From NCBI GenBank assembly GCA_010015805.1, contig ML978123.1:1364001-1428000 (forward strand): a stretch of 64,000 nt of DNA, given 5' to 3'. The position numbers and the translations under genes were made by a program. The first letter of the stretch is position 1, and every line of letters starts with the position of its first letter. The DNA is from Rhizodiscina lignyota. Lineage: Eukaryota. Shown here piece after piece: positions 1 to 64,000 of the stretch. The notes beneath the pieces were generated by a model, which saw only the letters and a program-made list of their open reading frames with translations, did no database searches and had not been told where the DNA came from.

Positions 1-527
1 GCTTCGCCTCGGCCGTGCTGTGCGACGTCGTCAAGGCGCGCGGCGAGTGGGACGGCTCGTCGCATTTGGGCAGCGAGCTGGAGCGCACGAGCGAGGAGAT
101 TGCGGCTCTTGTCGCGAAGACGGGGAAATTGAGTGACGGGATTGATGGTGTGCTGGATGTTGCTGAGGGGCAGGCGGAGAAAGGAGAAGAGGGCAAGAAT
201 AGCAGGATTGTCACTGCGGGGCTAGGTACGCTTGCACTGTTGCTTTCGCTCTGTGGACGCGCGGGTGTGGCGCTCGGCGCGGCGCAAGCGGAAAGGTTGG
301 GTAGGGTGGCGGTTAAGTTCTTGGGCGATCAGGATCCTGATGTCAGGAGGGCGGATATGGAGTTCTGTCTTGAGCTGCATGAGCGGCTCGGTGGAGCCAA
401 GCAGGAGGGCAGCGATGACGGAGATGCGGAGACGGGAGGCTTTTGGAAGGCGATGGCCACGGCGGGATTGAGGGCGGAGCAGGTCAATCTCATCACCTAC
501 TATCTGGCCAGGAGGGGAAAGGCTTGA
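1..527 (+). CDS. STU1: 3' end of CLASP/Stu1 microtubule-associated protein (partial)
   Basis: Open frame from the window edge. HEAT-like segment (FLGDQDPDVRRADMEFCLELHER) and C-terminus NLITYYLAR resemble filamentous-fungal Stu1 C-termini. Confidence 0.7.
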   Translation, partial: FASAVLCDVVKARGEWDGSSHLGSELERTSEEIAALVAKTGKLSDGIDGVLDVAEGQAEKGEEGKNSRIVTAGLGTLALLLSLCGRAGVALGAAQAERLGRVAVKFLGDQDPDVRRADMEFCLELHERLGGAKQEGSDDGDAETGGFWKAMATAGLRAEQVNLITYYLARRGKA

Positions 528-3469
528 TGGCTGAGCTCCTAGACGGGAGCTTTTCTTCGCTTCTTGTGCGACTGGGATATCGCGAGAGACGACATCGAGA
601 AGGACCTGAGATACCCTTCACTTGGCGTTTGGCATTGGACTTACGGTTTGGGATTGATTAGATGGCTTCTTGTTGTACAGTACTTTTAGTCTTCCGCTGG
701 ATATATGGTAGTGTCTGAGCCGAGTGTACTTTTATGATAAAAAATGCTAGTATTGGTATTAATACTGTCCAGTTTGTATTCAGCCTGATCTCCCACTTCG
801 ATAAAGCGTAAGGAATCATCAGCCAATTGACAACTTGAAAAGTATACTCTCGTGTGGCAGAATAGCTAGCGCCCACGAAGGTTAGGATGTAGCGCAACCG
901 AGTTTTGCTCCCCAACGCATGCGGGAGCATCGCTGAAAGCTCTGTGCGATGTATACTAGCCGGTGTTTACTAAATCCGCACAGCTTCAACAGACTTAATC
1001 TGTCTTCACATAAGAGATTGTGCAACCTATTTGTTCGATACATTGGAGCTATGTCTCAATTATTTTGTCACTCTGGAGGCGCTCGTGTGCCGCGGTGCCG
1101 CCCACCTTCGACTCAGTCACCAGAGCGCAGTGTCAGTGGCATGGAAAGTTCGATTTGAGTAGTGCTGGAGGCTGTGTATATAGGCAGCGCGGGCCAGATT
1201 CAAGCTCGGTATCACTGCCATAAAAGGTCATCCGCGAAACGCGCTCACTTAGGATAAAGGTCGCGTAGAGTGAACGCTGCTAGTTAAGACTTGAAGCGGA
1301 CGCAAAAGTTGAAGATGATTGTAATTACCGCTAGAAGCTGCTTATGGCTTGCGCGACCAAGCGTTAAAGTTCGCATTCGTTGACAGTTAAGGGTGTTTGT
1401 TGACAACGCCAGTAAGCCTTGAAGCCTGACTCAATGCTTATTGGAGGCTGCTTATAGACGGCCTCGTCAGGGGTTTGAGTTCGATTCGGTTCCAGAAGAT
1501 GCATTCTTGGGTCTAATTAGAAGTATTCTGCATGGCCTTTAATGTCTATTTCGATGCAGTGGAGTCTTTCAGATCGCCGCACGTGATCGATTCTTCGATG
1601 TGGTGACTCGTGAGACAGACGCAGCTACCCCGTAAGGAGGCGCGAAAAGCAAACGTGAGGCTCAATGAGACATGCAAGCCACAGTCACGCCGAGTAGTGC
1701 CAGGCACGCGAGCAAGAGCCAATGGATCCGTGTTGGTGTCAGCTCGCGACTTTGGAGATCCTCGTGGTGATGAAACATGCTCAGTGGACCGAACGCGCAA
1801 TTCGTACGGCAGATTATGGTCTTGGACACTGACGCAAGAAATCAATGTGTAACGCAACAAGTCCGAGCGCCGTTGGTGTAAGTTCCTTTTGCAAACGCTT
1901 GTCTCTGTGCGACCGAAGAGGACCTAATATGGCGGCAGTATAAGAGATGAATGATGACGTGATAACGAGAGATGAAGTCTGAATATCTGGGGAGCTTCAA
2001 CCATGTGAAAATCGAAGCTCTCCGCATTGAATCACCTGCGGGAAGAGGCCGCTGTAGTGTGCAACAACGTTGGTCGATGAAGACATGGAAAGGCCTGCCT
2101 CGAACCCCAGCGAGCCGTTCAGAGATAGATTAGAGAAGGCCAGCGCGCTCGGAAACCGGATGTTTCAGGTCTTTGCCTATATTTGCTCCCGCAGGCCCAT
2201 CCTTATTCTGCCAGATCTGCCACAGAATCGGTCCGGTTGGGCGGAAAATAATTATTTAGCTTGCGGCAAGCTGTCATGGAGAGGTTGTGAAGGTGCTCTG
2301 TACCTCCTCTACTAGCGCTCAGGAGGCTCTCTCACCGCCGATGCCATCAACCGCATTTCCGGAGATTGGAGGCCCGGGTACCTGTAGATTGGCGAGGCCG
2401 CGGATAGGATGGAATGTAACGAGGTACAGACTCAGGTACATGGCACGAGTGCGTTCGCTTGAGACAGGCGAGTACCTTTGGTACCTCGGTGAGAAGTGGA
2501 GAAAGGTGAAGTAGCACGTGTGGGAGAGGAAAGAATGTGGAGGTATCCGCATCCTCCTGGAGTCTCGTGGTTGTGCAATACAAAAGGGTGGCATAGTGCA
2601 GATGTACCCCTGAAGAAGCAGTAGCTGAGCTCGAGCTCCAGGGCGGCGCTGCCGCGTTGGCCGCGGCCTAGAGAAGATGGAGTATGGCGCAATGCGAAAT
2701 GCTGCGCTTGCTTGAGCTCATGGGCAAAGGGTGGCGCGAGCGGCGCATCTATTCTTTGCTCTCGTCTGTACGGCGAGAGTAGCGCTGAGGGGCAAGGCTG
2801 ATCAGTAAATGGAGCAGCGGCGCTGACAATTGGCAGCAGGCGGAAGTTTTTGCACGTCGCAGTAGCGCGCTGTAGGGCAGGTGTAGCTAGCAATTGCAGG
2901 CAACGGGGCCGAAGTTCGGTGGAGGAACTGAGATCTTATTAATGGCGAAGGTTAGCCTGCCCCAGCACAGACACGACGCCAAGGGTCGCTGAGGCCGGGA
3001 TCAGCAGCTGTTTCAAGTGCAGAGTCAGGAGCAGAGAGGGAAAGCGTTCTGTATCACGACTCGACATCCGCCGAGCAACGAGCAGATTCTTGTGCAACCA
3101 AGCGGCCGCCCACTTCGCCCTCCCGCGCTTCCTGATACTCACGCGCAAGGCCCTGCAGCGGCGCGCAAGACACGCTCGTCCATTGGTCCTGTTCACTCAC
3201 CCCAAGCAATCCTCTCTCACACCCCCTCATCCTGCCTCAACCACCTACTCTCCACCACACACCTCGACACTCACTCGCAGCCGCGCCCATCTACTTCCTC
3301 GACCCTCCGCTCCTTTCGCTGCCACCTTCGCTTCGCTCCTCGACCGCAAGCTGAGGGCCATTTCCGATATTAGCCCTGCCGCCTCTTCCTCCAAAGTCCG
3401 CAGCTTCCTCGATATCAACGAGCATCATCGACGCCAGACGCGCGATACATCTTCAGCCCCATGGTTTAA

Positions 3470-6400
3470 ATGGACACCATGGAGTCGCCCGGCGTCTTTC
3501 CAGACAGTCCAATGGACGACCCTGAGCAGACCTACTTCTGCAAAGGTTGCGGCGAGGTAAGAAATCGGGGCCGTTCCATACCAGCGATCCGTTGCACGCT
3601 GCGCCGTTCACATGGCTAACCGATACCCCACAGATCTTGGAGGAAGGCAAAGCATTCGAACTAGGTACGTTCATAGCGTTGTTGTTGACGTTTTCCCATT
3701 TAGAGACAGCAATACACTCCCCATTCACGTGGCTTTATTTACTACTACAATAGCTAACACCATCACCCTAGCCGGCAACCGCTGGCACATCGATTGTTTC
3801 CGATGCAATACTTGCAAGACCCTTCTCGATTCCGACGCCAACCTGCTCCTCCTCGGTGACGGCTCGCTTATCTGCAACAACTGCACATATTCCTGCAGCG
3901 CCTGCGGCAACAAGATCGAAGATCTGGCTATCCTAACGGGCGATCAAGCGTTCTGCGCAAACTGTTTCAAGTGCCGCAACTGCAAGCGAAAGATCGAGAA
4001 TCTGCGCTATGCACGGACCTCACAAGGCATCTTCTGCATGTCATGTCATGAGAGCCTGATGGCAAGAAGGCGGAAAAAGTCTAAGCAGAACAGATTGGCC
4101 TCCAACGGCGGCCCTGTCATATTGGACAAGAGTCTGCCTGCTCTACCACCAAACGCCGCAGCACAACCTGCCTTCGTGCCGACGCCTGAGACAGAAACGC
4201 CTCCAGAACTCTACTCCGAGACACCAAGCGATATGTCGCCTCGACCGAGAAACTCGAGGAAGAAAGATGCCAGCCTCAGCTCACAGACCAATCGTGATAA
4301 TTCTCCTTCTGAGACTGATGAGAGTCGGAAAGGTATGGATCTCTCCGTCTGTGGGCCCATCTTTACGGTAATAAGTGCTAACGTAAACCAGAAGAGAACG
4401 TGACTCTCCCTGCTAGCACGTATTCCGAGACTCGCCACTCCTACACTCCCTCACAAGCTACAGATGCGACTGTTGTTGGCGGCAGTGACGATGGGTTTTT
4501 CATTCCGCTCGCACTTGATCCGAATACTGCACCTGGACCTTCTCCTATGACCAAGGGTACCGCCTTCCCCGAACCTGCTCAAGTCACTCAGCCGAAACAA
4601 CCTGTAGAGGTAGAAATGCAGCCGAGGGACTATTTCAACAAGAACAGTAGTAGGTTACCATCCTCTTCCTCTCATCGAGAGGTTCTCAGAGAGAATGGTC
4701 GAGATACCTCACGTTCCTCATCTACAGAACGCTCGAAACGCGATGGTTCAAGCAATAGAGTGCCAGCAAGTCCGCACATTGCTTACCAACAAAAGGCCCG
4801 GCAGCCCTCGTCGGATTATATGGAAGCACGTCCACGCAAGGAGGTGATTCCAGACGCTTCTCCTGCTCTGAATGAGAGAGGCCTTCAGTCTCAGAGTTCA
4901 TCAACATATACATCTCAGGCAACGAGTCCCGCCGAGTTCAAGTTGCAGGATGCACCAAAAACCCGCAAGGGCAGCGTGTCGAGGAAGCTCTCCAAGCCAA
5001 ATCCGCGGGCTGTCAGTGCAGGTTCTCCCTCAATTGATATGAGAAGCCAAGATGTTGAGGTTCCAGCGGCCACTTCTCCGGCGTCTCTGGATACATCGCC
5101 CCTTCCGCCTATGGAGAACCAACAACAGGTAGAGCGACCAACTCGAGGTGATTCACTTGAGCGACCAGCACGCGGTGACTCTTTAGGTCATGGTACGCAC
5201 CGGCAGCCTTTTGCGCGGAAAGATATTGGCAGCAACTCAACTGGACCTTCCACACCAACAATGTCCAGTCAAGCGGCCCACGAGCGTAACACCTCAACCT
5301 CATCCGCTCCGCGGAACGAAGGAGGCCCGTTTCAACAGCTTAACGGAGGCAAAACAATCTCTAAACCCAACGAATCTCCAATTTCAAAGAGCATCCTTGA
5401 TGTTCCAGCCTTGCCTATTCGTTCTACTAGCCGTCCGAGTCCACTTCCAACAGGTGAATCTTTTACTGCACCACGCGCGCCTCCCCCACCTCCTGCACTT
5501 CCCGCACCGCCTGCACCGCCTGCACCGCCCGCGCCACCAGCACCACCAGCACCTCCCATAGGCGATCGCCACAAGACGAGCGAGTCAGTGAGCACTGTTC
5601 AGAGCAATATGTCGGCACAACTTTCTCCAGCACTGCCACGCTATCATGGAGGCGACTTCACGATGGAAGAAGAGATGGGACGCATACTCAAGGGGGAACA
5701 AATTGAAGACAAGGACTCGAATGTGCTGCGCCGCGTTTCTAATGCTGCAAAACACATGCGGAGCTTCAGCGATCGCGGAGGTCAGACGACGAAGACGACG
5801 CACAAGTTTGTCAGGAGTCCGAGCGTCACGAACGGCAGCATCGATATCAGCAGTCCAACGACGAGCCTCAGTCCAGATTCCAGAGATGATGCTGCATTGC
5901 TGAGGAGCAAGTTGATGAGGGCTCATGAGCAAATTGCCATGCTGAAGACCGAAAAGGGCAATCTGGAAAACATTGTTAACAGCAATCAGAACATGACTGC
6001 TGTGAACAAAGCACTCAAGGAAAAGAGAAACACCATGGCTTTCCTGGACACCCAGCGAGAAATCATGGTCCGCGAATTGGAAGCGATGACCGAGAATCTG
6101 AAGAGGGTAAAGGAGGGCAACGAGCCGCTGGATATGTTGAGCCTGAAGTCAGATATCATACTTGACTTCAAAAGGAGTCTCGAGCGGGTGAAAGAGGAAG
6201 TCGGCGCGGAGATTGAACACCTGATCAGTGAGCGCAACAAACTGACAAACGAAATCGGCGATCTTATCCAAATGAAAGACAAAGGCATGCAAGAATACGA
6301 AGATCTGAGTTTGCAGAACCAGCAGCTCATCCAGACTCACAACGACTTAGTCCACAAGATCCAAGATTTGTACAAGTCGAACTCGAACAGGCGTGCAGCC

Positions 6401-7686
6401 CCACCGCAGCCGCTAGGAATGAACGGTCTAGCGCCGCTGAGCGCAACCACAAGCACAACAGGCAGCACACTCACCAGTCCGAATGGCCTTGGAATCTATA
6501 CCCACCAATCGAAAGACAATAACAACAGCCTCTCGAACATTGACGCTGCCCGCTCGAACAGCAACGACCCAAGCATGCAGAATCTTATCAACGAAGATGC
6601 TGAACCAGCTGTCGTGTCTGCTCCTCATCTTATCAATATTCGCAAGGGCCGTCCGAACATGTGGAAGAAGGGATCGCAGGCTGTTGCGAAGAACATCAAG
6701 GGTATTAGAGGTGCGTTCGCGTCTGTGAACCAATATCCTGATCGAAGTGGTGGATATGCCGGTGGATCACAGACCATGACCGAGGGAATGCCGTATGGCA
6801 GTATGCCCTCAGCACAGAGCCACCCGGTTATCAGCGGCCCAATGGAAGTTCGAAAGGGAGATCCGGCGGCGTACAACTTCTGGGGTAGTCAGAAGTCTGT
6901 GGATCGGAAGGGACCGATAAAGGGACCTGGCCAGGTTGGCATGGGAATGCCGAACGGCAGCGGAGCGAACGTTGCCGGTGAAACTGGTAAGTAGAACGAC
7001 ACCGCAGTGAGAAACGCCGATACTTACACGCAAGCAGGCCTGTTTGGAACAGATCTCTCGGAAAGATGCAACATCGAAAAGAGAGAGATCCCATCCATTG
7101 TTATTCGATGTATTGAAGAAGTCGAAGTGCGCGGTATGGACGTTGAAGGTGTCTATCGCAAGTCCGGTGGTTCTGGCCAAGTCAACGCTATTCGTAATGG
7201 CTTTGAAATCGACGGCAATTACGACATTGAGGATCCTGACCTCGACATCCACGCTGTCACTTCGACCCTCAAGCAGTATTTTAGGCGCTTGCCGGTCCCG
7301 CTGATCACGTTCGATGTCTACGACTCTTTGCTCCAAGCAGGACAGGTCCAAGACCCCGAGAAGAAGGTTACCATGATGCGCAACTGCATGGAGATGCTAC
7401 CTAAGGCCCACAGAGATGTGCTGACTTTCTTGGTATTCCACTTGGCCAGAGTCATGGGGAGGCAGTCCGAGAATCTTGTAAGAGCTAACCTCAACAAATG
7501 TTTACCCGAACATGAAACACTGACAGCCTATTTCAGATGACCTCTCTCAACTTGGCCGTCGTATTCGCGCCTACCATCATGCGGCCCGAACAGATCGAGC
7601 GGGAGATGAGCGACGTGCAGGCCCAGCGCGAGGCCGTGCAGACTCTACTGGACAACAACACAATCATTTTCGGTGACAGCGAATAA
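3470..7686 (+). CDS. RGA1: LIM-domain Rho GTPase-activating protein (Rga1/Rga2 type), 5 introns
   Basis: Exons 3470-3556, 3634-3664, 3772-4332, 4392-6986, 7038-7477 and 7537-7686 join in frame through GT-AG introns. Two LIM domains (CKGCGE...WHIDCFRCNTC; CSAC...CANCFKCRNC...CMSC), a coiled coil, and a RhoGAP domain (GVYRKSG, LKQYFRRLP, NLAVVFAPT). Confidence 0.92.
5480..5558 (+). repeat. Coding 9-bp tandem repeat encoding (PAP)n polyproline tract
   Basis: Reiterated gcaccgcct/gcaccacca units giving PPPPPALPAPPAPPAPPAPPAPPAPP. Confidence 0.85.
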
Positions 7687-9123
7687 GCATCGAGAATCAC
7701 TTTTCCGAGTTTCAGCGTTTACAGCCACTGCCCGGGTGGGGCTTTCACCATGGGTCCCTCATGGCTAGAGGAGTTTCAAGGCGCATTAGGCAGTGAGACC
7801 TTGACTCACGCCGTCTGACAGGCGTGCTTTGGTCCCTTTCCCGAACCACGTTCCCCCATACTAAAGTTGTAATGAAGCAGGCATGTACAGTGTACATTGC
7901 GCGCTTCTGATTTGCTTTCGACTTCCTTCACTCTGCTCTACTTCGCCTATCGAGAAGGCCACTCACGGATTTGCTGGTCTGCTTCTGCTTCTGCTTACTT
8001 TCTATACCCCACGGAGTCAAGTCTGGAAGGGCGTGGACTGTATGCCTACTTTGCTTTTTTGCCCTTTTTCACCCTCTTCTGGTTGCCAGTATATGGCGTG
8101 AAAATGGGCAGGATTGAGGCTGGAGTCTAGCTTTGCGATTATGAAGGAGCTTGTATATTTGTGCAAAAAGTATCGAAACGATTCATGAAGCCTCTCCAGG
8201 AATTCTGCAAATTTTCAAATGGTGCGAAGAGCCGCCATATGGAGACACTGCTTGATATGCACGCCCCAACGTCACTCAAGGTGACTCCGCGAGCAGGCGA
8301 GACAGGGGTTGCCAAGACTGCCTGTCGAGCCAGGATTTATTTACTGCCATGGCCTCTACTCAGATGCACGAGTCCACAGACTTGGCGACCTAACTGTTTC
8401 ATAGTGCCCAATGGACCAATTACGGTATTTCTGGTCAAAGGTAAGCCGCATCTGACTAGGATAATCAGCAGACTTGCTCGCAGACTGGCCCTCCCTCCAC
8501 AAATCCCATGTATAGCAACCACCACGATATGAATAGACTTACCTCCACACAGCTACCCCGGTTTCTCCTCGTGGTGTTTCAGAATTTATCTATATGCTTG
8601 ATCACTCTTTACTAACCAGAGTCCATTCCACATTACACCGCATAGTTCGGCTCCTAGTCCCTTGCGCGGTTGTTCACGGCAACCCATGCGACCTTGCACA
8701 GCCATCCCGTCATCCAACCCAATTTCGTCTTGGCTATCAGACTGAGTCGTCCATCTCACTTGACATCAACCTGGTCCTGGTATCGAGTACTTTTTCTGCC
8801 TCATTTGGAGGATGTGAGCCGGGATTGTCCGCACGAAAAGCTTGTTTACACGCGAGTCTTCACAGGGAGGATATAATAAGGCCAACATCCTCGGCTTCAC
8901 TAAAGAGATTTAAACTGCATACGTGTGCCGAGCAGGAAGTCTTTTTTTCCTCATATTTCCTACTATTTCCTTACGCTCTCCTTGAGCTCATTTCCTATTT
9001 CCTTCTTCATCTCCTTATTTCCTTGATTTCCTTGCGGTTGTCGCACGATCATTCTGCGATCTCCTTAATTTCTTAATATCTATTCCCCAAAAGCAAGAAA
9101 AGCAAGAAATCACAAAAGCCATC

Positions 9124-9846
9124 ATGCATTTCACCAGCCTCACCGCCCTCTCTCTGGCCTCCCTCGCCACCGCCGCTCCCCATCTCGCGGCCCGCGAGGT
9201 CACAGGCAAACTCGGCAACGCCCAAGTCGTAACGGACAACCCAAGCGGCGCCATGGTCCAGGCATACCTCGTCCCCAAGCCCGACGACGAGTACCAGGTC
9301 TCGGGCTACGTCCGCGCGAGCTCCAGCGGCCCAGGCAGCTCCGTCAAGTTCGACGTCGGCATCTTCAACCTCCCTGACGAGGGCTCGCCCTTCATCTACC
9401 ACATCCACGACCAGCCGGTCGACTCGACCGGCAACTGCAGCAGCACGCTCGCCCATCTCGACCCCTACATCCGCGGCGAGATGCCGCCGTGCGATGCGAG
9501 CGCGCCGTGGACGTGCCAGGTCGGCGATTTGGCGGGCAAGCATGGCCACATCCCCGGCCAGAGCTACACGAACAGCTACACCGACCAGTACACGAGTCTC
9601 AAGCAGGGCACGGGCGGCTACTTCGGCAACAGGAGCATCACGGTGCACAAGAGCGACACTACGCGGATTGCGTGCGCGAACTTCGAGGTGCTCTTCCCCG
9701 GCTTCGACGGCGACTTCCCATCGAACTGGCAGCCCGGATGGCAGAGCGCTGGCGCTGGGGATGCGGCTGCGGACGCGACTGCAGAGGCGACAAGCAATGC
9801 TCTTACTGCTGCGTGGGGACAGCTTAAGGCTGCTTGGAAATGGTAA
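9124..9846 (+). CDS. Secreted Cu/Zn-family superoxide dismutase of the Cu-only SOD4/SOD5 type
   Basis: Signal peptide MHFTSLTALSLASLATA; motifs YHIH, AHLDP, CQVGDLAGKHG, RSITVH, RIACAN. Intronless with strong GC3 bias. Confidence 0.9.
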   Translation: MHFTSLTALSLASLATAAPHLAAREVTGKLGNAQVVTDNPSGAMVQAYLVPKPDDEYQVSGYVRASSSGPGSSVKFDVGIFNLPDEGSPFIYHIHDQPVDSTGNCSSTLAHLDPYIRGEMPPCDASAPWTCQVGDLAGKHGHIPGQSYTNSYTDQYTSLKQGTGGYFGNRSITVHKSDTTRIACANFEVLFPGFDGDFPSNWQPGWQSAGAGDAAADATAEATSNALTAAWGQLKAAWKW

Positions 9847-11021
9847 TTAGGGTGGAGTGTTGGTGGAGTACGAGAGTTGGGCAGAGTGCGTGATTGGATG
9901 GTTGGTGCATATGCATTGGGGGCGTTTTTCCTATTCCTATCTCGCTGGAGTTTCGAAATAGCTGGATTCCTAAAATTTCTCTAACGAACGACCGAGGTTG
10001 AAAACGACAAGAAGATTAAATTTATATTTCTAAAAGAAAATCTCACACGCTCGTTATCCATGATCGCGACTTTCTAGCTCCTTTGGTGAATGTGAGAGCA
10101 TGCGCCACACTGCGTTCTGAGATAAGCAGATGAGATGCAAACATGGATGGGGCAGATTGTCGCGATCTTGCGAATACGACTAGTCTACAGGCGCTATATA
10201 AGACAACTTTCTTTAGATTGAGACTTCTCATCTTCTCATCCGAAATCAGTGACTATTTACAGACGAGCCTCGTTCGGGCCGAGCTGGATCCACGACTATG
10301 GAGAATGCACACACCAACATGAGAGGTGCTCACGATGTTCTCTCCCGCAACAACTCTCCGATGTCACATCTTCTTGTCTCAGACCAAGTTGAAGAGTTGA
10401 GACTCAACAGTTGCGGAAGATGCCTCTCCATGTCCAAGGCTCGATGGTACTGCAGCAAAGCTCTTACATGATGCTTTTGCCATCAATTTCCACTGTCTCG
10501 TGAATATGTCAATTCTCTCTCTTCTCTTTTGCGGTTAAGACGCTCTCACATGTGCCAACCGCGCCCTCCACTCCTCCCCGCTCCTTTCGTAACCGCAGTC
10601 TGAAGACCTTCTATTACGAAAAGCCTGCACATCTGCGCCGCTCAAGTTCTCATCTCGGTCTACAATCTCTTTTGCTTGGTTTCTCATTTGGGCCGTAAAG
10701 AAGATCGAATGAACGCCCAATTGAATTTTCGAAGATCAACCCCGATGTCGGTTGAACATGGTTACAAACCTTTCGCCCCGCTCCTCTGTGCTTGCGCGTC
10801 GAATGAGGCTATCTCAAGAGTTGGATTGAAACAGAGCTGCTGAACGCGGGGTTCCATCTGAAAGGTTCAAATTCTTAGAGGCACCTCAACAAAGTTGATG
10901 CCTCCGCTGCATAAGAGCAGGCGGAGGGGCGCCCTCTTCCAAGGAATCCTTCCATTCCCATCCATCACAGTCAAACTCTTCGACCTCTCCAAAAGTCAAT
11001 CCCTTCCAAATCTCTATCAAA

Positions 11022-11435
11022 ATGAAGTTCGCCCTCGTTGCCCTCGCTGCCTCCGTGGCTCTCGCCTCCGCCGCTCCGGTTGTCGATGAGGCAACCGTCG
11101 ATATTCTGGATCAGTTCCCCACCTGGTGAGCCGCTCTGCCGAACCACTAAAGTATCGCCTACTGACTAGACAATCTCAGCGCTGTCGAGGAACTGAAGGA
11201 CATCGCCAAGGAGAAGTGCGGCGACCTCCTCAGTATGCAACCTCGTCGCATTCCCCCGTCTTCCTAAGCACCTTTGCTAACCACAACTGCGGTAGACATT
11301 GCCTGCATCTGCTCCAACCCAGCGGTCCGCGAGACCGCCACGCATGATGTTGTCCAAGCATGCGGCCTGGTCCAGTCCCTCAGGGCCCTGAAGACGGCAA
11401 AGAAGGTCTGCGGCGAGAACTTGAAGGACATTTGA
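11022..11435 (+). CDS. Small secreted 98-aa CFEM-like cysteine-rich protein (not in ORF track), 2 introns
   Basis: Exons 11022-11125, 11180-11232 and 11296-11435 (297 nt) joined by GTGAGC..CTGAC..CAG and GTATGC..GCTAAC..TAG. Product MKFALVALAASVALASAAPVVDEATVDILDQFPTCAVEELKDIAKEKCGDLLNIACICSNPAVRETATHDVVQACGLVQSLRALKTAKKVCGENLKDI. Confidence 0.85.
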
Positions 11436-12466
11436 TCCCAATATCGCTGTATGATATTGGCCTTTGTAGCATAACCAGATGTTCGGGGTAATGGCGAGGG
11501 CTCGTGATTAGCGTCTGAGAGGTCTGCTTGCACTGCTTTCTTTCTACTAACGTGAGATAGAGAGTAGTCAAAGAATAATTCAGACTCTGTTCGCTCTGGC
11601 CTCCATCTCCTGGTAGATATCTACATGCGGTAGTAAGCACGGCTCTCCTTATGAGTGTGCGAGCCCTGCAATAGCGTCTCTTTTCTATGACAACGAGAAG
11701 CAAATCTCCCAAGTCAGACTGGGCAAGTTGCTCCCGGAAAATCTCGAATCTAACTCATATATGCGTATGAGATCTCTAATACATAGGGTTCTCTTTTCTG
11801 CGACGTCGAGGAGCAAGTCTTCTAAGGCAGGCTTGACAAGCTACTCCCTGAGAACCTCGAATGTGAACTCAACAACACATAAAAGGTCCTTTGAATGCTG
11901 AATGAAACTGATAGAGCGCCTCTACTTCGTATACGGTACTGTTCGCTCGCTGGAAACTAGCTGCCTTTTAAGTGCTCGCTGTGATTGGTTAGATCTCGAA
12001 CTGGGATGAGATGGACTCTTCCGTCACCCTGCAGATTCGGGGATTTCCATCTCCTCGGCTTGCCGATTAAAAAGCACAACCTCCGAATCTCTCCCGCCGC
12101 TCAAGCCCTAACAGCCCCTCAACGATTGTAATCAATGCATCATCTTCCTAGTTTCCAGCTGACTCCCTTGGACATGACTACTGTATCGGGCCGCAGATTA
12201 TTCTTTCTCATTGCGCTTCTTCTGCGCCGCAGATTTCACGCACGATCTACGCGCTTAGTAAAATTTGACGTCATACATCTCCAAGCAGGAGGTGAATAAT
12301 GAATAATGAATATCGTAGTGTGTTTCTCCGTCTGTAAATCGCATATATCTGCCAGAGGAAAGAATGAAGGGAGTAGCTCTTTCCATATCCACTGCATACT
12401 CCTATCTCATCTCAACAACGTTTCCCAATTGAAGTGTGCAAAAATCTTTCAACTGAGCATTCCGAT

Positions 12467-13410
12467 ATGGAAAGCACATACAAGGAGCCAACGGCACTCA
12501 TTGTGCTGTCTGGCATATTTCTGGCATTGGGTGCAGTATTTGCGCTGATCACAATTGTGGACATGATATGGCGACAAGGTTGGAAATCCATGATGTGGAT
12601 AATGTTAGTCTTCTCTATCTAGTTCATAACCACCACTGGCTCACAAAGTCGAACAGGATACCAGTCTATCCCATCAACGCCGCGTACATGGGTCCTCTTA
12701 CGCTCTACCTTTACTTCCGCTATGGACGGCCTTCGAAGCCTGAGAAGCGTAACCACGTCGCGGATACAGGGAAACAAGCCAAAGACATCGACGCAGAGTT
12801 GAAGGATGCTAGCGACGACGTCGAGAGCGGCATGGCGCACCACGGTGGTCATAACCACCACGATGAGCACCACATGGCTTTAGAAGAACAGATGCACAGC
12901 GACCACGACGCTCACGCAGGCCACAACATGCATAGCCACATGCACGGCCCTTCTGCCGATCGACCCATGTGGGCAACAGTACTCATCGGCGTGTCTCATT
13001 GCGGTGCCGGATGCGTTCTTGGCGACTTGGTAGGAGAATGGCTCGTCTTCGGCACTGGGGCAACAATCAACGGCGCCGATATCTGGCCCTGTCTGCTCAT
13101 CGACTACGCCTTCGCCTTGCTCTTCGGAATCATATTCCAGTACTTCAGTATCGCGCCGATGAGTGGGGAGTATGGTCCCAAGACGCTCTGGCGGGCGGCG
13201 AAAGCGGACTTCCTGAGTCTGACGTTCTTCGAGATCGGCCTGTTCGGGTGGATGGTCGCGTACCAGGTTGGAATTTGGGACTATCGCCTGGAGATGAATA
13301 CGTGGACGTACTGGTGGATGATGCAGGTGGGAATGATCCTCGGCTTCGTTACGGCCACTCCGATCAACTGGTGGCTGATTACAAAGAATATCAAGGAGCC
13401 GTGTGCGTGA
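12467..13410 (+). CDS. DUF4396-family integral membrane protein with His-rich loop, 1 intron
   Basis: Exons 12467-12603 and 12657-13410. Motifs HCGAGCVLGD, FEIGLFGWM, WWMMQVGMILGFVTATPINWWL; HHGGHNHHDEHH...HAGHNMHSHMH linker. Confidence 0.82.
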
Positions 13411-13615
13411 TGGGGCCTGGGGAAAGTCTTCCAATGCAGAATGAGATATGAAAGTTACGAATAATATCATAATGTTAATTTTTAACTCCAAGCCTGGAGA
13501 TTGGCATGAGAAACTAGTGATTAACAAAGCCGCTGAATGCTGTGCATATATGCGTGATAAACGTATCTACATTGAAGTAACGAAATGAATAAACCCTATC
13601 CCAATGCAAATGTCT

Positions 13616-15191
13616 CTATACGGTATGAGGATTGTAACCTGGTAATTCCACAGGCGCCAAGTCTCGTTGTGTAGGCAGCTCGTGCCTGTCCTGCGACTCC
13701 ATCTCATACATTGGAGTTTGATCGCCTTGGGATCCAGAATTGGGCGGACTCGAGTACCGATACTTGGCGTCAACCGGCCCATACGCGACGCCACTGTTAT
13801 TCTTAGCAAGGCCTTCACTTTCACCTCCTTGCGCGGCCATTGGTGTCCCTGCGTCTCTTCTCCTCCGTCTCCCAAGAAACCAGAAGAGTGCACCGACGAG
13901 GCCGAGAGCTGCGATGCCGCCGATCACAGGACCTGCTATCCAGGCTTTGCTGCTGCTTCCTCCGCCACTGCTCGAAGAGGGTGTAGTGGTAGGTGGTGAT
14001 GTAGGTGAAGAGGAGGACGGGGATGACGAGGATGAGGATGAGGACGAGACTGTGCCACCTTGTAGCGCCAAGACGTAGCCCTGCGAGTTGGGGAGCGGCG
14101 AACCGATGCCGGATTTGAGATAGCAGTTCTGGAATCCATTCTTCATTTCAGTGTCGAGAATAACGCCAACGCATTTGCCGAGGGAGTACTCTTCGCAAGC
14201 GCTGACGCAGTCTTGTATGGTGGCGGCATGGAATTGCGACAGATCGTTGCCTGGTTGGTTTTGGTTGCAGCTCAGTGTATAGCCAGTGCCGTTCTCAGAC
14301 GTAATGACTTGATTTTCCTTGCACACCTCCTTGATTGTCGGCATATGTGCGACAGCTGCGTGGATCACGGGACGACCGTTAGCGCCAGGTGCCGGACCTG
14401 TCGGGACGTAGCCGTTCGAGATGTTGTACTTCGCGTAGCAATTTCCGTAGCCGTTTTCCATCCCTGTAAACAATGGTCAGTGATCCAATCAAGTATATCA
14501 GCACCGGCCTCCAAGTTGAGTCGTACCTGGATTGTATGCCACGCCTTCGCAAAGGTCTTGCGCTTTCGTACATAGGTCCATGCAGTTCTGGAGGCTTGTG
14601 GCGTGGAAAAGACAGTTCAAAGCAGGGCTTGCCCAGGGGCAGTAATCAGCACCAACGATATCTTGATTGCAATGGATGGTAAAGTTCAGCCCATTCTCCT
14701 CTTGCACCGTGCCATTCTTGAAAGGGCAGGCCGTATCATATGGTTGCAGCTCCGAGTTCCTTGCGACTGCGAGATTTGTATCGGAGGAATTGCTTGCGGC
14801 TGAAGGGAGATATGTGAATGTGTCGTTCTTAAACCAACAAACTCCAGCGTCAAAGTTGAACGCGACACCGAAGCACAACGGTCTTTCTGTTGCGCATCTA
14901 TCCATACAATCTTCCATCGTGTTCTCCGTAGTGGTTATAGCCGCTCCTCCGGCTTGAGGAACGAGATCCCAGAAGGGTTGATTCTGCCCGCAGTACATGT
15001 CGAAATCGAGGCCGGAGATGGTTTGGTATGTATCGGGACATTCGCTGTCTGCGCGCCGATTCAAGTGGTTCATGATGCCTTTGATATATCAATGAGAAAC
15101 GCGCTCTATACCTCGCGATTGGGAGAATACACTTACCTGATGAATGCGCAAGGCTGGCGGCTCCAAGAGCCAAAACCGCACTTCTCCACAT
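13616..15191 (-). CDS. Type I membrane protein with three PAN/apple-like modules, Ser/Thr stalk and Mid2/Skg6-like TM, 2 introns
   Basis: Signal peptide MWRSAVLALGAASLAHSS; three modules C..CMDxC...CxGV.....CxxK; poly-Ser; TM AWIAGPVIGGIAALGLVGALFWFL followed by RRRRR. Confidence 0.8.
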
Positions 15192-15728
15192 TTTCGCGGC
15201 CTGTCTCGATCCGGGAGACCGCTCAAAAAGGCATATAGAAAGTAGTGTTGCACGAAATACGAAAGGCAAAGAGCGACTGGTCTATAGTAGAACGTATATT
15301 GAACGGAAGACGAAGGAAGAAGACGCGGAGACTTTCAGACTTGAAGAGGAGATGCGGATTTACCGGTGACATCGCGTAACTGAGTTCAGTGCTAGCTCAG
15401 GCTATATTTAAGCCACCATGCCTCGAAGTCGATAGTTTGCTGCAAAGCACAATTTGAGCGGGCGCAGGATTGCCCTTAGATTGCGCGCCAGCCATTCTTG
15501 ATGGGACGTTGAGGCTGAAGCGCGCACGCCATTGGCTGGCATGGCGCCAGCACCCGCATCTATTCCCCGGCGGGCCTGGTGGCGGAGTAAGAATCGACGT
15601 CGCGAGTCCTGAAACAGGCACAACGTCTCTCCGACTTGGCATCCACTTCGTCTTTTGAACATCTTCATTTAACCGTGCAGGGCATCGTGACTGCATTCCA
15701 ATTCTATTTTACCACTGCCGAGCCCGCC

Positions 15729-16325
15729 ATGTCCGCTCCAACGAAGGTCAGTCTGCGTGCGCCGACAACTGTTGCGGGCAGTTCCTCAACACCACCAGGC
15801 GACGCGCCGTCCCTCGACTGGATGCTCGGTACCTGGCATGTTACACACGCCACTCTGCCCATGTGGAAGTCGAAGTGCAATGTCCGTATAACTTATACGA
15901 AGCTGCCGCCAGCAGGGGACGACTCTCACCCCAGAGTTGATGACCTTGTCGAATACCAGTCCCCAGGCAATCCAAAGACCAAGAGTGTCAATGGCATCAG
16001 TCGCTCAGATCCGAAAGCGGGCTTGAGCCCTGGCTGGGCATGGCATTGGCGTGGAAAGGGACTCCTCAAGATTGCCAGCAGCAATTGGGAAGTTCTCGGT
16101 TATGGCGAAGTCAACGACGGCGGAGAGCCCAACAGCTTCATCGTAACGTACTTCACGAAGACTCTCTTTACACCTGCTGGAATCGACGTCTATAGTCGCA
16201 ACAAGAAGCTCTCAGAATCGACATTGGCAAGCATCAAGGGCGCCTTAGAAGGCTTCGAGGATCCAGCTCTGAAGAAACTGTCGGGAGAGATATTCGAAGT
16301 TCCAACGGAGGACAGCAAGCCTTGA
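15729..16325 (+). CDS. Conserved fungal lipocalin/calycin-like protein of unknown function
   Basis: ATG in GCCATG context. Motifs LGTWHVTH, WRGKGLLKIASSNWEVLG, YFTKTLFTPAGIDVYSR; the GxW motif suggests a calycin fold (inference). Confidence 0.75.
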   Translation: MSAPTKVSLRAPTTVAGSSSTPPGDAPSLDWMLGTWHVTHATLPMWKSKCNVRITYTKLPPAGDDSHPRVDDLVEYQSPGNPKTKSVNGISRSDPKAGLSPGWAWHWRGKGLLKIASSNWEVLGYGEVNDGGEPNSFIVTYFTKTLFTPAGIDVYSRNKKLSESTLASIKGALEGFEDPALKKLSGEIFEVPTEDSKP

Positions 16326-16724
16326 GAGACGATACAAAATCGTATCGAAAAACAACCACACGCGAAAACGATGTCATACATACATGATGCAGAGATTCTG
16401 GAACGCCGGCAAAACTTAAACCCTCCATGGCTGCGGCACACGAAAATAGCGTGGAGTGGTGCATACAGAGCCTCACGCTAGGCGTTTTGCGGCTCGGTCT
16501 GAAGTCCGCCAACTTCGGAAACATCCATCCATTAACCGGGGAACATCATGTACTCGCCATATCCGACGAGACGTGGAAAGTAATTGACACGATGAGAGGT
16601 ATTCAGTTGATGGCCTAGAAACAATTCTCTTATTGCTGGAAAGTTCATTGCACTGGTGGAATTCACTAATATACCCCATTTCGCTCTTTCGCCATTGGAA
16701 TCTCTCGGTTGCTCTCAAGTCACA

Positions 16725-17739
16725 ATGTCTTCGTATCCTCAGAACAACCGTACATATCAAATAATACATGCTGCTCAAGCAGGCAAATATGCTGTCGGGG
16801 GATTCTGTGTGTATGTTTCTCTCATTATATTGTGTTATCACCTTGGTTCTTTGTGTGCTTAATCGCTTTGGTTAAAGCCATTAAAGTTCTGCGTCTTATT
16901 CTATCTAAGAGACTAAGTATTTCCTTCCTCCACAACCACGTGCTCACACAGTTGCCAGCTACAACTACGACGGCGTCGCTGCCGTCGTCCGCGCTGCAGA
17001 AGCAAACAACTCACCAGCGCTGATCCAATTCTTCCCCTGGACAATCCACTTCCAAGGCAAGCACTTCATCCAATTCGCCGCCGACCTCGCGCACTCGGCA
17101 AAGGTACCCATCGCTCTGCACCTGGACCACTGCATCAAGCCCGAGGACGCCGAGATAGCGCTGCAGCTGCCCTTCGACAGCATCATGGTCGACGGCTCGC
17201 TCTTCGACGAGGAAGGAAACATCGCGTACGTCAAGAGCATCGTGCAGAAGGCCGAGAAGGTGGGGCAGACGGTCGAGGCGGAGCTCGGCAGGATGGAGGG
17301 CGGGTACAAGGACGTGCTCGAGGTTGCGGAAGGGAGTGGTGTCTTTACGGAGCCGGAGGCCGCGAAGAAGTTTGTGCAGGAGACGGGGGTGCATTTCCTT
17401 GCGCCGAGTTTTGGCAATGTGCATGGCCCGTATCCGGAGCCTGGCGCGGAGAGGTGGTGGCAGATGGATCGGTTAAGACGGATTAGAGAGGAGGTGGGTG
17501 ATGTGTGCCCGTTGGTGTTGCATGGGACGGCTATTAGCGATGATCTGCTTAAGAAGGGCATCGAGGCAGGTTTTTATAAGGTCAACCAAAACAAGATGGT
17601 GCGGCGGAGGTACATGAAGTTCCTGGCCGAGGAGGCGGGCAAGTACGAGTTGACAGACTTGCAAGAGAAGGGAGTGCAGATCTACGCAGAGGAAATTGGG
17701 GAGATGATGAAATTGCTGGGTTCGGTGGGGAAGGCTTGA
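16725..17739 (+). CDS. Class II (Zn-dependent) ketose-bisphosphate aldolase paralog, 1 intron
   Basis: Exons 16725-16810 and 16959-17739. Motifs YAVGGFCVYN, LHLDHC, MVDGS, EAELG, FGNVHG, LVLHG. Confidence 0.9.
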
Positions 17740-17813
17740 ATGCTCTCTGTGTCCAGAAACGGTCGCTTTGCAGTCTACAGAACGTGGAAGATGCTGCGCT
17801 ATATACATATCAT

Positions 17814-18714
17814 CTACGTCCGGCCCGTGGAGTTCGTAATTGCTCCGTCCACGATGAACTCCGCGCCCGTGACATAATTCGCCGCATCGCTGGCCAAGAA
17901 CGCCGCTGCGTTCGCGATGTCGAACGGGTCTCCCATCTTCCCCGTCGGCACCTGATTATTTCTCGTTTTCTTGAAGCCTTCGACATCTCCCTGCAGTGCG
18001 ATTAGCTGTGTTCAGAAACCACTTGGAAATATGACTTACCCCAGCGTACTTGTCCGCCAGCATCGCCACGAGCGGCGTGTTCATCAGCCCCGGCACCACC
18101 ACATTAATGCGGATCCCCTTGGCCGCGTAAATCACCGAGCTCACCTTCGTGAACTGCACCACCGCCGCCTTCGTCGCCGCATACGCCACCTGCGGCTTCC
18201 CGATGTAGCGCATGCCCGCGATGCTGCTCACGTTGACCACCACGCCTCCGCCCTGCGCCTCCATCAGCGGGATGACCTCGTGGCAGCACAGGTACACGCT
18301 CTTCAGGTTCACGTCGACCTGCATGTCCCACACCCGCTCCTCCATGTCGCCCGGCGCGCCCTTCTCGCTCATGCCCACGTTGTTCACCAGGATATCGATG
18401 CGGCCGTACTTCTCCACGCACCGCTTCACCAGGTTCTGCACGTCCGCCTTCTTCGTCACGTCCGCCGCGCACACCTCCACCTCGCCGCCCTCCGCGCGGA
18501 TGCGGTCGCGCGTCGCCTCGGCCCGCTCGACGCGCAGGTCGCAGCCGAAGACCTTGGCGCCGTTGCCGCAGAGGATGCGTGCTGTCGCGGCGCCGTTGCC
18601 CCACATCTTGGGGTCGCCGGACTGGCCGATGCCGGTGAGGAGGACGACTTTGCCTGCGAGGGAGGCGTGCGATGTACCCTGGGCCTCTGGGATGTTGGAG
18701 ATGTAGGGCGCCAT
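17814..18714 (-). CDS. Short-chain dehydrogenase/reductase, 1 intron (17991-18039)
   Basis: TGIGQSG...WGNG nucleotide-binding loop, ILVNNVG, catalytic YAATK, and C-terminal [19 protein letters not shown] after splicing. Confidence 0.92.
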
Positions 18715-19929
18715 GGTGAGTTGTGAGAAATGTGAGGTGGTTGTGGTTGTAGCGAGATGGGCTGACTGAGAGGAGACGACACCACGGGGTCTTATGAGAT
18801 GTTTGAATAGACAGATACAGATATATACGTGATAGAAAGCGAATCTGAACCTTCAACAAACTCAATTGCACTTCTGACGCGCGGGATTCAGACGGAAAAG
18901 CTTCGATCGTGAAGACGTGAAGTCGACGGAAAAGAAAACGAAGGCTTTACCTACGCGCGTGAGAACCGCGTCGTTTTTCCCCGGGTCTAGTCTTTAGAGC
19001 CGGGGGCTTACATCACAAGTTTTGCCAGCGATTGCCAGCGATTCCCGCTGTATGTAGAGCTTCGCCTGCGGGGATGGATAGATGGATGTGGTTGAAGGGC
19101 CCGCGGCTCAAAGAATTCCGAACACCGGACGCTAATGGATATGCGGGAGGATCACCGCGTCAACGTGACTTTCCACGACACGAATAGGAGGCATGGTAAA
19201 GGTCATTAGGGAGGTAGTTCAATCGTGTATGAAAAGTGACTGTTTTTCTATGTGCACCGCCTCAGAAACTATCATTACAATCCATCCCGTCCCCGATGGT
19301 TCATGAAGTCTTCTTGACAACCTCCACCCCGCATGTTTGTCTGCCGTTGCCGTTGAAGAAGAACTCCACGCTGGATTGAATTACAAAACCGCCAGGAGTT
19401 GCAACCATGCCATGCTTTCCTTCTCAATTATGTACCGCCGAAAGTGAAAGTGGAATTAACAAGACGCAAGGAGAGGCATTACACGTCACGCATGCAGGCC
19501 ATGCAGTAAACAAAGTAGAAACAGGTTGTGCAGATCCATGTCTATCGAGAAGGAAAAAAGGCCCAGAGAGCAGTCCATCAAATTACAAAGTTTTTGAAGA
19601 GAAGGGGACATAAAAGAAGAGGCAGACCAGCCACGCTATGCAGACGCTTGAAAACTTGAGAAAGGCAGAAAAGACACAGGAAAGTCAGAGGGTCTATCTG
19701 TAAAGGAAAAGTCCATGTTCTTCCCGTAGAAAGACACTAAACATATTCGGGAGTGATCTCAGCGCCAGCACCAAGACAGTGCTACGAGAGGTATTCGGAA
19801 TGTTGTTGGAAGGAATCTCAGAAGGAACCAGAACGTCGTCGAGCATACACAGAGAAAATCGGCAGATAGAAAACCCAGCCCCGAAAAAGACTTCTCGGTT
19901 GACCTGGCTTCTCCTGTGTGCAGGACCGT

Positions 19930-22327
19930 TCAATTGTCCCCCTTGAGCAGCGACAACGCATACGGGCCAACGCCCTTGCCGAAATCCATCAAAAGCGCAC
20001 GGCCGTCTTGGCTAGTCGCCACGATCCTGCGGTAGTCGCTCTTCGCGCTCAGGATCCAGCTCGTCGTCCAATTCTCGTAAGCGCCTGTCTGAGCTGTCAC
20101 GGTTGTTGGGCTCTGCGCTTGTCTGGGCGGATTCGGATCACCGCCAAGCCCTGCGCCGGTGGTGAAGTCGTACACGCGCACGGCCTGATCGTAGCTGCCG
20201 CTCACGACGCGGTTGTTCTCCGAGTCGAGGAAGAGACTGCGAACCAACCCTTGATGGCCGCTGTATGTGTGCACAAGCGCCCCGGTTTCTGCGTCGTACT
20301 TGTGAATGACTTGGTCGTTGCCACCTGCCAGCACATGCTTGCCATCGTCACTGAACTCGACGGCTGCGAGACCACGGTCACGCGAGTTGAAGTGCTTGAT
20401 GTACTTCATCTCGTTGAGGCACCAGAGCCTGGTGACGCCATCGCTGGAGGCAGAGATGAGCTTTGAGCCGCGCATTTGAAGGGCATTGACGGGTCCCCGG
20501 TGGCCGGTGAGGATCTTGACGAGCTCTCCGTTGTTTCGGTCCCAGACGCAGATTGAGTTGTCCTTGCTGCAGGAGACGATGTAGCGCTTGTCGAAACAGA
20601 CGTCCAAGACGCCCGCTGAGTGGTGCTCAAGACGCCACTTCGGCTCCCACGTCTTCAGATCCCAGACAATGCAGGTAGAATCGCTTGATCCAGTGACCAT
20701 GATCTCCTCGTCAAAGCGGAGGCAGAGGACGCTCGCGGAGTGGTATTCTCTAGGAATGTGGTAAATCGCATCTCCAGCTGGGGTACCATTAAGGTTCACA
20801 CCTCTGTGAACAGTCATCGGGTGACAGTCAAGAGCAACCTCGGTGACGCTCGGCGAGACAGGCTTAGCTGCCGGACCGCCAATGACCTTGACGCATTCAT
20901 ACGTATTGATATCCCAGACACGTATCGTGCGATCTCGGCTGCCGGTGATAATCTTGCGCTCGTCGAACTGCGCGCAGTATACGCTATCCGTGTGACCTTG
21001 AAAGTAGATCGCATTCGGAGTTCCCGTTCGCCAATTGCGCTCGATCGCTTGCCGCGCTTCGAACTTTGTCTTCCAAACCTCCTTGTCGCAGTCAAGCTTG
21101 CCGATGCCCGCACCGCCCATCTGCACCGCCTGCGCTATGTTTCGCGGCTTGAAGCGGTTCATGAAGACATCACGCCAGAGGCTTCCGTTGTCACGAGATG
21201 CCAACGAAGCCCATCCTTTCGAAACCGCGGATGCTCGGCACAGAGAGGTATGATCAAGGTAGGAAAGAATAAGCGTGGCCAGCTCGGGTGGTAGCATAGT
21301 GAACGGGTCTATGTCAATCATGTTAGTAAGATGCTGCACAAAAAGATTCCTGAACGGCAGAAGATGCTGTAATAGATAAGATCATCGTTGTTCTTAGGCA
21401 GACACTTCCAGATCCAATCAGAAGAGAAGTTGCGATTGACTTACCATACCCGGCGAGAGAGCCAATCACGGAATCCACCTCCATCGCGTATTCCACTTTC
21501 GTATACTCCAAATCCATCAAGGGGTTTGGAACACCTGCCCTCGAGCACTTCGTGTCTTTCCTGGCAAGCATGCCCGGCCTGCTGCCTCCGAGATTCATGT
21601 TGCTAGCACTTGCAGCGGCGGCCGCTGACGCTCTGGCAGCTGCGCCTGGCCTTGGCCAATCGAACTGTTGTGCTTGCTGGTTCTGAAGTTGCGCAGCAAG
21701 CAGAGGGTGGTAGTATGGGTAAGTGCAATCGGCAGCAGTTTGGCCTGAGGCAGTGGAAAAGGCGTCTCTACGGCCACGGCTATAACTCTTCATGCGCCTC
21801 AGGAAGCTTGCTCTCTTTGAGGTGGTATTCTTTGGCTGTGGAGCAGAGCCAAGAATGATATCAGGCCGCGCTGTGAACGGGCGTTCCACCTCTGGGATCG
21901 GGATGGGCAAGTCCAGCGGGAGAGGTAACACTGCTTCGATCTTCTCCTTGCTGCTCCTCCGACTCTTACCTGCAGCGTTTAAAGTAGTCGAGGCCCTCCT
22001 GACCAAGGTGCGTCCCAGTGACAGAATGCTCGAGCCACCTGACGTGGAGGTGCGCTGGCTTGCTTCGGGGTATATGACTTGTCCTTCTTCTGGAGTGTCT
22101 TCTGGGGGAAAGACGACACTCCATCGATATTCTTCGGGGGTATTCTTCGGCACGTCCTGCGCTATCCGCCTCAAAGCATCGGCGGAGGGTGTTCGGGATA
22201 TTGAAGGGACCGCGGAGTGGCTGTGGCTCGAGGGAGGCGGTGGAGGGAGTCCGGGAGAAGTCGAGGGGCGGAAGGGCAGGTAGGAGGAGCGGCGTTGGAA
22301 GTTTGTGGGAGGTTGCCCAAGCACCAT
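19930..22327 (-). CDS. F-box/WD40 protein (FWD-1/Pof11/beta-TrCP-like SCF substrate receptor), intron 21309-21444
   Basis: F-box DPFTMLPPELATLILSYLD; WD40 repeats GHTDSVYC, ITGSRDRTIRVWD, GSSDSTCIVWD, GHRGPVNAL. Intron has GTAAGT donor and TACTAAC branch. Confidence 0.88.
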
Positions 22328-23543
22328 GATGGGTGCGGAGTGAAAATTTTGTATCGAGAGTTGTGCGTAGGTTTTTTTAGACTGGGTCGATGTCGGTGTA
22401 GGGGTGTTTTGTCTCGGTCACGCGTGCTGACACAGCAGTATAGGTAAGATTCAGTGAGCGGCGGCCGTTGTTGGGCTCGGAGCGAATAGGTTGCTGCTTG
22501 CGAGAGGCTGAGGCTGAGAGGCTGATGGTGTAGAGTGGCAATATAGTGAATGTGAAGGGTGAGAGTGGACGCGCGCAGGATGTTGATTTAAACGAAGGTC
22601 AGTCGAAACCCGAAATCGGGACTCGACGGCGCGTGCCCGTGGCCGGCGGAGGGCGCAGGGTCTAGAGGAGGCTGGAAGAGCGTGTTATGGGAGCGAGGAA
22701 GGCGGCGCTCTGGAGGTGTCGAGAGGGTTGCAGGCTTGCGGTCATGGTGAGGGAAGGCGTGGGTGTTTAGGTTCAGCGTTGCGCTGTATGGAGTCGGCGT
22801 GATGAGAAGTTTGGCGGGCCGCACCCCTGCACCTGCAGGCGCCCCTGCTGCCTGTTACACGCCAGAGCCAACTCCTCCACGGCAACCAGCTGAGCGCAAC
22901 GGCGTGCAACGCCTCTGCTATACCCTCTCACCACTCTTCGCCGCCGTAATCGTAATGCCGCCGACTGCAGAGGTTGGGCGACGCCGGACGTCCGTCTGCA
23001 TTTTCATCTACAACGGCGCCTGCTCGCCTGCTCGACTTCGCACTCACAGGCACGCTGCATCTGGCTCACCGCCGGTGTCTGTCGCTAAGAAGGCCGATAA
23101 CGCCATCACCACTTGGGCATCTGCACGCAAGCAGCACCGCGAAACTACTGTCAGCTGCACTGCTACTCCCTCGCCGCTCTCGTAAATGCGCTTCTCACAC
23201 GCATCGAGCCCTATCCCCACGCAGAAGGATTGGCTATCCTGTTTCAAATGTGCATGTTAGACCATCCCTGGACATTACTTGCGCATCTCGAAACAAGCAA
23301 ACAAGCCACTTCATCTTCCACCTCCTCCACCCTCCACTGTCCACGCGCCGCTGCACCAGCATGATGACGACGTAAACAATCAAATTTCCTGCCTTCATTC
23401 CACCCAGCAAGGCTGACAACGTGTAAAACTCGAGCCGATCTGCCCCATCGCCCGAATCTGCGCTTCGTTTTCTCTCGAATCTCCGAATATTCCCAGCGAG
23501 TAGCGTGCCATCCTTGCTCGATATCGACTTCACATTCATCACC

Positions 23544-24029
23544 ATGGCCTCTTCCGTCAATCCCATTCCGCTTCTATACCGACTGTTCTTCCTCTATGTG
23601 GAGCCGCTCTCGACCATTCTAGGCGCGTACTACGCCCATCTCGAACCTCTGACGTATTTGACCCTGACGCATTCCGCGTCCGCTCCGGCCTTCGTCGCAA
23701 CCATTCCCAAGGGAACTTCGGTCGTACTAACCCAGCTCGCAAATCTCTACTTCCTCTTTGCGCTGAACGAGGGTCTAGTCCTGCGATCTACAAATGACCT
23801 GAGGGTCTGGCGGACTTTGCTCTTCGGCTTGCTGGTTGCCGACTTTGGCCATCTGTACAGCTGCAAAGACCTAGGGCCGGACGTGTACTGGCAGTTCTGG
23901 AACTGGAACGCTATCGACTGGGGCAACATCGCGTTCGTCTACTGCGGAGCCGCAATGCGGAGCGCGTTTCTCCTCGGCGTAGGGCTGAAGGGAGGTTCAG
24001 ATGGATTAGCAAAGCGGAGAAGCCGATAG
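23544..24029 (+). CDS. Conserved small four-TM fungal membrane protein of unknown function
   Basis: ACCATG start; MASSVNPIPLLYRLFFLYVEP...LLVADFGHL...WGNIAFV...RSAFLLGVG; hydrophobic segments. Confidence 0.75.
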   Translation: MASSVNPIPLLYRLFFLYVEPLSTILGAYYAHLEPLTYLTLTHSASAPAFVATIPKGTSVVLTQLANLYFLFALNEGLVLRSTNDLRVWRTLLFGLLVADFGHLYSCKDLGPDVYWQFWNWNAIDWGNIAFVYCGAAMRSAFLLGVGLKGGSDGLAKRRSR

Positions 24030-24600
24030 GCATGTGAAGCACCTTACGGGGTCTCGTAGTTCTTCAGCTTCCCCACAACTTCGACGGACTCGCATTCGCA
24101 AGCCGGTTATCCGAGAAGCATTGTGCACAGCGAGGCCAATTGACTCATGGACTAGATGCGACATATCAACCGCATATCTATCCGCAATGGCCTGCCGTCT
24201 CTCGAACCGGTGTTTCAAAGAGCATGTGTAGCAATTGATGATCTCGACTGTTACGAAACAAGCCCACTAGAGCTGTATAGAAGTCTCGACTCATCCATGT
24301 GACTGGCACATGTGCGGGACCTTGCAGTACCTGGTCCCGTTCGAGGATACAGCTGTGTCGTCTGGACGTCTTCCGGAAGTGACTGCCTTATTCGGCTGCG
24401 TGTTCATGATATACTGTTCGTCATTGAAGGGCCACCCTCTGTGTCAACCTCTTGATCTTTCTATGACACAATTTGCGTTATGACTCTCCTTGTAAGCATG
24501 CTTATACTGGACAGCAACAGAATCAGAATCGAGGAGTCTTCTTGCGATTCCAAGTGACAGTGTTGAATGAGAATACATGATATTTAAAGCCCTCTGATAC

Positions 24601-26987
24601 TCATACACAAGACACCATCCCTATGACAACTAAACACACGCTGCCGACGCTCCATACTAACCGCGTCTGCAGCGCGCTCGCAGCTCCAGTAGCATACTGA
24701 ACGGACGTCGAGCTCGTCGAACTGGCGGAACTCCCCGAGCCACTCGTCCCCATGTAGCCCAGGCCGCTCATAATAGCACCCCCTACCCCCCGAGTAGACG
24801 TCGATGCCGTGTGATAGAACACAGTGCCAGCAGTTTTGCCATCAACAACCTGCACCACGTTGCCGGCAGGATCCGTCGCTAAATCGATAATGGAGTTCGC
24901 GACAGTGATGGACGCGTCGGAGCGGAGCCTCTGACCCGATATGATAAACTCAGAGTTCCGTGTTGCCGTGTACGTCTTGCCGCCAACTGTCATCTCAGGT
25001 AGAGTTGTAGCGGTAGGAGCGGTCGTGGATGGCGAGGCATTTTGAATTGTTTGCGGGATGCCATCTACAAAAGCGATCGAACCAGAGGGGTCGAGAGAAA
25101 TTACGGCTTTGGAGATGGTGATTTCGCTTCCACCAGGCTGGAGTGTTTGGCCTCCAACGACGAAGTGGGAGAAGTGCGTCGCGGTGTATGTCTTGCCGCC
25201 TACTGTCATCTCTGGTAGAGCTGTAACGGCTGAAGCGGCAGTGGCGGGGGAGATATGTTGAAGCGTTTGTGTGACTCCGTTAACCATGGCGAATGAACCA
25301 GAGGGGCCAAGAGAAATCGGTGTATTCGAAACGGTGATCTGACTTCCGCCTGGCTGAAGCGTCTGACCTCCAATAACATACTCAGAGCCATGCGTAGCTG
25401 TGTATGTATTTCCGCCTACTGTGAGTATTGGTGCAGTCGTTTGCAATACCCCCGTGGGCTGGGAGACAGGCTGGAGCGTTTGTGTTGCTCCGTTGACCAC
25501 AGCGAAAGAGCCATGAGGGTCAAGTGATATCGGTGTGTTCGACACTGTGATCCTGCCTCCCGGCGTCAGAAGCGTTCCCCTGAATTCGTAAGCCGATTTC
25601 GAATTAGCCACGATGGTAGTATCGTCAAATGTAAGCATTGCTGGGCCAAGGCCGGGAGCGACGCTGGAAGATGGCTCCCAAATCGATTGTGTTCCGTGGA
25701 ATGGAGTTGCTTGGGACGTAGCTATCGCATCACCAACGGTTGATGGGCCTGCACCAACGATATCGGTGGATCCGAAGACGCTGGCAGAATGAGTGATCCC
25801 CGGCTCCGATGCCAGAGCAGCCTGGCCCTCCTTCGCAGATACTGAGCTCGTTTTCACGTTCGTAGCATCGGCTCCAGCGGTGGCTGGATTGCCCGAAGAA
25901 CTTCCACTCCCATTTGCTACGCCATCAGTTGTTGATGTAGGGAGATTTTGCGGGGCCTCTGTAGTAGAAGGTGCGTTTGTGCTATGTTGCTTTGCAGATT
26001 CTGCATTCCCAATTACAGAAATCAGGTCGTGCACCATACCGCTCTCTTCCTCAGAGCTGCCCGACTTAATCTTGTTGATCCCATTGGCATTATGAGGCGT
26101 CGTAGTACTTGGTAGAGGAGCATTCGTATGCTTCGCGAAAGATGTTGAGGTCTGGGTTAGGAGGCTAACAGACAACATGACGAATGCCGGAAACCCGTAG
26201 TACATGCCCGGGCCGCAGCCATCAAGGTCCGGAGAGATGACGCTAAGATTCCCGAATGGTGCATTGCCTCCGGTATCAGCTTTGAGCAGCTTCCAGAAAT
26301 CCCCGCGAGGATCGCTCGCCTGTGGTGATGGTGCGGGCCCCTGTGCAGGCGTTTTGTATGGGGGGTATTTGGTGTATTCGAATCCGATAACCGTAGAACA
26401 GATTAGGCGGCCTGCACTATTGCGGATTGGTAGGACTCCATCCCAGCCATATTGCATTGGCCAGGCTGTGAATGGAGTGGGATATGCTCTTGAGATGTAT
26501 TAGTCTGAGTTTCTAAGTCTTGTGAGATCGCTTCGATACCTACAGGACTGTTGAGGTGGACGTGCCAGACCGATCATCATCGTATGTTATCGTAGATATC
26601 CTTGTGCCCGCTGCGTTCGTTGGACCACTGAAAGCTAACGTGAGAGGCAAGTCGCTTGGCAGAGCATTGTACTTGGTGCTAGTTGATGTGGCGTTCGTGC
26701 CATTGGTTACAATGTGAATGACAGTAGCGTGGACGAGGTATGATGTTGTTATACTCTGACGGTCCCAGTAATAGACTATACCCTGGTTTCCATCGATGGT
26801 ACAGTCTTTCGAGCATGACGAGCTATGTTGGATCGGCGCTGTGGGTGTGGGTGATGAGATGTTTCCGAAGAATCGTGCTGTGGGTACTGTGAGCAGGAAT
26901 AATTGAACAGAATATGATTGGCGTACGTGTGATCAGCTGGCCGAATCCAAGATTTGCAAGCCATAATACGATGAATGGCAGAAACAT
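24601..26987 (-). CDS. Ser/Thr-rich, repeat-containing, probably GPI-anchored cell-wall protein, 2 introns
   Basis: Signal peptide MFLPFIVLWLANLGFG; two GT-AG introns (about 26872-26926 and 26490-26544) splice in frame to the 618-aa ORF. Hydrophobic C-terminal tail LVWSVGSVCLVVIGMVSCV. Confidence 0.8.
24870..25630 (-). repeat. About four degenerate internal coding repeats (TVGGxTYTAT...IGGQTLxPGG..ITVSNTPISLDPSGS..VVNGxTQTL)
   Basis: Directly visible in the translation of ORF 24601-26457. Confidence 0.8.
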
Positions 26988-27644
26988 CGCGATATTGGAA
27001 AATTGAATGGTGATCGCAATGCAAGCACCGATGGTAGACCAAGGACTGAGCGTACCTAACCACAAACACGAACACGTGGAGCGAAATTAGAGGGAAAGAA
27101 GTATGGTATCTGAACACTCATGCTATAATCCAAGGACAAAGATAGATTTGATGATAAAAAAGCGAAGGTAAACGTTTTGAGCGAGCCAACGACCGAACCA
27201 TACACAGGTTATCATCGCAGCGACAGGGCCGATATTTGAGTATCTCTGCGCTACCCAACGTATTACAATGGCTGTGGGCAGCTTCAATACTATATTTACC
27301 CCATGTCCCTATCGATGGCTTCAGAGGGTGCGGCGGCTTGTAGTTGGAAGCACGAGGCTGTCAGACATGTAACGTCTGCACATTCCTCCCAGCCACAAAA
27401 GGCACCGGGGCAGGCTTCGTGATTGGTGAAGTCTCTGAGCTGCCATATAAGAGTGGCATATATGATATTGATATACGAACTCGTAAGGTTCGCCGGTCGT
27501 ATTCTGTATTCCAGGACAGAACAAGTGTGCCAGGGTGTTCTCCGAAAGACCCGGCCAGGCAACCGCCAGAATGCTAGATGACTCAGACTATGATTAAAGA
27601 GATTAGTGAGCCAATGAAATGCCTCTGAGTCTCTTTGGTCTTGA

Positions 27645-29674
27645 TTAAAAGAGGATCTTTAGCACAGATCCACGAGCAGCAATATGAAGACACTTTCGCT
27701 CATCCAAAGTATGAGTGGTTTCGCCTTCTAACAATTCTCCATTTACAACAGACGTGCCCTGATGTCCTTGCAATTTCTCCACCTCTTCGGCTGTGAGCCA
27801 TTCTATGCCATACGAAAGTCGTCTGAGGGTATTACGAGGCTTGTGTACCGTTGTCTCCGTCGAATAGTCAATCAAAACCTCCAGAGGGCCCGCGACGTAG
27901 GATCGTGAAGCTGTTTCGGCTGCTATACACCTTCGTAGCAATTGGCCTTGGACTAGTTCGTGGCCGTAGAGTATGCTCGTTGCCGATGCGCCTGTATCTG
28001 ATCCAACAGAAGCAGCTTGCGACCCACAATGAGTGAGCACTTCCTCATCTTCTGTTGCTAACGTGACAAGATGTTCTATTCGTCCTGAAGAGTCAGTCGA
28101 AACTGTAAAGGCTGATGTTCCGGAACAAGTGGATGATGAAACTTGGCTTTTTCTAGCAGCCGGGTCATTAGCCGTTTGCAGCTCCATCACCTCCGTTTGT
28201 CCTTTAGTTACTGGTGGTAGTCCGTCCTGCAGTGTAGAAACAGACCCAGGAAGCGTAAGTAGTGTGCTCTCATTTGGATACGGGTGAATAGTCTTTTGAC
28301 GTCTCGAACGAAGGGCCGTGAGACTGAGCTTGATATGACTTTCCAGTACCTTGTTGAACTGCTGCTCTGTGTTGAAGAGCTTCGGTAGAAATGGTAGCTG
28401 CCATCCAGGGTACAATCTTCCATGGTGTCGTGGCATGTGCATCTTTCCATGCGCAAGGATGAAAGCATTGCAAAGGAAGCAAGCGTCCTTGCTCGAGCAG
28501 ATAACTCGGGCTGGCACATTAGTGTAGTTCGATTCCGTGTAAAAGAGGAGCTGAATCTCTGCGTGGATCTTTGACTCATTCTGTGTCTTCCTCATCTGCT
28601 CTGCAAATTGTTCACTTGCTTCCGGCCGAGTTATTCCCAAAACTCGAGAGATGTGCTCAATATGCTGTTCTGAACTACCTTTTGATATTCTCGATATTGT
28701 AGAATGGAGCGTCGAAGTACATTTGCCGTTTGCAACACTTCGAAATGCCTCTTGAGGAAGATTGGCGAGAACGACATTTAGCTTTCGGACCAATGGATAT
28801 TTCTTCGCTGTGCTATAAAGAAATTTTGCCGCTTCTCGGTATCTCGCAACTTTTCCGGTAATGTTTAAAAGATTTCTCCTCGAACTCGGATCCATGAAGC
28901 GGTTCGGTATAGCACTGAGCAGGGTGGGAAGTTCTCGCAGTTGCCACAAGTAGAATATCCCTTCGACCAACTTCCCTAAGCCGACTGTCGTTCGGTACTT
29001 CGCCCATAAGTCAACTAGCTTTATCACTTCTTTGGCTCTCTCCTTGAAATTTTGCGCGACGTGGGACATTTTCCTAGAATGGTGGCTATTGAGCTGTTCG
29101 ATTGCATCCAAAGCCTTTTGAAGAACAGGCTGAATAGGGGTTTTGAGCGTGCCTCCCTTCTTTCGGGCAATTCCTAGGCGGCAGAGAATTCGGGGTGAGC
29201 ACACTGAGATGATTGTGGCAAAAATGTCACTCTCAAGGTTCGTGTCATCAGTCTCTAGGCGAGATTGCTTAGCATCAGAAGAGCGTTAAGAATGAATAAC
29301 TCACCATCGGATACCCGAGACAGTACATCGAAGATTCCTTCTAAGCCCTGCTTGATTTCTCGTAGAATTTGACTTCCGTCTTCGAATGTAGCTTTGTTCA
29401 CGGCCAGTACAACGTTCAAGCGCGTCGACTTCTTGCATTCTTCTACACACACTGCAGGAATGTGGCTAGGATCATCTTTTATATTTGAAAGAAATGCGAG
29501 CGTGCCGGCTAGGCTACGTTCCCTCTTGAAAGACAAGGCATAAATGTTCTGACGAGATGTTGGGATATCAGCTGGATTGGACGAAGGTAGAGTGGGAACG
29601 GAGTGTAAGAGATGGAGAAGCGCAATATTCTCAGCGCTTGAAATTGCACAAGTAGGGGGGGTTTTTGGACTCAT
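27645..29674 (-). CDS. OTT_1508-like nucleic-acid/nucleotide deaminase-fold protein, intron 29255-29304
   Basis: Zn-deaminase motifs IHAEIQL, ICSSKDACFLC and HGRLYPGW. N-terminal ER.LAGTLAFL...IPAVCVEE...LAVN. A GTGAGT..GCTAAG..TAG intron joins the 169-aa and 519-aa ORFs in frame. Confidence 0.82.
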
Positions 29675-30449
29675 TGAGCGCGGTTTCCTGTTGAAGTGCT
29701 GGAGGCCTGCAATGCATTTCGCTTTATAACGCTGGAGAAATTCTACATACCTTAGGTGGGGCAAAGCACATTGTTGAACGAGGCTGATGTCGTACGTGGG
29801 CGGTAGGCGCTCGTCGTCTCCAGCCTCGCGGCCTCTTCGGCCGCATTCTCATATCTAGGAACAGCGCATCTCAAGCTCTGTGTGGAGTGTCTTAAGTTGT
29901 ATTTGCCTTGAAATGAGATTGACTTTCCCCACACCCGTGACCCATGCGAATGCGCTTGATTATCTGTACACGCCGTCACTCATTTATGAGAATAAACCCC
30001 GGATCCATTGCGATACCACAGATGCAAGAGCTTTCGCTACCACGAAGGCTCTATATAAACATCCTCCTACCGCGCTGAGAATTATGACCATCGCCAGAAC
30101 TTTTAGATATAGGCCGTGATCTCTTAAAGGTGGTATGATTAGCGGCGGGTACGTAAAAGTAGCGGGGCGCGACCCCTGCCGCGCGTTGCCGTATCGGTGA
30201 GAGCTCGCCGGAAAGGACTGTCGCTGGCAGCGACTCCAGCGAGTCGCTAGTTTTGAACTCCCCTTAGCGGAAACGCTGGACAAGGGCTTTCAGCTCCTGT
30301 TGATTCGAGATGGCGTGGTTCCATTTTCTTTTCTTGCTCGTCTGTCTCCTTGGATTTTTCATTATGCACAGCCAAGAGCATCACTTTCCTTTCCCCCAAA
30401 AGCATTGCTTACCAGTCCATCGTGACACCCACACTCACCCGCCTTAAGA

Positions 30450-31632
30450 ATGGAGCCGGACCGTGTCGCTGGGATGACTGATGTTATTATCGAGGTATTC
30501 GGCGCGGTTGGTGCTCCAGCGAGGCTATTTGGGCGCTTGCCTCTCATCACGCGTTACCTCTGGAGCGGATTGGCGTCGCCATGGTTCAGTCCCAGGTTTG
30601 CGAGAAATCGCTTTGGGAAGAACTACCAAATGCGCCCATGGCTGCTGTTCGATATGCAAGAGCTTCAGATGTTGGAGGAGCTCATCAATAAGGCAACCGA
30701 TCAGCGCGTGCAAGAGTTTCGGCAGCATCAATTAGAGAGTTTGAACATGGTTTCCGTTGTGGTCAGTAAATCCTTTTTTTAAAAATAATAATAATCGATC
30801 TCTTGAAACAGAATGAACGAGGTTAGCTGAGGATTTCTAGTCGGCGCTTGTATCCGGAATCGGTCTAACTGCGCTACAACTGCCTGGCATGGAAAGCACA
30901 AGCTATCTGGGACGAGGCTGCTTCTGTGTCTCGACCATCATAGCTCTACTGGCTACATTCTTTACGTGTCTTCAGCAGCGGACGTACGGCTTCATCGAAG
31001 AACCTGGTGCGATTCGGGCATGGCTGTCGAATGGAGTGCGCTACTTGAGTGCGGATGGCATTGAGACTCTACAGAGTTCTGTCGTCAGCCACAATTTGCT
31101 CCAAGCCCCATTCGAATTGCTGTGCATCTCAATCACGACATTCTTGCTCGGGTTTGGCGTCCATCTTGGAAGCGCTTATGTGGAAAATGTTCCACTAGGT
31201 GTAGAAGAGAGCATTGGCAACCGAGGCGTTCTAATCGCCTTCTGTATTGGAACGGCATTCGCGTTGGGCTTGCTGGGTCAAGTCCTCGGAGGCAAAGACG
31301 TCGAGAGGAACAAGTTCTTGAGGAAGTTGGCTAAGGATGGGACAGAGATCGGGGAACCCATGCCTCTTGAAATTCCAAGCTTTACTCCTATGAGCGCAGG
31401 CGTTTCCCCAGGCGGCATCTCGTGGACTGGCCCTCACACAAGGATATCAGTGACTCCAAAGGGCGCCTCCTTAGAAATTCCCCGCCAGGAGGACGTCGGA
31501 ATTCCAGGACGAGAGAAGCATGCATCTGCGAGCCTTGCAATAGCGCTTCAGCAAGCTGCAGCTGCCCATCATGCCTGTGCCGCTGCTGAAGCAGAAGTAG
31601 CGCGATGGTACGAGGGAATGGCTAACGCTTAA
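30450..31632 (+). CDS. Hypothetical four-TM membrane protein (PGG/DUF6535-like hydrophobic pattern), intron 30762-30840
   Basis: GTCAGT...GCTGAG...TAG intron joins the 110-aa and 247-aa ORFs in frame (LNMVSVV|SALVSGIGLTALQLP); four hydrophobic segments. Confidence 0.7.
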
Positions 31633-31723
31633 AGAGAATAGACGCCTGCTTTGTAACTGCTTCCGATTTGTGCATTGCATTTGCATGTGGATAATATATA
31701 CAAAACGAGCAAGCCGAATTCGA

Positions 31724-32635
31724 CTACCATGACAGCAACGGTAACCTCTTCGCGGCAAAATACGACCAATACAACCATTTGTTATCATCGCTTGGAGCAC
31801 CGGCCCAGTCGTCCTTCGCAATAGCCCCCAAAGCCCAGTCGCTGTAGAAGGCCGCCAGCATGCCCATACAGCAGGCTATCGCGACGACCATAGCAAACAT
31901 ACTGCCGAATACCGACGTGACAAATCCCTCGGCATCTCCTCGGAACGAGCAATACATCGCGATCAAGGTGATCAACCCGGCCGCTCCAACTATACCGCCG
32001 AAGACATACGTGATGATTCGGACCTTTGGATTAACGGTGAACGTCTGTATGACGAGCGATATCAGTCCAGTGAGGCCGACGATAGTGCCGAGGGCATAGA
32101 CAACAAGCCAGGCGAATATCCCTCCCTCCTCCTCAAGTTCCATTCCTTTGTATTTGCGCAACTTGACGGAACGATGCAGCCCCACGACGGCGAGCGTGAA
32201 CGACATCGTGGTCTTCCAAACCGCAAGCAAGACGAACTGCCAACGGCCCAAACAGCGGACGATCGTGAATGCTGCTAGCGGCACGGTGATTACAACGCTA
32301 GCAAGCGCGAGGAAGAAGTCCCAATAGTTGTGCTCGAGCTTCGAGAATGGAGGAAGAGGCTTGCGCCCAACGCCGAGCATGATTACAGTGTAGTAGGTTA
32401 TGACATGACTCGCGAAGCCGATGCCACCGTAAGGTAGACTGTAGCATTGTAATTCGTCGGGAATGGTGTTGCCCTCTTTCTGAGGGATGAGGTCGTCATG
32501 TATGAAGGTCTCAAAGTCGAATGGAGTAGGAGCGGAGAGCGTAGATATTGGAAAGATTAGAAAGTTGACGAATAGGAGAATGACTGAGAAAGTCGGGACG
32601 CAAAACTCAACGCCATAGAAGTTTAGTAGTACCAT
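31724..32635 (-). CDS. Hypothetical multi-pass membrane protein
   Basis: Intronless ORF with about 6-7 hydrophobic helices; motifs LQCYSLPYGGIGFASHVITYYT and SDWALGAIA...LYWSYFAAKRLP. First ATG at 32635; TATA-like element upstream. Confidence 0.75.
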   Translation of the reverse strand: MVLLNFYGVEFCVPTFSVILLFVNFLIFPISTLSAPTPFDFETFIHDDLIPQKEGNTIPDELQCYSLPYGGIGFASHVITYYTVIMLGVGRKPLPPFSKLEHNYWDFFLALASVVITVPLAAFTIVRCLGRWQFVLLAVWKTTMSFTLAVVGLHRSVKLRKYKGMELEEEGGIFAWLVVYALGTIVGLTGLISLVIQTFTVNPKVRIITYVFGGIVGAAGLITLIAMYCSFRGDAEGFVTSVFGSMFAMVVAIACCMGMLAAFYSDWALGAIAKDDWAGAPSDDNKWLYWSYFAAKRLPLLSW

Positions 32636-33477
32636 GATTGCGGCGAGACAGCTATACGGAGGAGGGATCGCGAGAGCTTCCACCTTTTGGTCTCATATCG
32701 TCTACTATATAAGAACAAGGCTGTGCGCCTCCTTTGCAAGAGCCTCATCTCATCGTCCAATAAACTTTACCTCATGGGCGGTGCATTCGGTGCCTGAATG
32801 AATCATCGTTATCCGGAGAAGCCTCAGCATTCGGGAGCGCAAGGCTGTATTTAAGTCGTTTGAAATATGTTCTGATTTCTGTGAGTTGGCAAGCCTTGCC
32901 TTGGCCGGATTCCCTTATTTGGGTGAAGACGGCTTAGACGGCGCAGGCCTCGCCCCCAACACGCGACGCCCGTACGGCTGAGCTCGTGGCCGTGATCTCG
33001 CTGCAGTGTGGCTGTCGGCATTCCTTTGCATGTTGGTGGGAAGAGTTGGAGTTTGATTTGCTAATGGTGAGCTTCAACTCCTCGCTTCTGAAGTAGTCTG
33101 CAAGGGGTTGTCGTTGGATTTAAGCCACCTGAAAACAGCCACACTTACTTACATAATAGATCAGATGCCTGCACTGTGCCTTTGCACGTTGCTCAGTGGG
33201 GATTCTTGGAGCAGAACAGACACGTTCATGACTCCGCATCTTCGGTCTATTGCACGCCTGTCTTATTACGATTTTGCAAGCATCTTCTAGGACTCATTGT
33301 TTTCAGCACCACATGGAGTGAGAATCGTGAGAATCGATTTTTATGTTTCTTTGGAGTCGCTGACAATCGTTGGATCGATTGCTGTCAAAAAGTTATATCA
33401 CAGTTCCTTGACTCCGCGATCTGACGTGTAAATGCAAGGCATGAACTAGCTCAATCCCGCCGAATAGCAACAGAGCT

Positions 33478-34522
33478 TCACTCCTGCGTAAACTCTGGCT
33501 CTCCACCAGCAGCTTCCTGCTCCGCAAGTCTCGCCTGATCAGCCGCCTGCTGAGCCTGAATCGCCTTAGCACCATAGTCCTGGCTCATTGGCTGCAGCAC
33601 TGGTTGCTCCTCCTTCGGCTCGATGATAGTGACGGTGTCTGGAAGACTCTTCGATGGGCCAGCCTTGCCCTCTGGGTCGCTGCCACGCATGATCTTGACC
33701 TTGATACCGAGCACACCCTGACGGAGTAAGACGTGACGGGTCGCCTCGTCGATGAAGTCCTTCGCTGGTTGACCGGAGTGAATCATGAATCCGTCCTATC
33801 GATTGTCAGATTACGTCCTGTGCGCATTTAAATTGACATACAGTGAACTTCATGCTCTTTGCACGCGCAGCCCTCAACTTGCCGCTAACGACGACTTCAC
33901 AACCCTTGGCACCGCTCTCCATGATGAACCTAAGGACACCATAGCACGCCCTCCTAACAGCCAGACCATTCAACAACTTGTACCTCAGACTCTCGCATTG
34001 TGCGACAGCGCTGAGACCACGGTTCTGAACCTTGGCGGCGTAGAGAGAGACGCTGTTCTCGGGAAACTTGAAGCGCTTCTGGATGAGCGAGGTGAGCTCG
34101 CGGATACGACGTCCTTGCTCGCCGAGAACTTCTTGTGTGTGGGTAGCGCGGATGATGATGTCGGTAACGGTGGGGGTAACGCGGACTTCGACGCCGGAAT
34201 AGCCCTCCTCAGCGAGTTCACGCTGGAAGAACTCGTTCAGCTCGGCATAGAAGACACCGTCTGTAGAACCACGCCAAGTTAGTATTTGCGCATCGAACGA
34301 ATTTGTGACTGTGCAGGACAGGAGAGAAATCGTCGGTTTCAAATCGTGAGTGCTCTACGGCGAGAACAAAACGACTTGATAATTGAACCGATGAGCATTG
34401 ATATATCAAGGAATCGTACCTGCAACGAACTTTCTCCTCTTGGAGCTATTTGATAGAGTCAGTGCCAGAACGCTTCTCCATTAGATGTTGGCCACTCACA
34501 TCGCGCCAGGCTGCGTCGCCAT
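33478..34522 (-). CDS. RPS3: 40S ribosomal protein uS3, 3 introns
   Basis: Spliced product [43 protein letters not shown]...[24 protein letters not shown]... Confidence 0.98.
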
Positions 34523-34920
34523 CTTTACAGGTCTGATGTAATTTCGAGAATGACTGCAGGACCGTCGAGCCTCAGCAGTCTCTCGAGCGTTGTTGTTGCG
34601 ATGATGCTTGGTTGGAGGTCGTGGGTAAGTTTCGATAGCACGGAATTTGGCGATTGTGGGAGGTGGATGATCTGCCAAGCCGCTAAGATAGGCGGATCTA
34701 CACGCGCGCTTAGGGACATCAAGGCTGATGTCGCTGTCCCGCCGCGTGAACAATTGCTCACAAGGAGTACAGCAGCTGATGCCTTCTCCTCAAGAAGAGA
34801 ATGATCTTAAAGCCCAATAACAACGACTCTTTCAGGCACATCCATTTGCGCAGGTGTAAGGAGAGACCCCCGCCTAGGCCTGCATGAGAAACAGCTGCCT
34901 AGGCTTGCGGCACTGCGGTT

Positions 34921-37572
34921 ATGGAAAAGATACGCATTTCCAAGGTCACTATCTCAATCCTGTCATTAGTGTCTCCATCTAACTACGGCCAGGTTGATGA
35001 CGTTACATTATCGCAAAGAGGTGTTCGCGTTGAAGGGACCCTCCATCTCACTTCACATCATCTCATCTTCAACTACAAACAACCCGCGCCCGCCGATCAA
35101 CCAGAAGCGAAATCCCGCACTCAGGAGCTATGGCTCACTTATCCCATGATCGCATACTGCACCTACCGTCCTGTACCTCCTGCTTCACATCAAGCGCCTT
35201 CGATCCGTCTTCGATGCCGCGATTTTAAATTCGTCGCGTTCCACTTCGTGTCAGACACCAAAGCAAGGGATGTCTACGATAGCATCAAATCGCTCACATG
35301 TCGATTGGGCCGAATAGAGAAGCTGTACGCTTTCAGTTACCGGCCTCAACCACCAGAGAAAGATGTCAATGGATGGACACTTTATGACGCAAAAAGAGAG
35401 TTCGAACGACTGGGCGTCACTGCTGACGGTGCAAATTGTGGATGGAGATTATCGACAGTCAATGCAAGCTACGAATACTGTCCGACGTATCCTGCATTAC
35501 TCGGAATCCCAACAAGTATATCCGACAATGTCCTCAATTACGCCGGCCGTTACCGGTCCCGCGCCCGAATCCCCGTCTTGACTTATCTCCATCCTGTCAA
35601 CAATTGCTCCATAAGTCGCAGTTCCCAGCCACTGGTTGGAGTCCGGCAGAATCGTAGCGTCCAGGATGAGAAACTCGTTTCCGCCATCTTCTCCACCTCA
35701 AAGCCGTCTGATCCGACATCTTCAGTCCCTTCGATTTCCTCTACACCCAATCATGAATCTACGACACCGAACGAAAGCACGACTGATCTACCATCCATGG
35801 CCGCTGAGTCATTTGTTGATACTGAGGCTCTGGAAGACGAGGCTATTGCCCGTGTCAGCCATGACTCTGGTGGTGGAAGGCGGATATATGGTGCACAGCA
35901 GAACAATCTTATCGTCGATGCACGGCCGACAGTCAACGCGTATGCAAATTTGGCTGTTGGAATGGGTTCCGAAAATATGGACAACTACAAATTTGCGACA
36001 AAAGCGTTCCTCGGTATCGACAACATCCACGTCATGCGAGACAGCTTAAACAAGGTTGTTGATGCATTGAAGGACGGCGATATTACGTCGTTCCCTCCAA
36101 ACCGAGACCAGTTGACAAAGAGCGGATGGCTGAAGCATATCACGAATTTACTAGACGGCGCAGGTTTGATTGCTAGACAGGTTGGAATCCATCATAGCCA
36201 TGTCTTAATACACTGCTCTGATGGCTGGGATCGCACGAGTCAGCTCAGTGCACTGAGCCAGCTTTGTTTGGACCCCTATTACCGCACACTAGACGGCTTC
36301 ATTACCCTTGTTGAAAAAGACTGGCTTTCATTTGGGCATATGTTCCGACACCGGTCTGGCTTCCTCAGCAGCGAGAAATGGTTTGAAATTGAGAATGAAC
36401 GCATAGGTGGGATACGAAGCGTCTCTAACGGAACTGAAGGTGGTGGTGGGGTTGGAGGCGGCAATGCCTTTGAGAATGCGCTACTGAAAGCGAAAGGCTT
36501 CTTCAACAAGGATAATGACAGCAAAGAATCTCTTGGTGATTCTGACGGGGAAATGCAACCCTTCGACTCTCCACCTGGATCTGTTCGTCGATCAGGGGCG
36601 AAAGGAGCAAAGTCATCTACCCCGGGAGACGACAAGACGGTGACTAAGGTCAAGGAAACGAGCCCTGTCTTCCATCAATTCCTCGACGCTACGTACCAAC
36701 TGCTTTACCAGCATCCCACTCGCTTTGAATTTAATGAGCGTTTTCTTCGTAGGCTCCTTTACCATTTGTATAGCTGCCAATATGGCACCTTCCTCTACGA
36801 CAGCGAAAAGCAGCGAGTCGACGCGAAAATCAGCGAGCGAACCCGAAGTGTCTGGGATTACTTTCTTCCTCGACGACAGATGTTCCTCAACGACAAGTAC
36901 GATCCAGAGATCGACGATAATGTTAAGGGTAAAGAGAGGTTGCTATTTCCACGAATTGGGGAGATCAGGTGGTGGGCTGAGGTCTTTGGTCGCACTGACA
37001 AGGAGATGAATGGACCAGTTCCAGGAATTGGGCAGAGCCTGACGCCGAACGTACCATCCACACCTGTGAAAGCACACTCAAGGAGTCCATCGGGAGCGGA
37101 ACGAATAGAAACGCCAAGAGTCGAGGTTGACTTTCACCATGAAGCACCAAAGCCAGTGCTCAAAGGGCTGGAAACTTCCGAGGGTGTCGTTGACCTCGAC
37201 CCTACCCCCTCATATGACCAACATCACCAGCAGACTGAGCAAGTCCCACAGATCGAGGAGAGAGAACAAACACCACATGTCGAGGAAACCAAGGAGGTGC
37301 CACGGATTGAGGAGACAGAGCCGGTAGAAGAGGAGTCAGATCCTTTAGGAGCTGTTCCTCTGTCACAGATCCAGCAGAGAGAGCACGAGTCGAGCCCTGG
37401 ACGAGCGGGCATGTTCAATACTTCAAAACTGAGCAACGGACTATCGCAGAGCGCATCTGGTTTGGTTGCTGGTCTATCGTCTTTGGACATTGATGAGGAC
37501 GGCAGCGCCTCTCATAAGCGCGGGAGAAGTCCAGCGAGGTTAAGAGAGGAAATGGAGGTTGAAATGGAGTGA
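34921..37572 (+). CDS. YMR1: Myotubularin-family phosphoinositide 3-phosphatase
   Basis: Catalytic HCSDGWDRT; RSSQPLVG, VEKDWLSFGH, SPVFHQFLD; probable 48-nt intron at 34945-34992. Confidence 0.93.
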   Translation: MEKIRISKVTISILSLVSPSNYGQVDDVTLSQRGVRVEGTLHLTSHHLIFNYKQPAPADQPEAKSRTQELWLTYPMIAYCTYRPVPPASHQAPSIRLRCRDFKFVAFHFVSDTKARDVYDSIKSLTCRLGRIEKLYAFSYRPQPPEKDVNGWTLYDAKREFERLGVTADGANCGWRLSTVNASYEYCPTYPALLGIPTSISDNVLNYAGRYRSRARIPVLTYLHPVNNCSISRSSQPLVGVRQNRSVQDEKLVSAIFSTSKPSDPTSSVPSISSTPNHESTTPNESTTDLPSMAAESFVDTEALEDEAIARVSHDSGGGRRIYGAQQNNLIVDARPTVNAYANLAVGMGSENMDNYKFATKAFLGIDNIHVMRDSLNKVVDALKDGDITSFPPNRDQLTKSGWLKHITNLLDGAGLIARQVGIHHSHVLIHCSDGWDRTSQLSALSQLCLDPYYRTLDGFITLVEKDWLSFGHMFRHRSGFLSSEKWFEIENERIGGIRSVSNGTEGGGGVGGGNAFENALLKAKGFFNKDNDSKESLGDSDGEMQPFDSPPGSVRRSGAKGAKSSTPGDDKTVTKVKETSPVFHQFLDATYQLLYQHPTRFEFNERFLRRLLYHLYSCQYGTFLYDSEKQRVDAKISERTRSVWDYFLPRRQMFLNDKYDPEIDDNVKGKERLLFPRIGEIRWWAEVFGRTDKEMNGPVPGIGQSLTPNVPSTPVKAHSRSPSGAERIETPRVEVDFHHEAPKPVLKGLETSEGVVDLDPTPSYDQHHQQTEQVPQIEEREQTPHVEETKEVPRIEETEPVEEESDPLGAVPLSQIQQREHESSPGRAGMFNTSKLSNGLSQSASGLVAGLSSLDIDEDGSASHKRGRSPARLREEMEVEME

Positions 37573-38044
37573 AGGGAGCGCGCGCATTATGAGATTTGTA
37601 TGATGGTGCACAGCACTTGAATGATACCTTATGAGTTACGTCGGACGGCTTTTCCACTTATCGACTTACTCGAGTACGTATCAGACGTCCATAGCCGAAC
37701 ACACTAATCTCGAGTTAGACACGATTCATGGTATTGATCCAAGGTGTGTATGCGCAAGTCTGCTGTTGCAATGGCCCCATTAGCTTCTGGCATAGTAGTG
37801 CCGCAATATTATGAATGCGGCTTTGTGTTTCTAGAAGGTCTGTCACTTGTGAATAATGCAGTACCGTTCCAAGCGAACTGGAAGTGCCAAAGTACAGTAT
37901 CGCAAGGGTACCGGATCGATTTGGTCTTGCACTTCAAGACCTTTAAAGCATCTCTATTTGGATCGGTGTGTGCATTCATCCAGGCACCTTGGTGTGGTGT
38001 CTTTGCACAAGTTGACCGCTTAATGTCAATTCGCTCGCCCAGGT

Positions 38045-38662
38045 TTACTTGTTGTCTCGAAAGACTACAGTTTGCTTCTGAGCCTGAATCAATGCCTGCA
38101 CCGCTGCAGGGACAGGCCCATCCCTTTCAGGAATAAACGTCCTCATGACCTTTTCGACATAGCTTGATGGTATTCCCATCTTCAACGCATCTGCAATTCC
38201 CATGTTCATCCTGTAGACGTACTCTTCCCTCGGCTTGCTATCTTTCATCCTCTCACGATCGATATAAAGGAGCATTGGCTTCTTCTCTGGAACAGCGCTG
38301 ATGTCGATTATCGCCTCCGCATTCTCGGGATCTGTCGGCCAGAAATCAATGTCATGAATCTCATTCGTGTGGTTATGCGGGACTCCCTCCTTCCTGTCTA
38401 AGATAGCTTCATCGGGTTCCGTGAGAGAATAGGCTATACCCCAGACGTGTGTCTGTACATCGACAGAGTCGATAGAATGGTCAAGCGGAACTGGATTGGC
38501 AGAACCACGTTAGTTTATCATCCATCTGTAGCCGTGTAGACGGGCAATTCCTACGAACGTCGATCCTGGGCAGCGCTCGGCCATTTGTTCCAGCCAGAGA
38601 TTGCTTCCATAGCCAAAGTAGGGGATTGGCGTGTCTAGAGTACTGTCATTTAGTGCGCTCAT
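38045..38662 (-). pseudogene. Gamma-glutamylcyclotransferase (GGCT/AIG2-like, GliK-related) interrupted by an in-frame TAA at 38510-38512
   Basis: YFGYGSNL...RCP...YRWMIN*RGSANPV...VWGIAYSL...LDRKEGVP...MLLYID...EYVYRMNMGIADA all in one frame with a single stop. Confidence 0.75.
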
Positions 38663-39115
38663 ATTGGTAAGATGGAGCAAAGAGAGTGAAGAGAAGCGAA
38701 GTGGTTTCATTCCCTAGCATAGCCATGTTAGTATCTGGTTTCCTAGAACATGTACTCCATCACCATGGTGTGCAGGAATTGCGACATCAATGTCTCCTCT
38801 GGCTCATTAGTCATGTCAGGTCAGGTACCTTGACTTCAAAGTACGAACGATGCAAGCTCGAGGCTGAAAGCGGAAATGGACCACACCCGCCTGGCTAGCG
38901 TAAGAGTGACGTACCCAAGGATGTCGTCCGGAACCGATCGTCAGGTCGCACCAAGACTGGCCAAAACGCGGTTCGCGACCCGCACCCGCATATCCATAAA
39001 CATCTCCACTTTCCCATTTCTCAATTCAATTCTCCCATTCCTTCCTCCGCGTTTCCCCTGTCCATGTCCATTCTAATTGCCGTGCATTCCCCAATTTCCT
39101 TTTAAATCGTTCAAA

Positions 39116-40271
39116 ATGCCTCACTTACCCAAGGCTGGCCCGGACACCGGCGTCTTCTCCACGCTCGAGGTGCGCCCGCGTAACAAGCCAGCGAAGCTCA
39201 CGTCCCGCAACATCGCGTTTCCCGCACACCACTACGATGAGGCGCCAAATGTCGCTGCGGGGTTTAAGATGCTGGATCTGAGCCACGAGGCGCCGATACG
39301 TGCCAATTTAGTGGGGAGTGATATGACGCCTGAGGGGTTCAAGATCCTGTTCGAGACGTGGGGAGGCGGGAAGCTATACGCGGCCGAAGCACAATGGATT
39401 GAGCACAAGAGAGGGGCAAAGGAATGCTTCTTTGGTGTATGACCCCTCTTTCGACCCCTCTTCACCCCTCTCAGCGCACTCAATCACTACAATTGGACCA
39501 CCATGACTAACAAACATTGACTTCGAACAGCAATTCGACACACGCGACATGCGCCGCAACCGCAAACTCCAGTCCGACGCGGCTTCCACCAGCTCCTCCT
39601 CCACCTCGCCAGAAGCGAATGGCACAGGCAACACCGCAAACAGCAACACGACCTCCCAAATCCGACAGCAGAACGCGAAGCGCCTCAAGTTCCCGCGGCC
39701 CTTTGACGAGCCGCCACAGGTCATCTGCTGGCTCAACCGCATCGACATGGCGTCTGGGGACGAGCGAAACTGGCGCGTCAGCGCACACGCGAGCCGCATC
39801 ACGCCGCAGGGCTTCGTAGGACACCTGGACGCGTGGGGAGACACGGAGCTCGAAGGCGCGGCGATGTGCTGGATCGCATTTCCGAGGCACAAGAGGAAGG
39901 TTGCGAGCGGCACGTTCGGCACGAGCGATGTCAGGCCGTGGCATGATCCGCGGCAGAGAAATCGCGGGCGGGTCAAGTTTGAGGAGGGGGCATTTGAGAA
40001 GCCGCCGACGGTGCTCGTGGCGCTGAATATGATCGATATGGCAGGCAATGCTGATTTGAGGGTGAAGGTTTGGGTGGAGGAGGTGGATAAGGATGGGTTC
40101 AGTAAGTCTTGATATTCCCCTTCTTCATTTCTGCCCCTTAGACATGAGCATTTGACATGCTTGCCGGGAGGTGGATGCTGATGAGCGTGTGCAGCGTGGC
40201 ATCTCGATACCTGGGACGATTCGACGATGTACGGCGCTGCGGCGAGTTGGATCGCGCTGGGCTTCGTATGA
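39116..40271 (+). CDS. Protein of three tandem H-type lectin domains, 2 introns
   Basis: Exons 39116-39436, 39531-40101 and 40195-40271. Repeated G.F.T...F...F..PP.V...L..D......R.......GF....TWgd...Y.A...WI pattern. No signal peptide. Confidence 0.82.
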
Positions 40272-43200
40272 GCAGAAGTGCCTCCTGAGGCTAAGACTGA
40301 CGACTACATGATGCGAATTTTCTCTCCATACGGGCTTAAGAACACCACCGCAAAAATGGGCAATGCAGCGACGGGCCTGCAAGACATAGCGTCTGTGGCT
40401 TTGGCACAGATGGCTCCATATCGAAACCTCCAAGAACGGGACGACGCACACCCCGATTCCCGACGTGGATGCTTTACATATCCACAGAATTTGGGAAATT
40501 ATCCCCATCTCAATCTGTCGCTAAAGCACTGGATGCGGAGAGCGGTTGGAGAACGCTCGGGAGGCTTCGACGCATTAGCAAAGTTATTTGCTTGCGTGGC
40601 CCGCTTACGACGAACGGAGCCCTGGATGTTCTCGGCAAACGTACATATACTTTCTGAAACATGCTTTGGAGGAGCGTTAGCAGTTTGTGCTAGGCGTGAT
40701 GTTGTCACTTAGGCGCATTTCGCGCATATCGGCACTCCGCTCGGTTGCTGATCCCGCCAGCAAACAAGCCGGGCAGTAGATGCGATGCAAATCGCGTCAT
40801 TTTGGATGGAAGCACACGAATGGAAATCGGATTTAACGAGTGGATGCTGGAACGCGTATATGGACATCACTGTTTGTACTGTGGATGTGGACGATATACA
40901 GTCCAGAGCACCATCATCAAGTTAGTCAATGCTCGCTGATAGCTCGCCTGGCACCAAATCTTTGTATACGCATACAATTGACGTGTAATGGATACTACAT
41001 AGCATGCAGGAATGAGTCCCAAGACGTCTCCGAACATAACACGCATTACTGTGGTTTCAGTCCCGATCGAGTGCTCGCCAGTCGCTTCTGCAAACACCTT
41101 CGTAGCATATGTCCAGGGAGATATTTGTAAGGTGAGAACTAAATCAATGGGCCCAAGACATCAGACGCAAGCAAATCGCCCCTTGCCAGACTTCGGCCAA
41201 GGAGGCTTCCGCTCCAAGTTCACTGGTAGCTCTCGAACAGTTCAAAGAGGCACAGACTTTGGGCGAGACCTACGAAACGGAAGACCCAGCCGACTTGGTA
41301 TTTCTTCCAACAGCTCTCTATGGAGGGTGCAATTCGCAAGATAGCGGCACTGCTTTGATAAGATAACTGCGCTCCATGCCCAGCACCGCCAGTGAGAATT
41401 TGCTAGTCCTGATGAGCCCGGATGTTCGAACTAAGGCCTACCCGATGGAGTGCATCGTGTTCGTACGTACTTAATGCTCCGCGATGTTTGCTGGTGAGTC
41501 GCACTGCTAGGCTTGTGCGAAATTCCCGATCCAACCTGCCTGCCCGGCTCAGAATATCACGTCTTTCCCGATGTCACATAGAGACGGTCAGCGGTTGACT
41601 TGTCAGCGTTTGGCACGAAACACTGGATGGATGTTCGAGACGTTCTTCGCTTCCACTTTCAGACTTTGTCAAGGAGAGATGACCTCAAACTCTGCCGGCT
41701 CGTCAGTTGTCGCCTAATGTCTACTATGGCCTTGGCGATAAGATCCCAGCGGTATCACTTATCCACTTCTTGAAAGCCGTATTCTTGCTGGGCATTATCG
41801 CGCAAACGGACGCGCGTTCAGCCATGCTGGTTCATGTATAGACACAGTTGTCCTGCGATGACAGTACTGCGGCATATTACCAGACACCGACAGTGGTGTT
41901 CGGCAAATGAGGCCGACATGTCTCGGTAAAAGTCACGTTTCCTGTATGTGTTTGTCCGCGTCAACTTGCCTCGTTTCACGAAATGTATCAACGTGCGACG
42001 GCGAACATGTTGGTGGGTAATTGGGAGCGGAAAGGGGAGGTTGCGATCGCCATTGAAGCATAACAGGTGCGCGTAACGTTGCCAACAGTCATGAGCGGGT
42101 GGAGGGCTGTATCTGCGGTTAAGTCAGTTGATAAGGTAGCAAACCGGGACGAGTGGCTGAGAGGCAGTCGCACAAAGCTTTGCTAGAAACAAAAGTTTCG
42201 TACAAGGGCGGAGCGCATGTGACGATAGCGAACACTATAGGCAAGAAATTAGTCGCAATAAGGAGACATGAATCGGAAACAGCTGTGCTCCACTCCCTGC
42301 GCAACCCTGATGCACCATTCTGGTGACAATTTCTGCCCAAAGCAGGGCTTCAAGCGGGCAAGGAAAGAGAATGCGGACAGAGTGGGATGAAAACGATACA
42401 ATTTGCGCTTGGCAATTGAAACAAGACGCGTCCTTTGTCTGCGGGAGAGAATGTTCGAGGGAAGGGCTAAGAGAGCGAAACAACGAAACAAACAGCCACT
42501 AAACGCCAAAACAATCCGCTCACAGACAAACGCAGATGGAGAACGTCGGAAACACCCCCAGATATGGCACCCTACTAGGCGCCGAGAGACAAGTCATGTG
42601 AAAGCAGAGTATTTGAGACGGAGATGCTGATTACAGGATTGATACGCTTCCACGGGAGATTTTGCGATGAATATTTATTATTTGAAGTATCACCAGACTC
42701 TCACGATAGGTAATTAGAGGGATCGAAGATGGGTGTAAAGAAGCATGAGCTCAATCTAGAATAGATGAGCGGCCTAGACTTTGCCAAACGGCCTAGGCAA
42801 GGGGTGTGAGATGAGCCTCTTGGTGCTCGGCCGATCTAAACGGGAGTGGGAAGGGTGGCCGTAATTGCCAAAAGGAAAATAGATGACGAGCGAGGGGTGT
42901 AGAAAGTACGCAAATTAACTCCACATTGCCTGAGAAAATCGGGCCAAAAGGTCTGGTTTGAGAATTACAGTTGCTTGCGCGGCTCTTCGAGTGGTGAAAG
43001 AGCAGTGGGTGGCCCGACAGATGAAGTCTCACAATAATGGATTAAGAACGGGGCGTCGATGCAGGGCTTCCTGGAGACAGCCAACGGCGGCCCGACTGTC
43101 GAGGCGGAGGAAAGCGTGAGCAAACAAACGAAGCGCGGGATGAACGCCTCGGATAAAGTGTGAAACTGGTCCGTGATGGGGATCCGATAGATTGTGGACC

Positions 43201-44173
43201 GGGAAGCTGGCAGGTCTTTGAGTCTTGTCGTCCGCTGGCTCACGGTGAATCGGCGGTATTTGAGAGGAGGACAAGGGCGCGCCGAGATGGTTAATGCCAA
43301 CCCGAGGGGTGTATTTGAGTGTGCAAAGCTGGATGTGTGGGTAGCACATCATACGAGGCTGATGCGAGGCGATGCGAATAGGAGCGAAAAGAGAGGTGAG
43401 CACTGCACTGAGCGTTCAGAGGGGGGTGCCGATGCAGTAGCAGTCTGTAGGTAGCAGATCTCTCTTCCAAGGCAGAGGTGCAGAGAGCGACACTACTGCG
43501 CAGGCTCAATAATCTGGCACGCAGAACGCAGCTGCTGCATCGTGGATGACGACAGACCGGCCAAGAGGCGGCCGTCCGGGCTGGCCAGGTGTTGGGGGGT
43601 GTTTTGATGAGCAGTCGAGGTTGCGGGCTTGAGGCTCAGGGCGCGAGTGCTTGGCCAGCTCGCAGCTCCGATTCGAGCAGGGTGAAACAATGGGCCCAGT
43701 GGTAACGCGCAATGTGGCGCGTCGGCGCTTTTCCGCAGCGCCTGGCCCACTCGTGCCTGCCAATCGCCCATCCCTGCCTGGCCTGTTTCTTCCCCATCGC
43801 CTGCGCACATCGCCCTTCCAATGCTTCCACGGCCCTCTCTTATCATGCAAACCCACCCTCGCTTTTGTTCATGATTTTCCTTGGTTAAAGACACTCGTTT
43901 GTCCTCCACCACGCCTCCGTTCTTTGTTTGCAGGCCAGCACCCACTCGACATCGACACCCCCCGTGCGTGACTGGAGCCCGTCGCACCTTCGACCACGCG
44001 AGCAGCTTCTCCCCTATCCCTTCACGCAGGACGACGCGCAATCAATCGTCCGGCACGGAAGGCCAAGGGCTAGATAAATCCACGATCATCCGTACCACCT
44101 GTTTTCCCGCTCGTGAACTCTTGAGAATTCAGCTCCCGCAGCCAATATTCGTCTCGTCGTGTGAGCGTTGAGC

Positions 44174-44358
44174 GTAAGCAGAACCCGCCGTACCTGCATC
44201 GCTTCCCTTGCATCCAAGCTCGCGCGTGAACGCTGTGCTTGCGTTTCCTCTCCACACAACCCCCAGACACTCACTGATCACGAGCCTCGATGTTCTTCCT
44301 CGCACACGTCTTTAAAGACTTGTTCGTTGCGTTGTTTTACTAACGCTCACCCTTTCAG
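44174..44358 (+). other. Probable 5'-UTR intron of the ferric reductase gene
   Basis: GTAAGC donor at 44174, perfect TACTAAC branch at 44338-44344, CCCTTTCAG acceptor at 44358. Confidence 0.55.
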
Positions 44359-44695
44359 GAATTCTCATTGTCCCGATTCGGATCGCGCCAACATTTCCCT
44401 CACAACACCTCACCGTGTGGGATTCTGGATCTATCTCTCGCAGGAGTTCACCATTTAACTCTCTGCCACCTGGCTGTACGGAAACGTGTGTTGTACACTG
44501 TTGAACCACATTCTTTCTATTGTTTCACGGATCTTGCAGGTTCTAGATCCCGCATCAACACCTACACAAAGCCTGGGTTTTCGCTGGTCGAATCACGTTC
44601 ACGAAAGAATTCCAACTAAAAGGCTTGCTCGCTCGTGGGAGCGACAGTCCTGACGATCTTTTTCCACTCTCGAAACGTCACCCTCATCACTCAAT

Positions 44696-46654
44696 ATGGC
44701 ATCGACCATCGGCCTGCTGTCGCTGCTCGCAGCTTCAGTATCGGCGCAAGAAGGAGGAAGCTCTTCATCTGGTGGCCAGTCTGGAAGCTCGGGCGGTAGT
44801 TCTGGCGGAGGAAGCAGCTCAGGCGGTGGTGGAGGCGGCGGAGGTGGTGGTGGAGGCGGTGACTCTGACAGTACCAACAACACGGTGCAACAATACCTGC
44901 TCATTGTGTGGGGCGCCATTGCCTTTGTCTTTGTCGTCTCCCAGATCATCATCATCTCGACTCGCTATGTCCGTACCATCGCCTGTCTTAACAACGACAC
45001 GCAGCGCTTTTTCGCCGTCCCCTACTCCCTCTACGGAAACTTCAAGAAGCATCTCTTCGACGCGCCTCTCTTCCGTCTTCGTCATCACAACGAATTCAGG
45101 CTGTCATCAGCTATTAACTGCGGCACTCTCCCCAATAGGTTCCAGAGCCTGTTTCTCATTATCTTCTTCGCCCTGAATATCGTCTTCATCTGCTGGGATC
45201 TGGAATGGCATCTCGCCACAAGCAAGGTCTTGAAGGAGCGTTCAGGCCTTTGGAGCCCCCTCTACAAGCGAGCTGGTGTCTTGTCAGTCATCAACATGAT
45301 TCCATTGTTCCTCTTCGCTGGACGCAACAATCCTCTGCTGTACTGGACCGGCATTACCTTCGATACCTTCAACCTTTTCCACCGCTGGCTGGGTCGACTT
45401 GCGGCAGCTGAGGGAGTCCTTCACATGATCTTCTGGATGGTCAACAAGGTCCAAAGCGCAAAGTCCAGCTCTGCGGGTTGGGCTACGGTCGCTGGACAAT
45501 TCAGCACCAGCAACATGGTTCTCACTGGCACGATCGCTGTCGGAGCTTTGGTTGTGATCACCATCCAAGCCGCTTCCCCTATCAGACACGCCTTCTACGA
45601 ATTCTTCCTTCACTTCCACCAAGCTCTCATAGCTACCGCTGTCGGTGCTTTGTGGTTCCATCTCGACGACAATCCGTGGAGCTTCAGGGCTCTCCAAACT
45701 GCAATCGGCATCTGGGCTGCGGAGCGTCTGATCCGACTTATTCGTATCGGCTACCACAACATTGGCGCTGGCGGCTCCAAGGCCACCGTTGAGACTCTTC
45801 CTGGAGAGGCTCTTCGCGTTACAATTTCTCTGGCTCGCCCGTGGCAATATGTTACTGGCCAGCACGCTTATATCTATCTTCCACGCATTGGCTGGTGGAC
45901 CAGCCACCCTTTTACCATTGCCTGGAGCGACGAAGAGACTGATATGAGCATGTCCGACGACAAGCTTGCTATGACCAGGCAGGATGTCCTTGCGATGAAG
46001 AAAAATACTTTGAGCATGATCATCAGGAGACGCACTGGCTTTACTGACAAGCTCTACGCTTATGCCGAGAAGCAAGGCGCTGGAAAGTTCAGCACCACCG
46101 CTATTCTTGAAGGTCCTTATGGTACGCATTCTATTTACCCTTGTATTTCTTTAAAACACATGCTGACATGATCAACAGGCCACCAAACCCACCACTCCTA
46201 TGGCACCGTCCTCCTCTTTGCCGCCGGTATCGGCATCACTCACCAAGTCCCTCATGTCCGCGACCTCGTTGTCGGCTACGCCAACAACACGGCCGCTGTC
46301 CGCCGCGTCACTCTCGTCTGGATCATCCAATCGCCCGAGCATCTCGAGTGGATCCGCCCCTGGATGACCACCATCCTCGGCCTGCCCAAGCGCCGCGACG
46401 TCCTCAAGATCCTCCTCTTCGTCACTCGACCCAGGAGCACGAAGGAGATCCACTCCCCATCTGCCAGCGTGCAGATGTTCCCCGGCAAGCCCAACATCAG
46501 CGCACTTGTCGACGCCGAGGTCGAGAGCCGCATTGGCGCCATGTGCGTCTCCGTGTGCGGCACCGGCTCTTTAGCCGACGACGCGAGGCGCGCGACGAGG
46601 AAGTGGATGGGCGTTGCGAACGTCGATTTCGCGGAGGAGTCGTTCTCGTGGTAA
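44696..46654 (+). CDS. Ferric/cupric reductase transmembrane component (FRE family), intron 46122-46178
   Basis: Signal peptide; heme-ligating His in FHRWLGR...HMIF and HFHQ...WFH; FAD motif HPFT; EGPYG; NADPH motif AAGIGIT; CGTGSL; EESFSW end. Confidence 0.92.
44755..44860 (+). repeat. Coding GGN-rich low-complexity repeat (Gly/Ser linker ending in poly-Gly)
   Basis: GGSSSSGGQSGSSGGSSGGGSSSGGGGGGGGGGGGG directly after the signal peptide. Confidence 0.85.
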
Positions 46655-49091
46655 ACCAACTTTAATCACCTTGTTTCCCACTTGTCATCACGGTCATAGC
46701 GAAAGCGGCGCACATGGGACTGGTCAAGACGTGCAAAGCACGTCAGTAGATGGGCATCATGATATTTTGGGCGTTGGATGGCGCACAACACACATTGCAC
46801 AGCAAAAATCTCGAGCGTTGCAGAATAGCTTCTTTCTGCATCATACTTCGGAATAGCGAGTATCGGCTGCTGCTGCTTTTTTTGACTTTTTGCAATCTTT
46901 TCTTTGTCCCTGTCGATAGTTGCGGATACGCCTGTACATAGCTTGAACGGCACAAAATAACAAAGGGAATCTGAACATACACTGTGCACAACTTTCTTAC
47001 TTCGGTGATTTTGCCAACAATACCCTCGCCCGAGCCGCCTCAGGCTGTCTGCAGCATCTGGATTCGGCCACCCCCAGTCGAGACCACCTTCCACTTCTCG
47101 TGAATTGTCATGCGACACCTCGCATTCTCGCATCTACGTACCGCCCATCCTCACGCGTTCCTGGGACCTGCATTGGGTCGCCGATCATCCCATGGAACCG
47201 CTGCTGCTGAGATCCCATCTCTGCCGTGCCCCCTTTTTAGCCGCCCCCGGGAACGAAATAAGCATAACCGCTGAATTGGCCAACCAGCGTTGCGTAGTGA
47301 CACAAGCGGCTGAGTTACGTGTACGTTGGCCTCAGTCCCAGTCCTGGTCCTGGTCCTACGATAGTGCATAGTAGTTGAGACTTCGTGTGAGAAGCTTGGT
47401 ATTTGCTGCTTCCTTTGGGGAGAATGCCTCATTTCACCAATTTGGAATGAAGTGAATGAGCCATTGCAGGAGAATTGGGCGATTCAAACGAAATTGGATC
47501 ACAGCTTTCGGGGGATATTTGGAAGATGGGGAATTGAGCATGACGCGGCAGCGAGGATCCACCTCAGCACTTCATGATGGTGATGATGGACATCGCGTCG
47601 AGCCATTGTTGCCCATGTTACATCAGGGGACACAAGCTAGAAGTTCCTGTGCGAGTCAAGGCTAATGTCGAAAAGGACGTTGCGTCTGCGAATTTCTTGC
47701 GGCCTCCATGCAAGCTAGAAGATCTCTAGTATGTATCTGGATCTTCATCGTACTTTATGTACTTTCACCGTTAGCACTATCTTCGCCCTCTTCGCTCTCT
47801 TCCGACGACGCCGAGGCGATACTTATCGTAGAGTGCGACCTCTACGGTCATACAGAACACTGGTCTCCCTTTCCCGATTTCTACTCTTTTATACATAATA
47901 GACAAAGCATCTAAGGAGAGAGCTCTTTCGCCCCACAAGGCTTTCTCACAGGCTTCTGGCTTGTTTTCCAGCTTCCTTTTCTCATCCTCGACGCATAGTT
48001 TGACGATATGACTTCCTCATAGCTTCTTGAAGTTTCTTCACTACCACATGCTTTGCGGGGAGCCGGAGTTACTATTGAGTCTATATCAAGTTGGCCTGCT
48101 TGTTGGGCAGATTTCCACATAGTTTCATGGCATTTGGCACTGCAGCTAACACCGACGGGACAGCCAACAGCCAATGCTCCTTTCCACCATCATCCTCGAT
48201 AAGAAGAGCGCGTATATATCTGCGAGACAGGTGTAGGACGATCCCGCACGACCTGACCAGGGTGAGAAGATAGGGCAAAGATGCACTTTGAAAGCGGAAG
48301 AAGATATAAGGGACCAGCATCGTCTGTACATTTTTGGAGACCATCCTCAAGTCAGCAGGCGAAAGAAACAGCGCATATTGCGGAATGCAGTCGGATTGGA
48401 CCTTTCGAATCGGTCTGGCTGCATCTGTTACCGTCGACCGTGTACGTCTTGTTGTTGCGGCGATGAGGATCTACTTCAGCATCTCGTGATGATGGGCGTC
48501 TGCACTGTGCGTTGTTGGGAATGAAACTGAGCAGCATAGCAATCTCTGAGAATCTGGCATCGGAAACTGAGAGGTTCCGTCTGACCTTGCAATTAGGTCC
48601 TCAGGCACCTCAGTGTCACCACGCCTGCTAGGAGGATCCACAAGTGCCAAGGACATAAGGACCTACCGTATCCTTATATACTACGTTTGCCAGCTTATGT
48701 CGGTGTACTTCGTTACCGAATTGTAACTGTCATTGAAAAGTAATTATGTACTGCCAGAACTACTCAGTTAGGCCGACAAGCCAGCCGAAAGGCGAATGAC
48801 TCTTGCTGGGTTTCTGATGAAGGATGTTCCCGTTCTGAATCCGGCGGCAACTCTGGAACGGTTTGAAGAGGTGGAGACCTCGGTCGAACTTCACGAAATT
48901 AAAGACCGCTGGAGTAACATTCGAGACTTTAGGGTCTGCAATGGTATCTGAGTACCAGACGATGTAATGGTAGGTAACCCATCTTCAAAGCTTCAGTATA
49001 TATGCTCGCGCATACTAAATGTACAAATCATTACCATCAATTCAATTCTATGCCATTGCACGCCATCTATTAGTCCTACAGCGCAGCTGAA

Positions 49092-51182
49092 TTATAACCT
49101 CAAAGTGCCTTCTCTTGCCCTTCCACCAAAGAACCTCCCCAGCCCACCACCTCCACCACCTCCTTCATCACCACTGCTGTTATTATTATCCATCCACCTG
49201 GGCCTCAGATTGTCCAACCAGGCCGGCCGCTCCGTCGTATCAAACGTGTTCCTCACCCTATGCATGAAATCGTCAAAGAACCCTCCCTCTTCTCCATCCT
49301 CACCCACAACCTCATTATCCGCATCAATGAGCCGCTGCCTTTCAACCGGCCGACTCCTCTCGCCCAACGCCCGTCTCGGCGCTGATGAACTCGACGGCGC
49401 GGGTCGATTGCGCTCCAGGCTCCCTCTCCCAGTCGCAGGATTCGGCGATGCATCTCTTGAGAACAATCTGAGCGCTCCAGACGCCGCTCCCGCGGGCCCA
49501 TTAAGCTCGCGCTCAATGAGCGCCTGGCCCTCCCTCCACGAGCCGCTGCCGAACACCGCCCCGCCCTCCTCGTCCTCGTCATCGAGGAAGTAATCCCCGA
49601 ACCCAGTCCACCTCTTCACCTTGCCATACAGCCCAAACAGACCCGCTAAGACGGGCACCAGCACAAACACTGGGAACCAGCTGCTAAACCCCGTGCCCAG
49701 CGGCGTCAAATTAATCAACTTGCCCATGAAGTTGTAGAACACCGTGCCCTCGAACACGCCCCTCTGCACCATCTCCCCGAAGTTATACGCCAACGGAACA
49801 GTGAGTTTCGCAACTTGGCTGGCGTACCAGCATGCGCTCTCAGGATACGTCTGCCGCCGCACGAGCGCGCGGTTGCCCCAGATTTTCACTTCGCTGATGC
49901 TGTACAGCGCCGCGGCGCACATGTAGCACAGCCAGGTGGCCGCGACGAGCTGGTTGCCAAAGTTGATGGAGGGCCGGGACTCGTCACGGTGGTGCACCAC
50001 CGTGAGGTTGATGATCGAGAGTTTACGTAGCGGGGAGGACTTGACGAGTTCAGAGAATATTATGGCTGCGGAGGCGAGGGTTAGGATGGCGCCGAGGAGG
50101 AGGGAGAGCGACGGGAGGAGGTGTGTGTGGATGTAGTAGCGGAGGCGTGGGGTGAGGAGGGTGAAGCGAGAGTTAGTGGATTCTGTGGCTGCGTCTCCGG
50201 CGCGAGATTTGGAGAATGTGAGGGACTTGCTGCTTGCGGAGTCGAGGATTGCTTGGGTTCTGGAGACTCGCTGGACCAGGCTATCCCACTCGTCTACGAA
50301 GCGTGCGCGTTTATGTCGAGCGCGCTTGAGCTTGCGGGTGAGCTCTGCGAGGTAGCGTTCTGTGATGACGTTCGGCACGCTCACTGTGCCCGACGCAACT
50401 CGTGCATTTGGGGGCGCAAGAGACTCTGGCACTCCGGTAGTCTCCGCTAGCTCTTCAATCCATTCCTGGAATTCCTTTGCTGTGCCAGTCTTGCGCTGGC
50501 GCAACTGCAGAACCTGTTGCTCATACTCTTGCAGCTCGTCCATCGCCTCCGTCATCTTTTCATGCACCTTCGGCGCCTGCTCTTGTAGTCTCCTTAATCG
50601 CCCGCTAATACTTGCGTAACGGAAGAGACGTTTTGGAATAGCAACGAGCCCGTGACCCATTAGGTATATTGCCAGTATGAGACCCCACGCATACGCCAAT
50701 GCCATCACCAGAGCCTTCAGCGATAGGAAGTGGAAGCCTGAAGTCAGGAAGAAATATGTCGCGCCCAGTGTGCCGGTCACTAGCACAATGAGCTGGTAAC
50801 GCGCATTCGAGCGCAAAGAGTACAGTAGCCGCGACTTAGGATCGCGATTCCCAGAGTCCGAGTATTCACCCAACAGCGGCAGAATGACCCACGTCAAGCA
50901 AAAGGTCAGCCAGTACGCAATGCGCCAGCTGACCAGCAGCAGTCTTTCTGGCAGCCATATTCCTCGCGCCGCCTCAGTGTCTGTCCCTGTGCTCGAGGCG
51001 AGGTCGATTGGCACGAGTAAGACGATACTCGAAGGGAGCGCGAGGGCGAGGAAGACTGGTACGAGGAGGTATGACGGTGTCGTGCGCAGCGGGAGGTAGT
51101 ATCGAAGAAGCAGGACGACGAGTATCGAAATGGTGAGAAAGGAGAGCGCGAAGAAGACGTCGGAGCCTACTGAAGATGACAT
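49092..51182 (-). CDS. LMBR1-domain multi-pass membrane protein (LMBRD2-like)
   Basis: Intronless 696-aa ORF; LLVPIDLAS, WRIAYWLTFCLTWVILPLLGEYSDSG, GHGLVAIP, KLTVPLAYNF. Confidence 0.88.
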   Translation of the reverse strand: MSSSVGSDVFFALSFLTISILVVLLLRYYLPLRTTPSYLLVPVFLALALPSSIVLLVPIDLASSTGTDTEAARGIWLPERLLLVSWRIAYWLTFCLTWVILPLLGEYSDSGNRDPKSRLLYSLRSNARYQLIVLVTGTLGATYFFLTSGFHFLSLKALVMALAYAWGLILAIYLMGHGLVAIPKRLFRYASISGRLRRLQEQAPKVHEKMTEAMDELQEYEQQVLQLRQRKTGTAKEFQEWIEELAETTGVPESLAPPNARVASGTVSVPNVITERYLAELTRKLKRARHKRARFVDEWDSLVQRVSRTQAILDSASSKSLTFSKSRAGDAATESTNSRFTLLTPRLRYYIHTHLLPSLSLLLGAILTLASAAIIFSELVKSSPLRKLSIINLTVVHHRDESRPSINFGNQLVAATWLCYMCAAALYSISEVKIWGNRALVRRQTYPESACWYASQVAKLTVPLAYNFGEMVQRGVFEGTVFYNFMGKLINLTPLGTGFSSWFPVFVLVPVLAGLFGLYGKVKRWTGFGDYFLDDEDEEGGAVFGSGSWREGQALIERELNGPAGAASGALRLFSRDASPNPATGRGSLERNRPAPSSSSAPRRALGERSRPVERQRLIDADNEVVGEDGEEGGFFDDFMHRVRNTFDTTERPAWLDNLRPRWMDNNNSSGDEGGGGGGGLGRFFGGRAREGTLRL

Positions 51183-51675
51183 TTTTTCGAAGTGAGGTGA
51201 CCGGAAGGGAGCGGACTAGGTTCTCGACGTGGCTATCGCATCGCTAACTGTGAAAAGCAGATTTCAAAGGAAGGACCAAAAATAGAAGTTGCTTCTGTAC
51301 AGGTGCGCTTGGTTGTTTGACAGTTAATGCAGGGCGATTAGAGAAGGAAGCATGTCGTGGTATTAGGAATCGGGCGCGCCAGCCCTGGTCCCTTTCCCCG
51401 GCTTTCTGACGCCATCGACGTGAGAGCAGAGTGGCTCGGTCCGCTAACGGCCTTTGCTCGCGCAACTTCACAGCCATTCCCTTCATATCTCTCCCGCGGG
51501 GCAAGTGCAAGCATTCAAGAATTTGACAAATCAATCCTTCTAGTCGGCTCCTACACCTATATAACACCTATCTCTTCCTCCTGAATCGTTCTTTCTGCTA
51601 CTCACAGCAGAAAACAACACCGGCAAACTGAATTTCCTACGCCAATTCTTCACCCGCGCAACAAGCCCCGCAACC

Positions 51676-52096
51676 ATGGATGCCGCAAAGACCAAAGCCC
51701 AAGGCCTGATCGACGAGAACGGCGTCATGGTCTTCTCGAAGAGCTACTGCCCCTACTGCCGCGCTGCGAAGCAGCTGCTGAGCGACAACGGCGCAAAGTT
51801 CCAGGCCATTGAGCTCGATCAAGTCGGTACGTCGCCCTCTGCTCATGTTGACTAATCTGGGTTGGGGATGAAACAGCCCGGAAACGCGACACGAGTAATT
51901 GTTTTCGAAAGGATATATGCTAATGCAGATTGCCACAGATGATGGAGCCGCTATCCAGGATGCCCTCGAAGAGATGACGAACCAGCGCAGCGTGCCGAAC
52001 ATCTTCATCAACAAGCAGCACATTGGTGGCAACTCGGACCTTCAGTTCAGGAAGAAGCAGATTCCCAAGCTCTTGGAGGAGGCTCACGCTCTCTAA
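51676..52096 (+). CDS. GRX1: Dithiol glutaredoxin (CPYC), 1 intron
   Basis: MDAAKTKAQGLIDENGVMVFSKSYCPYC...ELDQV|DDGAAIQDAL...QRSVPNIFINKQHIGGNSDL; intron about 51827-51938; TATA at about 51558. Confidence 0.93.
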
Positions 52097-53389
52097 ACGC
52101 ATAAAGGAAAGAACATTTCGGATATGAATGAGGACAAAATAGGGCTTGGATATATTGTATCGGTGGGAGACAATCCTTGAGATCATGATATGACATATGG
52201 GACATTGGACAGCTAAGATAGGACTTTCGAGAGCATGACGTATCCTTAGAACTATGCAAAATGGATTGTATGTTTTGGCCTGATAACACTTTGTTCGAAT
52301 TGATGAGTGATAGCCTTTGTGAGTCGGTAACCATGTGAAGAACGAGAACAGCTCGTCTGTGAGGATGACAGGCGCAGAGAAGCTACGCGGTATCGACTTG
52401 AAGGCGGCGACCTTGTTATTGAAAGTAAGCTGATGAAGGTCGATGGTTGAGAATATGAAGCGCAGGACTGCGTGCTGAGCTGCGGTTCGAATATACACGG
52501 AGTCTATTTGAATGGAGTGGTGTTAGTTTCGAAAGTAATATGGCAATGGACTTAGAGAACAGGCTGGGGGCTCCTTCACGCTGAAATAGTGAGACATCGC
52601 TCCCTGACGAATCTGCCTGTTGATGTGGAGTGAGGTGCAGCTCCTGGGTCTTGGGCCATGCATGTGCTCCCGCACCAATCCAGACCAGCTGCTGGGGGTG
52701 CAGATATTCGCAGATTCTGTTACAAATCTCTCCCAACAGTTTCAGGAAAGGGGATATGTCTGTAGAACTTAGTGTTCAGGTTCCCATCCATACACAGTTC
52801 CATTTATATACACGGGCTCCACGTGAATTTTGCGACTTGAGGATTGAACGGATGTGATCACCGCCTTAACACGCTGCGGAGATGGGAGCTTCTTAGGAGG
52901 CCAAGGACCAGAAAACAATTCATAGATGGACAATACTGCAACTTCATTTCAGTACGGAAAGTCCTGTTCAGAACTAGGCGATGTGAGTATGTCGACAAAA
53001 CAGTTCTTGATAGCGAATCCTCAGCCTTCCATAAACAAACGCCCGCAATATGCATCATATTCCTTCATTTGGGTCCCATGAATTTCCTCCAGTGACACAT
53101 TTCCCAGACTTTACTGCTCCCAGTCCATGCATTGTGCATCTTGAATAGTCCCATTCCCTGCTTTGGCGTTGTGTAAAAAGCATTTAAAACTCGCAAAACA
53201 TGATCCCACCATTTGCTGTGCTGTGCTGTGAAGATTGATTTCCCTCTCTCAACAGTTTCCTTCTTCGAGCGCGTCACCATAACGCCTTGGAAGCTAATGT
53301 ACAGCGCTCTTGATCAAGGGGTGTGTGAAGGAGGTCGGAAAAGAACGAAGAATGCTGCGCAAACTTGGAGAGCTGGACGGGCTGGCCAT

Positions 53390-54987
53390 TTAGTCCTTCC
53401 AATCCCACACTTGCTTCAGGAACTTCTCGATGTTGACCTTTTTCGACTTAATCTCCACGATCCAGGGGTGCTCCAGCATGCGCCATGGCGTCGCTCGCCT
53501 GTTCGGGTCTTTCTCTAAGCTACAATCATTGTTAGCTTAACCATTCTCCCCCAATTTGCTATTTGAATATCTTAGCACTTACCAGCACTCGATGAAGTAT
53601 TTCATGTTCTCGCTCCACTTGATGTTGTTCTCCGGCTCGTCCTTCAGCTTCGGAATTGGTTGCCTTACGATGTACGTTAACAGATCGATCAGACCTGCAC
53701 GTGGCTGCATCTCCGTTCCATCTGCCGGGAATGGGAAGCGGTGCTGCGCCACTTCCAGCAGTGTAACACCCAAACTCCACACGTCGGAATTGATAGTGTA
53801 ACTCTGACCAGTGATGCGCTCCGGAGCCATGTAGTAGGATGTACCGATGAAAGTGTTCGCGTCTCCTTTTGTACCAAACTCTCCGCTCACGCCAAAGTCG
53901 CACAGCTTAACCTGGCCATCGCGGCAGAGTAGAATGTTGCTCGGCTTGATGTCTCTGTGGATGATTCGATGGCTGTGGAGGTACGTCAGGCCGTTGAGAA
54001 CGCCCTCGGCGACCTTGCCGAGGACCTTCTCACCGGTGCGGCCACCAAGCTTCTTGACTTCGCGGTAGACAGAGTCGAGGGAACCACCTTCGCAGAACTC
54101 CATGGCAATGGAGATGGTGCCGGTCGAGTCGTCCATGTAGGCGCCGTAGTATCGGCAGATGTGGTCGGAAGCACAATTGCGGTTAAAGGAGAGCTCACGA
54201 ACGATCTGTCGTTTTACGTCGGGGTCGGGGTTTGTCGTGATTATCTGCGAATATTTAGTATTGCTTCCTATTTGCAGGAGTAATGCTCTGTTCGACAAAT
54301 TCATGCTCGTGTAAGGGACGACATGCTTACCTTTAGTGCGAAGACCGTCTTTCCACCCTTGAGGATGCACCTCGTCACAGCACCTCCGGCTCCCTCGCCC
54401 AAGGTTCCCAGCTCCTGAATCTTGCCTTCTTTACTTGCGGCTTTCCAGCCAGCGTCGTCCAAGTCTTCAATGTCCAATGGCCTTCCCTTCTCCAGGCTCA
54501 ACTTCTCCAAGTCTGGTAAGATCTCACTGACACTGTTCTCCCTCTCCATCGCCGTTGAGCCTTCGTTGCTGCCAGCACCTGCAGAATGGATAGATCCAAC
54601 TGCCGACAAGGGGTCATTGGCTCCACGCAGCATAGACGCAAATGCCAAAGAAGAGTACTGTGATGTTGCACTCGTAGCATTGTCTCCCACACTTCCACTC
54701 CGACTGCTGCCATCGCTGCTACCTGGCACAACTGATCCAGTTTGTAACCGCAGGCTGGGCTGGCTTTGAGCTCGCTCATCTGGAGTGGTGTTGCTGCCAG
54801 ATGGAGTTGCTAGGCGCAGTTGAGGCAGTGAAGGACGTTGTAGAGCGGGAACATCGGTGGCACCATTGGTAACAGGCTTAACGCTGGGAGAAACTGGGAT
54901 TGCCAGTCCGAGACGTGGTGTACGCGTGCCGCTATTGCTCCGCGAGCCTGGAATAGGAGGACGAAGAAGGGGTGCTGGAGAAGACAT
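53390..54987 (-). CDS. MKK1: MAP kinase kinase of the cell-wall-integrity pathway, 2 introns
   Basis: [38 protein letters not shown]-terminus [15 protein letters not shown]-terminus [10 protein letters not shown]. Confidence 0.93.
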
Positions 54988-57110
54988 GTTGGAGGGTTGA
55001 GATTGTGGGTTCGTCGAAGGTGGGGGTGAAGAATGGGGATCTGCAGGAGCAGATTGCTTAGGGTCGTCCACGGTGATGGTAATCACGAGCCTAGTTAGAT
55101 CTTCAGGAACGATCAGATGTTGTTTATCGCTCGTTGGTTCGGCGACCGGTCTAGTGTGTCTGGCCAGATTTGGATTTGATTCAGGTGTTGCGTGAGAGGT
55201 TCGCTAAGAAGGGGCCTATGCCACACGGCGTCGTTAGAGGCACCACGAGAGAGGAACCACGAGCCTTTAAACAGGCGGTATGTGCGTTCCCACGAGGCAC
55301 CGAGTCACAGGCAACCCGAGAGAAGCGTCCGCTGCGACTTCCCGCTCCCCTTGTGGTTGTTCCGCTCGAATGGGAGAGGAGCCCAAGGCCCGCCGTGCCA
55401 GAACCGGTGAGAGATTGTGTCTGGAACGTGACGAGCGTTGGGCGACGCCGGACTCGAGATTCTGCGGCCAGCCGTGGAGATAAATGCCTCTTCAGCTAAC
55501 TGTAGGTGGTGTGAGGGCGTGCGTTTGCGGCAGAGCTGAGAAGGCGTGCTGCGGTGTTTCAAGGTGCTGCAAGGCAGTGGTGAGGCCGTCTGCTGCGCAG
55601 GAGGAGGTGCTCCAGCTTTATTTGGCGGGTGAAGGCGAGCAAGATGGGCAGCACGAGCAGCTGAGAATATTGAAATATTGGCGAGGATGTCAGTCAGTGT
55701 TGTCGGGGTCCGTGGCAGCAGGTGAGGGAGGGGGTAGCGGCTGTAGTGTGAAGTGCAAGGAGCTGTGGGCTCGCAGGATCAATGTGGCATAGCCTAGAGA
55801 GCGACTTGGGGCGAAGTCTGTTGGATTCTGCGAATTCCGCCCCAGGTGCCCACAACAGCAGATGCTCGCTCGTGCAAAGTGCAGATGCTCGAAATTCAAG
55901 GGAAAATGTAGTGCAGAGGCTGCCAGGCGGTGCGCTGCAAGCTGTCCTACTGACGGTGTCGAGGGCACGAGGGACGTGGTTCAAGTTTCCTTAAGCGCTC
56001 ACCCCATCTGGCGGCGGCACACCCAGCAGAGCGCTAAGGCAGAGCAGACGTCGGCCGGCAAGCACTTATTTGCCTGCCTGCGCGAGTGCTCGCAACTTCA
56101 CGCGCACCGCAGCCGTCATTGGCCTCTACACGCTCATCCTCCCCTGCCCCGCGAGACTCCTGTGCTGCCACGATATACCCATCTGCGCGCGCCGACATCA
56201 CCGTCAAAGATGTCCCGACACCTTGGCGACAAGACCTTTCGATCGGGAACGCGGCCTTGCAGTGTATGTAAGGCTGACAGCTGTCCCTGACCATGCGGTC
56301 TTGCTTCTCGATGTGATCGAAAGCGACCCAACAGTGGGGGCCGGGAAGGCTCCGAAGCAATGTCATTCTCGCCTTCCATCAGAATCCGTCCAGATTGGGA
56401 CAATAAGCTTCACAAGTGACAAGAGAGCAGCTCCGAGGGGCCAAAAGCGCGAAGAAGATCTCCCTCTGTTCGCCAACGTGTTGTGCCGTGTACTCTCAAT
56501 CCAGCCAGGTGGCTCCATTCTTACAGCTTGCAGCGTCCCGGCTCCGCAACCTGACGATTCTCCGGCCTGCATTGAATCAATTACTGTAGCGATAGTACCT
56601 GTCACGAATTGGACCCTCGGAGGAACAAACGACAGCTAGCCTATGAGAAATTATTTGCGATCTGACTCTTGCGCCCCACTTGGGGAACTTCGAGAAGCTG
56701 TCCGGGTATTGAGTCTTCCGGGATGTGACGTAGTACGTTGATGAATTCTGTCACTGCACGAAGTAAGTTATTGCCCGTCTTGTCCCGTCGTAGCATTCCA
56801 CCGTCGCACACTGATTCTCGTTAGCCGACCCTCTGTTTCATTCAATGAAACTCTTCCGTCCAACCAGAATTGCTCTCCGCGCTGCTTTGTTGGTGTCTCG
56901 AGAATGATCTGCGTGCGGCGCTTGGGGTGGTTCGAAGGATTCGAGCGAGCGGACGTTGATTGGAGCGCAATCTCCCGCAGCCGGAGAAACTGTTTTCGCC
57001 GACTCTACCCCCATTTTCGCTTCTCGTTATCGATAAGAGCGTCCTTAGCCTAGAAAAGTTTCGCTTGTGACAGGAAGAAGATGTTATACATACAACCAAC
57101 TTACTTCAAT

Positions 57111-58694
57111 ATGCAGGAAGACGATTCAGCATTAATCTCTGGCTTTGGTGACTCGGACAGCAGCTCATACGAAGAAAGCAGAAGCAATGGCTCCAGAAAG
57201 AGGCGGAAGCTGTCCCAAGATGAAGTCGACACCTCAAACTCACAGCGCTCGGCCATGTCTACATCCACTGAATCTCGGGTAAAGATGAAGAAAAATGGTC
57301 TCCTCGATCCAATGCAGACTGCAAACACTGTCCAAGAGAAGTCTACCTTTGCAGACTTAGGAGTGTCGCCATGGCTCGTCATGTCTCTCGCGGCGATGGC
57401 CATCAAACGACCCACTGGAATTCAAAAGGGATGTATACCCGAAATATTGAAGGGTCGAGATTGCATAGGCGGAAGCCGTACCGGATCTGGCAAAACGGTT
57501 GCGTTTGCGGTCCCGATATTGCAGAAATGGTCGGAGGACCCGGTTGGGATCTTTGCGGTGGTATTGACTCCCACAAGGTGAGCTATGCCACCCTTTATGG
57601 CCTACTCGGTTCCAATTGGCTCACATGCTTGCAGAGAACTCGCTCTTCAAATCTTTGAACAGTTCAAAGCGATATCCGCCCCGCAGTCCCTGAAACCCAT
57701 CCTAGTCACCGGTGGTGCCGATATGCGAGCTCAGGCACTCGAGCTATCTCGTCGTCCACACGTAGTCATCGCAACTCCTGGCCGACTTGCCGATCACATC
57801 AATGTCTCTGGTGAAGACACAATTTGCGGCCTTCGTCGGGTTCGATTCGTTGTCCTCGACGAAGCCGATCGCCTCCTCGAAGCAGGCCATGGGAGCATGC
57901 TTCCGGACGTTGAAACTTGTCTAGGTGTGCTTCCACCTGCCGCTGAGCGACAGACTTGTCTATTCACGGCCACTGTGACAGACGAAGTTCGTGCGTTGAA
58001 AGAGATGCCGCGCGCTAAGGGAAAGCCTCCGGTCTTCGTGTGCGAGGTCGACACGGATGTCCTGGCTATACCAGCAACACTGAAGCAGATGTATCTGCAG
58101 GTCCCGTTGACACATCGTGAATCCTTTCTACACATCTTACTACTCACCCCGAGAAATTTGGAGAAATCACTCATCATTTTTTGCAATCGGACAGCCACAG
58201 CAACGCTCCTCGAACGAATGCTGAGAATACTGGAGCACCGAGTGACAGCGCTTCATTCTGGGCTCTCGCAGCCGCTTCGGACTGCAAACCTCGCTCGATT
58301 CAGAGCGAAAGCTGCAAGGATATTGGTAGCAACGGACGTCGCGTCCAGAGGCCTCGACATCCCCGAAGTCGACCTCGTCATCAATTACGATGTTCCAAGG
58401 GATCCGGACGATTATATCCATCGCGTCGGTCGTACGGCGCGTGCAGGAAGAAAGGGCGATGCTGTTACCATGGTGGGGCAGAGAGATGTAGAGTTACTGC
58501 TCGCCATCGAAAGTCGAGTTGGGAGAAAGATGGAAGAGTACTATGAAGAGGGTGTCAATATCGAAACCAGGGTACTCAGGGATGGACTGAAGGTCGTAGC
58601 GAAGGCAAAGCGAGAAGCGGAATTGGACATTGACGAGGGTAGAGATGCGGCCGGGAAACGGAAGCTGGGGATGAAGAAGATGGCAAAGTCGTAG
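57111..58694 (+). CDS. DBP8: DEAD-box RNA helicase Dbp8 (18S rRNA maturation), 1 intron
   Basis: [15 protein letters not shown] across the intron (57578-57634), [30 protein letters not shown]. Start may alternatively be 57081. Confidence 0.9.
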
Positions 58695-59032
58695 CAATAA
58701 CTGACGCGGCTCACAAGGCTTGCGAACATGACTTCCGTATTTCCACACCGGCGGAATCGCAAGATCCATTGTTGCATTGTGGCCAGTCTCTACAAATGGT
58801 GGCTACCAAATTAGGAACCACAAGTAGTCGTATATTATGAGGCAACAGCTCCAGTTGTACCGATCACAGGCTCTCCCATGAGCGATGAAGCATGCGCAGA
58901 CGTCCATTGAATCGCTATCGGGGCTAGATCGGTTATATCCCTGACTTCGAGAAGGCCATTCTTGTGCTTGGACCGAGCTTGATCGATGTGTACATACATA
59001 ACAGAAGGTTCGGCATCAAATTTGACGACACA

Positions 59033-59250
59033 GTTTAAACTTCAATAAGCGGAGGAAATAAATCAACAAAATTATCTCAATAACGGGAAGCGAAATAGCA
59101 ACAGCATAAATCTGCAATCTGGCTTTGCCCGAGTTGTAACTGCAGAGGCAGCTTTGGAGTCGTCAATGGCCCAAAGTTCCTTAGAACAGGACGTCACAGA
59201 GGGTAGGAATACCGTACGCGACTGGGTGTCTTATTCGTGTATATAACTTT
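59033..59250 (+). pseudogene. Degenerate dispersed fragment of the 5' end of 28S/LSU rRNA
   Basis: Colinear blocks TCAATAAGCGGAGGAAA, AATCTGGC, CCCGAGTTGTAA, AAGTTCCTT(A)GAACAGGACGTCACAGAGGGT and CCGTACG match the known fungal LSU 5'/D1 region, with many substitutions between them. Confidence 0.85.
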
Positions 59251-59421
59251 TGATTTCTCTAAATGATCAAATTTGACGAGTTTTTCGGCTCTAGATGATA
59301 GTTGCTAACCTCCCTAATCCAGCCCGAACGCCTCGCGGAGCCATTTAATCGCTAGTATCGACCCAAGCATCCTCCGATACCGGACCATCTTTAGAGGGTG
59401 GAGACAGGGCTGTAGAGCTGA

Positions 59422-59700
59422 TTATTTCGATGTCGGCCGTGTGTGCAGCACTGACAAATATGATGGTGGTTTTGTCGCTGACGGCTCGGCTCCGGAACCG
59501 GACTTCGCGGATTCAGGGATTGGTCTTGTATGAAGTTTGTCGAACATCGACGGCGTCGGTCTTGTGTGGAGTTTGTCGAACAGCGATGGCATCGGTCTTG
59601 TGTGGAGTTTGTCGAACATCGACGGCATCGGTCTTGTATGCAGGCTGTCGAAGATTGAAGACATTTGTCGCGAGGGTAGAGAGTCGAAAGTTGATGGCAT
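59422..59700 (-). CDS. 92-aa microprotein made of 12-aa tandem repeats (xPSxFDxLHTRP)
   Basis: CACAATG start context, CA-rich leader and CT-rich upstream tract; synonymous variation among repeats. Confidence 0.6.
   Translation of the reverse strand: MPSTFDSLPSRQMSSIFDSLHTRPMPSMFDKLHTRPMPSLFDKLHTRPTPSMFDKLHTRPIPESAKSGSGAEPSATKPPSYLSVLHTRPTSK
59521..59700. repeat. 36-bp minisatellite, five copies
   Basis: Units 59521-59556, 59557-59592, 59593-59628, 59629-59664 and 59665-59700; core GGTCTTGTGTGGAGTTTGTCGAACA. Confidence 0.9.
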
Positions 59701-59981
59701 TGTGATAGTTGATGATGTTGATGAAAGTTGATGGTGTTTGTATATGATGGTTCAACAATGTTTGCATCTGGTGAAGACAGAAAGAGGAAGAGAAGGTGGA
59801 GATGAGGAGGTAAATGTACCTGATATTTGGCGCTAGGCGTTAAAAATTCGCCGTTGGGACGGAGGTAAACCATGAAGTCACCGTTTAAACATTGCCCAAT
59901 CTCACTCACGCGATTTCGACCACAGCAAACCGGATAAGGTGGATTTCTTCGTTGTTGACTACTAATTAATAAATAGGGTCT

Positions 59982-61822
59982 TTACACGAGCACGTAAAGT
60001 GCACACATCTATTTTATGACTGTAAGCAGCGTGCGGATTCGAGGGAGTGGGTGGACAAACCATTGATAGACCCAGGATCATTGAACACCAGAATAGAATG
60101 TTCTGCAAACCCCAATGTCAGTATGAGCCTCAGAAATAATGGAGCCTGTCCCGGATCTTACATTGAGGAGTGTTCTTCCCTTAACCCAACGGCTCCGCTG
60201 TATCATGACAATCGGCATCTGAAGCATCATTGCAAAGAACCCATAGCCTCGCAACTTCTTAGTAATGCAACCCATGACCAATTCGTGCGCCAGTGCCGAT
60301 ATAAAGAAGGTGATGACAGTTGCGACGGGTCGAGACATTTTCCCACGCGAAGCGGAGTACACATGACGGCGGAAGAAGTTATGTACTGGAATGTTCCACT
60401 CCCGCGAGAATTCGAGCCAGTCACAACTATTCCACCAGTCGGCGTAGAACTGGCGGTCAGCAAAATGGGTGATCTCCGCAAAGGCCCCGCATATGTACTC
60501 GAAAATGACCAGGAAGACGAGTAAGAAAGATACCATGAACGGGAAGAGCAGTCGGCTGATTGTCTCAGCAAGAATCAAGGCGCCTTCGACGATACTATCG
60601 ACATCCTGCATTTGATGAGATGATTCTCGAAGAACGGGAATGATAAACTCCTCGCTGGTGACCGTGAGTAGGAAGATACACCCGAAAACAGCCAGGCTCT
60701 TGTAGAAGAGTTCTCCCCAATCCGTGCCGCTAGTGCGTGGATATTCGAGCTCGTAGCATAATGTTGGGCAGAACAAGAAGTCAACGAAATTCCGAATGGT
60801 CAAATTATTCGGATACGTAACCTGACCAAGAGGAGAAGTTAGCTCGAACGCAAGCGCTTCGCGGAGATCGTTAAGTTCAGTGTCGTCCGATCCAGGTTTA
60901 TCCTCATGGTCGTTATCCTGTAATCGACTACGCGGATTTGGATACCTGACAGGCGCGGCCTTAGAAGCGGTCTCAGGTTTATCCAACGCGTTCAGTCTCC
61001 GTCGCGTCTCCGAAAGATGGCCATTATAGAATGCATACGAATGCATTTTCATGAATAAAGACAGAATGTGGAGCGTGAAGAATACTTGAGCGGTCCATGT
61101 CCAGGTTCGGATGAAAGGCCACCTGTATGAAATCAGAAATACTCTTCTCCTGGCTTTCTCGTTCAACTTACCCAATCCAGTATAGCAGCCATGCTGCTTG
61201 ATAAAGACTTTGGATCGGCATTCCCATTCTACTCCAGCGCAATATGCCATTGCTGTTTGCAAACACCAGATGCAATGGAAGCGCGACCACAGTGCTGCCA
61301 GCCATGAGGAGGTCGCTGAGCGCAAGCTCCCACAAGTTCTCGGTAAACAAATGCCATTGACGAATTATCAGAAATGATCCGCTCTCTCTGAAGTTGCGAA
61401 GCATCGCGGTAATAACCATAATCGCTAGGCCAATCCAGAATAGAACGAAAAATCCTCGGAAATCGTGATGCTCGCTGTTAGGATCAAAATGCGAGACGCG
61501 GGCTGTATACTCTATCGTGGGAAAGAGACGGTGTTTTTGCTGAGCACGAATCTGGCGCCTTGCAGAAGAGGTCGCCTTTACCGAAGGCGGCGCATCCGCA
61601 GGAATTGGTGTATTGCGCCCACTGCATGTCGTTAATACCTTATCTGTGTTTTGAGGTACCTTAGACTTTCCTTGAAACGCCAGTTTCTGGTGTCTTAGAT
61701 GCGCCATTGGGAAATGATAGCTGGTCCTCACTAAGAGTTCTAAGTAGCTGCGAACTTTGAGGCTTTCGTGCTCTAGGCGCCAAATACTCTGGCTGGGGAT
61801 CTGTTGCACTCGACGTCGACAT
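59982..61822 (-). CDS. ARE2: Sterol O-acyltransferase (MBOAT, Are1/Are2 type), 4 introns
   Basis: RVSHFDP..DFRGFFVLFW, MKMHSYAFYN, FADRQFYADWWN, EFSREWNIPVH, SALAHE; C-terminus MCALYVLV. First intron probably GA-AG. Confidence 0.9.
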
Positions 61823-62283
61823 CCTTGATACCGAAGGTGATGTAACTTTTAGATTCAATGCTAAGGAGGTTGTGCAATGAATGACGTAGTCCACTGTCCC
61901 AGACGGGCTTTGAAACTAGTTTCACATTATATCTGGTACGACCGCTGTTCTCTCCAGGTCGAGAAGGGGTTGATAAATATCTGAGGAAGGCTATTTCGAG
62001 GTATAAAAGGATTTGCCTCATGTTCGATCGACGCTACGCTAGTCTAAAAAAAGAAGTGGCGGTGCTGTTGTGGCTTGATCTCACCCGCAGATTAAGTCTC
62101 GGGCGGTGGAATTATTTTCCGCGGTGATCTTCTCGATGCTGAAGCCGACTTTCATGGTGGTGAAAGAACATGGGAAGGAGATTGGCTTCTTTACCATGAG
62201 ACCATACAGAGTCCTTTTTCTCTGTTACTGCCTTCCTTGAACTATTTCCGAAGTCGTGCTTGGGGTCCTTTGAGACCGCCAAC

Positions 62284-64000
62284 ATGACGAGCCGTAAGCA
62301 GCAGCGCCTTTGACAGCTTTCTCTCATGAGCGACCCACTAACTTTTACTTGGGATGCAGTCAAGCAATTCATTCGCAATGTGCGCGCGGCAAAAACGATT
62401 GCGGATGAGAGAGCAGTCGTTCAGAAAGAGAGCGCTGCCATTCGAGCGAGCTTCAGGGAGGAGAGTCATGATTCAGGTGTCAGGTACGCCATTTTCTCAA
62501 ATCACTGGCAGAGCAGCTACTGATTTTCTGGCAGGCGAAACAATGTCGCGAAGCTGCTTTACCTCTTCACACTCGGCGAACGTACACATTTTGGCCAGAT
62601 AGAATGTTTGAAGCTGCTTGCCTCACCGCGCTTCGCGGATAAGCGGTTAGGATATTTGGGGACTATGCTACTGCTGGATGAGAACCAGGAAGTGCTGACA
62701 CTTGTCACAAACTCCTTGAAAAAGTAAGTGGACTTCTTCGTACGCTGAGGATACGTAGCCTGATGATATGGCCTTGAACAGTGACCTCAACCATTCAAAT
62801 CAATACATCGTCGGTCTCGCCCTCGTCACCCTCGGTAACATTGCTTCGGTCGAAATGTCCCGCGACCTATTCCCCGAAGTTGAGACAATCTTATCTTCCT
62901 CCAACCCATACGTGAGACGAAAGGCTGCCTTATGCGCTATGCGCATTTGTCGCAAGGTCCCTGACCTCCAAGAGCATTTCCTCGAGAAGGCAAAACTCCT
63001 TGTTGCAGACAGGAATCATGGCGTCTTACTTTGTGGCCTGACACTTGTGGGAAGCATGTGTGAAGCGGATGATGCCGAGGGCGGCGAAATGGGAACTGTC
63101 GAAGTGTTTCGACCACTGGTCCCAGCTCTCGTAAAGACTCTGAAGAGTTTGTCAAGCTCGGGCTATGCGCCAGAGCATGACGTTACTGGAATCACAGATC
63201 CATTTTTGCAAGTCAAGATTCTGAGACTCTTGCGAGTCCTGGGACGAGGGGACCAAGAAACAAGCGAACAGATCAACGACATCCTAGCACAAGTCGCCAC
63301 GAATACAGACTCCTCTAAAAATGTCGGCAACTCTATTCTTTACGAGTCCGTTCTTACAATTCTCGACATTGAAGCAGACTCCGGCTTACGGGTTCTTGGT
63401 GTAAACATCCTTGGAAAATTTCTTTCGAACCGCGACAACAACATTCGATATGTCGCTCTCAATACACTCATAAAGGTCGTCGCAATCGAGCCTAATGCCG
63501 TGCAGAGGCATAGAAATACCATTCTGGACTGTCTCAGGGATCCTGACATTAGCATTAGGCGGAGGGCGCTGGATTTGAGTTTCACCCTTATCAATGAAAG
63601 TAATGTCAGGGTTCTCATTAGAGAGTTGCTTGCATTCCTCGAGGTTGCAGACAACGAATTCAAACCGACCATGACGAGTCAAATCGGGATTGCGGCTGAT
63701 CGATTTGCGCCAAACAAGCGGTGGCATGTTGACACAATGCTCAGAGTCCTCAAATTGGTATATACAGTGGCTGCCTAAACAGTTTTTCAGGATGGCTTAC
63801 ATTTTTCAGGCCGGTAATTATGTCAAGGAACAAATCTTGTCATCCTTCGTTCGCCTTATCGCTACTACCCCTGATCTACAGACATACTGCGTGCAGAAAT
63901 TGTACGCCAACCTCAAAGACGACATTACTCAAGAGGGCCTCACGCTTGCTGGCACATGGGTGATAGGGGAATTCGGCGATTCTCTTTTGCGTGGAGGAAG
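62284..64000 (+). CDS. APL4: AP-1 complex gamma adaptin, 5' part (runs off the window), several introns
   Basis: [32 protein letters not shown]...[12 protein letters not shown]...[18 protein letters not shown]...[26 protein letters not shown]. Confidence 0.95.

Follow-up and report, generated by a model that had tools for sequence, protein, structure and literature searches.

A candidate lineage-restricted gene for a small tandem-repeat protein in the fungus Rhizodiscina lignyota

Introduction

Four classes of fungal ribosomal peptide are recognised, namely MSDINs, borosins, dikaritins and epichloecyclins (PMC12912989). MSDIN precursors have 33–37 residues, with a conserved 10-residue leader, a single core of 6–10 residues and a 17-residue follower (PMC5159998). 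Prolyl oligopeptidase B (POPB) cleaves the precursor following a conserved Pro, and a second Pro is the site of transpeptidation (PMC5159998). Leaderless MSDIN precursors also exist in Amanita (PMC12912989). Kex2-processed repeat proteins (KEPs) are defined by an ER signal peptide and by units that are separated by KR, KK, RK or RR (PMC7329392).

Here, we describe a 92-codon ORF from a Dothideomycete that resembles each of these precursors in some respects and differs in others. We refer to the whole 64-kb stretch of DNA that was analysed as “the window”. Like KEP and ustiloxin-type (dikaritin) precursors, the ORF product is small and fungal, with at least three tandem units of at least eight residues that combine variable and fixed positions. 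Unlike KEPs, it has no signal-peptide-like segment and no dibasic Kex2 sites (0 in 92 residues); unlike dikaritin clusters, its 64-kb window has no DUF3328/UstYa gene. KEP membership is excluded, since both defining features (signal peptide and dibasic sites) were checked and neither was found, and the original prediction had likewise set the ORF apart from KEP/dikaritin precursors. Like MSDIN/cycloamanide precursors, the ORF has proline-bounded units and no signal peptide, and it starts directly with a unit, as do the leaderless MSDINs (PMC12912989). Unlike MSDINs, it has 92 residues and six tandem units, with no leader, follower or sequence similarity. MSDINs belong to the Agaricales, whereas the ORF comes from a Dothideomycete and has no POP (Peptidase_S9) gene in its window.

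Short linear motifs can also occur in tandem arrays, e.g., the repeated DPF/NPF motifs of endocytic adaptors and the Atg8-interacting motif [W/F/Y]xx[L/I/V]. Like disordered proteins with motif arrays, the ORF product gives a low-confidence structural model, is rich in Pro and Ser, and carries a hydrophobic-acidic motif at fixed spacing. Unlike such proteins, it has no acidic run before the aromatic residue of its units, and the patterns that it matches carry little information. A further comparison is with de novo or lineage-specific genes built by amplification of a short coding unit, of which codfish antifreeze glycoprotein genes are an example (PMC5850335). Like these genes, the ORF is made up almost wholly of a short unit amplified in tandem. 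It is likewise without homologues outside its lineage, and it lies where a conserved pair of genes meets variable sequence. Unlike the codfish genes, the ORF is known from sequence alone, and its nearest sequenced relative (77% MBOAT identity) is too distant for an ancestral comparison. In our view, the ORF is probably a gene restricted to its lineage, and its product a small, disordered protein of repeated motifs.

Organization of the ORF and its repeat array

The ORF and its parts are as follows:

59422..59700, minus strand: the 92-codon ORF (P0001), from its ATG at 59700 to its TAA stop at 59424-59422 (ORF list and translation)
59521..59700, minus strand: units U1–U5, 36 nt each, the core of a 36-nt tandem array (Tandem Repeats Finder and unit alignment)
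59700-59665, minus strand: U1
59664-59629, minus strand: U2
59628-59593, minus strand: U3
59592-59557, minus strand: U4
59556-59521, minus strand: U5
59470..59520, minus strand: a spacer of 51 nt (17 codons), rich in Ser, Gly, Ala and Pro, that preserves the frame from U5 to U6
59434..59469, minus strand: U6, PPSYLSVLHTRP, a sixth, partial unit with PPSY inside (comparison with U3)

After U6, the ORF ends with ACA TCG AAA TAA, i.e., TSK and the stop codon. This layout agrees with the original prediction of five exact 12-residue units, a spacer and a sixth degenerate unit, and the peptide units given there match the sequence. The prediction had extended the feature over 59422..59820; the ORF accounts for 59422-59700, and the 59820 end holds only if the leader and CT tract are included.

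Tandem Repeats Finder describes the array as having a period of 36, 3.6 copies and 88% matches. Its score of 199 is the highest among the seven Tandem Repeats Finder rows for the whole 64-kb window, in which the other four arrays all lie inside long ORFs. Within an 870-codon frame without a Pfam family, a 9/27-nt tandem repeat of the GCACCTCCC type is present in 10 copies (window 5466-5557, plus strand).

Positions 4 and 7 are variable between units. Several of the kept residues are encoded by alternative codons, and those listed in the original prediction are all correct (CAC/CAT for His, CTC/CTT/CTG for Leu, and AGA versus CGG for Arg). Three further cases were found: all four CTN codons are used for Leu, with CTA in U1; CGA is used for Arg, also in U1; and Ser is encoded by TCT in U1 and by AGC in U2. 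U6 retains the initial PS and the final LHTRP. The flanks that encode these residues are identical to those of U3 at 16/21 nt, as opposed to 2/12 nt in the middle (Fisher P = 0.0014), and the middle of U6 matches U3 at the random level. U1 and U6 have diverged by 14-15/36 nt, and there is no stop codon or frameshift across the 92 codons. The array is free of stop codons in all three minus-strand frames and in one plus-strand frame. Several open frames are expected of any stop-free 36-nt unit; hence, the length of the ORF alone is no evidence of coding. A contig assembled from DNA run X1 is identical over 58600-60200, but it probably derives from the source DNA itself and is therefore non-independent.

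Genomic context

Two genes flank the ORF:

59982..60008, minus strand: short terminal exon, with the TAA stop at 59984-59982, of an MBOAT (sterol O-acyltransferase) gene (exon model from splice-site reading, with two short introns)
57585..58694, plus strand: 3' exon of a DEAD-box helicase gene, convergent with the ORF, with its stop codon 727 nt past the ORF stop (ORF list and Pfam)

The MBOAT gene lies upstream on the same strand, with 281 nt between its stop codon and the ATG of the ORF. Its product is 100% identical over 312 residues to the public sterol O-acyltransferase 1 of Rhizodiscina lignyota (a Dothideomycete); the next best public matches have 77% identity. Pfam searches with the 144 window ORFs of at least 110 codons identified housekeeping genes (a kinase, LMBR1, ferric reductase, myotubularin, ribosomal protein S3, aldolase, adaptin and others). 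No Peptidase_S9, DUF3328, P450, methyltransferase or other tailoring gene was found among the 144 ORFs of the 64-kb window, which reaches just ~4 kb past the MBOAT gene on one side.

A scan of metagenome contigs with the MBOAT sequence yielded 80 loci with 54-76% identity. In 43/80 of these, MBOAT is accompanied by the N-terminal region of adaptin, in the same divergent arrangement as in the window (60078-63775), which indicates that the 80 loci are orthologous. The DEAD-box helicase is present in 0/80. The largest ORF downstream of MBOAT, in a sample of 14 loci, encodes a BAG-domain protein (4 loci), a DUF3074 protein (3), a product without a recognised family (4), or an acetyl-CoA synthetase, a sugar transporter or a PX protein (1 each). 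By this comparison, the ORF occupies the variable edge of a conserved adaptin-MBOAT pair.

Evidence for constraint on the encoded peptide

The foremost alternative to a coding function is that the array is a non-coding minisatellite, located in convergent intergenic sequence or in the MBOAT 3' UTR, that is stop-free by chance and that owes its third-position bias to chance and case selection. We regard this as unlikely, yet as an alternative to be taken seriously. The array could indeed lie in the MBOAT 3' UTR, given the 281 nt that separate it from a stop codon on the same strand, and the open frames of the array (three sense, one antisense) are in keeping with a non-coding origin.

The rate of amino-acid change between the units is harder to reconcile with a minisatellite. 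U1–U5 give a pN/pS of 0.28 when read as in the ORF (0.24 for U2–U5), as against 1.29 and 1.21 in the other two sense frames. Neutral evolution was simulated on a tree matched to the pairwise distances, with 10,000 replicates in each of six settings (kappa of 1, 2 or 5; two ancestors). Values of pN/pS at or below 0.285 arose in 0-0.05% of replicates, and in 0-0.09% of those that were stop-free. Similarly, the observed amino-acid identity (85/120 pairwise positions) was attained in 0-0.04% of neutral replicates. Two further features argue against a minisatellite, namely the presence of silent changes at the first codon position of Arg together with the TCT/AGC switch for Ser, and the position of U6, which is in frame and in which conservation is confined to PS and LHTRP.

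The distribution of changes among codon positions points in the same direction with less force. Column permutation, which makes fewer assumptions than simulation and is weaker, gave P values that refer to one chosen frame and are to be multiplied by three for three frames: P = 0.024 for parsimony changes (5/6/13 at the first, second and third positions), P = 0.007 for pairwise differences (20/23/53) and P = 0.007 for changes within U2–U5 (2/2/9). That these values are no lower before the three-frame correction speaks for a minisatellite, as does the codon usage of the ORF, which is not clearly gene-like. The codon-usage log-odds is +1.4 bits for the ORF and +10.4 for another frame of the array; reference chunks of the same size score 15.5 ± 8.3 when truly coding and -29.9 ± 16.3 when off-frame. 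Codon usage does not discriminate between coding and non-coding here.

Rfam searches (E up to 1) returned no family at threshold, and three weak matches, each below threshold and on the plus strand, were rejected. The predicted RNA fold of the array shows no gain in stability over shuffled controls (z = +0.56).

The signal of constraint at the peptide level is genuine, though it comes from little data, i.e., five short, non-independent units, an assumed tree and a locus picked for the same pattern as was tested. On balance, we favour the conclusion that the ORF is a translated gene under constraint, now or recently. The original prediction had claimed protein-level selection and had proposed a dN/dS-type comparison of the repeats. 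The frame-specific signature is borne out by that comparison, with pN/pS of 0.28 in the ORF frame only and 1.2-1.3 elsewhere; the argument from silent changes proved weaker than presented, given the column permutation (P = 0.007-0.024), the codon usage and the extension of the repeat outside the ORF (see below).

Searches for relatives

When the four open frames of the array are looked up by exact product, none occurs in a collection of 15 billion proteins that includes the annotated MBOAT neighbour, so the ORF is indeed unannotated, as had been predicted. The prediction had also recognised no family, and this too agrees with our searches of Pfam, of a word index, of representative proteins with phmmer and of the ESM Atlas, none of which found a homologue. 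A Pfam match to an ORF29-like family was rejected (E = 0.02; 15.2 bits versus a cut-off of 27). The word-indexed protein search gave 642 candidates, of which 0 scored, and the ESM Atlas gave no usable match.

Comparison with 1.84 billion representative proteins using phmmer gave 23 matches at E up to 0.001 (P0002-P0024). These were rejected as homologues on inspection of 16/23, which proved to be other tandem repeats, mostly with a period of 10-14 residues, that lack the unit. The inspected matches sit in unrelated proteins or in ORFs that are not protein-like, and the eight that were looked up are single-member clusters. Among the 16, the nearest motifs are LFDHGHTRP (P0019, with a period of 13-14 residues) and SMYDSLHVK (P0004). 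The phmmer E-values are inflated because repeats were aligned with repeats. With a short repeat as query, phmmer can give E-values down to 1e-31 for unrelated repeats of similar period, which calls for caution with repeat queries in general. Some of the matches share 5-7/9 motif residues by chance (P0019 and P0004).

Searches at the nucleotide level gave a similar picture. A scan of metagenome contigs with the ORF yielded 405 pattern matches, of which 0 were confirmed. In the 80 MBOAT loci, a six-frame motif search found isolated chance matches in 2 and no repeat, and tblastn with the ORF found no match (best E 1.6). Where a locus offers 600 nt or more of downstream sequence, no 36-nt array was found within 2.5 kb downstream of MBOAT; at least 1500 nt are available in 58/80. 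Peptide strings derived from the units were not found in the literature.

The lack of any homologue or annotated model in the protein collections searched is what a minisatellite would give. It is weak evidence all the same, since the nearest sequenced relative has just 77% MBOAT identity. At that distance, the lack of homologues says only that the gene, if it is one, is not ancient.

The start region

The sequence ahead of the ORF has the following features:

59701-59764, minus strand: a CA-rich leader ahead of the ATG (sequence)
~59770..59810, minus strand: a pyrimidine (CT) tract that precedes the CA-rich leader and may be a core-promoter feature (tract from sequence)
59702..59737, minus strand: U0, a decayed seventh unit within the leader (unit comparison)
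59765..59767, minus strand: an upstream ATG, with C at -3, that opens an 84-codon frame (59513-59767) overlapping the array in another frame (ORF list)

The ATG at 59700 is the first codon of U1 and has the context tcacaATG. The CACAATG context, the CA-rich leader and the CT tract of the original prediction are all present, and the fructose-bisphosphate aldolase gene of the window has an identical tcacaATG context, with a similar CT-rich upstream region. A start codon that falls exactly on the first unit, in the context of a highly expressed gene of the window (aldolase), argues against a minisatellite. The upstream ATG would intercept scanning ribosomes if the transcript begins above it; C at -3 makes for a weak start context under the usual start-context rules.

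U0 is identical to U1 at 18/36 nt, including an identical run of 12 nt, and by eye the matches fall mostly in its first 15 nt. In its 3' half, U0 consists of simple CATCAA-type repeats that do not resemble the units. The offset from U1 is 37 nt, not 36, which puts U0 in a different frame from the ORF. The frame opened by the upstream ATG reads TPSTF in U0 and differs from the main ORF by a single-base offset. The repeat thus also exists as a DNA-level entity that reaches past the ORF out of frame, as a minisatellite would be free to do. Points against the reading of the ORF as a gene include its lack of a homologue and of a public gene model, the open state of all of its sense frames, and the out-of-frame U0.

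U0 suggests another alternative, in which the ORF is the relic of a longer gene. The ancestral frame would have run from the ATG at 59767 through U0 into U1 until it was broken by a 1-nt change between the two units; the constraint would then be historical, and the ORF silent or decaying. The TPSTF in the upstream frame and the 37-nt spacing, where 36 nt would have been continuous, are the basis for this idea, and both the weak codon usage of the ORF and the lack of a gene model at the locus in the public protein set are consistent with it. However, the CATCAA-type 3' half of U0 bears no relation to the units, and U1 itself supplies a well-placed ATG. In addition, the 92 codons remain free of stops and frameshifts despite the divergence of U1 and U6, and the separately assembled run X1 contig has the same sequence, though maybe from the source DNA itself. 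We therefore consider a relic improbable.

The predicted product

The predicted product has 92 residues, ~10.3 kDa and a pI of 10.1, with 16 Ser, 14 Pro, 9 Thr, 0 Cys and 0 Trp. Its longest hydrophobic run is 2 residues, it has 0 dibasic sites, and its maximum Kyte-Doolittle value over 9 residues is 0.43, which leaves it without a signal-peptide-like h-region. U2–U6 each end in Pro, and four of U1–U5 have Pro as their second residue, with Pro at positions including 2, 24, 26, 36, 38, 48, 50, 60, 62 and 89. The single-sequence AlphaFold2 model has low confidence (pLDDT 61, pTM 0.14); in it, one helix of 5-9 residues covers x-F-D-x-L-H in each of U2–U6, and the rest is coil.

The pattern [W/F/Y]xx[L/I/V] is the core of the Atg8-interacting (LIR/AIM) motif, and PPSY is the core of a WW-binding motif. 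All six units match [FWY]xx[LIV] (FDSL twice, FDKL three times and YLSV), a pattern so short that chance matches are expected, with the U6 match displaced by one residue. The PPSY of U6 is likewise too short to carry weight.

The regular prolines also raise the prospect of a leaderless cytosolic precursor with multiple cores, from which a prolyl endopeptidase would free peptides of 10-12 residues (x-F-D-x-L-H-T-R-P), linear or cyclised, by amatoxin-like processing of tandem cores. This accords with the spacing of Pro, with the core-like repetition of units that vary at positions 4 and 7, and with the action of POPB at two prolines (PMC5159998) and with the leaderless MSDINs of Amanita (PMC12912989). 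Nevertheless, it is very improbable: the 144 window ORFs include no Peptidase_S9, P450, methyltransferase, DUF3328 or tailoring gene, the neighbours are housekeeping genes, there is no MSDIN leader or follower in a product of 92 residues versus 33-37, known fungal ribosomal peptides feature Cys, Trp or Tyr chemistry that is absent from the units (0 Cys, 0 Trp), and the known Pro-flanked family occurs in Agaricales, not Dothideomycetes. If such a precursor were confirmed, it would define a new class of fungal ribosomal peptide, with tandem cores and Pro-directed, secretion-independent processing. It would then be unlike the four recognised classes, i.e., MSDINs, borosins, dikaritins and epichloecyclins (PMC12912989).

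Proposed origin and function

We return to the reading of the ORF as a gene. A lineage-restricted small gene born from a minisatellite is the most likely object at this locus, and is a known kind of thing. The observations behind it are the anatomy of the ORF, its frame-specific excess of silent changes and its lack of a known family. In this scenario, the ORF would have grown by tandem duplication of the 36-nt unit, while selection on the peptide would have kept it in a single reading frame. Transcription would proceed from a promoter comprising the CT tract and the CA-rich leader, and translation would begin at the ATG at 59700. Since the product has no export signal, we propose that it is cytosolic or nuclear, and it is predicted to be largely disordered.

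Multivalent motif display appears to be the best-supported reading of the product's role; it and the multi-core precursor are the two roles put forward in the original prediction. Each unit may form a short amphipathic turn or helix (S-hydrophobic-F-D-x-L-H) between prolines, and, through avidity, the five to six copies could engage one partner at several sites or in several copies. The C-terminal unit might contribute its PPSY element. For the full proposal, i.e., a constrained, lineage-restricted gene whose product acts by motif display, we estimate a probability of roughly 40%, and we offer it tentatively.

If the gene is real, it is an unannotated gene, without a homologue in ~1.8 billion representative proteins, that consists almost wholly of an amplified 12-codon unit. 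It would then provide a compact case both for the conversion of a minisatellite into a coding gene and for the acquisition of function by a repeated motif. It would also mean that the internal pattern of silent changes in repeats can point to small genes missed by annotation pipelines. In practice, it would be one more taxonomically restricted small ORF from a little-studied fungus, and current views would be unchanged.

Other features of the window

Two further regions of the window encode recognisable domains. An OTT_1508-like deaminase domain (Pfam E = 5.8e-19) is the sole recognised domain of a 546-codon frame at 27648-29285 (minus strand). At 39077-40109 (plus strand), two adjacent frames contain H-type lectin domains, one of them with two copies (E = 8.6e-32).
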